From contig JAEYZN010000039.1 of the NCBI GenBank assembly GCA_023428025.1, positions 9,439 through 73,438 on the forward strand: a DNA stretch of 64,000 nt, in the 5' to 3' direction. The translations under genes and the position numbers were made by a program. Below the pieces are notes generated by a model. That model searched no databases and was not told the origin of the DNA. It worked only from the letters and a program-made list of their open reading frames with translations. The stretch is from Bacillota bacterium. GTDB lineage: Bacteria; Bacillota; Clostridia; Christensenellales; SZUA-584. This document shows, piece after piece, positions 1 to 64,000 of the stretch. Numbering within the stretch: position 1 is the first letter of the stretch; each line of letters starts with the position of its first letter.

Positions 1-154
1 ATGCACTGGCCGTGCGGCACCACCTGCTGGACGATACGCAAGGAGACGCGCAGCTGGAAATGGACGGCGGTATCGTTCGCCGTGCCCACGGTATGCGGCA
101 TACTGGTGTGCTTCATCGTCGCGAATGCGGCAAGGCTGCTGGGGCTGGCATGAG
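1..154 (+). repeat. Direct-repeat copy A; also the 3' end of a CDS entering from upstream of the window (stop TGA 151-153)
   Basis: Frame 1 is open from base 1 and ends ...WKWTAVSFAVPTVCGILVCFIVANAARLLGLA. Bases 4-154 realign by eye with 729-876. Confidence 0.75.
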
Positions 155-254
155 TTGCGCCGCCTCCGTGTGGCGGTGGTACAGTGGGGAACGGTTTCGG
201 CCCGTTCCTCCCCTGCCGTGCAAAAGCCGTAAAACGGACATTTCGGCCCTCAAC

Positions 255-275
255 ATGATATAATATTAATATCAT
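255..275 (+). promoter_or_regulatory. Candidate promoter/operator of the antitoxin gene
   Basis: Palindrome ATGATAT-N7-ATATCAT overlapping a TATAAT box at 259-264, about 30 nt upstream of the start at 292. Confidence 0.5.
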
Positions 276-291
276 TTGTGAGGTGGAGACC

Positions 292-501
292 ATGGTCAAA
301 AGCGAAAAACTGACAAGACAGATTGCCGGTACGATGGCCATCGAGGGCATGCGACTCAGCAAAAAAGAAATTTCTCTTGTCAGGCAATGCGCCAGCGGAC
401 AGAAATCTTCCTCTGCAGTCATCAAGGAGCTTGTGAAAAAACATACTGTTGTGAAGCAGGCGCTCTTTTGTCTTATTCTTACGACTAGGGCTGTTTATTG
501 A
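292..501 (+). CDS. VbhA-like Fic antitoxin (small, probably with a non-native C-terminal extension)
   Basis: GAGGTGGAG RBS before ATG 292. The sequence TMAIEG fits the [S/T]xxxE[G/N] Fic-inhibitory motif. Small alpha-helical protein. Confidence 0.6.
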   Translation: MVKSEKLTRQIAGTMAIEGMRLSKKEISLVRQCASGQKSSSAVIKELVKKHTVVKQALFCLILTTRAVY

Positions 502-502
502 G

Positions 503-649
503 ATACTCGCCGACAGGGCCGGGTACGAAGTTGATTCCTCCGACGTTTCATCTGATGAGATGATAGCGGCAAGCTACCAGTCTTTTAACCAGCGTTACGA
601 TGACATGAACAAACTCATGCGGCGTATAACAACTCCAAAAGCAATATAG
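503..649 (+). pseudogene. C-terminal remnant of a Fic-domain toxin (active-site region deleted)
   Basis: Frame open only from 455, with no start codon. It reads ILADRAGYEVDSSDVSSDEMIAAS..., resembling the segment after the HPFxxGNGR loop of Fic proteins. TAG at 647-649. Confidence 0.45.
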
Positions 650-725
650 CTCCTCTGGCTCCCTCCTGAAACTCCTTTCAGAACATAGACACTGCACATC
701 CGCAGCGGGAGAAACGGCTCTCTCT

Positions 726-876
726 GTACCACTGGCCGCGCGGCACCACCTGCCGGACGATACGCCAGGAAACCCCGCAGCTATGGACGGCGGTGTTGTT
801 CGCCATGCCCACAGTGTGCGGCATACTGGTGGCTTCATCGTGGCAAATGCCGTGCGGCGGCGGGGTCTGGGGTGAG
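726..876 (+). repeat. Direct-repeat copy B of bases 1-154 (degenerate, frame broken by small indels)
   Basis: cactggccgcgcggcaccacctgccggacgatacgcc...ggcatactggtg aligns with copy A with scattered substitutions, a 3-nt gap and a 1-nt gap. Confidence 0.8.
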
Positions 877-961
877 GTAGATAGGGGCGGACGCCTCCCT
901 CCGGATTGCTCAGACGGACTCACCTGTACATTCCAAATATACCGCTTATGGTCAAGAACAA

Positions 962-1019
962 TTGACAAAAGCAAGGCGCTCCGCATATAATTGAACATGT
1001 ACAAAAACTGTTCAATTAT
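962..1019 (+). promoter_or_regulatory. TetR promoter with operator
   Basis: TTGACA 962-967, 18-nt spacer, TATAAT 986-991. Perfect inverted repeat ATAATTGAACA (987-997) / TGTTCAATTAT (1009-1019). Confidence 0.6.
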
Positions 1020-1038
1020 ATGCAGGCAGGGAGCGGTG

Positions 1039-1602
1039 ATGGGTTCTAAGAAAGAAGCGACCAAGAAAAAAATAATAGGCGCTACGCTGGATTTGCTTGA
1101 CCAATCAGAAAATCCGGAGGATATCACCGTTCGAAAGATAGCCGAAGCTGCCGGAATAGGACCGGGGTTGATCAGCTACCACTATCAGTCGAGAGATAAT
1201 CTGATCAATGAAGCCGTATCCATAAAGCTGATGTCTTTGGCGGCAATCATGGAGTAATGGGATGGAGACATGGGCGATCCTGTTAAATATCTGAAGGAAA
1301 TGCTTACAGCGCTGTCTGATATCGCCGCTAAAAATCATAAGCTTCGTCATTTTTCAATGGAGTATAGTTTATTGAAAGGTGATTATAAAATTTGCCTTTA
1401 TTTGCTTCCGGTTTTGAAGAAGATTTATAATGGCAGCAAATCAGAAACGGATTTACGTCTGATCGCCTTTCAGATAACCGCCATTATGCAAAGCGTATAT
1501 TTAGGGCCGGAATCGTTTCATATGCTGACCGGCATCAATGTTGAAATAAAAAATGAGCGAGATAATCTGATACATTCAATTGTGGATAACCTGATTAGAT
1601 AA
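1039..1602 (+). pseudogene. TetR/AcrR-family regulator interrupted by an in-frame TAA at 1255-1257
   Basis: The N-terminal HTH (TVRKIAEAAGIGPGLISYHYQSRDNL) and the C-terminal ligand-domain ORF (1270-1602) are in the same frame, separated by one stop. GGGAG RBS before ATG 1039. Confidence 0.8.
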
Positions 1603-1650
1603 ATTACAGAAAACGAACATATTATGGAGACTATTTCCGGAGATCAGAAT

Positions 1651-2349
1651 ATGAAAATAACCGTGATTTATGCGACACAGCGAAAATCGAAATCCAGCAC
1701 TTATAACCTTGCGCAGCGATTTATACGGCAACTATCCGAAACAGACAAGGTGACGGAATTTTTTCTGCCAAGAAATATGCCGCATTTTTGCGTGGGATGT
1801 TGGAATTGCTTCACCGATTTCAAATCATGTCCGAATTATGGCTATATCCAGCCGATCCTGGAATCCATGCTTGAGGCGGACCTGCTGATTTTTACGGCCC
1901 CTGTCTATGTCTATCACGTTCCCGGACAGATGAAGGCGTTCCTCGATCATTTTGGATATCAATGGATGCCGCATCAGCCAAGGAAGGAAATGTTCAGCAA
2001 GCAGGCGCTGCTCATCTCTACAGCCGCAGGGGCGGGCACAAGGTCTACCCTCAGGGATTTAAAAGACAGCATGACTTTCTGGGGGATTTCGCGCATCTAC
2101 ACTTTCGGGAAAAACGTTCATGCAAGCGATTGGACTCTTGTGAAGGACAAAAAAAAATCGCAGTTTCAAAGCGAAGCCGACAGGCTTTCGCTTAAAATAA
2201 AAGCGGAGAACAGAAATGTAAAACCCCATTTAAAGATCAAAGCCTTGTTCTACGCCATGAGATTCATGCACAAACGGTTTAAGATCAATCCCGCAGATGT
2301 ACGGTACTGGGAAGCGCAGGGGTGGCTGGGGAAAGAAAAGCCATGGTAG
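1651..2349 (+). CDS. Flavodoxin-fold NAD(P)H-dependent FMN reductase-like protein
   Basis: MKITVIYATQRKSKSSTY... is a typical flavodoxin-like N-terminus. GGAG RBS 8 nt upstream. The longer ORF start at 1624 is also possible. Confidence 0.7.
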   Translation: MKITVIYATQRKSKSSTYNLAQRFIRQLSETDKVTEFFLPRNMPHFCVGCWNCFTDFKSCPNYGYIQPILESMLEADLLIFTAPVYVYHVPGQMKAFLDHFGYQWMPHQPRKEMFSKQALLISTAAGAGTRSTLRDLKDSMTFWGISRIYTFGKNVHASDWTLVKDKKKSQFQSEADRLSLKIKAENRNVKPHLKIKALFYAMRFMHKRFKINPADVRYWEAQGWLGKEKPW

Positions 2350-2415
2350 TCCCCCTTCCTTTTTGTGGACCAGTCATAGAGTTTCGAACTATTATTTATA
2401 TAAGGGGTATTTTAA

Positions 2416-3564
2416 ATGGAAAAAGTGTACCGGCGTTTGGATTACATGGATAATCTACGCAGCCTGGTCATCATTCTGGTGGTACTGCAGCATCTGGCCG
2501 TGACCTACAGCAGCCTTGGAAGCTGGTATTACATGGACGGCGTCCCATTGTCGTTGGCGGAGACCGCCGTTTTCGGTTATTACCAGTCCTTCGTGCAGGG
2601 CTTTTTTATGGGTTTTCTCTTTCTGCTCTCCGGCTATTTCGTCCGTGCGTCCTATAACAAGAAGGGATTCATGGGCTTCGTCTGCGAGCGCCTGAAGCGT
2701 CTGGGGATTCCCGCGCTCATTTACATGCTGGTCATCAACCCGTTTATCCTCTATGTGCAGCTCGATCTCAGCTGGGTGCGGCCCAAGCCGTCGTTCTTCA
2801 GCTTTTATCTGGATCACCTCGCCAATTTCGATTTTCTGTCCGGCTCCGGCCCTCTCTGGTTCGCTATAGCGCTGCTCGTGTTCTCTGTCATCTACGCGCT
2901 TGTCCGGCTCATAAAAGGCCCGGGCAAAAAGGCGGCTGAATTGAAGCGGCCGCTTTACAGCTCTAAAAACGTGGTTTTCCTCATTTTTATCATCGCGCTG
3001 CTCGCATTCCTGACCAGGACCGTTCAGCCTGTCGGCACCAGTGTGATGAACATGCAGCTTTGTTATTTCGCCCAGTATATCTGCCTGTTTGCCGTGGGCA
3101 TCGTATTGGGCAAACACAAAGGCTTCGACACGATCGGCTACCGCTCCGGAATCAGATGGCTGCTCTCGGCCACGCCTCCGGCTTTTCTCTGCTGGGCGGT
3201 TATCATGCTTTTCGGCGGTGCGCTCGAGGGAGACTTAAGCTATAACGGCGGCTTTACCTGGCAAAGCGCGGCGTTTGCGCTCTGGGAATCCTTTATCGCT
3301 GTTGCGGTATCCGTCGGGCTTGTCGTCCTCTTCCGCGAGAAGCTAAACCGGAAAAACAAGCTGGCTGCGGTGCTTGCCGATAATTCCTTTGCGGTCTATA
3401 TGTTTCACGCGCCGGTCATCATTGCGGCGGCTCAGCTTGCCGCGCCGCTGACGCTGCCCCCCATCGTCAAGTTCCTGCTGCTTGCCGTGATATGCGTTCC
3501 GTTATGCTTCGCTGTCTGCCAGCTCATCATAAGAAAAATACCGCTGCTGAATAAGGTGTTATAG
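2416..3564 (+). CDS. Acyltransferase family 3 (OafA/OpgC-like) integral membrane protein
   Basis: RLDYMDNLRSLVIILVVLQH signature N-terminus, about 10 hydrophobic segments, AAGGGG RBS. Confidence 0.8.
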   Translation: MEKVYRRLDYMDNLRSLVIILVVLQHLAVTYSSLGSWYYMDGVPLSLAETAVFGYYQSFVQGFFMGFLFLLSGYFVRASYNKKGFMGFVCERLKRLGIPALIYMLVINPFILYVQLDLSWVRPKPSFFSFYLDHLANFDFLSGSGPLWFAIALLVFSVIYALVRLIKGPGKKAAELKRPLYSSKNVVFLIFIIALLAFLTRTVQPVGTSVMNMQLCYFAQYICLFAVGIVLGKHKGFDTIGYRSGIRWLLSATPPAFLCWAVIMLFGGALEGDLSYNGGFTWQSAAFALWESFIAVAVSVGLVVLFREKLNRKNKLAAVLADNSFAVYMFHAPVIIAAAQLAAPLTLPPIVKFLLLAVICVPLCFAVCQLIIRKIPLLNKVL

Positions 3565-3763
3565 AAGAAACAGCGCAAGCCCCGCCAGAAACTTATGGGC
3601 CGGATAATACCTGTGACCCCAATTCGGCCAAGAAACAGAAGATGTTTTTCTTTTGGGGCATTGGCCCCACCGTTTTGAATCAGGACAGGCAATCCGGAAC
3701 AAGAAAATTGGAATGTCCGGAACGCCTGCCTTTTTCGTTAAATCAAATAATTCAAAAATTCTC

Positions 3764-3794
3764 TTGCTCATGACGTAACGTCATATGTCATAAT
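3764..3794 (+). promoter_or_regulatory. MerR-type promoter with 19-bp spacer and central dyad
   Basis: TTGCTC 3764-3769, 19-nt spacer containing the perfect palindrome ATGACGTAACGTCAT (3770-3784), CATAAT 3789-3794. Confidence 0.65.
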
Positions 3795-3813
3795 GTTCAC
3801 AGAGGTGACGAAT

Positions 3814-4626
3814 ATGACTTCAAACGAGAAAACATATGGCATCGGAGAATTGGCGAAGGCGACCGGCTTAACCGTGCGCACATTGCAGCACTATGACAAC
3901 ATCGGGCTTTTGCCGCCATCGGGACGCACTGAGGGTGGACGCCGGTATTATACCGACAGCGATATGCTGAAGCTGACCCAGATCGTGTTCTATAAATCTG
4001 TCGGCATATCCCTGTCGGACATCCGCGAAAAGCTGTCGAATTCTCCCACGCCGGTTGAGCTGGAAGGCGTATTCAGCCGGCAGCTGACAGTGCTGTTAAA
4101 GAAAATTGACGCGCTGCATATGGCCCTGTCGGTACTGAGCTCCACGATTGATATTCTCAGATCCGGCGGCGAGCCGCCGTTTGAGACCCTGGCTCAGCTT
4201 ATACGCGCCATGGATGGCAGCAGTCTGAACGATTGGGCCGGCTTCGAGTTTGGCGCTGCGTTGAACGAAAGCCTTGAAGGGAGCGGGCTCACCACCCTGG
4301 GCGGCGCGATAGATTTCTATCACACCATGCGTGAACTGATGGTGGAGGCCGTGGCGCTCAGCAACACGAACACGGCAGCCGACAGCCCCGCCGCGCTGAA
4401 CCTTGGCCGGCGCTGGTGGGAGGAGGTCATCCTCAGGGTGACTGCCGGCGGCGATGATGCCGCTCTTGCTGCGCTGGCAGTCAACAATGACCGCGCAATG
4501 TGGCCGGAGGCCGACCGCAAGCTGTTTGAAGCCGCCGAACCGTTTATCGAAGCGGCTCTCGCCGCTTACATCGATAAAAACAAAATCGTCATATCCGTAC
4601 CCCAGCCAGGAGGTGATTCGCAATGA
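3814..4626 (+). CDS. MerR-family transcriptional regulator
   Basis: YGIGELAKATGLTVRTLQHYDNIGLL...GGRRYY HTH. AGAGGTGA RBS. The ORF-track start 3793 lies inside the -10 box, so 3814 is preferred. Confidence 0.9.
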   Translation: MTSNEKTYGIGELAKATGLTVRTLQHYDNIGLLPPSGRTEGGRRYYTDSDMLKLTQIVFYKSVGISLSDIREKLSNSPTPVELEGVFSRQLTVLLKKIDALHMALSVLSSTIDILRSGGEPPFETLAQLIRAMDGSSLNDWAGFEFGAALNESLEGSGLTTLGGAIDFYHTMRELMVEAVALSNTNTAADSPAALNLGRRWWEEVILRVTAGGDDAALAALAVNNDRAMWPEADRKLFEAAEPFIEAALAAYIDKNKIVISVPQPGGDSQ

Positions 4627-5504
4627 CCGAGAGCATTACCGTAAAAAATCTGTACAAATCGTATGGGAAAAAGCAGGTCCTGCGCGGTGTGTCGTTTCGC
4701 GTGAAGCAAGGCGAAACGTTTGGCCTGCTCGGCGTCAACGGCGCAGGCAAGACGACGGCCATTGAGTGCATAGAAAACATGCGCAAGCCCGACAGCGGCG
4801 AAGCCGTGGTCAACGGCACGCTCGGCATCCAACTCCAAAGCACGTCGTTACCCGAAGCCATGACTGCAAAAGAGGCCATGCAGGTTTTCTGTTCTTGGCA
4901 TAAAGTGCCGTATCGCGGCGCATTGCTGGAACGGTTCGATATGGCGGGCGAGTATTTGAATAAAACCTATGCGTCGCTCTCCACGGGAAGAAAGCGGAGG
5001 CTGCATCTGGCGCTCGCCCTGTGCCACAGCCCCAGCGTGCTGATTCTGGACGAGCCCACGGCAGGGCTTGACGTGGAGGGCAGAAACGCGCTGCACGCCG
5101 AGATACGCAAGCTGAACGCGGCGGGCGTGAGCATACTCATGGCCACCCACGACATGGCGGAGGCCGAAGCCTTATGCCATCATATCGCCATTTTGCGCGG
5201 CGGCGTGATCGCCCGCGAGGGGACGCCGATGGAGTTAACGGCAAACGCCAGCGTTCAAAGCCGCGTTTTCATAAAGACCCGCGGCAACAGCCTCGATGGT
5301 TTTGTGCCTGAGGGCGAACCTACAGCCGATGGTTACCTGTCCTTTCCGTGCAAAAGCGCCGCGGAATTCCTGTTGCCGCTGCTTTCGCATATTCGCGCAA
5401 GCCGCGACGATGTGATGGATTTGCGCGTGGAACGGGCAAGCATAGAGGATATTTTCCTTGAAGTCGCAGGCGAGAATCACCCGGCAGGAGGCGAGAAAAG
5501 ATGA
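4623..5504 (+). CDS. ABC transporter ATP-binding protein
   Basis: Walker A GVNGAGKTT, signature LSTGRKRRL, Walker B LILDEPT. ATGA start/stop overlap with merR. Confidence 0.95.
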   Translation: MTESITVKNLYKSYGKKQVLRGVSFRVKQGETFGLLGVNGAGKTTAIECIENMRKPDSGEAVVNGTLGIQLQSTSLPEAMTAKEAMQVFCSWHKVPYRGALLERFDMAGEYLNKTYASLSTGRKRRLHLALALCHSPSVLILDEPTAGLDVEGRNALHAEIRKLNAAGVSILMATHDMAEAEALCHHIAILRGGVIAREGTPMELTANASVQSRVFIKTRGNSLDGFVPEGEPTADGYLSFPCKSAAEFLLPLLSHIRASRDDVMDLRVERASIEDIFLEVAGENHPAGGEKR

Positions 5505-6220
5505 AGGCGTTTTTTATCCAGCTCTGGGTACAACTGAAAATGGACTTGAGGGACAAGGGCACTCTGATGGTCTATTACCTCGTACCGCTGGTGTTTTATC
5601 TGGTCATGGGGAGCATCATGAAAGCCATCGCCATGGACGCGCAAATCCCTCTGATTCTATCCATCACGATTTTTGCCCTGTCGATGTCGGCATTTTTGGG
5701 GATGCCGCAAAATCTGGTCAAAGCGCGTGAGCAGGGTATTCTGGAGGCGTACCGTGCCGCGGGCGTTCCGGCGTGGAGCTTGCCGCTGGCAACGATTATC
5801 CTGTCGACGCTGCACATGATGTTTGTGGCGATTGTCATCTTCGTTACCGCACCGTACCTGTTCGGTGCGGCGCTGCCGGAAAATATTCCGATACACTTTT
5901 TGGCTGTTCTGCTGGTTGCGCTTTGCTCGGAGGGCTTGGGCGCGCTGCTGGCCTGTCTGGTCAAAAAGCAGAACACCATGACATTGGCGGCGCAATGCCT
6001 GTTCTTGCCAAGCATCATGTTTTCGGGGATCATGTTTCCGGCACAGCTGCTGCCAAAACCCATGCAATGGCTGGGCATGGCCTTGCCCGCCACGCAGGGC
6101 GTGCGCCTGCTTGACGGCAGCGCGCTTGCCGCAGCGCCGCTTGCCATACTCTGCGGGCTGACCATTGCGTCCTTTGCGGCGTCAGCGGTCCTGTTCAAAC
6201 GGATTGGTATACGAAGGTAA
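5501..6220 (+). CDS. ABC-2 type transporter permease
   Basis: Six hydrophobic segments. ATGA overlap with the ATPase gene. Confidence 0.8.
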   Translation: MKAFFIQLWVQLKMDLRDKGTLMVYYLVPLVFYLVMGSIMKAIAMDAQIPLILSITIFALSMSAFLGMPQNLVKAREQGILEAYRAAGVPAWSLPLATIILSTLHMMFVAIVIFVTAPYLFGAALPENIPIHFLAVLLVALCSEGLGALLACLVKKQNTMTLAAQCLFLPSIMFSGIMFPAQLLPKPMQWLGMALPATQGVRLLDGSALAAAPLAILCGLTIASFAASAVLFKRIGIRR

Positions 6221-6638
6221 GACGTCTTTGAGCGATCGGAATGCCCGCAGCAAATTGGACAGGCTTTTCGGAGAGCCCCTTTTCTACAGGCATTTCCGCA
6301 TCCCTTCTCATAACCGCGCCCTGAACGGCTGCATCTATTTTGGCTACACGTTAAACAAACGGGCACTACACACCTGCTTTGCCTGATGCGGCTTTGCCGT
6401 AATGGTGCGGCTGTAACGGCAAAAGCAACAACAGCGGTCAAGGTTTTGGCCTTGGCTGCTGTAGATTGAAGCTGCAAATAAGCCGGCTGATAAGCATATC
6501 CTCTCATTTCTCTGCGCCCTTTTGCCATGCCATCATGTCCATGCACAGCAAATCCCAAGGTATTCAAAACACAAGCTTTGTACGGTAACCAGAGTTCTCT
6601 GATTTTTCCGGCAGTGTCGAATAATTTGTTTTTTTGTC

Positions 6639-6700
6639 TTGACAAGGCCGGATTACTGATGTAATCTACGGTTATATTATATAGGCTACATATGTAATCT
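6639..6700 (+). promoter_or_regulatory. blaI-like promoter with BlaI/CopY-type TACA/TGTA operators
   Basis: TTGACA 6639-6644, 17 nt, TAATCT 6662-6667. Dyad ATTAC-N4-GTAAT (6652-6665). TACATATGTA (6687-6696) lies inside CTACA...TGTAG. TGTAATCT occurs twice. Confidence 0.55.
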
Positions 6701-6716
6701 GTAGAGGGGGAATGTT

Positions 6717-7097
6717 ATGAATAAGCTGGCTGAAAGAATAGCAGATTCCGAACTCGAGGTCATGCGGGTGTTGTGGGATGCGAAGACCGCCTTGCCTGTT
6801 GCCGAGATTCGCAAAGAAATCTGTAAAAAGACCGGCTGGGAGGGTTCCACCGCCAAGACTTTGCTGTATCGCCTGCAAAGCAAGGGCGTGGTGGCGCAGG
6901 AAAGGCGGGAGGTGTACTACTACTCTCCCCGTGTCACGGAGGATGAATATAACGAGTATACGACGCAGACGCTGATCGATAAGCTCTATAAGGGCAGCGC
7001 GAAAAATCTGATCGCCTCGTTTATATCATCCAAAAAACTGAGCGACGACGATATCACCGAATTACAAAATATATTACGGGGCGGCAAGAAAAGATGA
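6717..7097 (+). CDS. BlaI/MecI/CopY-family transcriptional repressor
   Basis: SELEVMRVLW...TAKTLLYRLQSKGVV winged helix, 126 aa, AGAGGGGGA RBS. Confidence 0.9.
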   Translation: MNKLAERIADSELEVMRVLWDAKTALPVAEIRKEICKKTGWEGSTAKTLLYRLQSKGVVAQERREVYYYSPRVTEDEYNEYTTQTLIDKLYKGSAKNLIASFISSKKLSDDDITELQNILRGGKKR

Positions 7098-8932
7098 ACA
7101 ACACGATCCTGACCATTCTTTCGCTCAGCGCGTCCGGCTCAGTTCTGGCCCTGATCCTCCTTGCACTGCGGCCGCTTTTGAAAAACAAGGTCTCCAAAAC
7201 GTTCCAGTATTATATCTGGCTGCTGGTGCTGCTGCGGCTGGCGTTGCCGCTATCCTTTGACGGCAGCATCATGAGCCAGATCATTCCTCAAACGGGCATG
7301 ACACCGGTGCCGGTGGTTTCAACCCCTGACGATGGCAATGGAATAACGCAGGGGGATAATACACCGCAGGGCAATGAACCAAATACCCCGCCGGAGGTCG
7401 CGCCATCCGGCATGGCGCCGAATGGCAACGCTGCACCGAACCCGAACCTCCCGGCAGCGTCCGAACCCACGCGGTTCAACATTTGGCAGTTTGCTTTGGA
7501 CCATCTGACCGCCATATGGCTGCTGGGCGCGGCGCTGTATCTCGGCTGGTTTGTCACCGCTTATCTGCGTTTCAGCCGAAAACTCAGAAAAACCAGCATT
7601 CGGCCCCACCCCCAGGACATGGAGGTCTATGCCAAGCTGCGCAGCCATACGCGCGTGCGGCTGGTCTGCAATCCGTATATCAATACCCCCATGCTGATCG
7701 GGTTCTTATCCCCGTGCATCGTGATCCCGCAGCTGGCGTACGCCGAAAACGGAATGAAATCGGATCTCCGGCATATCCTGCGGCATGAGCTGACGCATTA
7801 CCGCCGCCGCGACCTGCTGTATAAATGGTTTGTCGTATTGGTCAGCGCTTTGCACTGGTTCAATCCGCTGATGGTCCTGGTGCGGCGGGAGGTCAGCCGG
7901 ACTTGCGAGCTGTCGTGTGACGAGGCGGTGATACGTTCCCTGGATGCCGCTGAGCGGCAGGATTACGGAGAGACCCTGCTCGCCATTGCGTCAAGCAAAC
8001 GGCTCCCCACCGGGGTCGTAACGACGACAATGTGTGAAGGAAAACGTGAATTGAAAGAAAGGTTGGAAAGCATCATGACATATAAAAGCAAAAGCGTATT
8101 CATGGTGGCCGTTTCTCTCATTTTGGCACTGTTGCTTGCCGGGTGCAGCGTGGCGCTTGGCGCGGCAAGCGTCACTCAAATGCCCGATGAAGCTTCTCTA
8201 TCCCCCACGGCAACGGACACGTCCGGTGTTTCAACAAGTCCTGATGTTGAAGCGTCCCCATCCCCCGCGGCAACGGATACTCCCGATGTTTCGACGATAC
8301 CCGGAGTTGAAGCGTCCCAGTCCCCCACAGCCACGGACGCCTCCGGTGCTCCGACAAGGCCTTCTTCTCCCAATAGTGCGGCGTTGGAAGCATATAATGC
8401 GGTATTACAGAATCAGGCTGAGTTTTTCAGCACCGATGTCAATAAAAATTTAAATATAAGCCAATTAAACCAAGCAATCAGTTCGGAAGTTGTTACCGTA
8501 GATGTGGCAAGCTTTGCCGTTATCGATATAGGACATGGAGGGGTGCCGGCAGTTATTCTATCGCTTAACGTGAATGGTAACGGTTATGGCGTTGAAGTTT
8601 TAAGCTATCAGGATGGTATCGTTTATGGTTACACTTTTTCCGGAAGACAGTTTGGCGATCTGAGGACTGACGGAACATTTGTAGCTTCCGGCGGTGCGGC
8701 TGACGTTGGCATCTGTACCATTGCTTTTGACAAAAACACATACTTGATCGATAAATTTACTTATAGCGAATCAAATACCGATTCAGAAAACAATATGAGC
8801 GTGTCTTACTTTGTTAATCATCAAAGCGCCACGGAAGATGAGTATAATGCGGCTTTCAGCCAATGGCAGAAGATACCGTATGTAACGTGGTACGATTTTA
8901 CTGCTGCTAATATGGGTACAAAGTTGTCTTAG
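7094..8932 (+). CDS. BlaR1-like M56 sensor metalloprotease fused to TM/linker/unknown C-terminal ectodomain
   Basis: HELTHYRRRD zinc motif, N-terminal TM helices, ATGA overlap with blaI. The C-terminal part is paralogous to 9030-9932. Confidence 0.9.
   Translation: MNNTILTILSLSASGSVLALILLALRPLLKNKVSKTFQYYIWLLVLLRLALPLSFDGSIMSQIIPQTGMTPVPVVSTPDDGNGITQGDNTPQGNEPNTPPEVAPSGMAPNGNAAPNPNLPAASEPTRFNIWQFALDHLTAIWLLGAALYLGWFVTAYLRFSRKLRKTSIRPHPQDMEVYAKLRSHTRVRLVCNPYINTPMLIGFLSPCIVIPQLAYAENGMKSDLRHILRHELTHYRRRDLLYKWFVVLVSALHWFNPLMVLVRREVSRTCELSCDEAVIRSLDAAERQDYGETLLAIASSKRLPTGVVTTTMCEGKRELKERLESIMTYKSKSVFMVAVSLILALLLAGCSVALGAASVTQMPDEASLSPTATDTSGVSTSPDVEASPSPAATDTPDVSTIPGVEASQSPTATDASGAPTRPSSPNSAALEAYNAVLQNQAEFFSTDVNKNLNISQLNQAISSEVVTVDVASFAVIDIGHGGVPAVILSLNVNGNGYGVEVLSYQDGIVYGYTFSGRQFGDLRTDGTFVASGGAADVGICTIAFDKNTYLIDKFTYSESNTDSENNMSVSYFVNHQSATEDEYNAAFSQWQKIPYVTWYDFTAANMGTKLS
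8037..8447 (+). repeat. Segmental duplication, copy 1 (inside the BlaR1-like gene)
   Basis: Aligns with 9027-9440 over about 410 bp. Most positions are identical by eye, with one 3-nt indel. Confidence 0.9.
8189..8368 (+). repeat. Three tandem 60-bp (20-aa) Pro/Thr/Ser-rich linker repeats
   Basis: EASLSPTATDTSGVSTSPDV / EASPSPAATDTPDVSTIPGV / EASQSPTATDASGAPTRPSS. Confidence 0.9.
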
Positions 8933-9026
8933 ATTTAGATTGCATCAATGCCTGTGAATTGGCCTTTGGAATGAATGTTTATAAACTGTTGCTGCTGAAT
9001 TTCTATCTATAAGTTTGGTTATTGCA

Positions 9027-9440
9027 ACAATGTGTGAAGGAAAACGCGAATTGAAAGAAAGGTTGGAAAGTATCATGACATATAAAAGCAGAAGCGTATT
9101 CATGGTTGCCGTATCTCTTGTTTTGGCGCTGTTGCTTGCCGGCTGCAGCGTGGCGCTTGGCGCGGTAAACGCGACAAATCAAATACCCGATGAAGCTTCC
9201 GAATCCCCCGCAGCCACGGACACCCCCAGTGTTTCGACAAGTTCTGAGGTTGAAGCGTCCCCGTCCCCCACGGCGACGGACACGCCCAGCGTGACAACAA
9301 GTCCTGACGTTGAAGCGTCCCCGTCTCCCGCAGCAGCGGACACCTCCGGTATTGCGACAAGGCCTTCTTCTGCCAATAGTCCGGTATTGGCAGCATACAA
9401 TGCGGTATTGCAGAATCAGGCCGAATTCTTCAGTACGGAT
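9027..9440 (+). repeat. Segmental duplication, copy 2 (5' end of the lipoprotein paralogue)
   Basis: See 8037-8447. Homology starts inside sequence that is coding in the BlaR1-like gene. Confidence 0.9.
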
Positions 9441-9932
9441 AATAAGAAAAAATTAAAATTGAACGACTTTTTGACCAACAAAGAGATTTATGAAACGACC
9501 TTCAGTGTCACGCGCTTTACGGTGCTCGACATGGACGGCGACAACGTGCCTGAGGTTGTGCTTGAATTGTCGGTCGCGAATGAACCACAGTTCTATGAAG
9601 TCCTGCATTATATGGACGGAGCCGTTAATGGATACCTTATTCCATACAGGGGGTTAACAGAGCTAAAAGCGAATGGAACATTCTTTTTTTCAGGCGGTGC
9701 AGCAGATAGCGGAGTCGGAAAATTGAAATTCGAGTCAACGGCCTATACAACCGACAGGTTGGGGTACAGTCAGTCCAGTCAGGGCGATACCACCTTGACC
9801 ATATCATACTTCATCAATAATCAATCCGCTACAAAGGAAGCCTTTGATTCCTTCATGAATGGACAATCCGGGAAGAAAGGTGCGGACTGGTACGAGTTTT
9901 CTCAAGCGAATATCGAAGCTGAGCTTTCTTAA
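9030..9932 (+). CDS. Lipoprotein paralogous to the C-terminal sensor region of the BlaR1-like protein
   Basis: MTYKSRSVFMVAVSLVLALLLAGC signal peptide plus lipobox. ATG at 9030 or 9075. Same 20-aa repeats (9192-9371) and a homologous C-terminal domain. Confidence 0.75.
   Translation: MCEGKRELKERLESIMTYKSRSVFMVAVSLVLALLLAGCSVALGAVNATNQIPDEASESPAATDTPSVSTSSEVEASPSPTATDTPSVTTSPDVEASPSPAAADTSGIATRPSSANSPVLAAYNAVLQNQAEFFSTDNKKKLKLNDFLTNKEIYETTFSVTRFTVLDMDGDNVPEVVLELSVANEPQFYEVLHYMDGAVNGYLIPYRGLTELKANGTFFFSGGAADSGVGKLKFESTAYTTDRLGYSQSSQGDTTLTISYFINNQSATKEAFDSFMNGQSGKKGADWYEFSQANIEAELS
9192..9371 (+). repeat. Three tandem 60-bp Pro/Thr/Ser-rich linker repeats (paralogue)
   Basis: EASESPAATDTPSVSTSSEV / EASPSPTATDTPSVTTSPDV / EASPSPAAADTSGIATRPSS. 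Confidence 0.9.
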
Positions 9933-9973
9933 AATCCATAACAGCCCAGCATGATTCTAAAACAACAGTCAAA

Positions 9974-10008
9974 AGCGGCTTGCTTCAAAAGCAGGCTGCT
10001 TTTATATT
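9974..10008 (+). terminator. Rho-independent terminator after the lipoprotein gene
   Basis: AGCGGCTTGC / GCAGGCTGCT stem (two G-U pairs) followed by TTTTATATT. Confidence 0.5.
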
Positions 10009-10090
10009 ACGTATACACCATAACCGCGCAAGGCGTGCTATAATAGACAGGCAGCAAGCCAAGCATCATGTGACCAACAGGAGACCCTCA

Positions 10091-11077
10091 ATGAAGATTT
10101 TTGTCTACAACCTGCGCGAATACGATGAAAAGCCTTACTTCGACCGGTTCTGCGCCGAGCACCATCTGGAATACGCCTACGTATCGAAATACCCGGCTCT
10201 GGAGAACGCCGAACTGGTGCGCGGCTGCGAGGCGGTCAACATCATCACCAGCCCCACCGACGCCGCCCTGCTCCGGCGATGGCATGACCTGGGCGTCAGA
10301 TACATCGCGACCCGCACCATCGGGTTCGAGCATATCGACATCGCGGCGGCGCGCGCGCTGGGCATGCGGGTGGCCAGCATCAGCTACTCGCCGGACAGCG
10401 TCGCCAACTACGCCATCATGCTCATGCTGATGGCCTGCCGCAACATCAGCCATATCATCCAGCGCGCCAAGCTGCAGGACTACACGCTGCGCGGCAAGAT
10501 CGGCCGCGAGCTGTCCCGCAGCACCGTGGGCGTGATCGGCACCGGGCGGATAGGCCGCACCGTCATCGGGCATCTCAGCCGTTTCGGCTGCAAGCTGCTC
10601 GCGTACGACGCTTACCCGGACGAGGCTGTGGCGCAAAACGCCGAGTATGTGCCGCTGGATACGCTGCTCTCCGAAAGCGACATCATCACGCTGCACGCGC
10701 CGCTGAACGACGGCACCCGCCACCTGATCGGCCGGGACGCCGTCGCGAAAATGAAGCCGGGCGTCATCCTCGTGAACACGGCGAGAGGGGCGCTGGTGGA
10801 CACCGCCGCGCTGATCGAGGGGCTGGACAGCCATCATATCGGCTTTGCCGCGCTGGACGTGCTGGAGAACGAGCACGGCCTATATTACTTCAACCGCATG
10901 AACGAGGTGATCGGCAACCACGAGCTCGCGATCCTGAGTTCATACCCCAACGTCATCCTGACGCCCCACACCGCCTTCTACACCGAGGAGGCCGTGTCCA
11001 ACATGGTGGAGAACTCTATTCTGGGGCTGCTCAGCTTTGAGCAGGGCGGGCCCAGCCCGTTTGAGGTGCAGGCCTGA
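10091..11077 (+). CDS. D-isomer-specific 2-hydroxyacid dehydrogenase (D-lactate dehydrogenase-like)
   Basis: MKIFVYNLREYDE..., NAD fold GVIGTGRIGRTV, family-typical C-terminal LTPHTAFYT. TGcTATAAT-type box near 10040. Confidence 0.9.
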   Translation: MKIFVYNLREYDEKPYFDRFCAEHHLEYAYVSKYPALENAELVRGCEAVNIITSPTDAALLRRWHDLGVRYIATRTIGFEHIDIAAARALGMRVASISYSPDSVANYAIMLMLMACRNISHIIQRAKLQDYTLRGKIGRELSRSTVGVIGTGRIGRTVIGHLSRFGCKLLAYDAYPDEAVAQNAEYVPLDTLLSESDIITLHAPLNDGTRHLIGRDAVAKMKPGVILVNTARGALVDTAALIEGLDSHHIGFAALDVLENEHGLYYFNRMNEVIGNHELAILSSYPNVILTPHTAFYTEEAVSNMVENSILGLLSFEQGGPSPFEVQA

Positions 11078-11098
11078 CGCCATCCCTTCATCTACAAG

Positions 11099-11145
11099 AA
11101 AAACACCGCTCTGCCGGTTCGCGCCGGAGGCGGTGTTTTTGGTTT
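11099..11145. terminator. Bidirectional-looking terminator hairpin
   Basis: AAAAACACCGC...GCGGTGTTTTT with an A-run before and a T-run after. Confidence 0.7.
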
Positions 11146-11362
11146 ATGCTCTATCCCATAGGATACGGGAATTCTGTATGCGCCGGGAGAAACAGCGGGT
11201 GGCATACCGGTATGCTTTGTAAGTATCTCCGGCTGTTAACAGGCGGGACCTCTTATGACTTGACTTTACGTTTGAAAATTCGGACGACCACAGGTCGCCC
11301 CTACTGCACATTATGCTGGATGCCACATGGCTTCTGTAGACCGGCGTAAAAACAACGGCCGT

Positions 11363-12619
11363 TTACCCCTGCGCCTCCCCCGCGCGCTTGCGCGTCACGT
11401 ATTCGTCGATCGCGTCGGCCACCTTGCGGGACACCTTGACCGCCTCAACCACCGTTTTGGCCCCGGTCACCACGTCGCCGGAGGCAAAAACGCCCTCGCG
11501 GCTGGTCCGGCCGTATTCGTCCACGTCCACCAGACCGTTGTCCTTCACATCGATCCCCGTGGTGGACGAGACGATCACCGATCTTGGCCCCTGCCCGATC
11601 GCCACGATCACCGAATCCGCCGGGAACAGCGTCTCCGTTCCCGGCATGGGTTCAATGACCGTTTCGCCGTTTTCGTTCACTGATTCCCGGGAATCGGCCA
11701 GCATGACGCCTGCGTCCACAAACCTGACCGCCGTCTTATGATAGATGATCCGCGCGCCGTCTATTTTGGCGTATTCCGTTTCCACGGCCCTCGCGGTGAC
11801 GGAGGTTTCGTCCGCGTTGCAGATGATGCTCACCTCGCGGCAGCCGTGGCGGAACGCCGTGCGGGCCGCGTCCATGGCGACGTTGCCCGCGCCGATGACC
11901 GCCAGCTTTTCGCCCAGCCAGTACACATCGGGATTTTTCAGATAATCGATCGCGAAATGCACATGGCCGAGGCTCTCCCCCGGAATGTTCAGCTTTCGGG
12001 GACGCCAGACGCCTGTGCCCATGAATATGGCGTCAAAACCGTCACGCAGCAGGTCGTCCACGGAGAGGTTGATGCCGATGCTGGTGTTGGGGCGAATCTT
12101 GACCCCGCTGTCGATCAGCGTTTTCATCAGGCGGCCCAGGATGCTCTTGGGCAGGCGGAATTCCGGTATGCCGTAGCGGAGTATTCCGCCGATCTGGTCG
12201 TGCCCCTCATAGATCGTCACATCATAATTTTTCTGGCACAGCAAAAACGCGATGGTGATGCCCGCCGGGCCGGACCCGATGATGGCGACCTTGCCGCGGT
12301 TCTTCAGCGACGGCACCGGCTTGTATATGTTCAGGTAAAAGTCGGAGATGTATTGCTCGATAGAGCTGATCTGCACGGGCGACCCCTTTTTGCCCAACAC
12401 GCAGTGGCCTTCGCACTGGTTTTCCTGCGGGCATACATGGCAGCAGACGATGGAGAGCGGATTGTTGTCAAAAAGCAGCTTTCCCGCTTCGGATATTTTG
12501 TTGTCCAGGAGCAAACCTATCGCTTCCTTGATAGGCGTTCTGATGGGACATCCCGTGCTGCACAAAGGCCTGTTGCACTGCAGGCAGCGTTTCGCATCAT
12601 CTATGACATGTTTGCTCAT
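11363..12619 (-). CDS. GltD/NfnB/SudA-family NAD(P)H oxidoreductase (glutamate synthase small-subunit-like)
   Basis: N-terminal Cys clusters (CLQCNRPLCSTGCP, CCHVCPQENQCEGHC), GSGPAG dinucleotide fold, ASGDVV C-terminal FAD motif. Confidence 0.85.
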   Translation of the reverse strand: MSKHVIDDAKRCLQCNRPLCSTGCPIRTPIKEAIGLLLDNKISEAGKLLFDNNPLSIVCCHVCPQENQCEGHCVLGKKGSPVQISSIEQYISDFYLNIYKPVPSLKNRGKVAIIGSGPAGITIAFLLCQKNYDVTIYEGHDQIGGILRYGIPEFRLPKSILGRLMKTLIDSGVKIRPNTSIGINLSVDDLLRDGFDAIFMGTGVWRPRKLNIPGESLGHVHFAIDYLKNPDVYWLGEKLAVIGAGNVAMDAARTAFRHGCREVSIICNADETSVTARAVETEYAKIDGARIIYHKTAVRFVDAGVMLADSRESVNENGETVIEPMPGTETLFPADSVIVAIGQGPRSVIVSSTTGIDVKDNGLVDVDEYGRTSREGVFASGDVVTGAKTVVEAVKVSRKVADAIDEYVTRKRAGEAQG

Positions 12620-12987
12620 TCACACAATCTCCTTTAATAATAACCACTTTGAATTATAGCATGTGAACCTATACAAATTCAAATGAATGATCTGTGAAAA
12701 CTATTGGAAGGCTGTAACCTGAATGAATTCTTCGGTATTCAAATCCTATGTGAATGCATTAATTGGGCATAGAGATGCTGTTAAGGGTCGGGAAGAAGCG
12801 TCAGTCATTCAACCGATCAAGGGCTCCGGCATTATTAAGAAGAATTCCCGTCTGTTAACCCCTCTCTTTATCTGATATAATGATCTGACAATGATATCCT
12901 GATATCCACATGGGGCGATATTCGCTTTAACACGATACAGCCAAAGCACTTCTGGACGATGTCCAGGATAGCATAGCACCATCACGC

Positions 12988-13887
12988 ATGCAAGCGTCAA
13001 TCAACTTTTGGGAGGACACAGGAGTGTATAAAGAAACATTGCTTGAGCGGCTTGAGAATTCAGACCGTCTGCCAAGGCTTCCTCAAAATATCAGTGAAAT
13101 CCTTGCGATGCTGAAAAACCCGATGGACGTTGATCTCGATGCGCTGGTTGAGAAGGTGACGCAGTCGGGTGAGCTGAATAAGCTGATGATCAACAATATC
13201 AATTCGGGGTATTTTCGCGTCGCCAGAAAGATCACAACGATCAGGGACGCGGTGGTGTATCTGGGGATGCAGACCGTGCAAAACCTTCTCATCTTCTTCA
13301 TTTCGCGCCAGCTTTTTTCCGGTGTGCCGCGCACCCATAAAAAGAGGACATTTGATATGCCCACTTACTGGAGGCATGTTATCGGGACCTCCGCTGCCAG
13401 CAGCCTGTTGTCCTCCCGGATCAAGCAGGGAGACCCGTATAAGCTTTTTACCTACGGTTTGATCCACGATATCGGCATCGCTTTACTGGACGCCTGCCTG
13501 CCCGAACTGATCGACGACGTTTCGGAAAAGGTGTTGGGCGGCATCCATCAGCTGGCTGCCGAACGTGCGGTGTTCGGCGGGATTACCCATGCCGAGATCG
13601 GCGCCTGGCTGTGCGGCAAATGGAATATACGCGAAGACATAACGAACATCGTGGCGTATCATCATACGCCCTTTATCGCAAAAACCAACATCAGCGAGGT
13701 CAGGCTGCTCCACGTTGCGGATGTGATCAGCACGGAATACTATGAAAAATTGTTGGGCGTCAGCATCAATCACAAGATAAGCCCTCACATTCTGAACGCC
13801 CTCGGCATTACCGATACGGATGTGCAAGCTGTCGCCGATGCGCTTCCGCAGGAGGTGGAAAGCCTTCACAGCTACTTCATCGCGTGA
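12988..13887 (+). CDS. HDOD domain protein
   Basis: LPRLPQNISEILAML...DAVVYLGMQTVQNL...GLIHDIGIALLD...AYHH. An alternative GTG start at 13024 has a better GGAGGA RBS. Confidence 0.8.
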   Translation: MQASINFWEDTGVYKETLLERLENSDRLPRLPQNISEILAMLKNPMDVDLDALVEKVTQSGELNKLMINNINSGYFRVARKITTIRDAVVYLGMQTVQNLLIFFISRQLFSGVPRTHKKRTFDMPTYWRHVIGTSAASSLLSSRIKQGDPYKLFTYGLIHDIGIALLDACLPELIDDVSEKVLGGIHQLAAERAVFGGITHAEIGAWLCGKWNIREDITNIVAYHHTPFIAKTNISEVRLLHVADVISTEYYEKLLGVSINHKISPHILNALGITDTDVQAVADALPQEVESLHSYFIA

Positions 13888-13994
13888 GCGATGACACATC
13901 AATAAGTCTTCGTTTCATTCATTATGTAACCGCCTTTATAACCTGTCACGCTGTTGTCAGGTTTTTTGGTTTATAATAATCCTGAGGTGATATT

Positions 13995-14891
13995 GTGCAG
14001 ATCAACCGGCTTTTCGAGATCGTCTACATATTGCTGAACAAAAAGCAGGTTACCGCCAAGGAGCTGGCGGCACGCTTCGAGGTGTCCGTCCGGACGATCT
14101 ACCGGGATATTGAAGCGCTGTCGGCGGCGGGCATCCCCGTTTACGCCAATCCGGGCAAGGGCGGCGGCATCGCGCTGCTTGACGGGTATGTGCTCGACAA
14201 ATCCGTGCTCTCGGAGAGCGAGCAGAACGAGATATTGTTCGCGCTGCAAAGCCTGTCCGCCGCGCAAAGCCCCGACACCGCCGGCGTGCTCGCAAGGCTG
14301 AGCAGCCTGTTCCGCAAGGACAGCGCCGGCTGGATCGAGGTGGACCTGTCGCCCTGGGGCAGCGATAAGCGAAGCGGCGGGTTTGCGCAATTGAAGGAGG
14401 CCATCCTCAACCGCCGCGTGATCGAGTTCGACTATTTCAGCGGAACAGGGGAAAATAGCAGGCGCAGCGCCGAGCCGGTGAGGCTGGTCTTCAAGGTCAA
14501 CGCGTGGTATCTGCGCGGGTTCTGCCTCTCCCGCAACGCGTTCAGAACCTTCAAGCTCTCCCGCATGACCAGCGTCCGGGTGACGGAGGCGCGTTTCGCG
14601 GAAAGGCCGGAGCCGCCGGACAACGCCCCGGCGCAAAGCGCCCAGCAATGGATCGATGTGCGGCTGAGAATCTCTCCCGACGCGGCCTACAGGGTGTACG
14701 ATGAGTTCAGCGAAACGGATATCGCGAAGGACCCCGGCGGTTCGTTCACCGTGGCGGCGTGCCTGCCGGACAGCGGCTGGCTGATTGGCTATATCCTGTC
14801 CTTCGGCGGCAGCGCGGAGGTGCTGGAGCCGCTGACCTTGCGCGACAGGATACGCGAACAGGCGAGTCTGATCTTTGAGAATTCAAAATAG
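13995..14891 (+). CDS. YafY-type HTH + WYL domain transcriptional regulator
   Basis: [31 protein letters not shown]. Central WYL-like WYLRGFC. GTG start with GAGGTGA RBS. Confidence 0.85.
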
Positions 14892-14985
14892 ATTTTTAAA
14901 ACATGACACGGTGTCGTCAGGTTATGTTCCGTATAATGCGGATATGGCGCAAGTCCATATAACGAGGAAAGTTGGAAACGCTTTT

Positions 14986-15777
14986 ATGGATACAACAACA
15001 GCTATGAAGGAGCTTGCGGGCAGGCGCGCCCTGGTCACGGGCGGCACCAAGGGCGGCATCGGCGAAGCCGTCGTGAAGCGCCTCTCGCAGGTGGGCGCGA
15101 CGGTGATCACGACCGCGCGCAACACCCCGGATAAGCGGGAAGGCCCGGCGCTGTTCGTCGAGGCGGACATCAGCACCAAGGACGGCACGGACAGGATCAT
15201 CGATTACGTATTGGGCCGTTTCGGCGGCGTGGACATTCTGGTCAACAACGTGGGCGGCTCCTCCACCCCCACCGGCGGCGTGCTCAAGCAGACGGACGCC
15301 GACTGGCAGCAGACCTTCGAGACCAACCTGTTCGCGGCGGTGCGGCTGGACCGGGGCCTGTTGCCGCCGATGCTCGCTCAGGGCCGTGGGGTCATCATCC
15401 ATGTCACGTCCATCCAAAGCCGTTTCCCCGGCGAGAACACCATGGCCTATTCCGCGGCCAAGGCGGCGCTCACCAACTACAGCAAGGCGCTGGCGACGGA
15501 GCTGGCGCCCAGGGGCATCCGCGTCAACACCGTCGCGCCCGGCTTCACGGAGACGAAATCCGCCGAGGCGCTCATCCGGCGAATGGCGCAGGAACGGGGC
15601 ACGGACTATGACACGGCGCGTCAGGCGCTGATGGATTCGCTGGGCGGCATCCCCATCGGCCGCACCGCGCGTCCCGAAGAGGTGGCGGAGCTCGTCGCGT
15701 TTCTGGTGTCCGACTGTGCCTCCTACATCGTGGGGGCCGAGCACACGATTGACGGCGGCATCGTGCGGACAATCTAA
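14986..15777 (+). CDS. SDR-family oxidoreductase
   Basis: [12 protein letters not shown] cofactor motif, catalytic YSAAK. Internal ATG 14986 chosen over ORF start 14875. Confidence 0.9.
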
Positions 15778-15793
15778 TTTGTTGAAAGGAAGA

Positions 15794-16126
15794 ATGATCA
15801 TGAATATCGAGTTGAGCAAACCCATCGCCTGCTATTTTCAAGCCGCGAACGCGCATGACAGCAGTTTGCTGGCAAACTGCTTCGCGGAGGACGCCGTCGT
15901 CTTCGACGAGGGGCAGGAATACCGCGGGCTCGCGGCCATCACGGCGTGGAACGAGGCCACCACCCGCGAATACGACCTGACGCTGGAGGTGGTTTCATCG
16001 GCACAGGAAGGCGGGCTGACGGTGGTGACCGCAAAGGCTTCGGGCCGGTTTGACGGCAGCCCGGCGCTGATCGATTTTCGTTTTGCAGAAGCGGGCGGCA
16101 AAGTAACCTCCCTGCGCTGCGGATAG
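15794..16126 (+). CDS. SnoaL/NTF2-like fold protein
   Basis: About 110 aa. The pattern YFQAANAHDSSLLANCFAEDAVVFDEG is typical of SnoaL-like proteins. AAGGAAG RBS. Confidence 0.6.
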   Translation: MIMNIELSKPIACYFQAANAHDSSLLANCFAEDAVVFDEGQEYRGLAAITAWNEATTREYDLTLEVVSSAQEGGLTVVTAKASGRFDGSPALIDFRFAEAGGKVTSLRCG

Positions 16127-16137
16127 GAGAAAAAATA

Positions 16138-16425
16138 ATGATAATAAACAATCTGCTCATCAAGCTGAAACAGCGGGACAGGGAGAGCGTCGAAAAAGCC
16201 CGGGGCGTGCTGCTCAGCATGGAAGGAAAGATCGAGGTGCTGCTGGGCATCGAGGTGAAAACGGACATACGCCGCGGCCCGTCGTCGTACGATATCCTGC
16301 TGATCACACGCTTCGCTTCGATGGAAGACCTCGAGGCGTATCTGGTTCATCCGGCGCATCTGGCGGTGTCCGATTATATCGCGGGCGTGCTGGAAGCCGG
16401 CGCTGCCGTGTGTTACGAGGAATAA
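16138..16425 (+). CDS. Dabb (stress-responsive alpha/beta barrel) protein
   Basis: 95 aa, ...FASMEDLEAYLVHPAHLAV... signature. Confidence 0.8.
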   Translation: MIINNLLIKLKQRDRESVEKARGVLLSMEGKIEVLLGIEVKTDIRRGPSSYDILLITRFASMEDLEAYLVHPAHLAVSDYIAGVLEAGAAVCYEE

Positions 16426-16536
16426 GTTATCGGTGGGTTTTGCGGCGGCCTACAGGCGCATGCCTGTTGCAGGCCCGCTGTCCTATGTCGATTCCGCTTT
16501 GGGCATACCCCCGCTCAAAGCTTTTTTATTTTATGG

Positions 16537-16587
16537 TTGCATTTGTCCGCAAATGGATATAATATATATCAAATGAGCATATGCTCA
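16537..16587 (+). promoter_or_regulatory. Promoter and palindromic sites upstream of the DUF134 gene
   Basis: TTGCAT 16537-42, 17 nt, TAATAT 16560-65. CATTTG-N4-CAAATG lies in the spacer. Perfect 14-bp palindrome TGAGCATATGCTCA at 16574-16587. Confidence 0.5.
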
Positions 16588-16599
16588 ATTGGAGGCCTT

Positions 16600-17094
16600 A
16601 TGCCAAGAAGACGCTGCTGCGGCCGGGTAGACGAATATCCCGCATGCCATCAGTTCGTGCCGAATCAGATGAACGGTCATCACATCATGGTGCTGGGCAT
16701 CGAAGAGGTGGAAGCCTTGCGGCTGAAAGACATGAAAGGGTATGATCAGGAAGCGTGCGCAAAGGAGATGGGGCTGACCAGGCCGACATTCCAGCGCATT
16801 CTTGCGGCTGCCCGGAAAAAGATCGCGACGGCGCTGGTGGAAGGCCGGACCATCACCATTAAAGGAGGACATTTTGTCATGAAGAACCGCGTGTTTGAGT
16901 GTCTGGATTGCGGAGAAACCTGGGAAGCGGAGCCCTGTACGGAGGGCGGGAAGCACGGCTACGAGATCGCCTGCCCCAAATGCGGCGGCATGAATAAAGT
17001 GAAGCTGGTGGACGGCGTCCGTCACGCCTGCGGCGGCGCGGAACAGCATCACCACCAGCACGGCGCGGGCTGCTGCGGCGGCGGGCACCAGTAA
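16600..17094 (+). CDS. DUF134 (UPF0251) DNA-binding protein fused to a zinc ribbon and a His/Cys-rich tail
   Basis: MPRRRCCGRV...EEVEALRLKDMKGYDQEACAKEMGLTRPTFQRIL, then CLDCG...CPKCG, then HHHQHGAGCCGGGHQ. GGAGG RBS. Confidence 0.8.
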   Translation: MPRRRCCGRVDEYPACHQFVPNQMNGHHIMVLGIEEVEALRLKDMKGYDQEACAKEMGLTRPTFQRILAAARKKIATALVEGRTITIKGGHFVMKNRVFECLDCGETWEAEPCTEGGKHGYEIACPKCGGMNKVKLVDGVRHACGGAEQHHHQHGAGCCGGGHQ

Positions 17095-17184
17095 AGCCAA
17101 CCTATCTCATGTCGGCCTTGCGCATGATATTGGCGCGGGCTGACTCCGTTCCCCGTTATCTCTCAGAAAGGGAGACATGCAACC

Positions 17185-17739
17185 ATGAACGATAAAGCGA
17201 TGAAGCTGGAGAACCCCGCAAGGCTGGCGGAGCTTAATCCCGCGGACACCCTGAAAAGGATCGGCCTTCAGGATGGCCATGTGCTGTGCGATATCGGAGC
17301 GGGGAGCGGCATCTTCACCATCCCCGCGGCCCGGATCACCGGCAGCACGGTCTATGCCGTGGAGATCAGCGAAACCATGCTGGCCGTCATCTCCGAAAAG
17401 ATGAAAGCGGAGGGCTTAACGAATGTTGAGCTTGTCCGCACCGCGGGCGACCGCTATTGCATCGGCGACCACAGCGTGGACGTGGCGATCGCCGTGACCG
17501 TGCTCCACGAGATATCCGATAAAGAGGCGTTTTTGCAGGAAGTCCGGCGGTTGCTCAAGCCCGATGGGATGGCGGCCGTGATCGAGTTCCACCAGCGCGA
17601 AACGCCGATGGGGCCGCCTGTATCGCGGCGGCTTTCCCAGGAAGACGTATCCGGCGTGTTTGCCGGTTCCGGCTTTTGCCTGCACGATGCGTTCGATCTG
17701 GGCGATAATTTCTACTGTCAGGTGTTCAAGCCCGTCTGA
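17185..17739 (+). CDS. Class I SAM-dependent methyltransferase
   Basis: Motif I VLCDIGAGSG, LKPDG post-II motif, AAGGGAGA RBS. Confidence 0.85.
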   Translation: MNDKAMKLENPARLAELNPADTLKRIGLQDGHVLCDIGAGSGIFTIPAARITGSTVYAVEISETMLAVISEKMKAEGLTNVELVRTAGDRYCIGDHSVDVAIAVTVLHEISDKEAFLQEVRRLLKPDGMAAVIEFHQRETPMGPPVSRRLSQEDVSGVFAGSGFCLHDAFDLGDNFYCQVFKPV

Positions 17740-17811
17740 TATCCCGTGCGCCTATTTGAAGGTTTTATCATGTGGGGCTGGCAGGACCATGTATGTTTCC
17801 GCGCGTGATCC

Positions 17812-18462
17812 TCATACAGCCTGCTGCGTGAGTCTTGCGCCCAGGTCAAACGCCTTGTCGCAGTCGACAGGAAACTCTTTCTCCCGAACCTTGGCTTTCT
17901 CTCTCTCGTCGAAGACGGTAACGGCGTATTTGGAATAGTCGTCAAACTGATACGTATTGTTGACGATCAGGTGCTCGCAGCTGCCGAACAGGCGCGCCAG
18001 CACCCCTTCCCCCGGCTCCATCACCTCGCTGTATCCCATCTGCTCCATCCGGTCCGCTGTCACGTTCATCGTGTATATGAACCCCGTGGGCAGCTTTCGT
18101 TCAAACAGGCTTTTGTATCCGGTGAGATAGGTCTGATAAGGGAACATCAGCCGCTCCATGAAGGACCGCATCTGCCCCGTTACCGACTTGAAATAGATCG
18201 GGGACCCGAGTATGAGCCCGTCCGCGGTTTCGATGTTTTTCAGTACCGGTGACAGCTCGTCCCGGTATGCGCACTTCCCGTAGCTTTTCCCGCCCTTCAG
18301 TTTGCACGCGAAGCAGCTCACGCAGCCCTTATAGTCCAGATCATACAGGTGGATCAGCTCTGTTTCAGCGCCCAGGGACGCCGCTCCTTCAAGCGCCTTT
18401 TCCAGCAAAATGGCTGTGCTGGCGTTCTTTCTCGGGCTTCCGTTGACGGCGACGATTTTCAT
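17812..18462 (-). CDS. Flavodoxin-fold iron-sulfur flavoprotein / NADPH-dependent FMN reductase
   Basis: MKIVAVNGSPRKNAST..., Cys cluster CVSCFACK, GSPIYF. Confidence 0.85.
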   Translation of the reverse strand: MKIVAVNGSPRKNASTAILLEKALEGAASLGAETELIHLYDLDYKGCVSCFACKLKGGKSYGKCAYRDELSPVLKNIETADGLILGSPIYFKSVTGQMRSFMERLMFPYQTYLTGYKSLFERKLPTGFIYTMNVTADRMEQMGYSEVMEPGEGVLARLFGSCEHLIVNNTYQFDDYSKYAVTVFDEREKAKVREKEFPVDCDKAFDLGARLTQQAV

Positions 18463-18595
18463 TGTTGGTACCTTCTTTTAGTCTTATGAGGGGAATTATA
18501 TATGATGGCAGATCGCTGTACAAGCGTATGCCGGATATCGCGATACAAAAGACCAGCCTTTTGAGACGCCGTTCTGCCGGGGTCACAATCATTCC

Positions 18596-19312
18596 TCACT
18601 TCCCGTTCCCCTCCGCCAGCCGTTTGATCCCCCGCACCGCCACTTCGATCTCCTTCTCACCCGGCGCGGCGGTGGTGACGTGCCGCTGCACCCACAGGCA
18701 CGCGGCAAACAGCGGCTTCAGCCAGCGCAGCTTCGGCAGAGCGAGGAATATCTCGTAGGCCGCGCATATCACGGGCAGCAGAACAAGGCCGTATGGGCAA
18801 AGGATGATGACGGGCGCGCCCAGCAGCAACATGATAACGGCGAGGTTGGTGCCGCAGCGCGGATGCGTCCGTTTCGCCACGGCCACGTTCTCCGCGACCA
18901 GCGGCAGGCGGGCTTCAAAGGTATTGATCGCCATGTGCTCCGCCGCGTGATAACGCCGCGCGGAGGCGAGGCTGCCGCCCTTCACCCGACGGACCAGCCA
19001 GAAGACGCCGCACGCGGCTGCCAGCGCGATCAGCAGCACGGTATCGGTCAGGCCGCCGCCCATGTCCACGCCCGCGATCGTCAGCGCGTCGTTCACGAGC
19101 AGCAGCAGGAGTATGACCCACATGCCGGGCTGCAAGAACATCGTCAGCCCGCGCAGCAACGGAATGCGCCCCAGCCTGCGCCGCACCGCTCTCTGAAACC
19201 CGGAAACGGGGCGCACGCGGACGCTGCCCGCGTTTTCGCCCGCCCGGACGCGCGCCGCGGCTGATTCGAACGTGATGCCCCTGTATGAAGCCTTTCCCCC
19301 AATGCTGCCCAT
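18596..19312 (-). CDS. DUF1385 (YqhQ-like) membrane protein
   Basis: YHAAEHMAINTFE and HPRCGTN motifs, several TM helices. Confidence 0.7.
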   Translation of the reverse strand: MGSIGGKASYRGITFESAAARVRAGENAGSVRVRPVSGFQRAVRRRLGRIPLLRGLTMFLQPGMWVILLLLLVNDALTIAGVDMGGGLTDTVLLIALAAACGVFWLVRRVKGGSLASARRYHAAEHMAINTFEARLPLVAENVAVAKRTHPRCGTNLAVIMLLLGAPVIILCPYGLVLLPVICAAYEIFLALPKLRWLKPLFAACLWVQRHVTTAAPGEKEIEVAVRGIKRLAEGNGK

Positions 19313-19330
19313 ATCAAACCCTTACGGCTG

Positions 19331-20440
19331 TCATCCGCCGCCTTTCAGATATTTATCGAAGAAATCGAGATACGCCCTGCTGATGTCCGCCTCATAGCTG
19401 TCCGCGTCAAAGAGCATGTCCTGCCCGAACATCAGGCACAGCGGCGGCAGCGAATAGACGAGGTCCGTCAGCGTCATGTGCCCCGCGCCCGGCACGTATA
19501 TGTCCTGCGTGTCCGCGCGGTCGTCGTGCAGCACGGCGTTGTTCTGCGCGTACTGCGGCGAGGTGGCGAGGATATCCCACGAGGAATCGGTATACACGTT
19601 CAGCACCGGCACGGGATACGGCGCCTCATCCCACACGAAGCCGTCCGCGTCCGTGCCCTGCACGTCGCCCATGAACGGCGCTTCCAGCGCAACCACGGCG
19701 GACACATCGTTCCGCAGGCGGCCCATGCCCAGCGCGGCGGCCCCGCCCAGCGAGTGGCCCATCACGCCGATTTTGGACATGTCTACCAGCCGGTAAACGC
19801 CGTCCGCGCCGTCCGCTTCCGACAGGGCCTTCACCGTATCGATCACAAAGCCGATGTCGCCGGTACGCACCGCCATCCATTCCCGAAACAGACCCACCAA
19901 CTCCTCGCGCTGCTCCGGCGTGTCGTCGCTTGAGCGCATGATCTGCGCGCGATAGCCGCTGTCCAGCCCCACCGTTTCGCCGTCCGGCCCCGTTGCGCCG
20001 AGGCTTTGGTACGTGTGGTCGATCGCGCAGACGGCATAGCCATGGCTGGCCAGCTCGCGGTACTGCGACGCGTTGCTCACCCGGCTGCCGAACGAGCCGT
20101 GGGAAAACACGATCAGCGGGCAGGTGTTGTCACCGCCTTCGTAATCCGCCGGATACCAGAATTCCACGTTCAGCCACCGGGCCGAGCCGTCGTCCTCGTA
20201 TGTCTCCACGCGGCTTTCGTCCGTGTACGTGGCGGACACCGTCGCGACCTGATAAGGCCCCGTCGTTGCCGGATAGTCCCAGAACGGGAAGCACCAGAAG
20301 CACGCCAGCGCCAGCGCGCCCAGTGCGGAACCGGCTATCAGCAGCCGCTTGACGCTCTTACGCCGCCATTTCCTCACGATGGTGAAGGCCAGAAACGCAA
20401 GAGCCAGGGCGATGGCGATAATGAATATCAGATTTCTCAT
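19331..20440 (-). CDS. Membrane-anchored alpha/beta hydrolase (PAF-acetylhydrolase/dienelactone hydrolase-like)
   Basis: N-terminal TM helices, nucleophile elbow GHSLGG. GGGAG RBS before ATG 20440. Confidence 0.75.
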   Translation of the reverse strand: MRNLIFIIAIALALAFLAFTIVRKWRRKSVKRLLIAGSALGALALACFWCFPFWDYPATTGPYQVATVSATYTDESRVETYEDDGSARWLNVEFWYPADYEGGDNTCPLIVFSHGSFGSRVSNASQYRELASHGYAVCAIDHTYQSLGATGPDGETVGLDSGYRAQIMRSSDDTPEQREELVGLFREWMAVRTGDIGFVIDTVKALSEADGADGVYRLVDMSKIGVMGHSLGGAAALGMGRLRNDVSAVVALEAPFMGDVQGTDADGFVWDEAPYPVPVLNVYTDSSWDILATSPQYAQNNAVLHDDRADTQDIYVPGAGHMTLTDLVYSLPPLCLMFGQDMLFDADSYEADISRAYLDFFDKYLKGGG

Positions 20441-20967
20441 AAACACTCCCGACAGGCCGAACAGCAATGGAGAGCAGGAACCGGCGGTTCCGCCTCACGC
20501 AAAAAGGCCATATATATCATCATCACTGATCATATATGACCCGACCGCCTTTATCAAGCGCAACGCCGCCCGGAGCAGATACCGCACTTCGTGCAGATGG
20601 CGTTCACGACGTTAGCCCTTTGCCTGATCTCCGGGCCTGTATATCCTCAATGATCGGGCTCTTCATCAGCTACGGCCACAGGGCGCGCTGCTCGGCAAAT
20701 ACCCGATGGATGACGCGGTATTCGAGCAGGTCGTGCAGATCTGCCGGCGCGCGTTTGTAATATACATTCCGTGCTTCTGTCCACATTCCTTACACCGTTC
20801 CGGCGTCCCATATTTGACTATATCCGAGATATATTTACAAACTCTTCATAGCGTGGTAACATGATGCCAACGAAAAGCGCGCCGCGGGCGCAAATTCCGC
20901 GCTGCCATGCGCTTTAGCCCCGGTATGCCGCAAGCCCCCATTCACCGCCCGACAGGAGGCCGCCGAT

Positions 20968-22353
20968 ATGCCAAAACCTTCCGCATCCAGGCATCACCCG
21001 ACACAAAAAAGCTTAAACCCGCTGCGCGAATCCCTCCGCATCGTGCTGCCTTATGTCGTCCTCGGCTGCTTGTGGATATTCTTCAGCGATTCGCTTTTGA
21101 ACCTCGCCACGGACCCGCAGGGGATGGTGCTGATATCCAACATCAAGGGCTGGGCTTACGTGGCCGTCACCGCGGCGCTGATGTGGGCGCTGATCTACAG
21201 CCGCGCCCGGCGGATGCAGGCGAGCGAAGCGGAGCTGGCGGACAGCGAAGCGCGGTTCAAGCTGCTGGTGGAAAGCGCGCCCGACGCTGTGTTTGTGTAT
21301 GCGGGCAACCGCCTCGTCTACGTCAACGCGAAGACGCTGGAGCTGCTCGGCGCGGCGCAGGAGGGCGAGCTGCTGGGCCGCAGCATCGAGGAGTTTATGC
21401 CCGCCGAACATCGGGACGCCATGATGGAGAGGGTGCGCCTGACCAGCGAAGAGGGGCTATCCCAGTCCGCCAATGAGGAGATCATACTGCGGCCCGGCGG
21501 CGGACAAATAGAGGTGGAAGCCTCCACCGTGCCGATACGGTTCGGCGGCAGCAGCGCCACCCTCGTGTATATGCGCGACATCACCGAACGCAAGCAGTAC
21601 GAGCAGAACCGGCAGCGGCTGGAGCTGCAGCTTCGCCAGAAGCACCGGCTGGAATCCATCGGCACGCTGGCCAGCGGCATCGGCCACGAGATCAACAACC
21701 CCGTCACCGGCATCATCAACTACGCGCAGCTGATCGCCGACCACCCTTCCGCCGACGAACAGGTCCGAGAATACAGCCGCGAGATCATGCACGAGGGCAG
21801 GCGGGTGGCGGACACGGTGAAGAACCTGCTGAGCTTTTCGCGCTATGACGCCGAGGCTTGTGCACCCGCCCCCGTCAAAACGATCGTGTCCCAGACGATA
21901 TCGCTCACCGGGGCGGCGCTGCGGCACGACCGGATCAGCCTCACCGTCAGCATCGCGGACGGCCTGCCCGACATCAACTGCTGCGCCCAGCAGATACGGC
22001 AGGTGTTGATGAACCTGCTGACCAACGCGCGCGACGCGCTGAACGCCCGTTACAGCGGCTCCGACGAGAACAAGAAGCTGCGCGTCTCTGCCGAAGCCAC
22101 TCAGCGGAACGGGCAGCCTTGGGTGCGCATCACCGTGGAAGACCACGGCATCGGCATACGCGAGGACCTGTTGCCCCGGCTGTTCGACCCGTTTTTCACC
22201 ACCAGCATGCGCAGCGAGCACGCGGGCATCGGGCTGTCCGTCTGCCTCGCCATCGTGAAGGAGCACCGCGGCGATATCTGGTTCGAGACGCAGCCGGGTG
22301 AGTACACCCGCGCCATCGTGGAGCTTCCCGCGGGCGGTGAAGTTCTGCTATAA
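20968..22353 (+). CDS. PAS-domain sensor histidine kinase (no cognate receiver gene nearby)
   Basis: Two TM helices, PAS (FKLLVESAPDAVFVY), H-box SGIGHEINNP, N box LLTNARDAL, G boxes DHGIGI / GIGLSV. AGGAGG RBS. Confidence 0.9.
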   Translation: MPKPSASRHHPTQKSLNPLRESLRIVLPYVVLGCLWIFFSDSLLNLATDPQGMVLISNIKGWAYVAVTAALMWALIYSRARRMQASEAELADSEARFKLLVESAPDAVFVYAGNRLVYVNAKTLELLGAAQEGELLGRSIEEFMPAEHRDAMMERVRLTSEEGLSQSANEEIILRPGGGQIEVEASTVPIRFGGSSATLVYMRDITERKQYEQNRQRLELQLRQKHRLESIGTLASGIGHEINNPVTGIINYAQLIADHPSADEQVREYSREIMHEGRRVADTVKNLLSFSRYDAEACAPAPVKTIVSQTISLTGAALRHDRISLTVSIADGLPDINCCAQQIRQVLMNLLTNARDALNARYSGSDENKKLRVSAEATQRNGQPWVRITVEDHGIGIREDLLPRLFDPFFTTSMRSEHAGIGLSVCLAIVKEHRGDIWFETQPGEYTRAIVELPAGGEVLL

Positions 22354-22385
22354 TGGGATCATAACGGACAACAAGGAGTGGCAGC

Positions 22386-23078
22386 ATGAGCATACGGCAG
22401 CTTGACATATGGAACCAGTGGCACCGGGATATGGCGCTGGTGATAAAGGGCGGCAATCCCATCATCGACGGCGGCATATACGTGTATACGAACGAGCACG
22501 CCGGGCACGCGCACGCGTGCGGCTGCGAAGACCACGAGCACTGCGGCTGCGGCCACGCGCATGACGGCTACGGCATCCAAAACGACGCCTTCATCAACAT
22601 GCTCTATTTTGCCGCCGTCCGCGCCAAGGCGGGCGTCAGGGTGTTCGGGCTGGGCGACGAAGATTTTGCGGTCAGCTTCGACGAGCTGAAAACCATCGGG
22701 ACGCCCATCGACCAGCTCAGCACGCTTTTCGGCTACAAAACGGGCCAGATCAGCCTTGAACAGTTCGCGCAGGAATTCAAAGACCAGACCGTCTACTATT
22801 CCACGCTGGCAGGCGAAGACGACCGGGGCGAAACAAAGATGTTCGCGTGCGCGTCCGGCGATGACGCGGCGCCCTTCTATCCCGTCTTTTTGACTGGGGA
22901 ACACCTGCGCGAATTTTTCGAACAGTATCAGAGAACCGGATATGTGATTCTGGAAAACACGCTCGGACAGTTCCTGTCATTGCTGGATTCCAATGATCAG
23001 CTGAAGGCGTTCGGCGCGGTGATCGAGCCGCTGTACAGCTGCAACGTCGCCTTTCCGCCGGGGTTTCGGGTGGGGTGA
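22386..23078 (+). CDS. Hypothetical protein with His/Cys-rich N-terminal patch (possibly SseB-like C-terminal part)
   Basis: HAGHAHACGCEDHEHCGCGHAHDG. Starts 33 nt after the kinase stop. No family recognised with certainty. Confidence 0.5.
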   Translation: MSIRQLDIWNQWHRDMALVIKGGNPIIDGGIYVYTNEHAGHAHACGCEDHEHCGCGHAHDGYGIQNDAFINMLYFAAVRAKAGVRVFGLGDEDFAVSFDELKTIGTPIDQLSTLFGYKTGQISLEQFAQEFKDQTVYYSTLAGEDDRGETKMFACASGDDAAPFYPVFLTGEHLREFFEQYQRTGYVILENTLGQFLSLLDSNDQLKAFGAVIEPLYSCNVAFPPGFRVG

Positions 23079-23240
23079 TTTAGGATGCGGCGACTCTCCC
23101 TTCCTCAGGGTCCGTCGTGTGTCTTCTGTAATTATTTTGCAGCATGAACGTTTAACGAAGCGCCGAAAAGATCGCGCTGGTGACCGTATTGTCCATACTC
23201 CGGGCTGGTTATCTGAAAGGTATGGTTTGCGTAAACACAA

Positions 23241-23280
23241 AACGGCTGTATGGTAGACCGTTCAATACAGCCGTTTTTTT
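23241..23280 (+). terminator. Rho-independent terminator
   Basis: AACGGCTGTAT...ATACAGCCGTT stem followed by T7. Confidence 0.7.
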
Positions 23281-23385
23281 CGTTACGGGGTCCCCTAAAA
23301 GCGAAGCTTTTTGGGGTGTGGTTCATTCGCATATCAGCATCAGGTCCGAAAGAGGCTTGCGATTATGTTTCATGTTTCGATGATC

Positions 23386-23631
23386 TCACTTTTCTTCAAA
23401 TTCCAGAAACTTTGCAGGAGGGATATGAAACAGGTCGGCTATGGCAAAGAGAGTTTTCAATGATATGGGCTGGACAAAATTTGGCGTTTCCACCTGCGAA
23501 AGGTAACCGGGGCTGATACCGACCAGCTCTGCAAGCCGCTCCTGCGTCATGCCGTTCATTTTTCGATAATAAGCGATTTTCAGGCCGATTTGGATATATC
23601 GCCTGTCATTCAAATCTGTTGTTCTTTGCAC
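23386..23631 (-). CDS. XRE-family HTH regulator
   Basis: IAYYRKMNGMTQERLAELVGISPGYLSQVE. Confidence 0.85.
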   Translation of the reverse strand: MQRTTDLNDRRYIQIGLKIAYYRKMNGMTQERLAELVGISPGYLSQVETPNFVQPISLKTLFAIADLFHIPPAKFLEFEEK

Positions 23632-23764
23632 TTTTATTCACCTCGGTAATAGTCTATATATTTACAAGATGGAGGTGAACATTGTATAATATAGATTATT
23701 ATATGTATAACCTATATTATATATAATATAACTTAGTAAAAACAATAAAATAGGATGGGGAGAT

Positions 23765-23950
23765 ATGAATGATCTGCACAAAAAAACGAAAGAGAACGGA
23801 ATAAGCTTGCCCTCCTTGTCAACCAAGCCATTCAAGACAATAAACCTATTGGGAACCAACGAGGTGATTCTCACCCAAAGCCGCAAGCTGGGCCTCCTTA
23901 TTGGCGAACTGGCCAAGCAAAGAAAAATCAAGCCCAGCGCCGGGAAATAG
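23765..23950 (+). CDS. Small basic hypothetical protein, divergent from the XRE gene
   Basis: GGGGAG RBS and an AT-rich divergent promoter region. No recognisable family. Confidence 0.35.
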   Translation: MNDLHKKTKENGISLPSLSTKPFKTINLLGTNEVILTQSRKLGLLIGELAKQRKIKPSAGK

Positions 23951-24070
23951 CGGGATTCTGCGTACCGTCCCATTGCTCTTCCTCCCATACAGAAACTACA
24001 TCATATTTTTCCAGTAGAATCTGCGCTCTTAGCCTTTGGTACAATGGCAAAAAACTACAGGAGCCATGAC

Positions 24071-24463
24071 ATGAAAGTATTATTGTGGAATGAATGCGAG
24101 CGGTATTATTATCCTGAAAGCATATTAACCCTCGATGCATTTGTCGAATATGCGGATGCTCACCGTCACAAGCTCATCCCGCTGTACATGCTGGCAACGG
24201 ACAATTGTGTGCATCCTTTTTACATCGAAGAAGAAAAGAAATTATGCTACCTGAACGTGTCCAGCGTGAGCAGCATCTCCGAGGACGATGTGGAAGTGCT
24301 TTCCCGAAGCGAGTATGAAAACCGTCTCCGGCAAGTCATCAATGCGTTTTGTATTCATTGCGTCAGTTATGAAGAAGATTCAAACAGCGATCATTTAAAA
24401 AATTTCATGAAAGGCTGTGCCTCGACGGGACATGCTGGGCCTATGAAAAGAAGCGGGGATTAG
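24071..24463 (+). CDS. Hypothetical protein (low G+C)
   Basis: AGGAG RBS 7 nt before ATG 24071. No motif recognised. Confidence 0.45.
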   Translation: MKVLLWNECERYYYPESILTLDAFVEYADAHRHKLIPLYMLATDNCVHPFYIEEEKKLCYLNVSSVSSISEDDVEVLSRSEYENRLRQVINAFCIHCVSYEEDSNSDHLKNFMKGCASTGHAGPMKRSGD

Positions 24464-24589
24464 GCCGAAGCCGGCGAGCATTTTAGCGAATCGGCCAGTG
24501 TCACGGTGCGAAAAAGATAAAGAAAACAAGCCTCTGTCACCGCCATTATTGTGCAGCAGAGGTAAAAGAACAAAGAAATTTCGCCGGCC

Positions 24590-24784
24590 TTATGCTCCTA
24601 AAGATTTCAGCACTTCATAAACCAGAAAAACCGGCCACACAATCGCTTTCAGGAATCCCAGTACGCCTATCCAAAAAGTTGTGGCGACGGAGATGTAGTA
24701 AATAGCCGCCCCTATGAACCCCAGTCCATAAACCGCGTCGGAAGTATAATGGTTCTTCCCTTTCGAACTACTTTCTTCTTTCAT
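24590..24784 (-). CDS. Small two-TM membrane protein
   Basis: GGGGAGGG RBS before ATG 24784. MKEESSSKGKNHYTSDAVYGLGFIGAAIYYI... Confidence 0.55.
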   Translation of the reverse strand: MKEESSSKGKNHYTSDAVYGLGFIGAAIYYISVATTFWIGVLGFLKAIVWPVFLVYEVLKSLGA

Positions 24785-25189
24785 GTGACTTACCCTCCCC
24801 AATTGAATGATTTCATCGTAAATTATGAAAAGCCAATTGTTAATATTCTGCATATTTCAAATATTTCATGCCAAACCTCCGTGAGGATTTTACTGGCTAT
24901 TTCTACAGACAGGCGGCATTTCCCTGCAAGGCGCAATGCGGACGTTCACGCAAACACCGGTAGCTGCATATGAAGGACGAATTCTCTCGGCGCGTACGGG
25001 AATTCGCGCCCTACGGCGAACCGGATAATGCGAAGAGATGTGCAGTGATAATATGGCAACGTTGATGCGGTGAAAGAATAACGCGCAGTACCAATATTAC
25101 CTCGAATTCCGCATTGATATATTCCGCGCATTAAAAAAAGCCCTGATCTCCAGAGCCTTTTCTACGTTTATGCGCTCGTCTCCAGCGCT

Positions 25190-26590
25190 CTAGCGCCGCT
25201 TGATAACCCTTCCCTGTCGGGATCCCTGCCCTTGCCAGGGCCTGTCCGACGGCGGCAGCGGCGCATGGCGACGACGGGGCGCATCCTTTTCGGACAGCAT
25301 CTTGAGCAGCGCCGCCGCGATGTCCATCGTCGTCAGCTCCGGTGCCTCTCCGGCTTGTGCGTTCACCGCGTCCGTCAGCTCTTCCACATACGGAATGAAC
25401 GAATCGTAACCGCCCTCCGCGGCGAATTCCGCCGCCTTTTTAAGCAGCGCCCCCATGCGGCTTTCTTCAATGTCCAGCAGCGTCGGCGGCTTGACGGCCT
25501 TGATGATCGCCTTGGTGTAGCGCTGAATGGCGCGCAGCTTGTTATAATCCCGTCCGGTGATGAACGTATAGGCCCGGCCCGTCTTGCCCGCGCGTCCCGT
25601 ACGCCCGATGCGGTGCACGTAATACTCTTCGTCATTGGGCATATCGTAATTGAATACCGCTTCAATGTCGTCCACATCCAGGCCGCGGGCCGCCACGTCG
25701 GTCGCCACCAGCATGCCCACCTCGCCGCTTTTGAACCGCGTCAATATAGCGCTGCGCTCGTTCTGCCGGATATCACCGTGCAGCGCCTCGGCGGAGTAGC
25801 CCCGCGCCTTTAAGCTGAACGCCAGCGCGTCGGCGCCCCGCTTGGTGCTGCAGAACACCAGGCACAACGCATAATTGTTGCCGTCCACCACGCGGCACAG
25901 CACATCCAGCTTGGCCGCTTCGCGCACTTCAATATAATACTGCTCGATGCCCTGCACCGTCAGCTCCTTGTGCAGTATCTGTATGTGCTCGGGATTTTTC
26001 TGAAACCGCCGTGTCAGGTCCAGTATCGGCCTGGACATCGTCGCGGAAAACAGCACGGTCTGCCTGTCCTCCGGCGTCTTCTTCAGTATCGTTTCCATGT
26101 CCTCCAGAAAACCCATGCTCAGCATCTCGTCCGCTTCGTCGAGTATCACCACGCGCAGGCTGTCCAGCTTGATCGTGCCTCTGCGCATGTGGTCCATCAC
26201 GCGCCCCGGTGTGCCGATGATGATCTGAGGCCGCCTCTTCAGCGACTGTATCTGCCTGTCCATGGACTGTCCGCCGTATATCGGCAGTATGCGCACGCCC
26301 TCCACGAATTTTGATACGCTTTGGAACTCCTCCGCTGTCTGGATGGCCAGCTCGCGTGTGGGGCAAAGCACCAGCACCTGCACATAGCCGGTGTCCTCCG
26401 TCAGCGATTGCACGGCGGGTATCGCAAACGCGCACGTCTTGCCGGTGCCGGTCTGCGCCTGACCGATCACGTCGCGCCCCGCCATAATGGGAACGATCGT
26501 TTTTTCCTGTATCGGTGTCGGCTCCTCAAAGCCCATCGCCTGTATCCCCCGCAGCACCTCTGCGGACAGCTCTAATTCCGAAAACTGCAA
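25190..26590 (-). CDS. DEAD-box ATP-dependent RNA helicase
   Basis: Q motif PTPIQ, AQTGTGKT, DEAD, SAT, HRIGRTGRAG. TTG start at 26590 behind a GGAGAGGG RBS. Confidence 0.95.
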   Translation of the reverse strand: MQFSELELSAEVLRGIQAMGFEEPTPIQEKTIVPIMAGRDVIGQAQTGTGKTCAFAIPAVQSLTEDTGYVQVLVLCPTRELAIQTAEEFQSVSKFVEGVRILPIYGGQSMDRQIQSLKRRPQIIIGTPGRVMDHMRRGTIKLDSLRVVILDEADEMLSMGFLEDMETILKKTPEDRQTVLFSATMSRPILDLTRRFQKNPEHIQILHKELTVQGIEQYYIEVREAAKLDVLCRVVDGNNYALCLVFCSTKRGADALAFSLKARGYSAEALHGDIRQNERSAILTRFKSGEVGMLVATDVAARGLDVDDIEAVFNYDMPNDEEYYVHRIGRTGRAGKTGRAYTFITGRDYNKLRAIQRYTKAIIKAVKPPTLLDIEESRMGALLKKAAEFAAEGGYDSFIPYVEELTDAVNAQAGEAPELTTMDIAAALLKMLSEKDAPRRRHAPLPPSDRPWQGQGSRQGRVIKRR

Positions 26591-26791
26591 ATTGATTACC
26601 CTCTCCTGCTCTCTTTTATGAGATATTTTATACCAACGGTTAAAAAGTAAACCAATCAATGCTATACCATATCGCGCCCGATGTCCACATAATATTCTCC
26701 CGACGGCTCTGTTGCACTTGTATTATCCGCGCTGTACTCATTATAATGATTATGATAAATCGCCTTGGATTACGGATTGGAGGCACAATGC

Positions 26792-27514
26792 ATGATTGAC
26801 TTTACGAAGATTCCATCAAAAAAAGAAGCGGGCAAGCTGTTTGACTACGCCATCCTTCCCAAGCAGACCACGGAAAAAGAGATTCGCGACGCCTGCAAAG
26901 AGGCCATCGAATACAACGTGAAGGCGCTCTGCTTCTCGTCCTCCTATTGGACGCCCATCGTGGCGGAAGAGCTGAAAGGCACCGGTATTCTGGTGGGCGC
27001 CGGCATCGGCTTTCCGTTCGGCCAGCAAAGCAGCGCGGTCAAGGCGTTCGAAACGGAAGAAGCCGTGCGGCTGGGCGCCACCGTGCTGGACAACTGCATG
27101 AACGTAGGCGCGCTGAAAGACAAAAAATACGCCGAGATCCGTCAGGAATTTAAAGAGTACAAGAAAGCCGCCGGTCCTGCCGTCACCAAAATGATCATCG
27201 AGGTCTGCTACCTGACGGACGACGAGATAAAAGCCGCCTGCGACCTGGTCGCGGAGGCGGGCATCGACTGGGTCAAGTCATCCTCCGGCCAGTACGAAGG
27301 GCCGACGCTGGAACAGGTCATCCTGATGAGCGACTGCGTCAAACATACATCTGCGAAAGTCAAGGTGTCCGGCGTGAAATTCCCGCGTCCCCAGAACGCC
27401 TATGCCTATCTTCTGGCCGGGGCCGAGCTGATCGGCTCGCGCGCCGCGGTCGAGATCATCAACGCCTTCGACACGATGAGAAGCATCGGTATGCTCCCGC
27501 CCTACGCCGGATAA
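26792..27514 (+). CDS. DeoC/LacD-family aldolase (deoxyribose-phosphate aldolase-like)
   Basis: GFPFGQ, Schiff-base-type VKSSSG, GGAGG RBS before ATG 26792. Confidence 0.75.
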   Translation: MIDFTKIPSKKEAGKLFDYAILPKQTTEKEIRDACKEAIEYNVKALCFSSSYWTPIVAEELKGTGILVGAGIGFPFGQQSSAVKAFETEEAVRLGATVLDNCMNVGALKDKKYAEIRQEFKEYKKAAGPAVTKMIIEVCYLTDDEIKAACDLVAEAGIDWVKSSSGQYEGPTLEQVILMSDCVKHTSAKVKVSGVKFPRPQNAYAYLLAGAELIGSRAAVEIINAFDTMRSIGMLPPYAG

Positions 27515-27625
27515 GCAGGCGGCGTTGCCCGGCCCTTGCCGCGGTATAAGGAGAAGACCAGCCGCAAATAGCCAGTCTCCCCCCTCCGCTCCTCTTTTTT
27601 CGTGTGCCGGAATCCTTCCTGCCCG

Positions 27626-27943
27626 TCACGCAGCCGCCAGCTTCAGCCCCACAATGCCCGCGAGGATCAGCACCAGAAAGACGATCCTCAGGATATTTAC
27701 CGGCTCGCCAAAAAGCAGCATGCCCAGCAGCACCGCGCCCAAAGCGCCGATCCCCGTCCAGACGGCGTACGCCGTCCCCATCGGCAGCGTTTTGGTCGCC
27801 AGCGACAGCAGATAGAAGCTGACGATCATGCCCCCGATCGTGATCAGCGACGGATACAGCTTCGTGAACCCATGGGAGTATTTCAGCCCTGTTGCCCATA
27901 CCACCTCAAAAATCCCCGCGATGAAAAGATAGACCCATGCCAT
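27626..27943 (-). CDS. sugE: SMR-family SugE/Gdx guanidinium exporter
   Basis: 105 aa, [23 protein letters not shown]..., four TM helices, GGAGGA RBS. Confidence 0.9.
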
Positions 27944-27961
27944 GTATTTGTCCTCCTTCGG

Positions 27962-28087
27962 CAAAAAAAATAAGCCCGGCAGATATCGTCTTGATACCTC
28001 CCAGGCTTTTATCCTTCCGTGACACAGCGCTGACGCTGCGAGTTTTCTCTCGGTCACAGGCCAGCGGTGCTGCGGAACCCTAGAAAA
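27962..28087 (-). promoter_or_regulatory. ykkC / guanidine-I riboswitch with terminator expression platform
   Basis: The minus strand reads TCTAGGGTTCCG...GACCGAGAG...ACGGAAGGATAAAAGCCTGGGAGG, then hairpin AAGCCTGGGAG/CTGCCGGGCTT plus T8, directly 5' of sugE. Confidence 0.85.
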
Positions 28088-28328
28088 CTTTTTGACGCTA
28101 TTCGATTTTTGCGGGCCTTCAAGTCAAAAATCATTATACGGGATTTTGGACGGCTGGTCAATGCCTCCGCCCATGAAAATATTGTAACGGATTGGCTGCA
28201 TCCGCAGTTTGTATACGATCACTTCTTGGTCATTTCGGACCACATGTAAGAATTTAATTGCATGCGCTATTATTGTATACCGTTATGTTATAATGAGTTG
28301 CTTTAACTTCTTCACAGGAGCGAACAGA

Positions 28329-29522
28329 ATGAACAGCAACAAAAAACAGGTGAACCTCTTCACAGCCGTGGTCTATTGCGCTGTCTTTTTTATGTGCATG
28401 TCCAACAACATCGTGGGCCCGCTGCTCAGCAACATCATGCAGCACTATTCCATCCGGCTGGACGGCGGCGGCCTGATGTCCATGTTCCAGAACATCGGCG
28501 GCACGCTGGCCATCATACTGTTCTCGTTCATCATGGATAAGCTGAACAAACCGGTCGCTTTTATGGCTCCGATGCTTTTTCTCGCCATCGCCATGCTGCT
28601 GATCGGAACAGCGCCCGCGTACGCCGTTTTCATGATTTTGTTCCTGTTCTTCGGAATATCCTTCAGCACCATGGATATGATGGGCAACGCGATCATCCCC
28701 GACGTCCAGCGGGAGAGAAGCGACGCGGCGCTGAGCCTGATGCACGGCATCGCGTCCATCGGGGCTGTTCTGGCTCCGCTGATCGCCGGAGGCATCACAC
28801 AGGCCGGCCTGCCCTGGCAAAACGTCTACACCGCCGTGGCGTGTGTCCTTCTCTTAATATTGATCGTTTACGCCATCACCTTCATATTCACGCGCAGCAG
28901 CCTGAAAGCTGTGAAAGCGGCGCAATCCGCTCATAGAGAAAAAGGGATCGCCAAAAAGTTCGTTCGGGACAAAAATGTATGGGTCGCGGTTGGAAGCATC
29001 GTCTTATTCGGCGGGTTCCAAAGCGGCATCCTCGTTTGGGTGTCGCAGTATTTCAAGGACATGTTTGGCTCCGGCCAGCTTGCGGCGGGCCTTGCCCTTA
29101 CCGCGTACTGGCTGGGCGCGGGCATCGTCCGCCTGCTGTTCGGCATGACGCCGCTTCGCAAACTGACCACGCGGCCTTTGGCGATCTACGGCAACATCAT
29201 CTCCGGGCTGTTCCTCGTTATCGGCGTGCTCATCCATAACTACTATGCCATGCTGGCCTGTGTGTTTCTGGCGGGCTGCGCGAACGCGCCCGTGCTGCCG
29301 AGAACCGTCGGGCTCGTCTGCGGCTGGTATCGGAGCAACTCCGGCCTTGCGTCCAGCGCTGTGTTCTCCGCGCTGTACCTGTCGTACGCGCTTGTTCCGC
29401 TGCTGATGGGGACGCTCGCGTCTGCATGGGGCTTGAATGCCCTGATGCTTGTTCCCGCGGTCTGTACCGTTCTGGCAGGCTTCCTGGCGATCCTGCTGCC
29501 GAAGAAAGCGGCGGCCTGTTGA
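28329..29522 (+). CDS. MFS transporter
   Basis: About 12 TM segments. AGGAG RBS before ATG 28329. Confidence 0.85.
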   Translation: MNSNKKQVNLFTAVVYCAVFFMCMSNNIVGPLLSNIMQHYSIRLDGGGLMSMFQNIGGTLAIILFSFIMDKLNKPVAFMAPMLFLAIAMLLIGTAPAYAVFMILFLFFGISFSTMDMMGNAIIPDVQRERSDAALSLMHGIASIGAVLAPLIAGGITQAGLPWQNVYTAVACVLLLILIVYAITFIFTRSSLKAVKAAQSAHREKGIAKKFVRDKNVWVAVGSIVLFGGFQSGILVWVSQYFKDMFGSGQLAAGLALTAYWLGAGIVRLLFGMTPLRKLTTRPLAIYGNIISGLFLVIGVLIHNYYAMLACVFLAGCANAPVLPRTVGLVCGWYRSNSGLASSAVFSALYLSYALVPLLMGTLASAWGLNALMLVPAVCTVLAGFLAILLPKKAAAC

Positions 29523-29644
29523 CAACCGGCGTCTCCCTGGAGGATCAGAATTTAGTCCTTCCACAAGGTGTCTGCCCTGTCATGGATCATTCGCGCAGTC
29601 TGACTGCAAGAAAACGCATGATTGGCGCAGCTGCCACAGAGAAT

Positions 29645-29676
29645 AAAACTCCCGTATCAAAAAAGCGGGAGTTTTT
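29645..29676. terminator. Bidirectional terminator
   Basis: AAAACTCCCG...CGGGAGTTTTT between convergent genes. Confidence 0.75.
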
Positions 29677-29739
29677 AATAGGGGGCGGCTGCTTGCAAGC
29701 CCTGTGGCCAATTGGAATTTGGCTAGTTTCACAAGATGC

Positions 29740-30300
29740 TCATAATTCTGCTACCACCCGGCAGGGTAAGCCTGTCATGTCTGTATAATTCAGAGGGTAT
29801 GTATTTGCTATAAAGGCTCCATCGCCCAGAGTCAGCACCTGATGCAGATTACAAAGATTTTCAATGATAAACACACCTCTGTCCGCGCAATACTGATCTT
29901 TCGGTGTATGCTCTTTTCCCCTGCGTACCCCCGCAAAATCCACGCCGATAATAGAAACGCCTTTATCAAGCAGCTTATCAATCAGCTCGCCGGATAGCTG
30001 CGGATGGTCTGTAAAATATAGTTTTCCTCCATACCCCACTTTTTCAATAAATCCGGAGCTGAATGCCACAAACATATTATCGGACACCTGATCCAAATCA
30101 ATATCTTTTGATGTGATGTCCCTATCCCTGACTTGACTGACATCAAATACGATTCCCCGCCGTTTGGTAAATTCCAGTGGAAATTCTTTATTCATGACAT
30201 CAAAATGTGTTCCAAGATGGCCGACAAGACTCTTTTTTTCATTACCTTGTGCGTCCGCTACCATTTTGGGTGTAATTTTCAAAGTCATATCAATCAACAT
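29740..30300 (-). CDS. Putative cyclase-family (kynurenine formamidase-like) protein, low G+C
   Basis: HLGTHFD motif, about 186 aa. Confidence 0.65.
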   Translation of the reverse strand: MLIDMTLKITPKMVADAQGNEKKSLVGHLGTHFDVMNKEFPLEFTKRRGIVFDVSQVRDRDITSKDIDLDQVSDNMFVAFSSGFIEKVGYGGKLYFTDHPQLSGELIDKLLDKGVSIIGVDFAGVRRGKEHTPKDQYCADRGVFIIENLCNLHQVLTLGDGAFIANTYPLNYTDMTGLPCRVVAEL

Positions 30301-30423
30301 AATCGTACCTTCTGTTATATAAATATCGGCACTTCAATTCGTGCTTATCCCTTACCAATATATCAAAAAAGAAAGGCGTACTGCAACAGTCCCTTGTTAC
30401 AGCAACGTGACTCAGCGGTTTTT

Positions 30424-31248
30424 CTACAGAAAGCATTCCGGCTCCGCGCGACGGGCATACCTCTGTTCCAGCTCGCGCAGGTGGTATAGATAATCCGCGT
30501 CCGCAAAATGCTTCGCCTGCCGCGGGCAGCGCTTCACGCACGCGCCGCATTTGATGCAGATGCCCGCGACCTCCCGCACATCTTCAAAGCTGACGGACCC
30601 CATCGGGCAAAGCGCCGCGCAGGCCTTGCAGTTATCGCATGCCGCCGCGGTCCGCGGCTTCACCCGGCGTATGTCCACCGGATGCCCCTGCGCGTCCCTG
30701 GGCTGGTAGTACCCCCGGTATGGGGCGGGCGTTCCGCTGACCGCGATGAGCGCCGGAATCCCTTCCACCCGGCTGATGTTGTCCGCCGCTGACCGCGCGA
30801 ACTCTTCGGCCGCGGCCATGTCCGCCCTGTCCGGCCGGCCCGCTGCCAACGCTGTTGAAAACGCATGCTCTCCCACAAACGCGGCGGCGGCAAACGGATA
30901 AAAGCCCGTCCGGTGCAGGATGTCCCGCAGCTCGATCAAAGCATCGTCATAATTCCTGTTCCCGAAAAGCACGGCGGGTATCGCGGCGGCCCCGCTGCCC
31001 GCCAGCGTATCCAGAAACTTCAGCAGCACATTCGGCACCCGGCCCGCATAGACCGGCACGCCGAACACCACCAGATCAGCTTCGTCAAAGCGCAGCGGCT
31101 GCCTTCTGTCCTGCGGAAGCGTGAAATCGAACACCTGATGCGGGCAATGCAGGCGGTCAGCCGCCGTTTCCGCCATCCGTGTCACGACCTTTTTTGTCGT
31201 CCCTGTCGCGCTGAAAAAAGCCGCGCAGACCCTTTTGACCTCAGCCAT
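30424..31248 (-). CDS. EFR1-family ferredoxin (flavodoxin-like domain + 2x[4Fe-4S] motif)
   Basis: FFSATGTTKKV flavodoxin-like N-terminus. CDNCKACAALCP and CIKCGACVKRCP clusters. Confidence 0.8.
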   Translation of the reverse strand: MAEVKRVCAAFFSATGTTKKVVTRMAETAADRLHCPHQVFDFTLPQDRRQPLRFDEADLVVFGVPVYAGRVPNVLLKFLDTLAGSGAAAIPAVLFGNRNYDDALIELRDILHRTGFYPFAAAAFVGEHAFSTALAAGRPDRADMAAAEEFARSAADNISRVEGIPALIAVSGTPAPYRGYYQPRDAQGHPVDIRRVKPRTAAACDNCKACAALCPMGSVSFEDVREVAGICIKCGACVKRCPRQAKHFADADYLYHLRELEQRYARRAEPECFL

Positions 31249-31383
31249 CCGCTTCTCTCCCGATCATTTGTCGCCCCATGCTATCACGGATGGCATGTAA
31301 AAAGCAACCGGATCGCTTCACCTTCAGCCGTTTCTCGCCAACAGACAGACATGAACTTGATTAAACGTTTAGTAAAATGGCAA

Positions 31384-31410
31384 AAGACTTGTATAATTTA
31401 CACAAGTCTT
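31384..31410 (+). promoter_or_regulatory. Perfect 9-bp-stem inverted repeat around a TATAAT box upstream of mrr
   Basis: AAGACTTGT-ATAATTTAC-ACAAGTCTT, followed by a second TATAAT (31411-31416). Confidence 0.45.
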
Positions 31411-31447
31411 TATAATGTAAGTTAGATTTTTTAGAGGGGTAGATAAA

Positions 31448-32317
31448 GTGGCAAAAAATATTGTACCAGCCTATAATGAGATGATGATAGAGCTTTTTCA
31501 AGCGCTTAAAGAACTTGGTGGGTCAGGAACAATTAATGAAATTGACCAAAAGACTCTTGAGTTGCTAAACCTACCCGAAAAGGTTACAGAAGTCCCCCAT
31601 GGTAATGGTAGTAAAACAGAAGTGGAGTATCGTCTAGCTTGGACAAGAACTTATATGAAGAAGGTTGGACTTTTAGAGAATTCTTCACGAGGAGTATGGT
31701 CATTAACGGCCAAAGGGCGAGAAATTGATGCGATTTATCCTGAGGAAATAGTAGCTCAAGTACGGGCTATGTCATTTTTGAAAGCATCTAAAAAGAATCA
31801 GTTAATCAATATTAATGATAACAATCTTGAAAATGACGGCGTTGATATTCCTGATGAAATACAAGGGTGGCGTGACCAATTAAAGAATGTCTTATTCAAC
31901 TTATCTCCAGATGCTTTTGAACGGCTAGCCCAGCGTATACTTCGAGAATCTGGTTTTGTTCAGGTCGAGGTTACAGGCCGATCGGGCGACGGAGGTGTAG
32001 ATGGTACAGGTACAATAAAGTTAAATGGTATAATCAGTTTTCATATGTTGTTCCAATGCAAAAGATATCAGGGAAGCGTTTCATCGAGTGAAATAAGAGA
32101 TTTTCGTGGCGCTATGCAAGGACGTGCAGACAAAGGGCTTTTTATTACAACGGGAAAATTCTCGTCAGATGCCATTAAAGAGGCAAACCGAGCAGGAACA
32201 ACTCCGATTGATTTAATTGACGGGAATGACCTTGTTGAAAAATTGAAAGACCTTCAACTGGGTGTAATCCCGATTATGGATTATTCTATTGATGATTCCT
32301 GGTTTGCTTCAATATAA
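31448..32317 (+). CDS. mrr: Mrr-family type IV (modification-dependent) restriction endonuclease
   Basis: Mrr N-terminal winged helix (YNEMMIELFQALKELGGSGTINEI) and catalytic core GDGGVDG...FQCKRY. Markedly lower G+C than the flanks. GTG start. Confidence 0.9.
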   Translation: MAKNIVPAYNEMMIELFQALKELGGSGTINEIDQKTLELLNLPEKVTEVPHGNGSKTEVEYRLAWTRTYMKKVGLLENSSRGVWSLTAKGREIDAIYPEEIVAQVRAMSFLKASKKNQLININDNNLENDGVDIPDEIQGWRDQLKNVLFNLSPDAFERLAQRILRESGFVQVEVTGRSGDGGVDGTGTIKLNGIISFHMLFQCKRYQGSVSSSEIRDFRGAMQGRADKGLFITTGKFSSDAIKEANRAGTTPIDLIDGNDLVEKLKDLQLGVIPIMDYSIDDSWFASI

Positions 32318-32324
32318 TACTCAA

Positions 32325-32668
32325 TTACCCCTGCCTCCCCCCCATCGCCTTGAGCCGCTTCTCCACCATTGGAATGGGTATGATCAGCGCGGCGAGTGGG
32401 AACGGCAGCAATGCGAGGGTCAAAATCTCGGACGGCACCAGCAGCTTCGCGAGTACCGTGAACACGATGAGCGGCGGGCCCACGCGCAGCAGGATGCGCC
32501 CATAGAGGCGGTGCGCCTCGTCCACGCCGCCTGCGGCGCCATGGAGCGGCGCGTGCGGTAGCCGCAAAACATGTTGATGCGGCGCGGCGGACGGAAGGCA
32601 AACAGCAGCCCGGCTGCCAGCACCATGGCGGGTATCAGTATATCCACGATCCAGAAGAACAACATCAT
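32325..32668 (-). pseudogene. SdpI/YhfL-family membrane protein with a -1 frameshift
   Basis: INMFCGYRTRRSMAPQAAW (frame a) continues as DEAHRLYGRILL... in another frame (ORF 32325-32567). The switch is at about 32521-32524. Confidence 0.75.
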
Positions 32669-32793
32669 AACAGCCTTAGCCTCCGCGATAACTGCGCCAG
32701 AAGCATTCAAAACCGGCCCCAGACGGGGACCGGTTACACGATACACCGCTCTGCGCCAAATATCCGGCGATTTCTTCGGTCCTCACGACGGTT

Positions 32794-33846
32794 CTATTCC
32801 AGCTCGAACTCCATCACGTTGCCCGTGTTGCGGTGCGCGAAGATGCTCCCGTCCAGACCGGTCAGGTTATATACGGTTGTCCACTGGAGCTTGTCCTCGT
32901 CGCCGTCCCACACGCCGATCTCGGCCAGCAAAGCCGCCGCGTCGTCCTCACTGAGCATGCCGCCGCCCGCTTCGATGCGCGCCTTCACCGTGTCGTACCG
33001 CTCAAACTCGGTGAAGCCTTCGCCCAGGTTCATGCCGTTGTACGCCACGAAATTGGACGCGATCTGGTAGTCCGCGTCCGGCGCCACCGTCTGCAGCGCG
33101 CCGTCCCAGTATTCCACGATCACCGAAGCGCCCGAGGCGTCCGCGATGAGATAGTGGCAGGTCACGTCCGCCGAGAAATAGATGTTGTATTGTTTGAGCA
33201 GCTCCACCGCCTCGTCCACGCTGGCGGCCTTGTCCAGCACCAGCCGGATGGCCGTGGTGGTGTTGAGCGTCACTTCCTTGTCCTTGGGCGGCTGCGCCTC
33301 GGGCACGGCCAGCAGCGCGATGGCGACGCCCTTCTCGTTCATGCCGTCGAACGGCAGGAACGGCGCGGCCAGCGTCAGAAAGCTGCTCGCAGAGATGCCC
33401 GCGGCCGGCAGCTTGTCCGCCGAATAGCCCGCGAACGTCAGGTTCACGGTGGAGACGGACGCGTAACCGCCGTCCGGGTCAGTGAACACCTGTAATGACG
33501 GGGTATAGCCGAAGTCGAAGTTGCGCCCGTATACCACGTCGCCTTCGGCGTTGCGCGTCACAAAAGCGGTGCAGCCGTCCCCCGTCACGCCGAGGTCTAT
33601 GGGCAGACCCTTGAGCAGCCGCTTGGTGACGTACGCCTCGATGTCGCCGTCGCTCGTCGCGCCCGTCTTCAGGAACTCATTGAACCCGTAGTCGCCGTAA
33701 TACGTCATGCGGTACATCGGGTAATCGTCCACTTGCTGCAGCGTGGCCAGAGTGCGCAGTTCGTTGAAGAAGACCGCCGCCGCCAGCACGGCCAGTATCA
33801 ATATGATACAGAGCAAAGCGCCGAATATGCGCCCCAGTGTTTTCAT
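32794..33846 (-). CDS. Ntn-hydrolase (choloylglycine hydrolase / C45 acyltransferase-like) with N-terminal membrane anchor
   Basis: TM anchor, then GDGCTAFVTRN...GRNFDF with a candidate nucleophile Cys. Confidence 0.7.
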   Translation of the reverse strand: MKTLGRIFGALLCIILILAVLAAAVFFNELRTLATLQQVDDYPMYRMTYYGDYGFNEFLKTGATSDGDIEAYVTKRLLKGLPIDLGVTGDGCTAFVTRNAEGDVVYGRNFDFGYTPSLQVFTDPDGGYASVSTVNLTFAGYSADKLPAAGISASSFLTLAAPFLPFDGMNEKGVAIALLAVPEAQPPKDKEVTLNTTTAIRLVLDKAASVDEAVELLKQYNIYFSADVTCHYLIADASGASVIVEYWDGALQTVAPDADYQIASNFVAYNGMNLGEGFTEFERYDTVKARIEAGGGMLSEDDAAALLAEIGVWDGDEDKLQWTTVYNLTGLDGSIFAHRNTGNVMEFELE

Positions 33847-33929
33847 GGCATCCCCCTGTTACGGTATCTGTCGATGGAATTATACCATAACAAGGCCGCA
33901 TATCACAACGCGCGTCTGCGGCCACAGGT

Positions 33930-34067
33930 CTACCGCCGTGTGAACGCTTCCTCTCTCGCCGAGTAGCCGCACCTGTCGCAGAACAGATACCCGCCGATGC
34001 TCAGCCGCTCGAACACCTTTGTCTGCCCGCAGTTGGGGCAAATGGCGCCCAGCCCGTCCATGATCAC
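33930..34067 (-). CDS. Small zinc-ribbon protein (not in ORF track)
   Basis: (V)IMDGLGAICPNCGQTKVFERLSIGGYLFCDRCGYSAREEAFTRR. GTG 34067 lies 7 nt after GAGGTG. ATG 34061 is an alternative start. Confidence 0.45.
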   Translation of the reverse strand: MIMDGLGAICPNCGQTKVFERLSIGGYLFCDRCGYSAREEAFTRR

Positions 34068-34139
34068 AACATTGCACCTCTTTTCATTGCTGATACATTT
34101 ATTGTGACCCGCCGGCAGGCTTTTTACTTGCTCCGCGTT

Positions 34140-34958
34140 TTATCCGTTTTCCACAAACTGCGCCAGCTCCTGATTGAATTTCTCCTTCTGGTCGCAGAAC
34201 AGGAAATGGCCGCTCTCCTCGAACGGCACCAGTCTGGCGTTTCGGATGCCGTCCCGCTGGGCCACGGCCAGCGGAAACAGGCAGACCTGATCGTGGGTGC
34301 CGTGCAATATCAGCGTGGGCGCGTCGATGGTCTTCAGGTCGTAAAACAGCCCTTCCTCATCCAGCCAGGTGTTCGCAATGGCCGCCGTCGCCCAGCCCGC
34401 CGCCCGCAGCCCCAGCTGGAATATCCAGTCCGTGAAGGGCGCGGTCTTGTACTGAAAGAAGATCGTGTTGCCAAAGTCGGTGATCACCTTGGGCCGGTCG
34501 GTGTATGTGCCCTGAATGATGTCCAGCACCACCTGCCTGGGCAGCCCGTACGGAAAATAGGGCCGCTGTATCAGGCTGGGCGCGGCGGCGGCAAACAGCC
34601 CCAGCTTGGACACGCCGTGCCCGTTGTGCCTCGCCATGTACCGGACGCAGATCGCGCCGCCGGTAGAGTGCCCGCCCAGCGTGATATTGCGCAGCTGGAG
34701 CGCGTCAATCACGGCCCGCACGTCATCCGACAGCCGGTCGTAGTCATAGCCGCTCCACGGCTTGTCGGACAGGCCGAAGCCCCGGCAGTCCATCCCGACG
34801 CACCTGAAGCCCATGCCGGGCAGTTGGTCGAACTGGTACTCAAACAAATTGTGGTCTCCGGGCCAGCCATGGATAAACAGTATCGTCTTGCTGCCCGCCG
34901 GGTTCAGGTCCTCCACAAACACCCGCACCCCCTGCTCAACTTCTATGTAATACCCCAT
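34140..34958 (-). CDS. Alpha/beta hydrolase (non-haem haloperoxidase/esterase-like)
   Basis: LFIHGWPG, GHSTGG, C-terminal ESGHF. GGAGGGG RBS before ATG 34958. The longer 440-aa ORF is an upstream read-through artefact. Confidence 0.9.
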   Translation of the reverse strand: MGYYIEVEQGVRVFVEDLNPAGSKTILFIHGWPGDHNLFEYQFDQLPGMGFRCVGMDCRGFGLSDKPWSGYDYDRLSDDVRAVIDALQLRNITLGGHSTGGAICVRYMARHNGHGVSKLGLFAAAAPSLIQRPYFPYGLPRQVVLDIIQGTYTDRPKVITDFGNTIFFQYKTAPFTDWIFQLGLRAAGWATAAIANTWLDEEGLFYDLKTIDAPTLILHGTHDQVCLFPLAVAQRDGIRNARLVPFEESGHFLFCDQKEKFNQELAQFVENG

Positions 34959-35138
34959 ATAACACCCCTCCGCGCATAAATTCTCCATAATAGCGTATTT
35001 AACGGCATGGGCTATTATGATTCGCGCGCGATAGCGGGAGACGTATAATACTGTATATAGTATGATCCGGGAATGCTGATCCCGATAATGTAAAGTCACG
35101 GACGCGTCCGCGCGCGCATATGTTACACCAAGGAGTGA

Positions 35139-35432
35139 TTGGCTTTGCATACGCATCAGTTCAAGGGCGTCACCGTCTATGTGGACGGACACCTGCACCT
35201 GTTTTCCGGCGTCACCAGCGCCAGCCCGGAAACGCCGGGCCATACCCATATCGTATCCGGCGAGACCACGACGACGGACGGCCATTCGCACGGTTTTTCC
35301 ATCCAGACGCAGCCGCCGACATACGTGGATGAAGGCGGTTACAAGCACTACCATTATTACGTGGGCCAGACCTACAACGTGCGCAACCACAGCCACGGCA
35401 TGGAGAGCACCACCTTCGTGCTGGGCGAATAG
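35139..35432 (+). CDS. YmaF-family His-rich protein
   Basis: Repeated HxH-x-F-x-G-x-T units (HTHQFKGVT, HLHLFSGVT, HTHIVSGET, HSHGFSIQT). TTG start (35139 or 35145) after AGGAG. Confidence 0.65.
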   Translation: MALHTHQFKGVTVYVDGHLHLFSGVTSASPETPGHTHIVSGETTTTDGHSHGFSIQTQPPTYVDEGGYKHYHYYVGQTYNVRNHSHGMESTTFVLGE

Positions 35433-35523
35433 ACACCGTTCGCCTTTGTTCGCCGTAGGCACAGCCGGGCAGCCGTGCTATAATGTCTTTATGGTTTCAT
35501 TCCTTTCAATCGCGAGGCGCTTC

Positions 35524-36474
35524 ATGAAACGCGGCCTGCTGCTGCTTTGCATATTGCTGCTGCTGCTGGCTGCGGCCTGCCAGCGCATACCCGCTTTCGC
35601 GCCGGATACGGACGCGCGCTGGGGCGAGACGCCCGCGCCGTCGTCCATGCTGCCGCCGCTGCCCTCCCCCACACCCGCGCCCGCGCCCGTCACGGGAGAC
35701 GTCGAAGACCTGAAGCTGACGCTGTCGTTCTATTTCGGCGAACGCACCGGTCTGTATTCGGGGGCGCTGGTAAACGACCTGCCCCACGGCTACGGCAGCT
35801 TCATCGCCGCAAACCTGGATGGCGTCGGCTGGATGTACGAAGGCCATTGGGACAGCGGCCATTTCAGCGGGCTGGGCCAATGCTTCTGGGCCGACGGCTC
35901 CATGGAAGAGGGCGAATACTTAAACGACGAGCTGCATGGCGAAGGCCGTGAATACATAGACGGTGTGCTGCGGTATGAAGGCGGCTATGCCGCGGGCCAT
36001 TTTGACGGACAGGGTACGCTTTACGGCCTGAGCGGCATACGCATCTACACCGGCGCTTTCCGAAACGGCTACATCGTGGAAGACGCGGCAGCGCGCGAGG
36101 CGCGCATCAGCGCTTTCAAGCAGCGGTGTGCCGCGCCCGATTACGCCGCGCTGTATTCCGGTGCTGAAGCCGCGGCGAGTGACTGCGTGCAGGTGTCCGG
36201 CACGGTGTGCCGCGTGTTCGCGCCGTATCCCGACGCGCCGTATTATTGCAGCTTTCTGATGGCGGACGCGGCCACGCAGCAGAATGTCGTGAGCGTCAAC
36301 CACCTGCTCTCCACGGACGAGGTGCTGCCTGTTGTCGGCCAGAGCGTCACCGTCTGGGGCACGGCGGATACACTGTATACTTACACCACGCAGCTGAACT
36401 CGCCCGTATCCGTACCGCAGGTGGAGGCCTGGAGCGTGGAGAAGGGCGAATATCCCGACGGCTTTGAGGCGTAA
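35524..36474 (+). CDS. MORN-repeat lipoprotein
   Basis: MKRGLLLLCILLLLLAAAC lipobox. Repeated YxGxxxxxxxHGxG units. GCTATAAT box at 35476-35483. Confidence 0.8.
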   Translation: MKRGLLLLCILLLLLAAACQRIPAFAPDTDARWGETPAPSSMLPPLPSPTPAPAPVTGDVEDLKLTLSFYFGERTGLYSGALVNDLPHGYGSFIAANLDGVGWMYEGHWDSGHFSGLGQCFWADGSMEEGEYLNDELHGEGREYIDGVLRYEGGYAAGHFDGQGTLYGLSGIRIYTGAFRNGYIVEDAAAREARISAFKQRCAAPDYAALYSGAEAAASDCVQVSGTVCRVFAPYPDAPYYCSFLMADAATQQNVVSVNHLLSTDEVLPVVGQSVTVWGTADTLYTYTTQLNSPVSVPQVEAWSVEKGEYPDGFEA

Positions 36475-36499
36475 CGGCAGCAAAGTATAGCGACCACTC

Positions 36500-36524
36500 A
36501 GCGGACTTATAAGCCGCTTTTTTT
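36500..36524 (+). terminator. Rho-independent terminator
   Basis: AGCGG-loop-CCGCT followed by T7. Confidence 0.65.
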
Positions 36525-36559
36525 ATCCTTAAAATCCAGACCATTTATGGAAAGCACGC

Positions 36560-36609
36560 TTGACATTTCCCGTATTCCGCGTTATGCTTTAACGGAAAGT
36601 TAACTTTCC
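36560..36609 (+). promoter_or_regulatory. Promoter plus perfect 16-bp palindrome operator of the XRE gene
   Basis: TTGACA 36560-65, 17 nt, TATGCT 36583-88. GGAAAGTTAACTTTCC at 36594-36609. Confidence 0.6.
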
Positions 36610-36630
36610 ATTTTTGGATAAGGAGCTGCC

Positions 36631-36828
36631 ATGAAAAACAGGCTGGAGGAGCTGCGCAAACAGCGCGGCATCCGTCAGGAGGAGCTGGCCGCCGCGCTCA
36701 GCGTGTCGCGCCAGACCATCGGGTCTCTGGAAAACGGGCGGTACAACCCGTCCATCAAGCTGGCGCTGAAGATCGCGCGGTATTTCGGGCTGCCCGTGGA
36801 GCAGATATTCATCGACGAGGAGGAATGA
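36631..36828 (+). CDS. XRE-family (YozG-like) HTH regulator
   Basis: LRKQRGIRQEELAAALSVSRQTIGSLENGRYNPS. Confidence 0.9.
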   Translation: MKNRLEELRKQRGIRQEELAAALSVSRQTIGSLENGRYNPSIKLALKIARYFGLPVEQIFIDEEE

Positions 36829-36831
36829 ACT

Positions 36832-37248
36832 ATGCTGAAAAAAACATCATTTTATATCGCCGTCCTGATCACAGGCGTTGTGCTGGCGGCTGTGAGCATT
36901 CTGTTCACCGGGGAGTCCATGAAGGCGGTGGGAGGCGTGCTGATTGGCGTGGGCGCGGGGCTCGCCGGCATGAGCATCGCCTATCTGGTCATGAAGCGCT
37001 ATATGAAAAAACATCCGGACATCGCCCGGCAGAACGAGATCGAGCAGGGCGACGAGCGCAGCGAGATGATACGCACCAAGGCGCGGGCCGCGGCGGGCTC
37101 GGTGGTCCAGTGGCTGGTGATCGCGCTGGCGGGCGTATGGATACTGACGGATGCGCCGCTGTGGCAGACGCTGGTCACGGTGGGCGTGTATGCCGCTTAC
37201 AATGTGCTGCTGCTCGTCATGACGGTGCGTTATCAGAGGCAGATGTGA
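36832..37248 (+). CDS. Four-TM membrane protein partnered with the XRE regulator
   Basis: Starts 4 nt after the regulator stop. Hydrophobic segments flank a charged loop. Confidence 0.6.
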   Translation: MLKKTSFYIAVLITGVVLAAVSILFTGESMKAVGGVLIGVGAGLAGMSIAYLVMKRYMKKHPDIARQNEIEQGDERSEMIRTKARAAAGSVVQWLVIALAGVWILTDAPLWQTLVTVGVYAAYNVLLLVMTVRYQRQM

Positions 37249-37466
37249 CGGCGCGGCAACCCCTGCCCCGCCGGGTGGTGCTTGCACCACAGGCCATATA
37301 TGCGCGCATCTGTAGGGATCGGTCGCTTGCCTGTGCCCAGTATGGGTATGACCGTTTCTTTTGCCGGAACCAGAGCTGCGGGCAGGGCGGATAGCGGGCG
37401 GGCACAGGGACCCGCCCCTACGGAACGCACAACTATGAGCATGCAAAATAAGTGTCCAAAATGGGT

Positions 37467-37502
37467 ATCCATCGCCAGGTTCAGCCTCTCTAGCCATTCC
37501 AT
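37467..37502 (-). pseudogene. 5' stub of an AraC/GyrI-type regulator gene
   Basis: AAGGAG RBS plus MEWLERLNLAMD, the stereotyped N-terminus of AraC-family effector-binding regulators. The downstream sequence loses all resemblance. Confidence 0.35.
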
Positions 37503-37679
37503 ACGCATCAAGCTCCTTTACGCGTCCCAGTTTATCAAAGCGCCGCCGCCGTGTCCGCGCAATCCCTGCACGAAAATGCGCGGCTTTTCCCATTATACAT
37601 GAAACGCAGGATAATGGGGAATATTGCCTACATACAGGCTTTTATGGTATAATCAAGCAAAAACAAGGAGGGACAAGCC

Positions 37680-37988
37680 ATGCCTGATTTCGGAACATCC
37701 TTTTCCGGGCTCGCGAAGGACCGTAAGCTGACCCATGCCGAGCTGATCCGCGCCATCCGCTTCATGATCGCCGCGGAATACGAGGCCATCCAGCTTTACA
37801 TGCAGCTGGCCGAATCCACCGACAACCAGCTCGCCATCGCGGTGCTGGAGGACATCGCCAACGAAGAGCGCGTGCACGCCGGCGAGTTCCTGCGCCTTTT
37901 GAAAGAGCTGGCTCCCGACGAGGAGAAGTTCTACGACGAGGGCTCGGAAGAGGTGGAAGAGGAGCTGGAGGAGCTGGGCCTGCGGTAA
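37680..37988 (+). CDS. Encapsulated-ferritin (EncFtn)-like small ferritin-fold protein
   Basis: LIRAIRFMIAAEYEAIQLY...LEDIANEERVHAGEFLRLL (E...ExxH di-iron half-site). Strong AAGGAGGG RBS. Confidence 0.7.
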   Translation: MPDFGTSFSGLAKDRKLTHAELIRAIRFMIAAEYEAIQLYMQLAESTDNQLAIAVLEDIANEERVHAGEFLRLLKELAPDEEKFYDEGSEEVEEELEELGLR

Positions 37989-38190
37989 CCGTCACCCGCT
38001 ATCCGTGTCTTTCCCGCCAGGGGCGGCAGGTCTTGTGTCATCATGGCGCCGGGCCGGTGTTGGTGTGCCCACAGAACGGCTCTTATCAATTCTTTACAGC
38101 TGCCGTATTGATATTGTGCGCTTCATGCTATAAAATGGAGGCAGTCATAGTAGAGTTATTTTATTTTAAATATTTAAGGAGGGCATATCT

Positions 38191-38958
38191 ATGAGAACAG
38201 CCAGTCTGGTACTGGGCCTTGTTGGTGGCATACTCGCCATCATCATCTCTATCTTTGTACTCGTTGGCGCGGCGTCTCTGAGCTATCTGAATTCCTATGG
38301 TTTCAGCGACGACATGAACGACATCCTGAACCAGTATTCCGATGAATTCTCAGATGGATTAGCGGAAGGCTTTGACAACGGTAATTTCAACTTTGATTAC
38401 AATTACGACTTCGACTACGATTACGATTACGACATCGACCTTGGCGATTATGCGGACTTTGGCCTGAGGGCTGCCGCCACATGGCTGACGGTGTCCGGCG
38501 TGCTCGGCATCATCGGCGGTATCCTCGGCACCATCGGCGGCGCCCTTGCCAAGAAAAAGAACGTGCTGGCGGGCGTGTTCATGATCATCGCCTGCGTGCT
38601 GTCCAGCATGACGGGCTGGGGCATCATTTCCGGTATCGCGCTGCTGGTGGGCGGCATCCTCGCGCTGGTGAAAGAGAAGAACCCGCAGGCCGCAGCCGCA
38701 GCCGCCGGATATCCGTATCCGCCGTACCCGCCGTATCAGCAGGCTCCGCAATACAATCCGTATCAGCCGCCGCCGCAGGCACCCCCGTACAACGCGTATC
38801 CGCAGTATCCGCAGACGCCTCCTGCTCCCCCGGCTCCGCCGCAGGAACCCGTTGCGCCGCAGGAACCCGTTGCGGCGCAGGAACCCGTTGCCCCGCAGGA
38901 ACCCGTTGCCCCGCAGGAACCCGTTGCCCCGCAGGACACAGATGAACCCAAAGAATAA
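38191..38958 (+). CDS. Membrane protein (DUF4064-like) with D/Y-rich loop and Pro-rich repetitive tail
   Basis: Four TM helices, NFDYNYDFDYDYDYDIDLGDY, C-terminal (QEPVAP)5. AAGGAGGG RBS. Confidence 0.7.
   Translation: MRTASLVLGLVGGILAIIISIFVLVGAASLSYLNSYGFSDDMNDILNQYSDEFSDGLAEGFDNGNFNFDYNYDFDYDYDYDIDLGDYADFGLRAAATWLTVSGVLGIIGGILGTIGGALAKKKNVLAGVFMIIACVLSSMTGWGIISGIALLVGGILALVKEKNPQAAAAAAGYPYPPYPPYQQAPQYNPYQPPPQAPPYNAYPQYPQTPPAPPAPPQEPVAPQEPVAAQEPVAPQEPVAPQEPVAPQDTDEPKE
38839..38937 (+). repeat. 18-bp tandem repeat, 5.5 copies (ccgcaggaacccgttgcc)
   Basis: Read directly. Encodes PQEPVA units. Confidence 0.95.
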
Positions 38959-39106
38959 CACCACGATATGAAAGGCCGCAGCACATGCGGCCTTTTTTGC
39001 GTCCATTGGTAAGCCTGTCACCGTCAGGCAAATTATACTTGATATCTCCCCGCATTGCGGCTACTATGGAGGTTGCTGTGATACTACGAAAAGAGATGTG
39101 TGTGCA

Positions 39107-39799
39107 ATGTTCCTTGGCGTTATCGTGAATTTCCTGGCGGTGTTGGCGGGCAGCGCGGTCGGCCTTTTCTTCAAAAACAAGCTCAAAGCCCGTTATCAGA
39201 AGGCGCTGACGGACGTCATCGCGCTGGGCGTGGTGGGCGTGGGCATCCTCTACGCCATCAAATCACAGAATATACTGGTGATGATACTCAGCCTCATCGT
39301 CGGTACGCTGCTGGGCACGCTGATCCGCATCGACGACCGGCTGGAGAGCCTGGGCGGCAAGCTGCAAAGCCGCCTCAAACAGGCGGGCGGTTCGTTCTCC
39401 GAAGGCTTCGCGGGCGCGTCCATCCTGTTCTGCGTGGGGTCCATGGCCATCATGGGCAGCATGAGCAGCGCGCTCTCAGGCGACCACGGCATCCTGTTCA
39501 CCAAGTCCATCATGGACGGCGTCACGTCCATCTTCCTCGCGTCCACCATGGGCGTGGGCGTGCTGTTCTCCGCGTTTCCGGTGCTGATCTATCAGGGGCT
39601 GCTCACGTTCGCCTTCTCGCTGTTCGCGGGCGGGCTGGACAGCGCCGTCGTGAACGAGATCTCCGCGGTGGGCGGCATCATCCTTTTCGGCATCGCCGTC
39701 AACATGTTGGGCCTCAAAAAGGTGAAAACGGGCGACATGGCGCTCTCGCTGTTCCTGCCCATCGGCCTGCTGCCGCTGCTCAAGCTGCTCGGGCTGTAA
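39107..39799 (+). CDS. DUF554 (YdfK/YqgA-like) membrane protein
   Basis: MFLGVIVNFLAVLAGSAVGLFFKNKL... is the family-typical N-terminus. Confidence 0.85.
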   Translation: MFLGVIVNFLAVLAGSAVGLFFKNKLKARYQKALTDVIALGVVGVGILYAIKSQNILVMILSLIVGTLLGTLIRIDDRLESLGGKLQSRLKQAGGSFSEGFAGASILFCVGSMAIMGSMSSALSGDHGILFTKSIMDGVTSIFLASTMGVGVLFSAFPVLIYQGLLTFAFSLFAGGLDSAVVNEISAVGGIILFGIAVNMLGLKKVKTGDMALSLFLPIGLLPLLKLLGL

Positions 39800-39813
39800 C
39801 CTACTGGCTGTCC

Positions 39814-39842
39814 GGCTCTCTCGTTGAAGAGGGCCTTTTTTG
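39814..39842 (+). terminator. Rho-independent terminator
   Basis: GGCTCTCT/AGAGGGCC stem followed by T7. Confidence 0.7.
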
Positions 39843-39905
39843 TACTATACAAAAAGCAGCCTTTGCGGCATTGCGACCGAGCATTTAACGCCCATAGCCC
39901 CGCCC

Positions 39906-40187
39906 GTTTGGGCTTATTTCCGGCAGTTGTCCGGCAAAGAGGTTTACGCGGCTATGGCGGTACAGGCGACCGCGGAAGTCCAATTCGTGATTAACTGGCG
40001 GGACGACGTTACAACGGCGCATATTGTGCGCTACAAGGGAATTTTGTACGATATTACCCGCGTGGACGTATTCGAGGGTTACAAAGCCGCTATCAGCCTG
40101 TATTGTAAGTTGTCGGGGGAAAAGTTTAACGCCCACCCCGACGCTTTACAAGTATGGATAGGCTGCAACAGCTTATCCTTTAGTTAG
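39906..40187 (+). pseudogene. Phage head-closure (head-tail adaptor) protein fragment lacking its N-terminus
   Basis: VWAYFRQLSGKEVYAAMAVQATAEVQFVINWRDDVTTAHIVRYKGILYDITRVD fits the family pattern. The nominal ORF start lies inside the preceding terminator. Confidence 0.55.
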
Positions 40188-40820
40188 CGCATCATAGCGT
40201 TTTTTGGACGTTTTGTATTCTTTGAAATAATGCTCCCAAATAGCCATTTTTTCATCATAGCTATTTGCTTCTTTTTGTAAAACCTCTATGAACGCTAACA
40301 CCTGTTTATGATAAAACCATTCATATGTATGCTTTGCTTTAGCAGGCGTTATACGCAATTCTTTTGCGATTGCTATATATGACGCTTTTTCAACCTCCCG
40401 CATTTCGATAACACGGGCAATCGTTTCTTTGCTCAGTTTGGGCTTAAATGGTGGCATACTCCTGACAAATTGTATCGGCATACCCGGTTCCCCGCCCCTG
40501 TATTCATCCAAAATGCTTTTATACTTCTTTTCCAAATATGCACAGGCATATGACCAGCCTTGATAGCATTCATAAGCATTATCATAGACTTTTCTGATTT
40601 GTGAACTGCCTTCATATCCAAGCACTACCGCAATATGATTGATGTATAAGCGTATTTGCTTAACCTTCATTTTGTTATATATTTGCGCAACCCTTGCAAC
40701 CGATATTTCGCACTCTTTTGCGATATCGGTAAATGTGTTGCCGTGTTGGTCGCGAAGCAGCATAACCTCATACGCACGCTCGTCCTGTTTTAATATGCTG
40801 TATGGAATGTCTTTCAGCAT
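40173..40820 (-). CDS. Low-G+C protein with two sigma-70 region-4-like HTH modules (phage-type regulator?)
   Basis: NTFTDIAKECEISVARVAQIYNK and ASYIAIAKELRITPAKAKHTYEW. Confidence 0.55.
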   Translation of the reverse strand: MLKDIPYSILKQDERAYEVMLLRDQHGNTFTDIAKECEISVARVAQIYNKMKVKQIRLYINHIAVVLGYEGSSQIRKVYDNAYECYQGWSYACAYLEKKYKSILDEYRGGEPGMPIQFVRSMPPFKPKLSKETIARVIEMREVEKASYIAIAKELRITPAKAKHTYEWFYHKQVLAFIEVLQKEANSYDEKMAIWEHYFKEYKTSKKRYDALTKG

Positions 40821-40870
40821 ACGGCCCGTCCCGTCCTTTCGTTGTTATTTGATACGTCGATTTTCACTGT

Positions 40871-40947
40871 TAACGGTACAACAACAGTTAAATAAAGATT
40901 ATCAGAAATAAGCAACATAAAATACGGTAACGGTACAATAACAGTTA
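40871..40947. repeat. Two 20-bp direct repeats (TAACGGTACAAYAACAGTTA) in a divergent intergenic region
   Basis: 40871-40890 and 40928-40947 differ at one position. Each carries internal dyad symmetry (CTGTT/AACAG; AACGGT/ACCGTT). Confidence 0.8.
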
Positions 40948-40982
40948 TTTAACCGTTGCATATATTTGTTATTTGTTGTTAA

Positions 40983-41204
40983 TATCGAGGACGATTATTT
41001 AGAAAAAAAGCGTTATATCGCAAAACGGGAAATTTCTTTAATGTTTCACTTGACTATCTTGCAGGCTTATCTGATGTGAAGCAGCAAATTAGAGAAAGTG
41101 ATTTATCACCAAATGAGTTGGAGCATTTACATACATACCGACAGTTAAGCGATAACGACAGAGAAAAGATAAAAGCATATACTGACGGTTTGCAAAGAAA
41201 ATAA
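40983..41204 (+). pseudogene. C-terminal fragment of an XRE/CI-like repressor (no start codon)
   Basis: ...FFNVSLDYLAGLSDVKQQ..., the end of an XRE HTH domain. The frame opens right after a TAA and contains no ATG/GTG. Confidence 0.5.
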
Positions 41205-41569
41205 ATCTCATTTCTGTAAAAACAATCCGGTATGTTTTATAATTTTGACAAGCAATATATTGTATCGTTGAGTATCATTTTACATATTTAAGCGACAGAT
41301 AAGCGACAAAATGACAGCAAAGCACGGAAAAAACCTTGATTTTACGGGGTTTATTCCGTGCTTTATATAGTCCTTCTCGGAAAACAGCCTTACTTCTCTT
41401 AATTGAAAAGGATTATCTCCTCCGCTTTCATTATAGCACAAGAAGATTTTTATTATCAGTCTTATATTTGGCATCCATTGAGTTTATTCTAATGAAAAAA
41501 CAATATCGACGCACCAGACTGCTGTCAGGACATTTCCAATAAACGCCGTGAATTCAGGGAGGATCATGA

Positions 41570-43819
41570 ATGATTGAGGACAAGGAAATATGGGTTCACG
41601 AAAAGGCTTATCTTAACCGCGTTGCCGATGAGATAAAGGTCCAGCTTCACGCCGGGATCAACGCCGCGGATCAATATAAAAGGGACGCGATAGAGCTTCA
41701 GAAGAGCATGTGGGAGGATGTCCGGTGCGCGCCCGCCGGCCTGACCGATCTTGAGGATGTCGCTCAGGTTTGGCAGTACCAAACGGATATCGCCGGCAAA
41801 GCGCGCATATACAGATTCTCTTATGAAAAGGTGAAGCATCTGAAGATGATGAGCAAAAGCCCTTACTTCGGACGGATCGACTTTCTGGAAAACGGCGAGA
41901 TAAAAGCGGAACAGGTCTATATCGGCATCTATAACTTGAGCACAGACGACACGATGGATATCCTCGTGTACGACTGGAGGGCTCCCATATCCGGCATGTT
42001 CTACGACTTTGAGATCGGTCCTTCCAGCTACGCCTGCCCGGCGGGCCTGATCGAAGGGGAGATACTGCTGAAAAGGCAGTACAGAATCGAGAATGCCGAA
42101 ATCGTCTACATGTTCGACAGCAGCCTGAACATCAACGACGTCATGCTTCAGGAGATATTGGGCAAGAGCACCGACAACAGGATGCGCACCATCGTGACCA
42201 GCATTCAGAAGGAGCAAAACACCGTCATCCGGAACAGCGAGGACAGGGTGCTCATCGTGGACGGCCCGGCAGGCAGCGGGAAAACATCCATTGCGCTGCA
42301 CCGGGCGGCTTACCTTTTATACAAATACCGGGAAACCATGAGGTCGGAGAACATCCTGATCTTCTCGCCCAACCATGTGTTTGAGGATTATATTTCCCGT
42401 GTGTTGCCGGAGCTGGGGGAAGAAAACATTCTGAGGAGCACCTTCGCGGACTTTTTCGACAGCGCGTTGGGGACCGATGTCCAGATCGAAACCGTCAACC
42501 AGCAGCTGGAATATATCCTGACCGTGGATGACGCTAACGACATCAGACCGGCTTGCATCCGGTTCAAATCATCGCCGCTGTTTCCGGCCATATTGAAGAC
42601 GTATGTGCGGCAGCTTGAAGACGGCATGGGGATTGAGTTCAGAAATTTGATGTACAACGGCGCCCTCCTGATTTCCGCCGCAGGCATTCGCCAGCTTTTG
42701 CGGCAGCAGGACAGCCGCCTGCCCTACGCCAACCGTCTGGAGAAGCTGCGCCGGAGGCTTTTCGCCCTTCTGGAGCAAAGCGAGAACAAGTGGGCCGGTG
42801 ACTTGGCTGATGAAGACAATCCGGCAGCCGGTCAGGAAGCCAAAACAGGATACGCGGCTGTCCGGCAGGATATCATGCAGATGACCTCCTGCGATATCCT
42901 TTCGCTGTATGCGGACCTTTTCAGGGATATCGAGTCGTTTTTACCGGCGGGCGATACTGAAGGCTTGGGGGAATACCGCCGTATCGGCGCCCATACCCTT
43001 CGGCAGTTGGAGCAGGGGATTCTGGATTATGAGGATCTGGCGCCTGTCATATACCTGAAAGCCGTGCTTGATGGTATCGGCCACGCAGCGTCCATCAAAC
43101 ACGTGATCATCGACGAAGCTCAGGATTATACGGCGGTGCAATATGAAGTATTCAGGCTGGTGTTCGGCAGCGGCAATATGACGATCCTGGGAGATGTCAA
43201 TCAGACCGTCAACGGCTATGCCAACGCCGGGAGCTTTGACGCCGTCGCAGACGTGTTCAATGCGAAGGGGACGAAAAGGATCTCGTTGACGAAGAGCTAC
43301 CGTTCAAGCAAGGAACTGGCGGATTTCTGCCGGGAACTCCTCGACTCCCCCAGCCACGCCGAACAGCTGAACAGGCATGGGAACAAGCCAAGGGTCATAA
43401 AGGTCGGCAAGAACGATCTGCACAGAAGGGTCGCCGACGATATCATGGGGCTGAAAAACAGGGGCTATAAGCTGATTGCGGTGATCTGCAAAACCGCGTC
43501 CCGGTGCAGAGAGGCGTACAACGCCATCAGTCTCTTCATGGACATAGGCCTCATCTCGAACCGGAACGAGGCCTATGACGGCGATGTCGTGGTGATCCCG
43601 TCCTATCTTGCCAAAGGCCTGGAGTTTGACGCCGTTCTGGCCGTTTCTATCGGGGAAGCGGACTATTCCGCCGACAGCGACAGAAGGCTGCTGTATACCG
43701 TGTGTACACGGGCCTTGCATGAGCTGTATCTGTACCACTCGGACAACGTGTCCCGCCTGGTATCCGGCATCGACAGCAGCTTGTATGAATCGGACGAAGG
43801 CCAGGATCGTCTGGAGTGA
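41570..43819 (+). CDS. helD: HelD-type UvrD-like helicase (RNA polymerase recycling ATPase)
   Basis: HelD-typical N-terminal coiled region and SPYFGRIDF motif, Walker A GPAGSGKTS, VIIDEAQDY, C-terminal TRALHELY. Confidence 0.85.
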   Translation: MIEDKEIWVHEKAYLNRVADEIKVQLHAGINAADQYKRDAIELQKSMWEDVRCAPAGLTDLEDVAQVWQYQTDIAGKARIYRFSYEKVKHLKMMSKSPYFGRIDFLENGEIKAEQVYIGIYNLSTDDTMDILVYDWRAPISGMFYDFEIGPSSYACPAGLIEGEILLKRQYRIENAEIVYMFDSSLNINDVMLQEILGKSTDNRMRTIVTSIQKEQNTVIRNSEDRVLIVDGPAGSGKTSIALHRAAYLLYKYRETMRSENILIFSPNHVFEDYISRVLPELGEENILRSTFADFFDSALGTDVQIETVNQQLEYILTVDDANDIRPACIRFKSSPLFPAILKTYVRQLEDGMGIEFRNLMYNGALLISAAGIRQLLRQQDSRLPYANRLEKLRRRLFALLEQSENKWAGDLADEDNPAAGQEAKTGYAAVRQDIMQMTSCDILSLYADLFRDIESFLPAGDTEGLGEYRRIGAHTLRQLEQGILDYEDLAPVIYLKAVLDGIGHAASIKHVIIDEAQDYTAVQYEVFRLVFGSGNMTILGDVNQTVNGYANAGSFDAVADVFNAKGTKRISLTKSYRSSKELADFCRELLDSPSHAEQLNRHGNKPRVIKVGKNDLHRRVADDIMGLKNRGYKLIAVICKTASRCREAYNAISLFMDIGLISNRNEAYDGDVVVIPSYLAKGLEFDAVLAVSIGEADYSADSDRRLLYTVCTRALHELYLYHSDNVSRLVSGIDSSLYESDEGQDRLE

Positions 43820-44153
43820 TCTCACGTCATCCCGCGCATCCTGCCGGATAGCTTCGCGGTGCCCTCCCTCATACTCGTCCATCTTCTCCGGCTGGTCCGG
43901 GCGGATCACCTCGGTCTTATACACCTCACAGGGCAGCCGTTCGCACGTTGTGCTTTCATAGCCATAAACCCCTGTGCCCGATTTTAGATTAATGCCTTGC
44001 CAATTATCAATAAGCTGGTAATATATATGTAGTTGTTTATGAGAGCAAATGCTTTGTCATCAGCGCCACAGGTATCCGCCGTTCGTTCGTATCAATGGCT
44101 GCCCCGCATTGGGCTGTGACGCTACAGCTTATTTCATTCCCCGGAGGAATCAC

Positions 44154-44669
44154 ATGCAGACAGACACGGCTCACGAAGCCCCGCTCAACACCTGCCTGAA
44201 TTGCGGCCAATCCGCCAGCGCAGCGCACACATACACCTGCTATCTCGGCAAAAGGACTTTTGCGCCCGAATCGCTCTCCCGCAGCTCGCGCAGCACCGCC
44301 GCGCGTTTTTTCCTGAAGGGCTCCCGCCAGGAGGCCCTGTGCGACAAGTGTGTGGTGAGGTCCGGCTGGTTCACCGTGCTCCGGGCCGCGATACTGACGG
44401 CCGTGTGCATCGCGCTGTTTATTTTCTCATACATGTCCACCGGCGGCGGCTCCGGCCTGGCCGCAGCGGTGTCCATCATCGCTGGGCTGGTGGGCGTTTT
44501 CAGCTTTGCCGTCGCTGTCTGGAAGCTCGTGCTGCTCGCGATGAAAAAATACGCCGGTTTCGGCACGGCCCTGCTGATCGAGCTGTGCAAAAAAGAGTAT
44601 CATTCCGATGATATCGACACCTTCTGGACGCCCGCCGAATACCAGAAGCTGAGCGCCCGCAAGAACTGA
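44154..44669 (+). CDS. Hypothetical membrane protein with N-terminal CxxC...CxxC module
   Basis: GGAGGA RBS before ATG 44154. CLNCG...CDKC, then two TM helices. Confidence 0.5.
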   Translation: MQTDTAHEAPLNTCLNCGQSASAAHTYTCYLGKRTFAPESLSRSSRSTAARFFLKGSRQEALCDKCVVRSGWFTVLRAAILTAVCIALFIFSYMSTGGGSGLAAAVSIIAGLVGVFSFAVAVWKLVLLAMKKYAGFGTALLIELCKKEYHSDDIDTFWTPAEYQKLSARKN

Positions 44670-44694
44670 AAATGCTCGGCGCATTGTCATCTGT

Positions 44695-45870
44695 TCATGT
44701 CCGTTTTTGTGGTTCATCCCTGTCCGCTTCATAGACGATGTCCCCGTTCACAATCGTATAAAGGCACCGGGTGAAAACCTCCAGCGGATTGCCGTCGAAT
44801 ATCGCGATGTCCGCGTCCTTTCCCGCCTCCAGACTGCCGACCCGGTCTGCAGCGCCGCAAATCTGTGCCGCGTTGATCGTGATGGCTTTCAGCGCTTCGT
44901 CCAGCCCCAGCCCTTCTCTGGCCGCCAGCCCCGCGCAAACGGGCAGGCACTGGATCAGCGAAACGGGATGGTCCGTCATGATGGCGACCTTGACGCCCGC
45001 CCTATGAAGCACGCCCGCCGTTTTGAAGTCCATGTATTTTATTTCGATTTTGTTTCTTGAGGACAGGCTGGGCCCGAGTATCGCCGGGAACCCGGATTCC
45101 TTGATCTCATCCGCAATCAGGTGCCCTTCCGTGCAGTGGTCCAGCGTCATCCTGAGTCCGAATTCTTTGGCGATCCGAATCGCCGTCAGAATGTCGTCTG
45201 CCCTGTGCACGTGCGCCTTGAGCGGAATTTCCCCGGAAAAAACGGGAAGCCAGCTTTCCAGGTCATATTCCTGCTTAAAGCCGTCGTCGGGTTTCTTTTT
45301 CGCTTCACAGTATTGCCGGGCTTCACAGAGTTCCCGGCGCAGCATCGCCCCTATGGACATCCTTGTGGACGGCATCATGTTGTTATCCCCGTAGTTCTTT
45401 TTGGGGTTCTCCCCCAGCGCGATTTTCATGGCGGCCGGTTCCTTCAACACCATGTTGTCAATGCAGCGCCCCTGTGTTTTCATGAATACAAACTGCCCTC
45501 CCACCACATTGGAGCTGCCGGGCCCGGTCATGACGGCTGTAATACCGGTTTTTATGGCGTTGTGGAAGGCCGAATCCATGGGGTTGACGGCATCAACGGC
45601 TTTGATATACGGCGTGATCGGCTTGTTGATCTCGTTTGTGTCGTTGCCCTCCATGCCCATCCCCTCTTCCTGGATGCCGATATGGCAGTGGGCATCGATC
45701 AGGCCGGGCATCACCCATCCGCCCTTCGCATCGATAACAAGGCCATCATCGTTTTTTTCATCATCAATATAATTGTCTATTTTCGCTATCTTTGAACGCT
45801 TGATCAGCAGGCAGCCCTTTTCATATATTTTACCCGTCATTGAAACTATTTTTCCATTTTTGATCAGCAT
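44695..45870 (-). CDS. Amidohydrolase-family metallohydrolase
   Basis: PGLIDAHCHIG metal-binding motif and family-typical length. Confidence 0.85.
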   Translation of the reverse strand: MLIKNGKIVSMTGKIYEKGCLLIKRSKIAKIDNYIDDEKNDDGLVIDAKGGWVMPGLIDAHCHIGIQEEGMGMEGNDTNEINKPITPYIKAVDAVNPMDSAFHNAIKTGITAVMTGPGSSNVVGGQFVFMKTQGRCIDNMVLKEPAAMKIALGENPKKNYGDNNMMPSTRMSIGAMLRRELCEARQYCEAKKKPDDGFKQEYDLESWLPVFSGEIPLKAHVHRADDILTAIRIAKEFGLRMTLDHCTEGHLIADEIKESGFPAILGPSLSSRNKIEIKYMDFKTAGVLHRAGVKVAIMTDHPVSLIQCLPVCAGLAAREGLGLDEALKAITINAAQICGAADRVGSLEAGKDADIAIFDGNPLEVFTRCLYTIVNGDIVYEADRDEPQKRT

Positions 45871-45962
45871 GGTGACACCTATTCAAAGATATTATTTCCT
45901 AGAATAGTTTGTCCCTTTATCAGCGAATAATAACGACAGTAAAATATCGAAAGGGGATATTT

Positions 45963-46103
45963 ATGGACAGGAATTCTAGCTGGAAGAATGGCACGGAGCA
46001 GAACAACCGGAACAACCAGAACGAACAGAAGAACCGGAACGAGCAGAAGAACCGCAATAAGGACAACTGCCAGAACAGGCAGCAGAATAAGGATAACAAA
46101 TAA
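45963..46103 (+). CDS. 46-aa N/Q/K-rich low-complexity peptide (not listed as such in the ORF track)
   Basis: AAGGGGA RBS 6 nt before the ATG. MDRNSSWKNGTEQNNRNNQNEQKNRNEQKNRNKDNCQNRQQNKDNK with an internal 18-bp repeat. Confidence 0.4.
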   Translation: MDRNSSWKNGTEQNNRNNQNEQKNRNEQKNRNKDNCQNRQQNKDNK

Positions 46104-46134
46104 CATCCTTTCCTGTTGCCCATGTCTGTGCACA

Positions 46135-46163
46135 AGAATAAGAAGCATTAATGCTTCTTATTC
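46135..46163. terminator. Perfect 13-bp-stem hairpin between convergent genes
   Basis: GAATAAGAAGCAT-TA-ATGCTTCTTATTC. Confidence 0.6.
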
Positions 46164-46215
46164 CTTATCAAGCGTATCTCCCGCCGCCTGCGTTAACGTC
46201 TTCGGTATAAATTGC

Positions 46216-46491
46216 TTATGTGATATTGTCAAATTGCCCCCGGGCGTATTTGATTCCGCTTGGCAGCAGCTTGATGTTGTTCTCATCAAATTCAATAAAA
46301 TCAAAGGCCTGCAGGCTCTCGAGGTGCGTCCGGGCCTGATTCGTTGATAATCCGGCACGGCTCAAGACTGATTGCAAGCCACAGGAATCGGCGTCAAAAT
46401 TCACGGTGTCCCGGTTCTTATTTTTCCAAGCATTATACAGCTCTCTGATGATCTTTAATTCCGCATCCTGTATTTTATCGGCTATCCTCAT
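46216..46491 (-). CDS. Small winged-helix-like hypothetical protein
   Basis: AAGGA RBS before ATG 46491. ...LSRAGLSTNQARTHLESLQAFDFIEF... Confidence 0.45.
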   Translation of the reverse strand: MRIADKIQDAELKIIRELYNAWKNKNRDTVNFDADSCGLQSVLSRAGLSTNQARTHLESLQAFDFIEFDENNIKLLPSGIKYARGQFDNIT

Positions 46492-46960
46492 CGTTTTTAT
46501 CCTTATTGAAAGATCAGACAACATTCTCATCCACCATGCCTGTCAGACATTATTCTGCACAAACATCGCCTGCTTATCCTGATCGGATGTTTGAAATTCA
46601 TACTGGTTGCGCTATATAACGACCTTCCAGAGTTTTACTTCCCGTAAAGCGATCGGGCAGAATTCAGCGAAGGATATTGCTTTATACGAAAAAATGATAT
46701 ATTATGGAAACATCATCAATGAACTCAAACATGTCTCTCAGGCTGTATTTTTCCGGAACACCCCTTATTTTCATCATCGCGCTGCCGCTTCTCTATCGTA
46801 TGTCTGCCGCGCCTGTTCACCGGCGTGGCGATCTGTTTTAGAACGTGCTGCTGCGGTTATCGGTCTGAACCCCGCCCGGCATGCCGGGCACGAATATACA
46901 TATCCCTACTTTTGGATATCTCTCTGCTTGCGTCATCTCATGTATGCAGGAGGCGTCGCC

Positions 46961-47389
46961 ATGAACAAAAAACGGGCGCTCGTTGACAGGTTTCCCCCTT
47001 CGGAGCCGTGCAGCTGCGCGGTCTGCGCCGGTTATTGCATGCGCCCCGGCTGGTGGACGGTGCAGGAGGCGCACAAAGCGTTGGACGCCGGGCTTGCTTA
47101 CCGCATGATGCTGGAGCTGTCGCCCGAATTGACATTCGGCGTGCTGGCCCCGGCGCTGCGCGGCTGCGAGGGCCGGATTGCGGCGCTGCCCATGTCGTCC
47201 GGCTGCTGCTTTTTCAGCAACGGTTTATGCGAGCTGTTCGGCACGGGGCTGGAGCCGCTGGAATGCCGGTTCTGCCACCATGTGCGGGCAGACGCGGGGC
47301 AAAGCTGCCACACGGCGCTGGAGGCGGACTGGAATACTCCGGCCGGGCAGGCGCTGGTCATCCGCTGGCTCTGCGCCATCCGCAGATAA
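46961..47389 (+). CDS. Cys-rich hypothetical protein (possibly YkgJ-like zinc/iron-chelating domain)
   Basis: AGGAGG RBS. CSCAVCAGYC...SGCCFF...CELF...CRFCHH. Confidence 0.5.
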   Translation: MNKKRALVDRFPPSEPCSCAVCAGYCMRPGWWTVQEAHKALDAGLAYRMMLELSPELTFGVLAPALRGCEGRIAALPMSSGCCFFSNGLCELFGTGLEPLECRFCHHVRADAGQSCHTALEADWNTPAGQALVIRWLCAIRR

Positions 47390-47559
47390 TATGTCTCTTC
47401 GGCGCAGGCGCTGCCTTATCGGGATTGCGTGCACCCTATCCACCGACGGAGATATCCACAGAAAATGTGACAACAATCGCGGCGGCCGCGCCTGTCCTCA
47501 CGGTTGACGCGTATTTGCGCAGCATATATAGTGGTATCATAAGAAATTCCCGGAGGTAT

Positions 47560-48210
47560 ATGATGCGTTTCAGATATATCGCTCTCTTTGCCGTTATCGC
47601 CATGCTGCTGACGGCGGCGCTGGCCGGATGCGGTCCCGATGTTTCGGGCCTGGAGCCCGGCGGCCAGCCGCAGGATGAGTCAGAGTTGCCCACGCTCGCG
47701 CCCAGCCCCACCGTTTTCGTCCTGGCTACTCCCGAACCGGAAGCCGAGGCCGCCGAGGCGTCCGCCGAACCCGCGTCGGGGGAAGACGGCTACAAAGTGG
47801 GTCAGGCGATGCCCGACTTCTCGGTGCCCCTGGTGGGCGGCGGCACGTTCACGCTGTCCGAGAACCTTGGCAGGCCGGTGTTCATCAACCTGTACGCCAC
47901 CTGGTGCCCGCCCTGCGTGGGCGAGATGCCCGAGATCGACCAGCTCTATGCGGAGCTGGGCGGCGAGGTCAGCTTCATCGCCATCGACGTCGGCGAAGAC
48001 GAAGCCACCGCGCAAGCCTTCGCGGACAGCAACGGCTTCGCCATGCCCCTCGCGTATTCGGAGGACGGCGCGCCCCTGCCGGGCTACAAGATCGAGTTTA
48101 TTCCGCAAACCTTCGTGCTCAAAGCGGACGGCACCATCGCCGCCTACTTTGGCGGATCGTCCGACTACGACGGTTTTCAGGCCGCGATACAGGAGGCCAT
48201 GGCGCAATGA
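47560..48210 (+). CDS. TlpA/ResA-like thiol-disulfide oxidoreductase lipoprotein
   Basis: Lipobox LAGC, thioredoxin active site WCPPC, GGAGG RBS. Confidence 0.9.
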   Translation: MMRFRYIALFAVIAMLLTAALAGCGPDVSGLEPGGQPQDESELPTLAPSPTVFVLATPEPEAEAAEASAEPASGEDGYKVGQAMPDFSVPLVGGGTFTLSENLGRPVFINLYATWCPPCVGEMPEIDQLYAELGGEVSFIAIDVGEDEATAQAFADSNGFAMPLAYSEDGAPLPGYKIEFIPQTFVLKADGTIAAYFGGSSDYDGFQAAIQEAMAQ

Positions 48211-48353
48211 GCCGCGCAAAGAGACGGACGGTGCAGGCCGTGCTGATCGGACTCGGCGTCACGATGATCGTGCTCGGCATCGTCACCGGAGAGCTGAAGG
48301 TCATCCTCAACAAGGCGATATACATCTGTCTGGAGTGCATCGGCATTGGTTAA
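48207..48353 (+). CDS. CD1871A-family CXXC small membrane protein
   Basis: MSRAKRRTVQAVLIGLGVTMIVLGIVTGELKVILNKAIYICLECIGIG. ATGA overlap with the tlpA-like stop. Only visible as the tail of a 149-aa track ORF. Confidence 0.7.
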   Translation: MSRAKRRTVQAVLIGLGVTMIVLGIVTGELKVILNKAIYICLECIGIG

Positions 48354-49212
48354 GCGGCGGATCGTTCAGGCGCTGACGGCGCTGCTGTACAACCTGAATC
48401 TCCCCGGCTTTGCGACGGGCAGCATCTATCAGGGCAAGCTCAAAAGCATCTGCGTGCCGGGCTTCAACTGTTACTCCTGCCCCGGCGCGGTGGGCTCCTG
48501 CCCCATCGGCGCGCTCCAGTCGGCCATGGGCGCGGTGTCCCTCAAGGTCAGCTTCTACGTGGTCGGCTTTCTGATATTCGTCGGCGCGCTGGTCGGGCGG
48601 TTCATCTGCGGCTGGGCGTGCCCCTTCGGCCTGATACAGGAGCTGCTGCACAAGATACACTCCCGCAAGCTGCGGCACAAGCGGGCCTTCGGCGTGCTCA
48701 AATACGGCAAGTACGTGATGCTCGGCATTTTCGTGCTGCTGCTGCCCATCGTGTTCTATCTTGAGAGCGGCATCCCCACGCCCGCCTTCTGCAAATACAT
48801 CTGCCCCGCCGGCACGCTGGAAGCGGGCATCCCGCTGGTGGCGCTCAACGAGTCGCTGCAAAACAGCGTGGGCTGGCTGTTCTCCTGGAAGATGCTGATC
48901 CTCGTCGGGATGATCACGGCAGCGGTGTTCATCTGGCGGCCCTTCTGCCGCTTTCTCTGCCCGCTGGGCGCGGTCTACGCGCTGTTCAACAGGATATCCG
49001 TGTTCGGCATGCGCATGGAGCCCGCGGCCTGCACGCACTGCAAGGCCTGCGCCCGCGCGTGTAAAGCGGACATCGATCCCGCCAGGACGCCCAACAGCGC
49101 CGAGTGCGTGCGCTGCGGCGACTGCGTGAAGGCCTGCCCCACCGGCGCATTGAAATTCGGCATGGTGTACAAAAAAGAACCGACGGCGGATGTTCCCGAA
49201 CGGCAGGTATAA
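48346..49212 (+). CDS. NapH/MauN-like polytopic 4Fe-4S ferredoxin-type membrane protein
   Basis: CYSCPGAVGSCP, CGWACPFG, CPAGTLE, CPLGA, then CTHCKACARAC...CVRCGDCVKACP. Confidence 0.85.
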   Translation: MVKRRIVQALTALLYNLNLPGFATGSIYQGKLKSICVPGFNCYSCPGAVGSCPIGALQSAMGAVSLKVSFYVVGFLIFVGALVGRFICGWACPFGLIQELLHKIHSRKLRHKRAFGVLKYGKYVMLGIFVLLLPIVFYLESGIPTPAFCKYICPAGTLEAGIPLVALNESLQNSVGWLFSWKMLILVGMITAAVFIWRPFCRFLCPLGAVYALFNRISVFGMRMEPAACTHCKACARACKADIDPARTPNSAECVRCGDCVKACPTGALKFGMVYKKEPTADVPERQV

Positions 49213-49382
49213 TCAAAGACAAGAAACAGCAGCGAACCACGTCAGTGCAGGGTTCGCTGTTTTTTATCGGCTGTGAACCGTACCCAGGAAATATCGTTTT
49301 AAAAATTCTGTTGTTTTCTATTTTAAAGCGTATTAAGCTCACACTGAACGGTCGGGTTACGCATTTAGCGAGGAGACAGCAC

Positions 49383-49838
49383 ATGATTATGACTCTCGAG
49401 AACATCGCGCCTTGCCGCATCGCTTACATCCGAAGGGTTGGCGCTTACGGGATGGGCAACGCGCAGGCCATAAAGCAGCTGAAAAGCTGGGCGCAAGCGC
49501 ATGGCCTGCTCGGCGGCGATTCGGTCGTCCTCGGCATCGCGCGGGACGACCCTGCCGACACGAAACCCGAAGACTGCCGTTATGACGCCTGCATTGTGGT
49601 GGCAGACGATTATCGGGTCACCGGCGAACATATCAGCATCGGGACCGTCGGCGGCGGCCAATACGCCGTTTTCACCATCGCCCACACAGTGGAAGCTGTC
49701 GGTGAAGCGTGGTTGAATATCTTTTCCGAGCTGGCGTAGCGGCAATATCAGCCTGACGCTTCGTGTCCCATCCTTGAGCGGTATAAAGCCAGTATGGCGA
49801 AAGACCACCGCTGCGAAATATGCGTGCCAGTCAACTGA
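49383..49838 (+). pseudogene. GyrI-like small-molecule-binding domain protein with in-frame TAG at 49737-49739
   Basis: MIMTLENIAPCRIAYIRRVGAYG...WLNIFSELA-stop-RQYQPDASCPILERYKASMAKDHRCEICVPVN. Both halves are in the same frame and fit one roughly 150-aa GyrI-like domain. Confidence 0.75.
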
Positions 49839-49972
49839 AAGCGAGCACGGCAGCGTTGCATCAACAAGCGGATCGTTAGACCTCGACCACGGCGCTGCCC
49901 ACCTTATACCCTGTTTCGACATACCGGCGCGCATCCGCCATCTCCAGCAGAAACGTTTTGCCGACCACCGCT

Positions 49973-50200
49973 CTATTCCTCTTCATTTACGGAATAGCTG
50001 AACACCTCTTCGATGCCCACGCCGAACGCGTCGGCGATACGGAACGCCAGCTCCAGCGAGGGCGCGTATTTGCCCGCCTCAATAGAGATGATGGTTTGTC
50101 TTGAGGCGCCCGCCTTTTCGGCCAGTTCCTGCTGGGTCATCTCATCCGCAAAAAAGCGGAGCTTGCGTATATTGTTGCTGATCTCGATTTTCCTAGGCAT
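49973..50200 (-). CDS. XRE-family HTH regulator
   Basis: IRKLRFFADEMTQQELAEKAGASRQTIISIEAGKYAPS. Confidence 0.85.
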   Translation of the reverse strand: MPRKIEISNNIRKLRFFADEMTQQELAEKAGASRQTIISIEAGKYAPSLELAFRIADAFGVGIEEVFSYSVNEEE

Positions 50201-50681
50201 TTTTAACGCCCTTTCGGTAGTAATACAGGCTGATGAAGCCACCCAGCAGCGCGCCCGCGCCCATGGCCAAAAACACAATGTTGAGCATCAGCGCCGCCGC
50301 GCCGCCCAGCGCCAGCACAGCCAGCGCCGCAACAAACCCGGTGCCCACGATGGCAAACCCCACTTTGGAAGACTTGAGCTCGATGAGCTTATCCCTTTCG
50401 TCCTCCACCATCTCGGCCTTTATGGTTTTGTCTATTTTCTTTTCGTCGCAGCCCTTTTCCCGCACGGCGATGGACACGGACATTGCGATGTGAAACAATA
50501 TCTGCAGTACGATGGAGACGCCCACGCCGATGCCGATGAACACCAGCATCGTGACCGCCCACGCGTTGAGCTCTCCCGCAGCGCCCGGCCCATTGCCGCC
50601 AAACGCGTAGATGCAGTACGCACCCAGCAGCAGCACGCCCGCCACAAGGCTGGTGATCGTTCTTTTCTCCTGATATGACAT
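50193..50681 (-). CDS. Four-TM membrane protein encoded upstream of, and overlapping, the XRE gene
   Basis: Hydrophobic segments flank a charged loop (REKGCDEKKIDKTIKAEMVEDERDK). 8-nt overlap with the regulator start. Confidence 0.6.
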   Translation of the reverse strand: MSYQEKRTITSLVAGVLLLGAYCIYAFGGNGPGAAGELNAWAVTMLVFIGIGVGVSIVLQILFHIAMSVSIAVREKGCDEKKIDKTIKAEMVEDERDKLIELKSSKVGFAIVGTGFVAALAVLALGGAAALMLNIVFLAMGAGALLGGFISLYYYRKGVKNA

Positions 50682-50953
50682 AGATAATCCTTCCTTTCAA
50701 GTCGTTTCTACAAGACTAATTGTACTATTATATTTACTATATGTCAAATATATTTTACATTTAATCTTAAATTTTTTTATTCCGGAAGAGGAGTGCCGTC
50801 TATAGGCAATAAAGCGTCTTCATGCAGCGTGTGAAGGATGCTTTCACCCTGTCGCGCGAAATAAATACGGATATTTCCACGTTGAAAACGCCGTCCATTC
50901 ATGTTAAGATATGCGGCGGTTATCAATTATTTTATCTGCATAGGGAGAGTTAA

Positions 50954-51517
50954 ATGGCAACTGACAAGATTGAGACAGGCATCGCGAACGCGGGACCTCT
51001 GGGCCTTCTGGGCTTTGGCATGACGACCGTCCTGCTGAATCTGCACAACGCGAACATCATCCCCTTATCCGGCATGATCCTGGCGATGGGGCTTTGCCTT
51101 GGCGGCGCGGCGCAGATCATCGCCGGAATACTGGAATTCAAACGCAACAACATGTTCGGCGGCACGGCTTTCACGGCCTACGGATTCTTCTGGTGGTCGC
51201 TGGTGCTCGTCTGGACGAATCCTTTCGGCGGCATTGAGAAGGCCGGCGAGACGGGTATGGGCTTCTATCTGCTGCTGTGGTGCATCTTCACGGCATTCAT
51301 GTTCATCGGCACGCTCAAGCACAACCGCGCGACGCAGGTCGTGTTCCTGTCGCTGACGCTGCTGTTCGGGCTGCTGGCCGCGGGGGATTTTACCGGCGCG
51401 GCTGTCGTCAAGGTGATCGCGGGATGGGTCGGCATAGTCTGCGGCGCCTCCGCGGTCTACAACTGCCTCGCGCAGATCGTCAACCACGAATACGGCAAAA
51501 AGATGCTGCCGCTGTAA
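50954..51517 (+). CDS. satP: GPR1/FUN34/YaaH-family acetate/succinate channel
   Basis: ANAGPLGLLGFG signature, six TM helices, GGGAGAG RBS. Confidence 0.9.
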   Translation: MATDKIETGIANAGPLGLLGFGMTTVLLNLHNANIIPLSGMILAMGLCLGGAAQIIAGILEFKRNNMFGGTAFTAYGFFWWSLVLVWTNPFGGIEKAGETGMGFYLLLWCIFTAFMFIGTLKHNRATQVVFLSLTLLFGLLAAGDFTGAAVVKVIAGWVGIVCGASAVYNCLAQIVNHEYGKKMLPL

Positions 51518-51656
51518 CGTCATCCTCATAAAAGCTTTGCTGAGAAGAACAGCCGGTTTTCCGCTATTTGTGCTGGATACCGGCTGTTTATTTCATCGTT
51601 ATATAACGGACCTGAACCTTTGTCTGCCGCGCCACCCGGTGATTGCGGCAGGCGCG

Positions 51657-52178
51657 CTATTCAGGTTGTTGCAGCCTGTGCGCGAACAGGGGCGCGTATA
51701 CCAGCCGTCCGTTTTCACGGCGGCTTTCAAACAGCACCACCTCGTCCGCGGTGAACACATGGCGGCCTTCGGGGATGCGGCTGATGTCGCCGTGCGGCTG
51801 GTAATCCCGCGCGAGCGTGATGTGCGGACGGAAGCCTCGGGTCTCCCGCATGTAACCCCGCTTCTCCAGCACCGCCTCGGTCCGGTCCGCCAGCGCCGCC
51901 AGCTTGTCGGTCTCTCCCGCCACCCGAGCAGACACGATGCCGCTTTTGTTGAACATGTGCGCCGCGCCGCATTCCAGCGTGAACGCCTCCCCGCCCGCTT
52001 CCGTGATGGCATCGCACAAACCGGAGACGCTGGCGGGCGGCAGCTCGCCCAGAAACCTCAGCGTGATGTGCAGGTTGTCCGCATGGGTGAAGCGCCCCCG
52101 GCCCAGCCTTCGCAGCTCGTCCTGCAGCGCCGTCAGATAGTCCGTGCAGCCCGCCCTGATGCCGATGAACAAACGCAT
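51657..52178 (-). CDS. thpR: RNA 2',3'-cyclic phosphodiesterase (2H phosphoesterase, LigT/ThpR)
   Basis: Two HxTx motifs (HITLRF, HITLAR), 173 aa, AAGGGGA RBS. Confidence 0.85.
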   Translation of the reverse strand: MRLFIGIRAGCTDYLTALQDELRRLGRGRFTHADNLHITLRFLGELPPASVSGLCDAITEAGGEAFTLECGAAHMFNKSGIVSARVAGETDKLAALADRTEAVLEKRGYMRETRGFRPHITLARDYQPHGDISRIPEGRHVFTADEVVLFESRRENGRLVYAPLFAHRLQQPE

Positions 52179-52258
52179 GATCCATCCCCTTTTCCCGTTG
52201 TTTTTGATTCCAGTATATCAGAAAAACACAACCCCATCCTGTCAAAATAAAAAAACCA

Positions 52259-52287
52259 TTGACCGCGCCCGCGTTCCATGGTATATT
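52259..52287 (+). promoter_or_regulatory. Promoter ahead of an AT-rich leader of about 90 nt
   Basis: TTGACC 52259-64, 17 nt, TATATT 52282-87 with an upstream TG. The leader 52288-52381 is strikingly AT-rich. Confidence 0.5.
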
Positions 52288-52381
52288 ATACTTTATGCAA
52301 ATATGTAATATATTGTATTATTTGTATATTTATGATAGCACAAAAATAAACATTTGTCAATAGGTTTTTGGAGGTGTTTTC

Positions 52382-52858
52382 ATGGATCTGATGCGCATTC
52401 AACCGGCGGCGATGGCGGAAGGCCTGCTCAAATGCAACGCGGTCACCGCCAGATACGGCCTGCGCCTCTCGGAAACGGACGCAAGGGCGCTGGCGGAGAC
52501 ACAGGCCCGCATGCTGAAAGCGGCGGGGCGCGTGGCGTTCGCGGGCGGCGTGCTGGAGGAGCTGATTCTGGCGTTCTGCGACTCGCCGTACCTCCAGCAG
52601 GACAGCTACGCGGAGACGCTGGCCGAGTTGGTCGCGGCGTTCTACGACTTCAAGAACGAGACGCTGGACGAGATCGACGACGCGGAGGCCATCGCGCTGA
52701 TGAAGCGGCTGTTCGACGGGGATTACTGCGAGGGCAGTCTGGACCGGCTGCGCGAGGAGCTGCTGCCCGAGGCCGCGCGGAACGTGCGCGCGGGTCTGCC
52801 GCCCGAACTCAAGCTCAGCGGCGGCGACGAGGAGCCGGAGGACGAGTATGACGAATAA
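52382..52858 (+). CDS. Uncharacterised acidic protein (158 aa)
   Basis: GGAGGTG RBS and coding-like composition. No motif recognised (possibly a Clostridial DUF family, unverified). Confidence 0.6.
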   Translation: MDLMRIQPAAMAEGLLKCNAVTARYGLRLSETDARALAETQARMLKAAGRVAFAGGVLEELILAFCDSPYLQQDSYAETLAELVAAFYDFKNETLDEIDDAEAIALMKRLFDGDYCEGSLDRLREELLPEAARNVRAGLPPELKLSGGDEEPEDEYDE

Positions 52859-54149
52859 GCCCTCGGATAAGCCCGCCATCGGCGGCGCTCTGCCCCCGCT
52901 GCGTACCGGCGCGGGCCAATATGTGCAGGCGTTGCTCACGGCGGGCGAAGCCGCCGGGCGCGTGTCCCTGGCGCAGGCACGGGATGTACGCCTTAGTCTG
53001 GAGCGCATGCTCACCGGCCTGGCAGTGACGTATACCTTCGGCGCGAGCAGCTCCATGCCCGCACAGCCGGCACAGCAGCTGCTGTCCTCCGCCGCGTACG
53101 CCATGGGCCTCGCGCTCAAAGCAGGCCCGTCGCCCGTCGCCGCGCTGGAGCGCCTGCTGTCCACGCCGCCCGACACGCTGCGCCGCGAGGGGATCGGCCT
53201 CATTGACGCCATGGTACGCCGCGCTGGCGACAGGCTCGCCGCACTGCAGGCCGCGCCCGTCACCCACAACCGCGCGTATCTGGACACCCTGAATCACGGC
53301 CTGCCGCTATTCTTCTCGTCGTACGACAAGGCGTACGCCGCGCACGAGTCGCCCGGTTCCATCGACTATCCGCTCTGCGTGGATGTGGGTCGCCTGACGG
53401 GCATCGAGTATACGGACGCGTACATCGAAACACTGGCCGTCGAGGCCGCGTTGCTGTCGCGCTGGCCGCAGCAGGCCATCGACGCGCTGCTGCGCGGCTA
53501 CAGCCCCGGCTGGCGGGACCTGCTGGTGAACGCGTACGCGCAGACGCTGACGAACGCGCTGGGCCGCGTGCTGTGCGGCCATGACATCGCGCGCCTCGAC
53601 CTGTCGGAGGCCGACCGGGCGTTTCTCTCGCAGCGGCTGGGCCCGCTGTCCCCCGCGCGGCTGCGCGCCATGCTGGGCGTGGCGCTGGGGCGGCTGGCGC
53701 TGGATGCTGCGGGCCTCGCTTACGCGCAGCGGGCTTTGCCCGGCATCGCGGCGTCCGTCAGGGCGGCGCTGGACACCGGCCACCCGGAGACGGTGTTCGT
53801 CACCCCCGCCGCGCCGGCCGCCGCGCCGGCGCGTTTCATCGACGGGCTGGGCATGGACGACGACGCTTTCCGCGCGCTCACCGAAGCTGTGCGCGAATGC
53901 CGCCATGTATCCGATAAGCTGGCGCTCATCCGCCGCCACGTCAAAAGCCTTTCCGACCTCGCCGACCTGCTGGGCGCGGATGTGCTCTCAGGCAACGAGT
54001 TCGAGCCGCTGTTCACCGGACTGGATGAGGTGACGCTGCGGCAGCTGGCGGCTCTCGTGCCGGAGGACGGGTTCCATGCCACCGTTGCCGAGCGGGAATG
54101 GCACAACGCGCTGGCAGCTTATATCAAACAGTGCGAAGAGATCCGCTGA
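52848..54149 (+). CDS. Uncharacterised 433-aa protein, translationally coupled to 52382-52858
   Basis: 11-nt overlap with the upstream gene. Ala/Leu-rich helical protein, no catalytic motif recognised. Confidence 0.65.
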   Translation: MTNKPSDKPAIGGALPPLRTGAGQYVQALLTAGEAAGRVSLAQARDVRLSLERMLTGLAVTYTFGASSSMPAQPAQQLLSSAAYAMGLALKAGPSPVAALERLLSTPPDTLRREGIGLIDAMVRRAGDRLAALQAAPVTHNRAYLDTLNHGLPLFFSSYDKAYAAHESPGSIDYPLCVDVGRLTGIEYTDAYIETLAVEAALLSRWPQQAIDALLRGYSPGWRDLLVNAYAQTLTNALGRVLCGHDIARLDLSEADRAFLSQRLGPLSPARLRAMLGVALGRLALDAAGLAYAQRALPGIAASVRAALDTGHPETVFVTPAAPAAAPARFIDGLGMDDDAFRALTEAVRECRHVSDKLALIRRHVKSLSDLADLLGADVLSGNEFEPLFTGLDEVTLRQLAALVPEDGFHATVAEREWHNALAAYIKQCEEIR

Positions 54150-54225
54150 TAACCGGATGATTGAACAAAAAAGGCCGCCGATTGCCGACAGCCTTGTATC
54201 TCTGGTTCAGAAGTTCGCCGCTGGC

Positions 54226-54660
54226 TTACTTCACCGAGACATACCCGTTGTTGTAATCGCCGTAAATAAATTCCACCACGTCATTGTCCGCCAGCGCCTG
54301 CGTGCCCATGCCGAGCTCCGACAAAGCCTGGTTGACATAGAACATCCAGAAGTTCGGGTTCTCACTGACGAGGTCGCCAATGCCGTTCAGGAACATGCTC
54401 TCCGGCGTCTGCTCGTCCACGACGTCCAGCGTCAGCTTTTTGGCTTCCGCGGCGGCCTTCAATGCCATGTACACCGTGGGGCTGTCGTCCACCACCTTCA
54501 CCTTGTCGTCAAACAGCTTCTCTCCGTCCATGGTCACGATACGCAGCGCCACCGTCGTCGCCTTGTCACCGCTGCCGTTATAGGTGGCCACGGAGGCGCA
54601 TCCGGCGAAGAGCATCAGCGCAACCGTCAGGCACAGCACGATGGAAATTACTTTCTTCAT
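54226..54660 (-). CDS. DUF4430 (transcobalamin-like fold) lipoprotein
   Basis: Lipobox LFAGC. ...FWMFYVNQ...DNDVVEFIY C-terminal pattern. AAGGAG RBS. Confidence 0.7.
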   Translation of the reverse strand: MKKVISIVLCLTVALMLFAGCASVATYNGSGDKATTVALRIVTMDGEKLFDDKVKVVDDSPTVYMALKAAAEAKKLTLDVVDEQTPESMFLNGIGDLVSENPNFWMFYVNQALSELGMGTQALADNDVVEFIYGDYNNGYVSVK

Positions 54661-54685
54661 TACAGGTTCTCCTTTGTTAAGTGGT

Positions 54686-56014
54686 TTAATCTATAAAAAC
54701 GGGATTTGTCAGCGCATAATCGCCGTTCTCACCGCGCACCTCCAGCACCACCCAGTCTCCCGCCTGCAGCGCGGCCGTCACCGTGTTTTCCGCCGTCAGC
54801 CCTGTTATCTCTTCCTCGTGCAGCGGCTCGCCGTTTTTCACGAGGCGGTAGCTTATCAGGCCCCTGTTGGACTGGATGCGCACATGGATGTTCTTCTCGC
54901 CCGCGGCGGAAGCTTCGCCGGGTATCGCGTCGTCCACGTCCAGAAACGCGAGCGGGTTGTTGGTGATGAAGCTGTTGCCGCTGCGCAAAGCGTCGAGCAC
55001 GCCCTGAGCGCCGGTCGTCTTCGTCAGGACGGAATTGCGGGGCGCGCCGCTGTACATGGACGTCATGAACCAGCGCTCATCGTCGCTTTTATATTCCTCG
55101 GCAAAAAACATCCGGTTGCCGCCAATATCATGGTTGTCCGATCCGCCGGTCGCGGGCAGATACAGCCCGTCGTTGAGCATCTCATACCACTTCTTGAGCG
55201 TCAGGTTGTTGGGCTCGCCGTCCACATAAGGCGGCATGCTCTTACCGTTCCACACCTCCATGATGTCGAACCGGCGCACCAGGTCCCAGTCGTCGAACGT
55301 GAACCCGTCGCGCAGCGGGTGGTTGATCTGCAGCAGGGCGTCCGCCGATTCCCGCACCGCCCCGACGATGCGCTCGATATCCGCCGCGCCGCCCGACACG
55401 TCGCTGTCCACCACGCGGTCGAAGTTGATCGCGTTGAAATGCCCCTTGTCCGTGGTGATCTCGATGCCCGCGACGGGGATGAAGCCATCCAGCTGCGCGC
55501 TTAAAAACTCCGCGTTGGCGCGCACCTCGTTGTGGTCGGTGACCACGCCGAACCCCATGCCCGCCGAGAGATCGGAGAGCAGTATATCCGCCGGGCTGTC
55601 GGTGCCGTCAAAGCTGTAGACGCTGTGCTGGTGCAGGTCCCCCGCGATCCAGTCCGTGTCGTACAGCTTCTTCAGCGGCACGCCGCCCAGATATTTTGCC
55701 TTTCTGTCCGTGACCTCCACCGTCATCGCCTTGCGTTCGTATTCGGAGCCTTTGGTGATCTCCACGGCGTAGCTGCCCAGCGGCAGCGTGACGGCAAAGC
55801 GGCCCAGCATGTCGGTATTGATCCGCGCCAGGTAATCCTCTCCCGTAATCACGAGCTGCGCGATCAGCCCGTCGCCCTGTGTGTCGGTGACAAAGCCGGA
55901 GACGGTCGCTTCACGCACCGCCGTCTCCTCCGCTGATACCTGGGCGGATGCCCCGCACCCTGCAAATAAAGCAATCAATAGCACGAACCCCACGCCAAAG
56001 ATTTTTCTTTTCAT
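54686..56014 (-). CDS. Secreted CehA/McbA-type PHP-domain metallohydrolase with carboxypeptidase-regulatory-like N-domain
   Basis: Lipobox LFAGC, GDLHQHSVYS...TDHN PHP motifs. 25 nt upstream of the DUF4430 gene. Confidence 0.8.
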   Translation of the reverse strand: MKRKIFGVGFVLLIALFAGCGASAQVSAEETAVREATVSGFVTDTQGDGLIAQLVITGEDYLARINTDMLGRFAVTLPLGSYAVEITKGSEYERKAMTVEVTDRKAKYLGGVPLKKLYDTDWIAGDLHQHSVYSFDGTDSPADILLSDLSAGMGFGVVTDHNEVRANAEFLSAQLDGFIPVAGIEITTDKGHFNAINFDRVVDSDVSGGAADIERIVGAVRESADALLQINHPLRDGFTFDDWDLVRRFDIMEVWNGKSMPPYVDGEPNNLTLKKWYEMLNDGLYLPATGGSDNHDIGGNRMFFAEEYKSDDERWFMTSMYSGAPRNSVLTKTTGAQGVLDALRSGNSFITNNPLAFLDVDDAIPGEASAAGEKNIHVRIQSNRGLISYRLVKNGEPLHEEEITGLTAENTVTAALQAGDWVVLEVRGENGDYALTNPVFID

Positions 56015-56234
56015 CCGGGAACCCCTCTCTTGCAGGACATTGTATCCCAACAAGATCAACTCAGTATTTGACAACTGTTAAACATCAGTAAAAACGATGC
56101 GGAGGCCGAGCGCCGTTTCGGCTTTCTTTATTCAATAATTTCGAGAAAATTTGGCTAAATCTTTTGCCTAATTGCTGCCTTTCATATATAATATGGCACA
56201 TGAATTTATCGCATGAGGATCGGGGAAACGCATT

Positions 56235-57593
56235 ATGAAGATCATCATCGTGGGTGACGGCAAGGTGGGCTATGCGCTGTCCGAGAGCCTGTCCAAAGAG
56301 GGACATGACATCACCATCATCGACAACCAGACCCATGTGCTGAAAAAATCCGTCGATTCCCTCGACGTGATCGCCATACGCGGCAACGGCGCCAGCTCCG
56401 CCGTGCAGCAGCAGGCGGGCGTGTCCGAGGCCGACCTGCTGATCGCCGCCACCTCGATGGACGAGGTCAACATGATCTGCTGCCTGGTCGCCAAGAAGCT
56501 GGGCGCGCGGCGCACCATCGCGCGCATCCGCAATCCCGAATACAACGAGCAGCTGAAGTTGATGCAGCAGGAGATGGGCCTCTCGATGGTCGTGAACCCG
56601 GAGCTCGCCGCCGCCACCGAGATCGCGCGGCTCATCAACTTCCCGTCCGCCATCAACATCGGCACGTTTGCCAAGGGCAAAGTGACGCTGATCGAATTCA
56701 GGGTGGAGGAGGGCAGCCCGCTCACCGGCAAGCCGCTGTTTACCCTGCAGGGCCGTGTCGCATCCCGGATCATCATCAGCGCCGTCAGCCGGGGCGGTGA
56801 GATGTATATCCCCAATGGCGATTTTGTCATTCAGCCCGGAGACAACGTTTACATCGCGGGCACCGAAAAAAGCATACTCGGCTTCCTGCACTCCCTCGGC
56901 ACCAACGACAAGAAGATCAAATCGGTGTTCATTGTGGGCGGCGGCCTCATCACGTTTTATCTGAGCCGCATGCTTATTGACAGCGGCATCAGCGTTAAAA
57001 TTATTGAAAGAAAAGAACAGAAATGCGAGCAGCTTTGCGAGCGGATACCTGAAACACTGGTGATATACGGCGATGGCACCGAAAAGGAACTGCTGGACGC
57101 GGAGGGTCTGTCGTATGCCGACGCACTGGTGGCTCTCACCGATATGGACGAAGAAAACCTGATCATCTCGATGTATGCCGCCTATAAGGGCGTTCCACGG
57201 GTTATCACCAAGATCAACCGGCTCGAATACGCCAGCGTCATCAAGAAGGCGGGCATCGACCGCGTCATCAGCCCCAAGTACATCGCCGCCAACGAGATCG
57301 TGCGGTATGTGCGCAGTATGGAGAGCATGGGCGGCGGCGAAATAAAAACGCTGTACCGCATATTCGGCCACCACGCGGAAATGCTGGAGTTTGTTGCGAC
57401 ACCGCTCACCCGGCACCTGCGCGTGCCGCTGGCCGAGCTGCCGATTAAAGACAACGTGCTGATTACGGCCATCGTGCGCGGCGGCAGCGTGGTCATACCC
57501 CGTGGCAAAGACCAGATTCTTGAGGACGACACCATCATCGTGATCACCACGCTGGGCCGTCTGGAGGATCTGAACCAGATCTTTAAGGATTGA
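56235..57593 (+). CDS. trkA: Trk potassium uptake system, NAD-binding subunit TrkA
   Basis: Two RCK repeats, each starting with a GxGxxG fold (IIIVGDGKVG; FIVGGGLITF). Confidence 0.95.
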   Translation: MKIIIVGDGKVGYALSESLSKEGHDITIIDNQTHVLKKSVDSLDVIAIRGNGASSAVQQQAGVSEADLLIAATSMDEVNMICCLVAKKLGARRTIARIRNPEYNEQLKLMQQEMGLSMVVNPELAAATEIARLINFPSAINIGTFAKGKVTLIEFRVEEGSPLTGKPLFTLQGRVASRIIISAVSRGGEMYIPNGDFVIQPGDNVYIAGTEKSILGFLHSLGTNDKKIKSVFIVGGGLITFYLSRMLIDSGISVKIIERKEQKCEQLCERIPETLVIYGDGTEKELLDAEGLSYADALVALTDMDEENLIISMYAAYKGVPRVITKINRLEYASVIKKAGIDRVISPKYIAANEIVRYVRSMESMGGGEIKTLYRIFGHHAEMLEFVATPLTRHLRVPLAELPIKDNVLITAIVRGGSVVIPRGKDQILEDDTIIVITTLGRLEDLNQIFKD

Positions 57594-57603
57594 TGGTGAC
57601 GGC

Positions 57604-59055
57604 ATGAATTTCGGCGTGATCAAATACCTGTTTGCTTTGGTTTTGCGGTTTGAGGCGGCCTTCATGGGTCTGTCTCTCCTTGTGTCGCTGTTGTACGGCG
57701 AATACCGCACAGCGCTTGTGTTTGCCGCCATCATCACCGGCATGGCGCTGATCAGCCTGGCTCTGGGCAAGAAGCCCGCCAACCGCTCGTTTTACGCCAA
57801 GGAGGGCGTCATCGCCGTCTCGCTCTCGTGGATCATCATATCGGTGTTCGGCGCGCTGCCGTTCTGCATCAGCGGCGCGATCCCATCGTTTGTGGACAGC
57901 CTGTTTGAGACGGTGTCCGGCTTCACCACCACCGGAGCCAGCATCCTCACCGACGTGGAAGTGATGGAGAAGGGCTTGTTGTTTTGGCGCAGCTTCACCC
58001 ACTGGATCGGCGGCATGGGCTTCCTCATATTCATCATGTCGATACTGCCCATGTCCGGGGCGGACCCGCTGCACATGATGCGCGCGGAAAGCCCGGGGCC
58101 CACCACCGAGAAGCTGGTGCCCAAGGCGCGCCAGACCGCCAAGATACTCTATATGGTCTACATCGGCCTCACGCTGCTGATGATCGTGCTGCTGCTGCTG
58201 GGCGGCATGCCGCTGTTCGACAGCGTGACGCATACCTTCGGCACCGCGGGCACAGGCGGCTTCTCCATCAAGAATGCTTCCATAGGATACTACAACAGCG
58301 TATATATCGACGTGGTGATCACCGTTTTCATGGCGCTCTTCGGCATCAACTTCAGCGCGTACTTCCTGCTGCTCATGGGCAAATTCCGAAAGTTCCTGCG
58401 CCACGAGGAGATGCGCGTATATCTCGCCATCATGGTACTGTCCATGCTGGCCATCGCCATCAACCTCACCGGCACGGTATACGGCAATTTCGCCGAAGCG
58501 TTCCGGTACTCATCCTTTCAGGTGTCCTCCGTGATGACCACCACGGGATACGCCACGGCGAATTTCTCGCATTGGCCCACGTTCAGCCGTTTTCTGCTGG
58601 TGCTGCTGATGTTCATAGGCGCTTCCGCGGGCTCCACGGGCGGCGGCATCAAGATATCCCGGTTCATCATCATGTTCAAAACCTTAAAGCGTGAGGCGCT
58701 ACGCATCCTGCATCCGCAGGCCGTGCGGCTGATCAAGCTGGACAACATTGCGCTTCCGGAAGAGGTCATTCACGGCACCGGCACGTTCATCGTGGTGTAC
58801 ACCGGCATCACGGCGCTTTCCGTGTTGCTGGTCTCCATAGACGGTTTGGATCTTGAGACCTCCGCTTCCGCCGTGGCCGCGTGCATCAACAATATCGGGC
58901 CAGGCCTCGGTCTGGTGTCTCCCGTCGGCAACTATTCCATGTTTTCAGCGTTCAGCAAGATTGTGCTGCTGCTGGACATGCTGGTGGGCCGCCTGGAGAT
59001 CTACCCCATGCTGGTGCTGATATCCCCCGCGATATGGCGCCGGAAAAGACTGTGA
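57604..59055 (+). CDS. trkH: TrkH-family potassium transporter
   Basis: 483 aa, polytopic, selectivity-type GFTTTGAS / TAGTGGFS / TTTGYAT / STGGGIK loops. Confidence 0.95.
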   Translation: MNFGVIKYLFALVLRFEAAFMGLSLLVSLLYGEYRTALVFAAIITGMALISLALGKKPANRSFYAKEGVIAVSLSWIIISVFGALPFCISGAIPSFVDSLFETVSGFTTTGASILTDVEVMEKGLLFWRSFTHWIGGMGFLIFIMSILPMSGADPLHMMRAESPGPTTEKLVPKARQTAKILYMVYIGLTLLMIVLLLLGGMPLFDSVTHTFGTAGTGGFSIKNASIGYYNSVYIDVVITVFMALFGINFSAYFLLLMGKFRKFLRHEEMRVYLAIMVLSMLAIAINLTGTVYGNFAEAFRYSSFQVSSVMTTTGYATANFSHWPTFSRFLLVLLMFIGASAGSTGGGIKISRFIIMFKTLKREALRILHPQAVRLIKLDNIALPEEVIHGTGTFIVVYTGITALSVLLVSIDGLDLETSASAVAACINNIGPGLGLVSPVGNYSMFSAFSKIVLLLDMLVGRLEIYPMLVLISPAIWRRKRL

Positions 59056-59222
59056 CCGACGGCACGCCATATGCGGCGTCGCCACAATGGCACAGCCTTC
59101 TTCAAACATGTATTGCCCCGCGCCTCACACCGGTATATTCTACCCCCGATAAAGCAGCACCCTGCACGGCCTTATAGCAGAAGCGGCCCCGCGTGTCCCG
59201 CCGTCCGGAACATTTCCGATGC

Positions 59223-59351
59223 TCAGCGCGATTTGCGCCGCTCGATGATCTGCCGAATCAGCAGCACCAGGCACACCACCACAGCTGCGATGGCGGCAGC
59301 CAGCAGCACGATTTCAAAAACATTTGGAGTGCTTACTGTTGCATCGGACAT
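59223..59351 (-). CDS. 42-aa single-TM peptide (not in ORF track)
   Basis: AAGGAGGAGG RBS. MSDATVSTPNVFEIVLLAAAIAAVVVCLVLLIRQIIERRKSR. Confidence 0.45.
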   Translation of the reverse strand: MSDATVSTPNVFEIVLLAAAIAAVVVCLVLLIRQIIERRKSR

Positions 59352-59581
59352 TGCGCTACCTCCTCCTTATGGGCCGCAATGTGCGGCGTGCGCTGAAATA
59401 TCAGCCAAGCGAACGCCGGCACGCCCAGCAGCCTATAAAGATCACAGGCAGACGGGCCGTCCAGAGCGCCGGAAAACATCGCGCCCGGGAAGTCGTCATC
59501 GATGGAAACGGCAAGCCGCCCCCACAGCAACAGCATAAGCCCGGCTGTTGCCGCAATAAGCCAAAGCCATATTCTTTTCAT
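59333..59581 (-). CDS. 82-aa hypothetical membrane protein
   Basis: AAGGA RBS and an N-terminal TM helix. Overlaps the next small ORF by 19 nt. Confidence 0.35.
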   Translation of the reverse strand: MKRIWLWLIAATAGLMLLLWGRLAVSIDDDFPGAMFSGALDGPSACDLYRLLGVPAFAWLIFQRTPHIAAHKEEVAQCPMQQ

Positions 59582-59717
59582 TTCAATTATCCTTTATAGT
59601 TTGGGTTCGATTGGGCGTTTGTGAGCGGATACAGTTGTTGCACGTGGTATATTATAGCACGCAATACAAAAAAATCTATGAAAACATTCTTTAAGTTTAT
59701 GTTTTTCAATTTCCCTG

Positions 59718-59767
59718 TTGACTTATATCACGCCATGATATATTATATTTACATCACGTTATGATAT
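59718..59767 (+). promoter_or_regulatory. padR promoter with two tandem palindromic operators
   Basis: TTGACT 59718-23, 17 nt, TATTAT 59741-46. ATATCA-N5-TGATAT (59725-41) and ACATCA-N5-TGATAT (59751-67). Confidence 0.6.
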
Positions 59768-59793
59768 AGTTCGTTGTGATATAAGGAGACAGT

Positions 59794-60111
59794 ATGAACA
59801 TCGAAAAGGCCCGGCAACGCTATATCCCGATGAGCGAGACGATGTTGTACATCCTGCTCTCGCTGCGCCAGGAGCGCCACGGCTACGGCATCATGCAGCA
59901 TGTGAAGGCGCTGACGGACGGGCGCATCGTGTTGGGCGCGGGCACCATTTATCAGAGCATCGGCAAGCTGGAGTCGGATGGCCTCATCCGTGCGGGCCGC
60001 GAGGAAAACCGCAAGAAGTATTACGCGATCACGCCGCTGGGCAGTGCGATACTGAACGAGGAAGCCGTAAGAATCCGCGAGGTTTACCGCCATTTGGAGG
60101 TGCTGGAATGA
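59794..60111 (+). CDS. PadR-family transcriptional regulator
   Basis: MLYILLSLRQERHGYGIMQHV...GTIYQSIGKLESDGLI. Confidence 0.9.
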   Translation: MNIEKARQRYIPMSETMLYILLSLRQERHGYGIMQHVKALTDGRIVLGAGTIYQSIGKLESDGLIRAGREENRKKYYAITPLGSAILNEEAVRIREVYRHLEVLE

Positions 60112-60641
60112 AAAACATCAGAAGATATTGGCTGACGCCGTTTAAGTATGTGGTTCCGGCGGATTACGAGAATTGGTTTGAAGAGCTGGCCGCTGCGGGC
60201 TGGCATCCGGTGAAGGTGGGCCAGTGGAGCAGCCTCGCGATGCGCTTCGCCCAAGGCGCGCCCAGGAAATACCGCTATGTGGTGGATGTGCAGCCCACAC
60301 CCAGGCGGGACTATATGCGCGCGTATGAGGACTTCGGCTGGGAGTTCGTCGGGCAGATGGCGAGCGTGTTTGTGTGGCGGCGCGTGTATGACGGCGAACG
60401 CCCCGAATCGTTCACCGACGCGCCCAGCCGGCGCGGGCGTAACAGGCGCTTTATCTGGGCTGTGTCCTTGTCGTTCGCGATGGCTTTGCTGGGCAGCTTG
60501 ATAACCGGCGGGGCTGCGATTTTCGCGCCGCTGGACGCTTCCCGCAGATGGGAACTGGGCATCATGGCGGTGCTTTTAATCGCGGCGGCCGCCGCATTGG
60601 GCGCCGTGATGGTACGCATACGCAAAAACATGGACCGGTAG
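60108..60641 (+). CDS. DUF2812-like membrane protein partnered with PadR
   Basis: ATGA overlap with padR. YENWFEELAAAGWH... is the typical DUF2812 N-terminus. Two C-terminal TM helices. Confidence 0.7.
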   Translation: MKNIRRYWLTPFKYVVPADYENWFEELAAAGWHPVKVGQWSSLAMRFAQGAPRKYRYVVDVQPTPRRDYMRAYEDFGWEFVGQMASVFVWRRVYDGERPESFTDAPSRRGRNRRFIWAVSLSFAMALLGSLITGGAAIFAPLDASRRWELGIMAVLLIAAAAALGAVMVRIRKNMDR

Positions 60642-60728
60642 AGACCGTTTCATGAAGCAGATTTAAAAAGGCGGACGGGCTGTGGGTTCACCCATGTAAG
60701 CCTTTTATATCGCCATAAATACCAACCT

Positions 60729-62402
60729 TCAGCCGCCCGGCTCATCCCACGAGCGCGTGTTCTCGTAGCGCTCCACCAGCTCGTTCGCATCCCTGATGAT
60801 ACGCGCGTCGAAGCCGAGATGTTCGAGCAAGCGTATCGCGTTGCGCGTCTGCGACGGCCCCGGCTTGATCAGATAGTCGAACCGGATGCCCTCCGGCGTC
60901 ATCGTCTCGCGGAAATGGTAATTGTCGTACACGCCCGCCAGCAGGCGCGTCAGTTCAATATCGTGCGTGGCCACGGCGAACAGGCCGTCCCGACCGCGCA
61001 GGTATCGCAGCACCGCGGCGGACGCGGCGATGCGCTCCACCGTGTTGGTGCCTTTGAGTATCTCGTCGATATAGCACACGCAATTCACCTCGCGCAGCTT
61101 GTCGATGATGCGCCTCAGAGACTTGATCTCGGTCATGAAGTAGCTCTCGCTCGCGGCGATATCGTCCCGCACCGCCATCGACGTCATCACCAGCGCGGGC
61201 CGCGTGCAAAAAGCCGCCGCCGTACAGGTGTGCACCGTCTGTGCGAGTATGCCGTTTATCGCCACCGCCTTGATGAACGTGGATTTGCCGGACGCGTTGG
61301 AGCCGGAAACCAGGCTGGACGCGTTCAGCGCCGCCGTGTTGGGCACCGGCTTGTCCAGCAGCGGGTGGCAGATATCCTCCGCCTCGATGCGGTTTTCAGT
61401 GATGAATTCAGGGCGCGACCACAGCGGCAGACTCTTGCGGTAAGACAGCACCGCGATCATCGCGTCCAGCTCACCCACGCCGCGGTACAGCTGCCGGAAC
61501 TCCGCCTGATGGCGCTCCAGCGTGCCGATGATGCGGTTGAACCCGCGTATGTTGCTCAGCGACAGGATGTGGAAGTATTCGGCGAAGGCGTCCGCGTCGG
61601 ACATGCGCTCCGCCATCAGGCCGGACAGCCGCCCGCCCAGGCTTTTGAACCGAGCGAAGCTGTCCGCAATGGCCCGTCCCACCGGATGCGCGTCCTTGAG
61701 CGGCGTTTTGCCTATCTGACGGGCCCCCCACAGCAGCGCGGAAAAGCACCGCAGCGACGCCAGCTCCACCTCCATGCGGCGCTTGAAGCGGTAATAGACC
61801 ACGCCGTTCGTCACGACCGACGCGGCCAGCAGCAATCCGCCCGCCGCCCTGTTCACGAACAGCAGCGCCAAAGCCGCCAGCGGCAGCAGCGCCAGCACAC
61901 GGTACAGCCACGGATGCCTGATGCGTTTGGCCGAAATATCGTAACAATACGCATACAGCGCGTTGCCCGGCATTTTACCCATCTTGGACAGCAGCACCTG
62001 CAGGTCCAGCCGCTGCTCCGGGTGCGCGTCCAGCCAGTCCAGCAGCGCCTCGCGCGTGTGCAGAGCCTCCATGTCGAACGACGGCTCATGCAGCAGCGCG
62101 TAGAGGTATTCCTCCCCCACGGACGTCTGGCAGGCGTTGAGCTTGTCCAGCACCTTGTCCATATCGAGGTCGTTCCAGGTGATGTCGTCCACGTGGTGCG
62201 GCACCTCTTTTTTCCGCAGCTGCCAGTAGCCCGACACGTCGATGCGGTCTTCCGGCGGCTTTACGGGCATGCCAAAGGACGCGGCCAGACGGGCGCGGCG
62301 CTTTTTGTTGCCGGTCATCATCAGGGTGGCGATCACCACTGCCGCGGCTATCACCGCCAGTATGATCCACAACACGGGGTTCGCAAATATCACGGCGCTC
62401 AT
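60729..62402 (-). CDS. Membrane-anchored MutS-related ATPase (MutS domain III/V only)
   Basis: N-terminal TM helix plus internal TM pair, Walker A GSNASGKST, Walker B YIDEILKGTN. AAGGAG RBS before ATG 62402. Confidence 0.8.
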   Translation of the reverse strand: MSAVIFANPVLWIILAVIAAAVVIATLMMTGNKKRRARLAASFGMPVKPPEDRIDVSGYWQLRKKEVPHHVDDITWNDLDMDKVLDKLNACQTSVGEEYLYALLHEPSFDMEALHTREALLDWLDAHPEQRLDLQVLLSKMGKMPGNALYAYCYDISAKRIRHPWLYRVLALLPLAALALLFVNRAAGGLLLAASVVTNGVVYYRFKRRMEVELASLRCFSALLWGARQIGKTPLKDAHPVGRAIADSFARFKSLGGRLSGLMAERMSDADAFAEYFHILSLSNIRGFNRIIGTLERHQAEFRQLYRGVGELDAMIAVLSYRKSLPLWSRPEFITENRIEAEDICHPLLDKPVPNTAALNASSLVSGSNASGKSTFIKAVAINGILAQTVHTCTAAAFCTRPALVMTSMAVRDDIAASESYFMTEIKSLRRIIDKLREVNCVCYIDEILKGTNTVERIAASAAVLRYLRGRDGLFAVATHDIELTRLLAGVYDNYHFRETMTPEGIRFDYLIKPGPSQTRNAIRLLEHLGFDARIIRDANELVERYENTRSWDEPGG

Positions 62403-62677
62403 ACGCGCTCCTTTCTGTATGCTCTCTCCCATATTATAGGCCCATCCGCCCCTGTCCGCAACTTTTGAGGCGCATAAAAAGACGCCACTGTCACGGCGCC
62501 TCAGGCTATGCATCCATTAAGAAGAAATCCTGTGAGCGGCCTGCGGCTTGCGTAACGCAATAAAGGGCGCAGGCGAGGGAAGGATACGCCGCCGCTCCGC
62601 ATCCGGCCTGCGGCAATCAAGCCGTCGAAGACGTTAACAGCCTTGTCATTCGAGTTTCTTCACTTTGGCTTCCCTGC

Positions 62678-63529
62678 TCATGCCTTGTGCTTGATGAACG
62701 TGCCGTCCTCCAGCTCCCAGAACGCCAGCCTCAGTTCATCCGGCGTGTTCATGACGATGGGCCCGCCCCACGCGATGGGCTCGCGCAATGGCCTGCCGCA
62801 CAGCAGCAGGAAGCGCAGCCCTTCCTCTCCCGCAGCCGCGCGAAAGCCGTCGCCGTCACCGAAGAGCACCGCGTGCTTCAGCGCCACCTTCTCCCCCGGC
62901 TCCGGCCCGAACATGCCTGCACCCGCCAGTATATATATGAACAGCATGCCTTCCGCGTCGGTATCCGCCTGCCACACCGCGCCCGGCTGCAGTGCCACAT
63001 CCAGATAGAGCGGCTGTACATAATCGCCCTGCGTCGCGCCTGCTGTGTCTTTATACGTTCCGGATATCACGCGCACTTCCGCGCCCTCTTCACGCACCGC
63101 GGGTATCTGCGCCTGTGTGATGCCGTTGTATTTCGGTTCGCCCATCTTGTGCGCCGCGGGCATGTTCAGCCACAGCTGCACGCCCAGCATGCGCTCGCTG
63201 GGTTTGGGCATCTCCTGATGGATGATGCCGGAGCCCGCCGTCATCCACTGGCACTCACCGTCTTCGATCACGCCCTTGTTGCCCAGGCTGTCGCCATGCT
63301 CGATGCGCCCGCTGATCAGGTACGTAATCGTCTCGATGCCCCGGTGCGGGTGCCACGGGAAGCCCTTGACGTAGTCGTCCGGGTTTGTCGAGTCGAACGC
63401 GTCCAGCATCAGGAACGGATCAAAATCCTGCGTGTCGTCCCGCCCCAGCACACGCACCAGATGCACGCCAGCGCCATCCACGGTGGCATGCCCCGTCACG
63501 ATTTTCCTCACCTGCCGTACACTGCTCAT
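62678..63529 (-). CDS. Pirin-family (bicupin) protein
   Basis: FPWHPHRGIETITYLISG...HGDS metal site. AAGGAG RBS before ATG 63529. Confidence 0.9.
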   Translation of the reverse strand: MSSVRQVRKIVTGHATVDGAGVHLVRVLGRDDTQDFDPFLMLDAFDSTNPDDYVKGFPWHPHRGIETITYLISGRIEHGDSLGNKGVIEDGECQWMTAGSGIIHQEMPKPSERMLGVQLWLNMPAAHKMGEPKYNGITQAQIPAVREEGAEVRVISGTYKDTAGATQGDYVQPLYLDVALQPGAVWQADTDAEGMLFIYILAGAGMFGPEPGEKVALKHAVLFGDGDGFRAAAGEEGLRFLLLCGRPLREPIAWGGPIVMNTPDELRLAFWELEDGTFIKHKA

Positions 63530-64000
63530 GCGTCTTCTCCTTTCAGGCCGGAGCCTTCCTCTTTGTATATCACTCTTAGAAGCCGATATCTCGATATAAT
63601 ACATACCAATGTGACGAGGATATATCGCATATCCCCATTGGACAGAAGCCGATTCAGACCATCGTTGGTTTTAAATCCGCTGATGATCTTTGTCAGTTCG
63701 GGCTGGGCTTTATCAATATGCCTTACAATCAATTATATGATAATTGACCCGCAACCTCAAGGGCATGATGGAAACATCGTCTATTTGTGATATCATCCGG
63801 CAAACCGCACATGGGGATGGTTAGGGTGATCCGCGAAATCATGAGACGTGATCCGGAAACGCCGCCGCGGCTCTGCACGCAGTTGCATGGCAACGCCATG
63901 TGGGTTACAACCGGATGGACAAAACAGCGTTCGTCCAGTGGTTATAAGACGGGATGATGCGGCCATAAAACACACTCTTTCACCAGCGCGTACATTTTCA

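What the first reader, a model, noticed from the sequence alone, without database searches (positions are those of the whole stretch)
7094..9932. BlaR1-like sensor protease whose anchor-linker-ectodomain end has been duplicated into a free lipoprotein gene, with mosaic divergence
After the M56 core (HELTH) the 612-aa protein runs through a TM segment ending in a lipobox-like LLAGC. A linker of three 20-aa P/T/S repeats follows, then a roughly 200-aa ectodomain I cannot assign.

Bases 8037-8447 recur at 9027-9440 with most positions identical by eye. The second copy starts inside what is coding sequence in the first (MCEGKRELKERLESIMTYK...), so it derives from the 3' part of the blaR1-like gene. 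It now reads as a genuine lipoprotein precursor.

Beyond the linker the two ectodomains are clearly homologous (AYNAVLQNQAEFFSTD, SGGAAD, YF[VI]N[HN]QSAT) but far more diverged than the 5' 400 bp. A near-identical anchor and linker with a diverged sensor domain suggests recent gene conversion or diversifying selection. It also raises the idea of a soluble or lipid-anchored co-sensor or decoy for the BlaI/BlaR1 switch.
Basis: partly seen in the sequence, partly recalled or inferred. Interest (0 to 1): 0.7.

Follow-up and report, generated by a model that had tools for sequence, protein, structure and literature searches.

The report
Sensor-domain swap in a BlaR1-like regulator
A BlaI/BlaR1-type membrane signalling gene replaced its outer sensor domain with one taken from a free lipoprotein gene, and the old sensor survives just downstream as a separate lipoprotein gene, which shows how these regulators change what they sense.

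Summary
Bases 8027-8454 recur at 9027-9457 at 92% then 80% identity. Beyond about 8420/9420 identity falls to 43-58%.

The two ectodomains are not diverged duplicates.
- The downstream free ORF carries the ancestral sensor (e2). It is 79-84% identical to the sensor of the nearest full-length M56 relatives, and its dS matches the M56 core.
- The ectodomain now fused to M56 (e1) nests among free lipoproteins. It is 89% identical in protein, and 8382-8938 is 92% identical in DNA to such a gene.
- The crossover lies inside the conserved AVLQNQA|EFFSTD motif, at about 8419.

So this was a roughly 1-kb recombination. It swapped the sensor and stranded the old TM4-linker-e2 segment as a lipoprotein ORF. 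blaI, M56-e1 and e2 form one operon, with BlaI-type boxes upstream and a terminator only after e2.

The ectodomain family is large (about 1,900 clusters at E<=1e-10). It has no Pfam family and no PDB fold match, despite a model with pLDDT 95.6.

In 115 of 120 related M56 proteins, whatever their ectodomain, the last TM helix ends in a canonical lipobox at a fixed offset. The sensors may therefore be lipid-anchored, and perhaps cleaved off.

Ligand and function are unknown.

The parts
6639..6696 (+). Promoter and operator of the operon. The -35 is TTGACA (6639-6644) and the -10 is TAATCT (6662-6667), with a 17-nt spacer. Two BlaI/CopY-type dyads are present: GATTAC-N4-GTAATC (6651-6666) and TACATATGTA (6687-6696).
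   Evidence: Read directly from the sequence. The palindrome at 6680-6703 was found. The exact box CTACATATGTAA is unique in the 64-kb window. That TACAnnTGTA is the BlaI/MecI/CopY operator consensus is from my own knowledge.
6717..7097 (+). blaI-like winged-helix repressor, 126 aa. It overlaps the M56 start by 4 nt.
   Evidence: Pfam Penicillinase_R, E 1.1e-28, profile positions 1-114 of 115. The best NCBIfam hits are BlaI and CopY/TcrY, all below their cut-offs.
7094..8026 (+). M56 zinc-metalloprotease core of the signal transducer (aa 1-311), with HELTH at aa 231-235.
   Evidence: Pfam Peptidase_M56, E 4e-56. It aligns to S. aureus BlaR1 structures 8exp/8exs with E 2e-10. It is 83-93% identical in DNA to the orthologue in L006.
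8027..8418 (+). H1. It comprises the M56 tail (MCEGKRELKERLESIM), TM4 ending in the lipobox LLAGC (Cys351, 8144-8146), three 20-aa P/T/S repeats, and the first half of the conserved head motif AYNAVLQNQA.
   Evidence: Repeat family. Alignment with the orthologues. Tandem repeat at 8188-8338. Lipobox statistics.
8419..8932 (+). e1 ectodomain body and stop codon, captured from a free-lipoprotein lineage.
   Evidence: 8382-8938 is 91.9% identical in DNA to the free lipoprotein gene of L002 (P0124). Diagnostic sites switch from copy-2-like to L002-like between 8418 and 8421. The domain is 89% identical in protein to P0121 and P0124, against 41% to e2. Against P0124, dS is 0.198 and omega 0.18. GC is 41%, against 56% for the window.
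8939..9026 (+). Filler DNA of unknown origin between the end of homology to the free-lipoprotein gene and the start of H2. It is AT-rich (34% GC) and shows no terminator.
   Evidence: It has no match in any fetched locus or elsewhere in the window. Its fold is no more stable than shuffled sequence, z -0.45. No promoter or terminator was called.
9027..9421 (+). H2, the duplicate of H1. Here it is the 5' end of a separate ORF. Candidate starts are ATG 9030, TTG 9051 and ATG 9075. From ATG 9075 it gives MTYKSRSVFMVAVSLVLALLLAG|C, with the lipobox Cys at 9144-9146. Three P/T/S repeats follow.
   Evidence: The gene callers of the public assemblies used the TTG at 9051, giving 293 aa (P0001).
9422..9932 (+). 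e2 ectodomain body and stop codon. This is the ancestral sensor of this M56 lineage, now encoded as a free lipoprotein.
   Evidence: 9025-9940 is 82-84% identical in DNA to the 3' part of the M56 orthologues L003, L004 and L005. It nests among M56-fused domains in the tree. It is 84% identical in protein to P0152. Against P0152, dS is 0.47 and omega 0.19. The AF2 model has pLDDT 95.6.
9971..10012 (+). Intrinsic terminator closing the blaI-M56(e1)-e2 transcription unit.
   Evidence: A 15-bp hairpin with dG -20.7 kcal/mol, z -5.9 and 0 of 200 shuffles as stable. UUUUAUAUU follows it.

Best explanation
The locus is an autoregulated three-gene operon. It encodes a BlaI-type repressor, an M56 (BlaR1-like) membrane metalloprotease transducer, and a lipoprotein.

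The M56 protein belongs to a subfamily from Bacillota (mostly Clostridia). In that subfamily the last TM helix has the form of a lipoprotein signal peptide: KxRL..IM.YKKK, a hydrophobic core, then L[AT]GC. An S/T/P linker and an interchangeable ectodomain follow.

In the ancestor, as in the nearest relatives today, the ectodomain was the e2 type. A recombination of about 1 kb then placed an e1-type ectodomain behind TM4 and the linker.
- The e1 body came from a free-lipoprotein gene.
- The 5' crossover lies in the motif AVLQN(Q/K)A|EFFSTD, which both lineages share.
- The 3' junction was illegitimate and left 88 bp of filler.
- The tail-TM4-linker segment ended up duplicated.

The displaced segment starts exactly at an in-frame Met (M312). 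Its TM4 is a ready-made lipoprotein signal peptide. It therefore survived as an independent, co-transcribed lipoprotein gene.

Shown here: the anatomy, the ancestry of each piece, the crossover point, the operon structure, and the conserved lipobox.

Inferred:
- The e-domain senses an unknown extracytoplasmic cue. M56 then cleaves BlaI and the operon is derepressed.
- The swap changed input specificity. e1 lacks the acidic D-x-D-x-D-x-x-x-E loop that e2 keeps.
- The e2 lipoprotein is expressed and kept by selection.
For: Ancestry of the two ectodomains:
- In a tree of 207 ectodomains, e2 nests among M56-fused domains and e1 among free lipoproteins.
- e2 is 84% identical to P0152 and 82% to P0159, both fused. 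e1 is 89% identical to P0121 and P0124, both free. e1 and e2 are 41% identical to each other.
- 26 full-length M56 homologues (P0150-P0174) score 200-330 bits against e2 but only 80-140 bits against e1.
- 8382-8938 is 91.9% identical in DNA to the free lipoprotein gene in L002. 9025-9940 is 82-84% identical to the 3' ends of the M56 orthologues.
- Diagnostic bases locate the crossover at about 8419.
- e2 and the M56 core diverge equally from P0152, with dS 0.47 and 0.54.

Locus organisation:
- Orthologous loci hold only blaI and M56-e2.
- H1 and H2 share derived features: three linker repeats, VFMVAVSL and TRPSS.
- BlaI-type boxes sit in the promoter.
- A terminator follows e2, and none separates the M56 gene from e2.

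Selection on e2:
- Omega on the window e2 branch is about 0.4.
- The ORF is intact. Under neutral evolution its survival would be 1.6-9.5% for d = 0.10-0.20.

Independent precedent: L060 holds another free e-lipoprotein. A decayed M56 tail lies upstream of it and no M56 gene is present.

Lipobox: 115 of 120 M56 homologues have it, with the Cys at a fixed offset.
Against: - No expression, lipidation or BlaI-cleavage data exist for this organism.
- The ligand and the regulon are unknown.
- The arrangement is unique among 59 related loci, so e2 could be a leftover.
- Omega on the e2 branch (about 0.4) is higher than on the fused orthologues (0.10-0.18).
- No Shine-Dalgarno sequence or promoter specific to e2 is evident.
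- The copies differ by dS 0.26-0.43, about as much as each differs from P0151. H1 could therefore have come in with foreign DNA instead of arising by in-place duplication.
- The 5' part of the M56 core is closest to P0150, while e2 is closest to P0151 and P0152. The history may thus involve more than one recombination.
- No donor e1 gene from this same genome is available.
- All sequences come from metagenome assemblies.
Confidence: 0.8

Rival explanations
1. The 3' end of the blaR1-like gene was duplicated in tandem into a new lipoprotein gene. The two ectodomains then diverged fast under diversifying selection, or the 5' 400 bp was homogenised by gene conversion.
For: The tail-TM-linker segment really is duplicated. 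The two ectodomains are homologous at 41% identity. Divergence jumps sharply at about 8420.
Against: - Each ectodomain has far closer relatives elsewhere than its neighbour. e1 is 89% identical in protein and 92% in DNA to free lipoprotein genes. e2 is 79-84% identical to M56-fused sensors.
- Both evolve under purifying selection against those relatives, with omega 0.18-0.19.
- The break coincides with a switch of nearest relative at a conserved motif.
Confidence: 0.04
2. The same recombination history, but the downstream e2 ORF is a non-functional remnant that has not yet decayed. Only blaI and M56-e1 matter.
For: - The arrangement is unique among 59 loci.
- Omega on the window e2 branch is raised (about 0.4, against 0.10-0.18).
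- No dedicated promoter or strong ribosome-binding site is present.
Against: - A 285-300-codon ORF is intact although the copies differ by dS 0.26-0.43. Neutral survival would be 1.6-9.5% from substitutions alone.
- The signal peptide and lipobox are intact.
- The tail/TM part has omega 0.11 between the copies.
- The ORF lies inside the operon, upstream of the terminator.
- A similar truncated derivative persists elsewhere, in L060.
Confidence: 0.2
3. A variant of the history. The genome once carried a resident blaI-M56-e2 gene. A foreign or paralogous blaI-M56-e1 cassette that already existed was inserted or recombined in. It deleted the resident gene up to codon 311, so copy 2 is a beheaded second M56 gene and not the product of an in-place duplication.
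For: - The 5' part of the M56 core is closest to P0150 (dS 0.38), whereas e2 is closest to P0151 and P0152 (dS 0.47, against 0.76 to P0150).
- H1-H2 divergence is as large as the divergence between species.
- The left boundary is sharp and followed by unrelated filler.
Against: - No M56 protein with an e1 domain of this clade was found among the top 120 full-length hits or the 52 GTDB loci.
- H1 and H2 share derived linker features that the orthologues lack.
- From about 7830 onwards H1 is as close to P0151 as H2 is.
Confidence: 0.25
4. Assembly artefact. A metagenome assembler joined an M56 gene to a free lipoprotein gene from another organism through the shared motif.
For: All data are metagenome assemblies. 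The junction lies in a conserved motif. The e1 body has lower GC (41%) than the window (56%).
Against: - The exact 612-aa protein occurs on 4 contigs of up to 469 kb, from ENA, NCBI and Logan assemblies.
- The shared motif gives only about 11-20 identical bases.
- A chimera would not produce a second diverged H copy and then continue in-frame into e2 and the flanking genome.
- The e2 body also has low GC (44%).
Confidence: 0.03

Closest known systems
BlaI/BlaR1 and MecI/MecR1 of Staphylococcus aureus (M56 sensor-protease plus winged-helix repressor)
   Same: A two-gene repressor/M56 module. An HExxH zinc protease sits between TM helices. A K.RL tail and TM4 lead to an extracellular sensor. Dyad operators overlap the module's own promoter.
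   Different: There is no penicillin-binding/transpeptidase sensor. NCBIfam blaR1_generic scores 131 bits against a cut-off of 400. The sensor is a 185-aa beta-rich domain that belongs to no known family. TM4 ends in a lipobox that S. aureus BlaR1 lacks. No beta-lactamase or PBP2a gene is linked.
Non-canonical BlaIR systems such as CenIR of Clostridioides difficile (Kurtz et al. 2026, PMC13492132)
   Same: BlaI plus an M56 protein with a C-terminal region that does not bind beta-lactams. That paper reports 254 M56 architectures. Only about 6% have a transpeptidase domain, and the commonest class is 'M56 plus no identifiable domain'.
   Different: The C-terminal region of CenR is short and predicted to be disordered. 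Here it is a confidently folded domain (pLDDT 95.6) that also exists as a large free-lipoprotein family. The paper does not mention lipoboxes or lipoproteins.
Bacterial lipoproteins processed by Lgt and LspA
   Same: Copy 2 has a positively charged n-region, a hydrophobic core and L-A-G-C followed by Ser. The free family members have equivalent N-terminal lipoboxes (120 of 149 non-fused sequences by a simple pattern).
   Different: In the M56 proteins the same signal sits about 320 residues into a polytopic protein. Whether Lgt or LspA act on such an internal signal is not known. I found no paper describing it.
Modular sensor swapping in other one-pass or polytopic signalling proteins (for example RsgI anti-sigma factors, histidine kinases, chemoreceptors)
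   Same: A conserved transmission module is combined with interchangeable extracytoplasmic sensor domains. M56 relatives here carry BNR/sialidase-like, FG-GAP, M23, LRR or e-domains.
   Different: This locus preserves both the incoming and the displaced sensor side by side, with the crossover mapped to a few bases. The comparison with those families is from my own knowledge and was not tested.
FG-GAP/PliI-like calcium-loop proteins (for example XAC2610, PDB 4qtq)
   Same: e2-type domains carry a D-x-D-G-D-x-x-P-E loop. Weak sub-threshold FG-GAP_3 hits occur in 17 of 46 members. One PliI hit is borderline. 4qtq is the top Foldseek hit.
   Different: The Foldseek hit has E 0.056 and TM 0.27, which is not significant. 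There is no sequence match to PDB. The e1 clade lacks the acidic loop altogether. The resemblance is a short motif only, not family membership.

Membership tests
BlaI/MecI/CopY repressor family (Pfam PF03965) | A winged-helix Penicillinase_R domain over the full length | tested here: met
   E 1.1e-28, profile positions 1-114 of 115, 100 bits against a cut-off of 22.6.
BlaI/MecI/CopY repressor family (Pfam PF03965) | A TACA/TGTA dyad operator in its own promoter (autoregulation) | tested here: met
   TACATATGTA at 6687-6696 and GATTAC-N4-GTAATC at 6651-6666 overlap the -10. Binding itself was not tested.
Peptidase M56 (BlaR1/MecR1-type transducers) | An M56 domain with an HExxH zinc site, embedded among TM helices | tested here: met
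   PF05569, E 4e-56, profile positions 2-296 of 296. HELTH at aa 231-235. Aligns to BlaR1 structure 8exp with E 2e-10.
Bona fide beta-lactam sensor BlaR1/MecR1 | A C-terminal penicillin-binding (transpeptidase, PF00905) sensor domain | tested here: not met
   No PF00905 hit. NCBIfam blaR1_generic scores 130.8 bits against a cut-off of 400 and matches only aa 136-349.
Bona fide beta-lactam sensor BlaR1/MecR1 | A linked beta-lactamase or PBP2a target gene | tested here: not met
   The neighbours are an ABC transporter, a MerR-family regulator and a VanH-like D-lactate dehydrogenase.
Bacterial lipoprotein (Lgt/LspA substrate): the copy 2 product | An N-terminal signal peptide with a positive n-region, a hydrophobic core and a lipobox [LVI][ASTVI][GAS]C | tested here: met
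   MTYKSRS-VFMVAVSLVLALL-LAGC-S from ATG 9075. The longer n-regions from 9030 or 9051 also fit.
Bacterial lipoprotein (Lgt/LspA substrate): the copy 2 product | Actual diacylglyceryl modification and signal peptidase II cleavage | not testable with these tools
   This needs lipid labelling, globomycin treatment or mass spectrometry.
The 'e-domain' family (unnamed; profile A1 built here) | A full-length match to the 184-position profile | tested here: met
   e2 scores 288 bits (E 1.5e-87) and e1 scores 241 bits (E 3.4e-73), each over profile positions 2/3-184. The family has 1,924 clusters at 50% identity with E<=1e-10.
The 'e-domain' family (unnamed; profile A1 built here) | The acidic loop D-x-D-x-D-x-x-x-E (nearly invariant D51, D55 and E59 of the profile) | tested here: inconclusive
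   e2 has LDMDGDNVPEV. e1 and its whole free clade have IDIGHGG(V/T)PAV, so only the first Asp is kept. The loop is therefore not universal in the family.
Any Pfam or PDB family, for the ectodomain | A significant sequence or fold match | tested here: not met
   Pfam gives nothing above noise. A PDB profile search gives a best E of 0.025, to an unrelated epimerase. Foldseek against PDB gives 0 hits at E<=1e-3, with best TM 0.27.

The most novel reading that the evidence does not exclude
In this M56 subfamily the lipobox at the end of TM4 is a genuine internal Lgt/LspA site.
- The sensor ectodomain would be lipidated and cut away from the protease, and would then signal to it non-covalently as a lipoprotein.
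- Fused and free forms would then be nearly equivalent. That would explain why e-domains move between M56 genes and free lipoprotein genes.
- In this window, one M56 protease would be served by two alternative lipoprotein sensors, e1 and e2. Their lipid-anchored linkers are almost the same, and both come from one BlaI-controlled operon.
Probability: 0.22. Interest if true: 0.8.

Novelty: new variant of a known kind. Interest (0 to 1): 0.55.

Why it matters
Most BlaI/BlaR1-like systems have no beta-lactam sensor. What they sense, and how they gain new inputs, is an open question (PMC13492132).

This locus is a well-preserved example of how that can happen. A sensor module was exchanged by recombination at a short conserved motif. 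The donor lineage, the crossover and the displaced old sensor are all still readable.

The work also defines a large extracytoplasmic domain family that has no annotation. It has about 1,900 clusters at 50% identity and a confident model with no PDB fold match. It is used both as a free lipoprotein and as an M56 sensor.

Finally, it exposes a strictly conserved internal lipobox in a whole M56 subfamily. If that site is processed, the accepted picture of BlaR1-type transducers as single polypeptides would need revision for these proteins. The sensors would also become easy to study as separate lipoproteins.

Tried and rejected
1. Naming the ectodomain. Nothing significant came from Pfam, NCBIfam, a PDB profile search or Foldseek against PDB. 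The FG-GAP, PliI and XAC2610 hints are short-motif resemblances below threshold. I did not adopt them.

2. Genomic context as a clue to function.
- Clustering the neighbours of 45 free family members gave only a generic ABC ATPase, in 9 loci and in mixed orientation.
- An ECF sigma factor follows the gene in L002 and L060. In the set of 45 free loci, which includes L002, one lies within 4 kb in only 3.
- I therefore rejected this as a conserved link.

3. A free lipoprotein as a conserved BlaI/BlaR1 partner. None of the 44 free loci has blaI or M56 within 6 kb.

4. Further window-like or beheaded loci. P0074 looks like another case, but its DNA could not be fetched.

I repeated it with a narrower alignment.

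6. Literature. Searches for 'M56 + lipobox', 'BlaR1 + lipoprotein signal peptidase' and 'internal lipobox' found nothing relevant.

7. Organism name. The cluster look-up gave none. The relatives are Bacillota (mostly Clostridia) MAGs.

8. Choosing among the three start codons of copy 2 from synonymous and non-synonymous changes. The first 16 codons hold only 2 differences, so this was uninformative.

9. The word-index search with e1 missed the query's own protein. Those hit lists are incomplete, so I rebuilt the picture from the full-length search and local HMM scans.

Full report
**1. What is at the coordinates**

Three genes lie on the + strand.
- A 126-aa BlaI-type repressor is at 6717-7097 (Pfam Penicillinase_R, E 1e-28).
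- A 612-aa M56 protein is at 7094-8932 (Peptidase_M56, aa 7-327, E 4e-56; HELTH at aa 231-235).
- An ORF ends at 9932. It can start at ATG 9030, TTG 9051 or ATG 9075.

The repeat is real.
- 8027-8171 matches 9027-9171 at 92%, and 8176-8454 matches 9179-9457 at 80%.
- Its left edge is sharp, three bases before the codon of Met312.
- Each copy contains 2.5-2.7 units of a 60-nt repeat that encodes the 20-aa P/T/S linker.

Codon-aligned identity is 0.76-0.91 up to M56 residue ~445 and then 0.43-0.58. dS is 0.26 in the tail/TM part, 0.43 in the linker, and saturated in the ectodomain bodies.

The exact 612-aa protein is on four contigs from several assemblies, up to 469 kb long. One of them is identical to the window over 13.8 kb.

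**2. The two ectodomains have different ancestries**

I call the M56-borne domain e1 and the free ORF's domain e2. They are 41% identical to each other.

e1:
- Its nearest relatives are free proteins of about 270 aa, 78-90% identical. They have their own signal peptides (MKHVH...LLLIFSGCS) and unrelated linkers.
- One of them, P0124, is not near blaI or M56.

e2:
- The closest full-length relatives of the M56 protein are P0150-P0174. They are 47-66% identical with 97-100% coverage, except P0173, which covers 91%.
- They carry an ectodomain that scores 200-330 bits against e2 but only 80-140 bits against e1.
- e2 is 84% identical to the P0152 sensor, 82% to P0159 and 79% to P0151.

Tree and DNA:
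- In a neighbour-joining tree of 207 domains, e2 sits inside a clade of M56-fused domains. e1 sits inside a clade made up only of free lipoproteins.
- 8382-8938 is 91.9% identical in DNA to the free lipoprotein gene in L002. 9025-9940 is 82-84% identical to the 3' ends of the M56 orthologues.
- The e2 body has diverged from P0152 as much as the M56 core has (dS 0.47 against 0.54; omega 0.19 and 0.23). Against P0124, e1 has dS 0.20 and omega 0.18.

So e2 is the vertically inherited sensor and e1 is the newcomer.

**3. The junctions**

Up to CAGAATCAGGC (8408-8418; 9411-9421 in copy 2), copy 1 follows copy 2 and the M56 orthologues. From GAGTTTTTCAGCACCGATG onward it follows the free lipoprotein gene. 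The crossover therefore lies within the codons of AVLQNQA|EFFSTD, a motif shared by both lineages.

Homology to the free gene ends six bases past the stop codon, at 8938. Bases 8939-9026 match nothing I could fetch and are 34% GC. H2 begins at 9027.

The orthologous loci contain only blaI and M56-e2.

H1 and H2 share features that the orthologues lack: three linker repeats, VFMVAVSL and TRPSS. This favours duplication within this lineage. Two observations leave room for a more complex history.
- The H1-H2 divergence is about as large as the distance to P0151.
- The 5' part of the M56 core is closest to P0150, while e2 is closest to P0151 and P0152.

**4. Operon structure**

A sigma-70-type promoter is present, with TTGACA at 6639-6644, 17 nt of spacer, and TAATCT at 6662-6667. 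It is overlapped and followed by two dyads, GATTAC-N4-GTAATC and TACATATGTA. From my own knowledge, the second dyad fits the TACAnnTGTA consensus of the BlaI/MecI/CopY operator.

Between the M56 stop and e2 there is no terminator-like structure (z -0.45) and no promoter call. A strong hairpin (dG -20.7 kcal/mol, z -5.9) with a U-tract follows e2 at 9971-10012.

The next gene is a VanH-like D-lactate dehydrogenase, scoring 326 bits against a cut-off of 540. It has its own TATAAT.

I infer a blaI-M56(e1)-e2 transcription unit.

**5. Is e2 still in use?**

For:
- The ORF is intact.
- The signal peptide and lipobox are intact.
- The tail/TM part has omega 0.11 between the copies.
- Omega on the window e2 branch is about 0.4.
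- If each copy has accumulated 0.10-0.20 substitutions per site, a neutral ORF of this length would stay open in only 1.6-9.5% of simulations, counting substitutions alone.

Against:
- That omega is above the 0.10-0.18 seen on the fused orthologues.
- The arrangement is unique among the loci examined.

I give about 0.2 to the remnant model.

**6. The ectodomain family**

A profile of 46 diverse members finds 2,629 clusters at 50% identity with E<=1e-3 and 1,924 with E<=1e-10. Members take three forms.
- Most are lipoproteins of 220-300 aa.
- Some are tandem doubles.
- Some are fused to M56, LRR, SH3 or WG-repeat modules.

AlphaFold2 gives a confident, mostly beta model with pLDDT 95.6 and pTM 0.90. 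No PDB fold matches at E<=1e-3; the best hit is 4qtq with E 0.056 and TM 0.27. There is no PDB sequence match and no Pfam or NCBIfam family.

The only recurrent weak signal is an FG-GAP-like loop, D-x-D-G-D-x-x-P-E. It appears in 17 of 46 members at sub-threshold scores. e2 keeps the loop (LDMDGDNVPEV), but e1 and its whole clade have lost it (IDIGHGGVPAV). The swap therefore probably changed what is bound.

Among 52 GTDB-species loci, 8 are blaI plus M56-fused and 44 are free, with no blaI or M56 within 6 kb. The free loci share no conserved neighbour. The family's function remains unknown. A sensing role is inferred only from its position on M56 proteins.

**7. The lipobox**

- In 115 of 120 M56 homologues, whatever ectodomain follows, TM4 ends in L[AT]GC followed by A, S or G.
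- The Cys is exactly 30 residues after the Lys of KERL in 112 of them.
- The Gly and Cys columns are as conserved as the KxRL motif, at 4.2-4.3 bits.

S. aureus BlaR1 aligns over the same helix but has no Cys there. I found no paper that describes this.

A relic of an old fusion would not stay this conserved. Lipid modification of the sensor, and possibly cleavage by signal peptidase II, is a reasonable but untested inference.

This also explains why a beheaded M56 3' end immediately makes a valid lipoprotein gene. L060 is a second, independent case. A free e-lipoprotein there is preceded by a decayed M56 tail (..ETYANIVASNKREGKLDLKERLESIITYKK), with no M56 gene upstream.

**8. Comparison with known systems, and verdict**

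The module is a member of the BlaI and M56 families. It is not a beta-lactam sensor.

It belongs to the recently noted majority class of BlaIR-like systems with unidentified sensors (PMC13492132).

Three things are new here.
- A sensor exchange is mapped to within a few bases, and both the donor type and the displaced sensor are preserved.
- A large, unannotated sensor/lipoprotein domain family is delineated.
- An internal lipobox is conserved across the subfamily.

I rate it a new variant of a known kind, with interest 0.55.

Noticed in passing
window 8135-8146 and 9135-9146; proteins P0149-P0268: 115 of 120 M56 homologues end TM4 with a canonical lipobox, L[AT]GC followed by A, S or G. This holds whatever ectodomain follows (BNR, FG-GAP, M23, LRR or e-domain). 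The Cys sits at a fixed offset of 30 residues after the K of KERL in 112 of them. S. aureus BlaR1 lacks it. No literature was found.
   Followed up: partly
L060 250-1112: A second, independent free e-lipoprotein (P0111). Its 5' region is a decayed M56 tail, with stop codons upstream of ..ETYANIVASNKREGKLDLKERLESII. There is no M56 gene upstream, and an ECF sigma factor lies downstream.
   Followed up: partly
window 8560-8590 (e1) and 9560-9590 (e2), approximately: e2 keeps the family's acidic loop LDMDGDNVPEV, which resembles an FG-GAP calcium loop. e1 and its whole free-lipoprotein clade have IDIGHGG(V/T)PAV, with the acidic residues lost.
   Followed up: partly
window 6717-9932: Base composition is uneven. 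The window and the blaI-M56 core are 56% GC. H1 and H2 are 54%. The e1 body is 41%, the e2 body 44% and the filler 34%. Both sensor bodies are far more AT-rich than the transducer.
   Followed up: no
window 6500-8420 compared with L006, L003 and L004: There is further mosaicism. The upstream region and the 5' two-thirds of the M56 core are closest to the P0150 locus (dS 0.38). H and e2 are closest to P0151 and P0152. This suggests additional homologous exchanges among these operons.
   Followed up: partly
window 10091-11077: The gene after the terminator is a VanH-like D-lactate/D-2-hydroxyacid dehydrogenase. It scores 326 bits on NCBIfam vanH_gen, below the cut-off of 540. It has its own TATAAT at about 10040. 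No other van genes were seen nearby.
   Followed up: no
window 3814-6220: Upstream on the same strand lie a MerR-family regulator with a long C-terminal extension (270 aa) and a DrrA-like ABC-2 exporter pair. Any link to the BlaI regulon is unknown. No second BlaI box occurs in the 64-kb window.
   Followed up: no
L002 7295-8942 and L060 1438-2555: In two loci an ECF sigma factor and a putative membrane anti-sigma protein directly follow a free e-lipoprotein gene. Within the set of 45 free loci, which includes L002, a sigma factor lies within 4 kb in only 3.
   Followed up: yes
tool behaviour: The word-indexed protein search with the e1 domain did not return the query's own 612-aa protein (P0149) or any M56-fused relative. 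Hit lists from that tool can miss even exact matches.
   Followed up: yes

Follow-up and report, generated by a model that had tools for sequence, protein, structure and literature searches.

A predicted EncFtn-fold half-ferritin from a Clostridia-class MAG belongs to a widespread clade found without targeting peptide or family-1 encapsulin shell

The 102-aa protein encoded at 37680..37988 (+ strand, stop included) of the 64,000-nucleotide stretch of DNA analysed here (the window) is strongly supported, by sequence comparison, as a non-encapsulated relative of the encapsulated ferritins (EncFtn). Our favoured reading is that this member of a shell-independent EncFtn-fold clade probably acts as a soluble ring ferroxidase in oxygen-stress defence and iron detoxification. 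The working rule of the field is that an EncFtn oxidises iron but needs an encapsulin shell to be useful. The clade breaks this rule, as it combines the same fold and the same half of the active site with neither a docking peptide nor a shell. We do not regard the window protein as encapsulin cargo because it lacks the linker and the targeting peptide, and because no family-1 shell was found in the genomes searched.

The reading frame is intact, with the letters and the tail (EEVEEELEELGLR) that an earlier note on this DNA had quoted. It is preceded by a ribosome-binding site, AAGGAGGG (GGAGG), read directly from the sequence at 37665..37672 (+), 7-8 nt 5' of the ATG. Upstream lies a promoter-like site, TTGCCT-18 nt-TATAAT with a TG before the -10 (extended -10), at 37624..37653 (+); it is a consensus match only, with 10 of 12 positions matched, and the upstream region holds four promoter-like sites against 0.6 expected in shuffles. 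The neighbours are those named in the earlier note: an XRE-type HTH gene (36631..36828) and a DUF2178 membrane protein gene (36832..37248) upstream, and a membrane protein gene without a Pfam family (38191..38958, +) downstream, followed by a gene for a DUF554 protein (39098..39799). No HK97-fold gene occurs among these window neighbours, in agreement with its remark that no shell gene lies nearby, and the neighbours are uninformative on function. The downstream membrane protein contains a loop rich in D and Y, and its Pro-rich C-terminus closes with repeated QEPVAP units. Beyond the DUF554 gene, an isolated 115-aa gene (39840..40187, +) carries a phage head-tail joining/head completion domain (PF05521) and is probably a prophage remnant, because no PF05065 capsid gene was found anywhere in the genome. 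A low-GC island at 40200..41400 (34-39% versus about 56-64% around it), with a 215-aa ORF (40173..40820, -) that gives faint sigma-70 region-4-like matches only, looks like foreign DNA beside the phage remnant.

From profile matches and a modelled structure, the window protein is predicted to be a half-ferritin of the EncFtn fold. A phmmer search of the PDB returned the EncFtn domain of Pyrococcus furiosus (Pfu; 5n5e, E 1e-12; 2e0z, E 1.5e-11) and M. xanthus EncC (7s8t, E 6e-12). The alignments reproduce the Pfu strings that the earlier note had given, so the likeness it proposed stands. The AF2 monomer prediction (pLDDT 82) places helices at residues 19-45, 50-77 and 81-98. When this model was compared with the PDB by Foldseek, 49 of the top 50 matches were EncFtn-type half-ferritins (5n5e, 7s8t, 7s5k/7s5c, 3k6c, 5da5, 5n5f and others), the lone exception being 2fzf, a P. 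furiosus hypothetical protein; the best matches were Pfu (TM 0.70-0.74), EncC, EncB, NE0167, R. rubrum and H. ochraceum.

The putative active-site residues lie on the first two helices. The helix-1 segment that runs from the first ferroxidase ligand to a conserved Tyr (37776..37799, +) aligns with AELDAINLY of Pfu EncFtn and contains the codons for E33 (37776-37778, +) and Y40 (37797-37799, +). On helix 2, E63-R-V-H66 (37866..37877, +), the Glu-x-x-His half of an inter-subunit di-iron site, aligns with EKAH in Pfu and EREH in EncC. All four residues, E33, Y40, E63 and H66, align with the ferroxidase ligands of Pfu and EncC and are invariant across the 25 homologs of alignment A1. The Glu / Glu-x-x-His inter-subunit half-site that had been suggested earlier is supported by sequence, profile and predicted fold, with E33, E63 and H66 falling on the Pfu ligands.

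Profile scores also bear on whether the protein could belong to another ferritin-like family. Rubrerythrin (PF02915) was the sole Pfam model passed, at 32 bits and over profile positions 7-71 of 137, and the Pfam search of the window protein gave no match to a RUBY_RBDX or Rubredoxin domain. With only half a Rubrerythrin domain, one helix pair and no rubredoxin domain, there is no complete intrasubunit site, and the di-iron site is thus predicted to be unable to form within one chain. Among the EncFtn-related models, the protein scored 18 bits with Pfam EncFtn-like PF22277 (cut-off 27), 78.6 bits with TIGR04535 (cut-off 125) and 96.7 bits with NCBIfam EncB_fam NF058679 (cut-off 90). The last match covers profile positions 1-100 of 117 only, and the NF058679 cut-off therefore appears to be reached through the fold region only.

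We propose the following model, drawn from solved relatives (PMC5012862, 10.1101/431494, PMC11202242). Each chain would form a two-helix hairpin followed by a short acidic third helix (residues 81-98 in the AF2 secondary structure, EEKFYDEGSEEVEEELEE, 37920..37973, +) and would contribute half a di-iron site (E33; E63-x-x-H66; Y40 nearby). Since each chain has only this half-site, two chains would have to pair for a ferroxidase centre to exist; iron-mediated pairing would build it, and five such dimers would form an open ring, by analogy with every solved relative. In the cytoplasm, this ring would consume Fe(II) together with O2 or H2O2, limiting Fenton chemistry, and would leave any iron storage to a classical ferritin whose gene lies elsewhere in the genome. 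By themselves, EncFtn rings are reported to oxidise iron into an insoluble precipitate (PMC11202242; 10.1101/431494), so a free ferroxidase looks hazardous unless a partner takes the product. For this insoluble Fe(III), the alternatives are that a partner may accept it, that the acidic third helix may keep it soluble (residues 79-102 include 12 acidic and 2 basic residues, and the whole-protein pI is 4.3), or that the ring may turn over as a peroxidase or oxidase with an external reductant.

The gene neighbourhoods of the clade are consistent with a role in oxygen stress. Across 80 loci with 6-kb flanks there is no conserved neighbour: apart from the gene itself, no family occurs in more than 14 loci, and that top one is a generic ABC ATPase. 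The clade gene is mostly monocistronic and usually solitary, with informative neighbours wanting at 64 of the 80 loci. The other 16 have Pfam-confirmed anaerobe oxidative-stress or iron genes within 6 kb, encoding desulfoferrodoxin, rubrerythrin, thiol peroxidase, flavodiiron protein, NADH-oxidase-type reductase, ferritin, a rubrerythrin-like protein or a flavin reductase-rubredoxin fusion; five of these 16 loci come from one order, Pirellulales, and are not independent. As such genes number one or few per genome, chance would be expected to give well under one locus per family, by a rough estimate. In Pirellulales the EncFtn-like gene heads a co-directional run of oxidative-stress genes. Four loci from Pirellulales/Planctomycetales MAGs (L033, L038, L093 and L065, at about 6000-11000) have this arrangement, with genes for rubrerythrin, thiol peroxidase, flavodiiron protein, desulfoferrodoxin, ferritin, a rubrerythrin-like protein and a flavin reductase-rubredoxin fusion in the run. 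The genome of the window protein itself encodes, elsewhere, a ferritin (contig C39), a Dfx-Rbr pair (contig C31), three flavodiiron proteins and a rubredoxin. PerR/Fur-type 7-1-7 boxes close to the consensus were seen upstream of a few clade genes (one mismatch at -40 in L043; two mismatches each in L023 and L037) and none was found upstream of the window gene; the shift relative to coding-region controls is explicable by AT-rich intergenic DNA.

The same neighbours could be read differently. The ring might work mainly as a peroxidase or O2 reductase in the manner of rubrerythrin, with rubredoxin or a flavin reductase supplying electrons, or as an iron buffer or chaperone that delivers iron to ferritin or Fe-S assembly. 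Rubrerythrin being the only Pfam model passed would suit this, as would the rubredoxin-fused flavin reductase, rubrerythrin, FDP and ferritin genes at the informative loci, and the extreme surface-wide conservation of the protein suggests conserved protein partners. However, the protein has no rubredoxin domain, no partner gene is conserved across the loci, and all characterised relatives are ferroxidases (PMC5012862, PMC11202242). We consider these other activities unlikely, and retain the soluble ring ferroxidase as the reading to be carried forward.

Whether such a ring would be free or enclosed was addressed in 300 genomes of the same class, which were searched with the window protein and with the family-1 encapsulin model PF04454. 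The class homologs split into two tiers, at 43-52% (tier B) versus 76-84% identity (tier A, which holds the window gene). In tier B (G082, G221, G112, G195, G257, G059, G061, G205, G192 and G138), all 10 of the 10 genomes have a family-1 encapsulin gene immediately downstream of the homolog. The tier B proteins, of 114-126 aa, align with the window protein over the whole length of the latter, have a helix 3 ending ...EEV.EM.E[ED]LGI, and continue into a linker and a T[VI]GSL[LIK] targeting peptide, about 15-35 residues in all. Tier A proteins (G237, G066, G155, G273, G263, G068, G261, G287, G140 and a partial copy in G013) have about 100-104 aa, one of them with a longer basic tail. The two tiers also differ in how they match NF058679. 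Tier B proteins reach 139-170 bits over positions 1-117 of 117 (16-117 in the N-terminally shorter L110 protein), whereas tier A proteins reach 97-100 bits over positions 1-98 to 1-100 of 117 only.

This comparison changes the interpretation of the C-terminus. What the earlier note had called an acidic tail is mostly the third helix (81-98), with the final ELGLR extending to residue 102. In the encapsulated paralogs the homologous stretch is EGQEEVREMLEELGI, and the linker follows it. ELGLR aligns with the E[ED]LGI that closes helix 3 in those paralogs, and the tails of 120 close homologs stop 1-4 variable residues (KK, GK, GL, GLL, NK...) after EEVEEEIEKL. A targeting peptide of the linker plus T[VI]GSL[LIK] type is absent from the window protein, which ends at NF058679 position 100 of 117. 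Because the shell-less tier stops exactly where the linker of the encapsulated tier starts, ELGLR is best read from the alignment as the end of helix 3 and not as a degenerate targeting motif; the loose resemblance to D-L-G-I-R-K that had been noticed is not upheld, the last 1-4 residues being free to vary.

The protein might still be encapsulin cargo if a family-1 or other shell were encoded in the unassembled 19% of the genome and if loading took place without a canonical targeting peptide. The source MAG (2.9 Mb, 46 contigs) is estimated to be 81% complete, the EncB_fam cut-off is reached, and it has been speculated that short FLPs without a targeting peptide, such as NE0167, are possibly encapsulated (PMC11202242). 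Searches with PF04454 and NF041155 found no family-1 encapsulin in this genome (NF041155 gave only a 13-bit chance match), nor did PF05065 reveal a phage-capsid-type shell, and tblastn with five Clostridial shell proteins gave no match in this genome or in the 80 loci with their 6-kb flanks. At 81% completeness, absence from this genome is not proven, and we speak of a shell not found in the genomes searched. The comparison with other genomes argues against cargo. PF04454 had no match in any of the 10 tier A genomes of the class, nine of which have a completeness of 91-100% (that of G013, where the copy is partial, is 83%), or in 10 further tier A genomes from other phyla. The latter comprise single-contig genomes of Syntrophomonadaceae, Sporobacter, Syntrophales, Desulforhopalus, Anaerolineaceae and Sphaerochaetaceae, a near-complete Dehalococcoidia MAG, Desulfosporosinus acididurans, Desulfoferrobacter suflitae and a Pirellulales MAG. 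Many of these 20 clade genomes are 96-100% complete or single-contig, and 0 of 80 tier A loci have a family-1 shell within 6 kb, whereas the encapsulated paralogs keep strict gene adjacency and a targeting peptide, both of which are missing in the clade. We judge a hidden cargo role very unlikely. Of the two explanations that the earlier note had offered for a missing shell, a non-encapsulated EncFtn relative is the one favoured by the two-tier split and by these counts.

Its other explanation, a shell encoded elsewhere, is true only in a trivial sense, since the genome, in which no family-1 shell was found, does hold a family-2A (SrpI-like) shell (PF19307, 338.7 bits, E 1.7e-101). This complete gene lies on contig C12 (27184-28170; locus L004 8185..9171, +) and does not travel with the present protein family. 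Downstream is a class-V aminotransferase of the cysteine desulfurase type (L004, about 9050..10525, +), whose Aminotran_5 domain begins at about residue 112, after a ~110-aa N-terminal extension; DUF6034 and flagellin genes surround the pair. The locus looks like a standard desulfurase nanocompartment, a system described in PMC8346489, in a Clostridia-class MAG. Although the shell itself is bona fide, it is extremely improbable that the window protein is its secondary cargo or partner. The C12 shell is adjoined by its own canonical desulfurase cargo, the genes are on different contigs, and family-2 cargo is loaded via N-terminal disordered domains, with no FLP cargo described (PMC8346489). We consider the family-2A shell unrelated because nine other genomes with the high-identity clade have no PF19307 match, as is also the case for G247. 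On the grounds of co-occurrence and of its desulfurase cargo, we reject it as the missing shell.

A maximum-likelihood tree of 48 sequences, including encapsulin-adjacent and solved EncFtn proteins, supports the separation of the two groups. All 31 tier A rows fall on one side of a branch with 93/64 support, as one clade apart from the encapsulin-adjacent Clostridial clade, and this split is present in 96% of bootstrap trees. In the same tree, tail-less and shell-less proteins from G247 and from the pair G092/G152 nest inside the encapsulated clade, so tail and shell have been lost more than once. The G247 protein (L104, contig C20, 3161..3460, -) is a 99-aa member of the encapsulated-type subclade without targeting peptide or shell and is an independent case of shell loss; its gene sits between a 141-aa ferritin-like/rubrerythrin-like gene and a gene for a 160-aa Gln-rich protein. 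The pair (L105 in G092, 2982..3296, -; L106 in G152, 2895..3164, +) makes up a third EncFtn-like subfamily without a shell; its tail is rich in Gln (...QQQQAQNFQQPLQ), and it sits on a long branch inside the encapsulated clade.

The clade is large, and its sequence is tightly constrained. At least 8000 clusters (90% identity) were matched in a protein search, each of them significantly. Members come from more than 15 phyla, archaea included, among them Bacillota, Desulfobacterota, Planctomycetota, Chloroflexota, Spirochaetota, Atribacterota, Omnitrophota, Ignavibacteria, Calditrichota, Acidobacteriota, Actinomycetota and Lentisphaerota, as well as Bathyarchaeota and Methanobacteriota MAGs. Over residues 1-97, 74 tier A genes show zero indels; their amino-acid identity has a median of 82% and a minimum of 68%, and third-codon-position identity is 39%. 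When the genes were compared with the window gene, dS was saturated in 60 of 73 cases, and dN/dS is about 0.06 where defined. High protein identity with saturated dS implies an old likeness kept by purifying selection, and not very recent transfer, and the constraint is stronger than in the encapsulated cousins. The topology within the clade crosses phyla and domains, for example by grouping Bryobacteraceae with Methanobacteriota, which points to past transfers, and MAG mis-binning may lie behind individual cases. Carriage by mobile elements was rejected, as a tblastn search of 72,556 plasmids and 50,697 phage records gave no match. A decaying, functionless remnant of an encapsulin operon after shell loss, for which the derivatives nested in the encapsulated clade (G247; G092/G152) offer a precedent, is scarcely credible for a gene with an intact frame, a ribosome-binding site and a promoter-like site, in a monophyletic and indel-free clade that spans more than 15 phyla and has a dN/dS of about 0.06.

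A separate search of a representative library gave 1466 clusters at E<=0.001, many of them represented by frameshifted or fused singletons, and this set was kept out of the tree. Some representatives (P0164, P0179, P0198, P0213, P0238 and others) have at least 340-420 aa, with an EncFtn-like start and long unrelated C-terminal regions, some of which are Cys-rich or end in what resembles a zinc ribbon. Flp-encapsulin fusions may be among these proteins, alongside unassigned architectures.

Returning to the shell-less clade as a whole, we tentatively suggest, with the odds somewhat against us, that it may represent, in place of a leftover cargo, a functionally separate, near-universal free di-iron ring of anaerobes, held fixed by selection in both bacteria and archaea, which would scavenge O2 or H2O2 with Fe(II) or pass iron to a conserved partner. 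If so, the 'encapsulated' ferritins would be a derived, shell-dependent branch of an older free-living half-ferritin. This touches on a proposal by He et al. 2016 (PMC5012862), in which two-helix proteins of such kind resemble the ancestor of four-helix ferritins.

Our results have a practical side. NCBI naming rules will call the clade proteins 'encapsulin nanocompartment cargo', because the NF058679 cut-off is exceeded by a few bits, and for this clade the label is misleading. The tiers can be told apart by a simple rule: true cargo has 114-126 aa, a T[VI]GSL tail and an adjacent shell, and free forms have about 101 aa and end shortly after EEVEEEIEKL. What the present analysis adds is this clean rule for the tiers, the NF058679 annotation trap, and a picture of how broad and how constrained the clade is. 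A protein of only 102 residues makes it directly testable whether anaerobes have here an abundant, so far uncharacterised part of their defence against oxygen and iron.

Several known systems can be set beside the window protein. Rubrerythrin/erythrin domains (PF02915) share the di-iron carboxylate helix-pair motif, and public records label the window protein 'rubrerythrin'; unlike rubrerythrin, it consists of one helix pair, three helices in 102 aa, and not of a four-helix bundle. EncFtn/Flp cargo with a targeting peptide (M. xanthus EncC, 7s8t, and EncB; R. rubrum, 5da5; the Clostridial operons) shares the predicted fold and the half-site. The Clostridial encapsulin-adjacent proteins are 43-52% identical over residues 1-100 of the window protein, but they have their own linker and T[VI]GSL peptide and adjoin a shell in 10 of 10 cases, and the window protein is without both. 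Rru-type EncFtn has an HxxxE/E64 secondary-site signature (PMC11202242), which the window protein lacks: at these positions, mapped by eye, it has D58 and V65.

Proteins of this general kind have been named before. The ferritin tree of He et al. 2016 (PMC5012862) includes a 'Non-EncFtn' group 'lacking the encapsulin sequence', and a 2024 review (PMC11202242) distinguishes 's-FLPs' without a targeting peptide, typified by NE0167 (3k6c), which forms an EncFtn-like decamer (PMC11202242). In concept both correspond to the window protein, being two-helix proteins of EncFtn type that lack a targeting peptide and are not associated with an encapsulin; NE0167, however, is only 18-21% identical to it and so belongs to a different subfamily. 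In the literature we found no solved structure, assay or genetics for the present clade, and only He et al. 2016 was found to mention 'Non-EncFtn'. In Asgard isolates, according to a 2025 preprint that cites the EncFtn review, a 'ferritin(-like)' protein is expressed at a very high level; it would be at most a candidate member of the clade. The kind is known by name but uncharacterised, and the window gene is a further member.

The closest known system is the Pfu EncFtn domain (5n5e / 2e0z). On the tree, where it sits on a long branch and its placement is unsure, no solved protein may be closer to the shell-less clade. Although this domain is fused covalently to an HK97-fold shell, and the window protein is free-standing with no family-1 shell found, it gives the best match in both sequence and fold (E 1e-12, 35% identity, TM 0.70-0.74), and the two agree in starting with an extended segment, in having a pair of long helices followed by a short third one, and in the E / ExxH / Tyr half-site.
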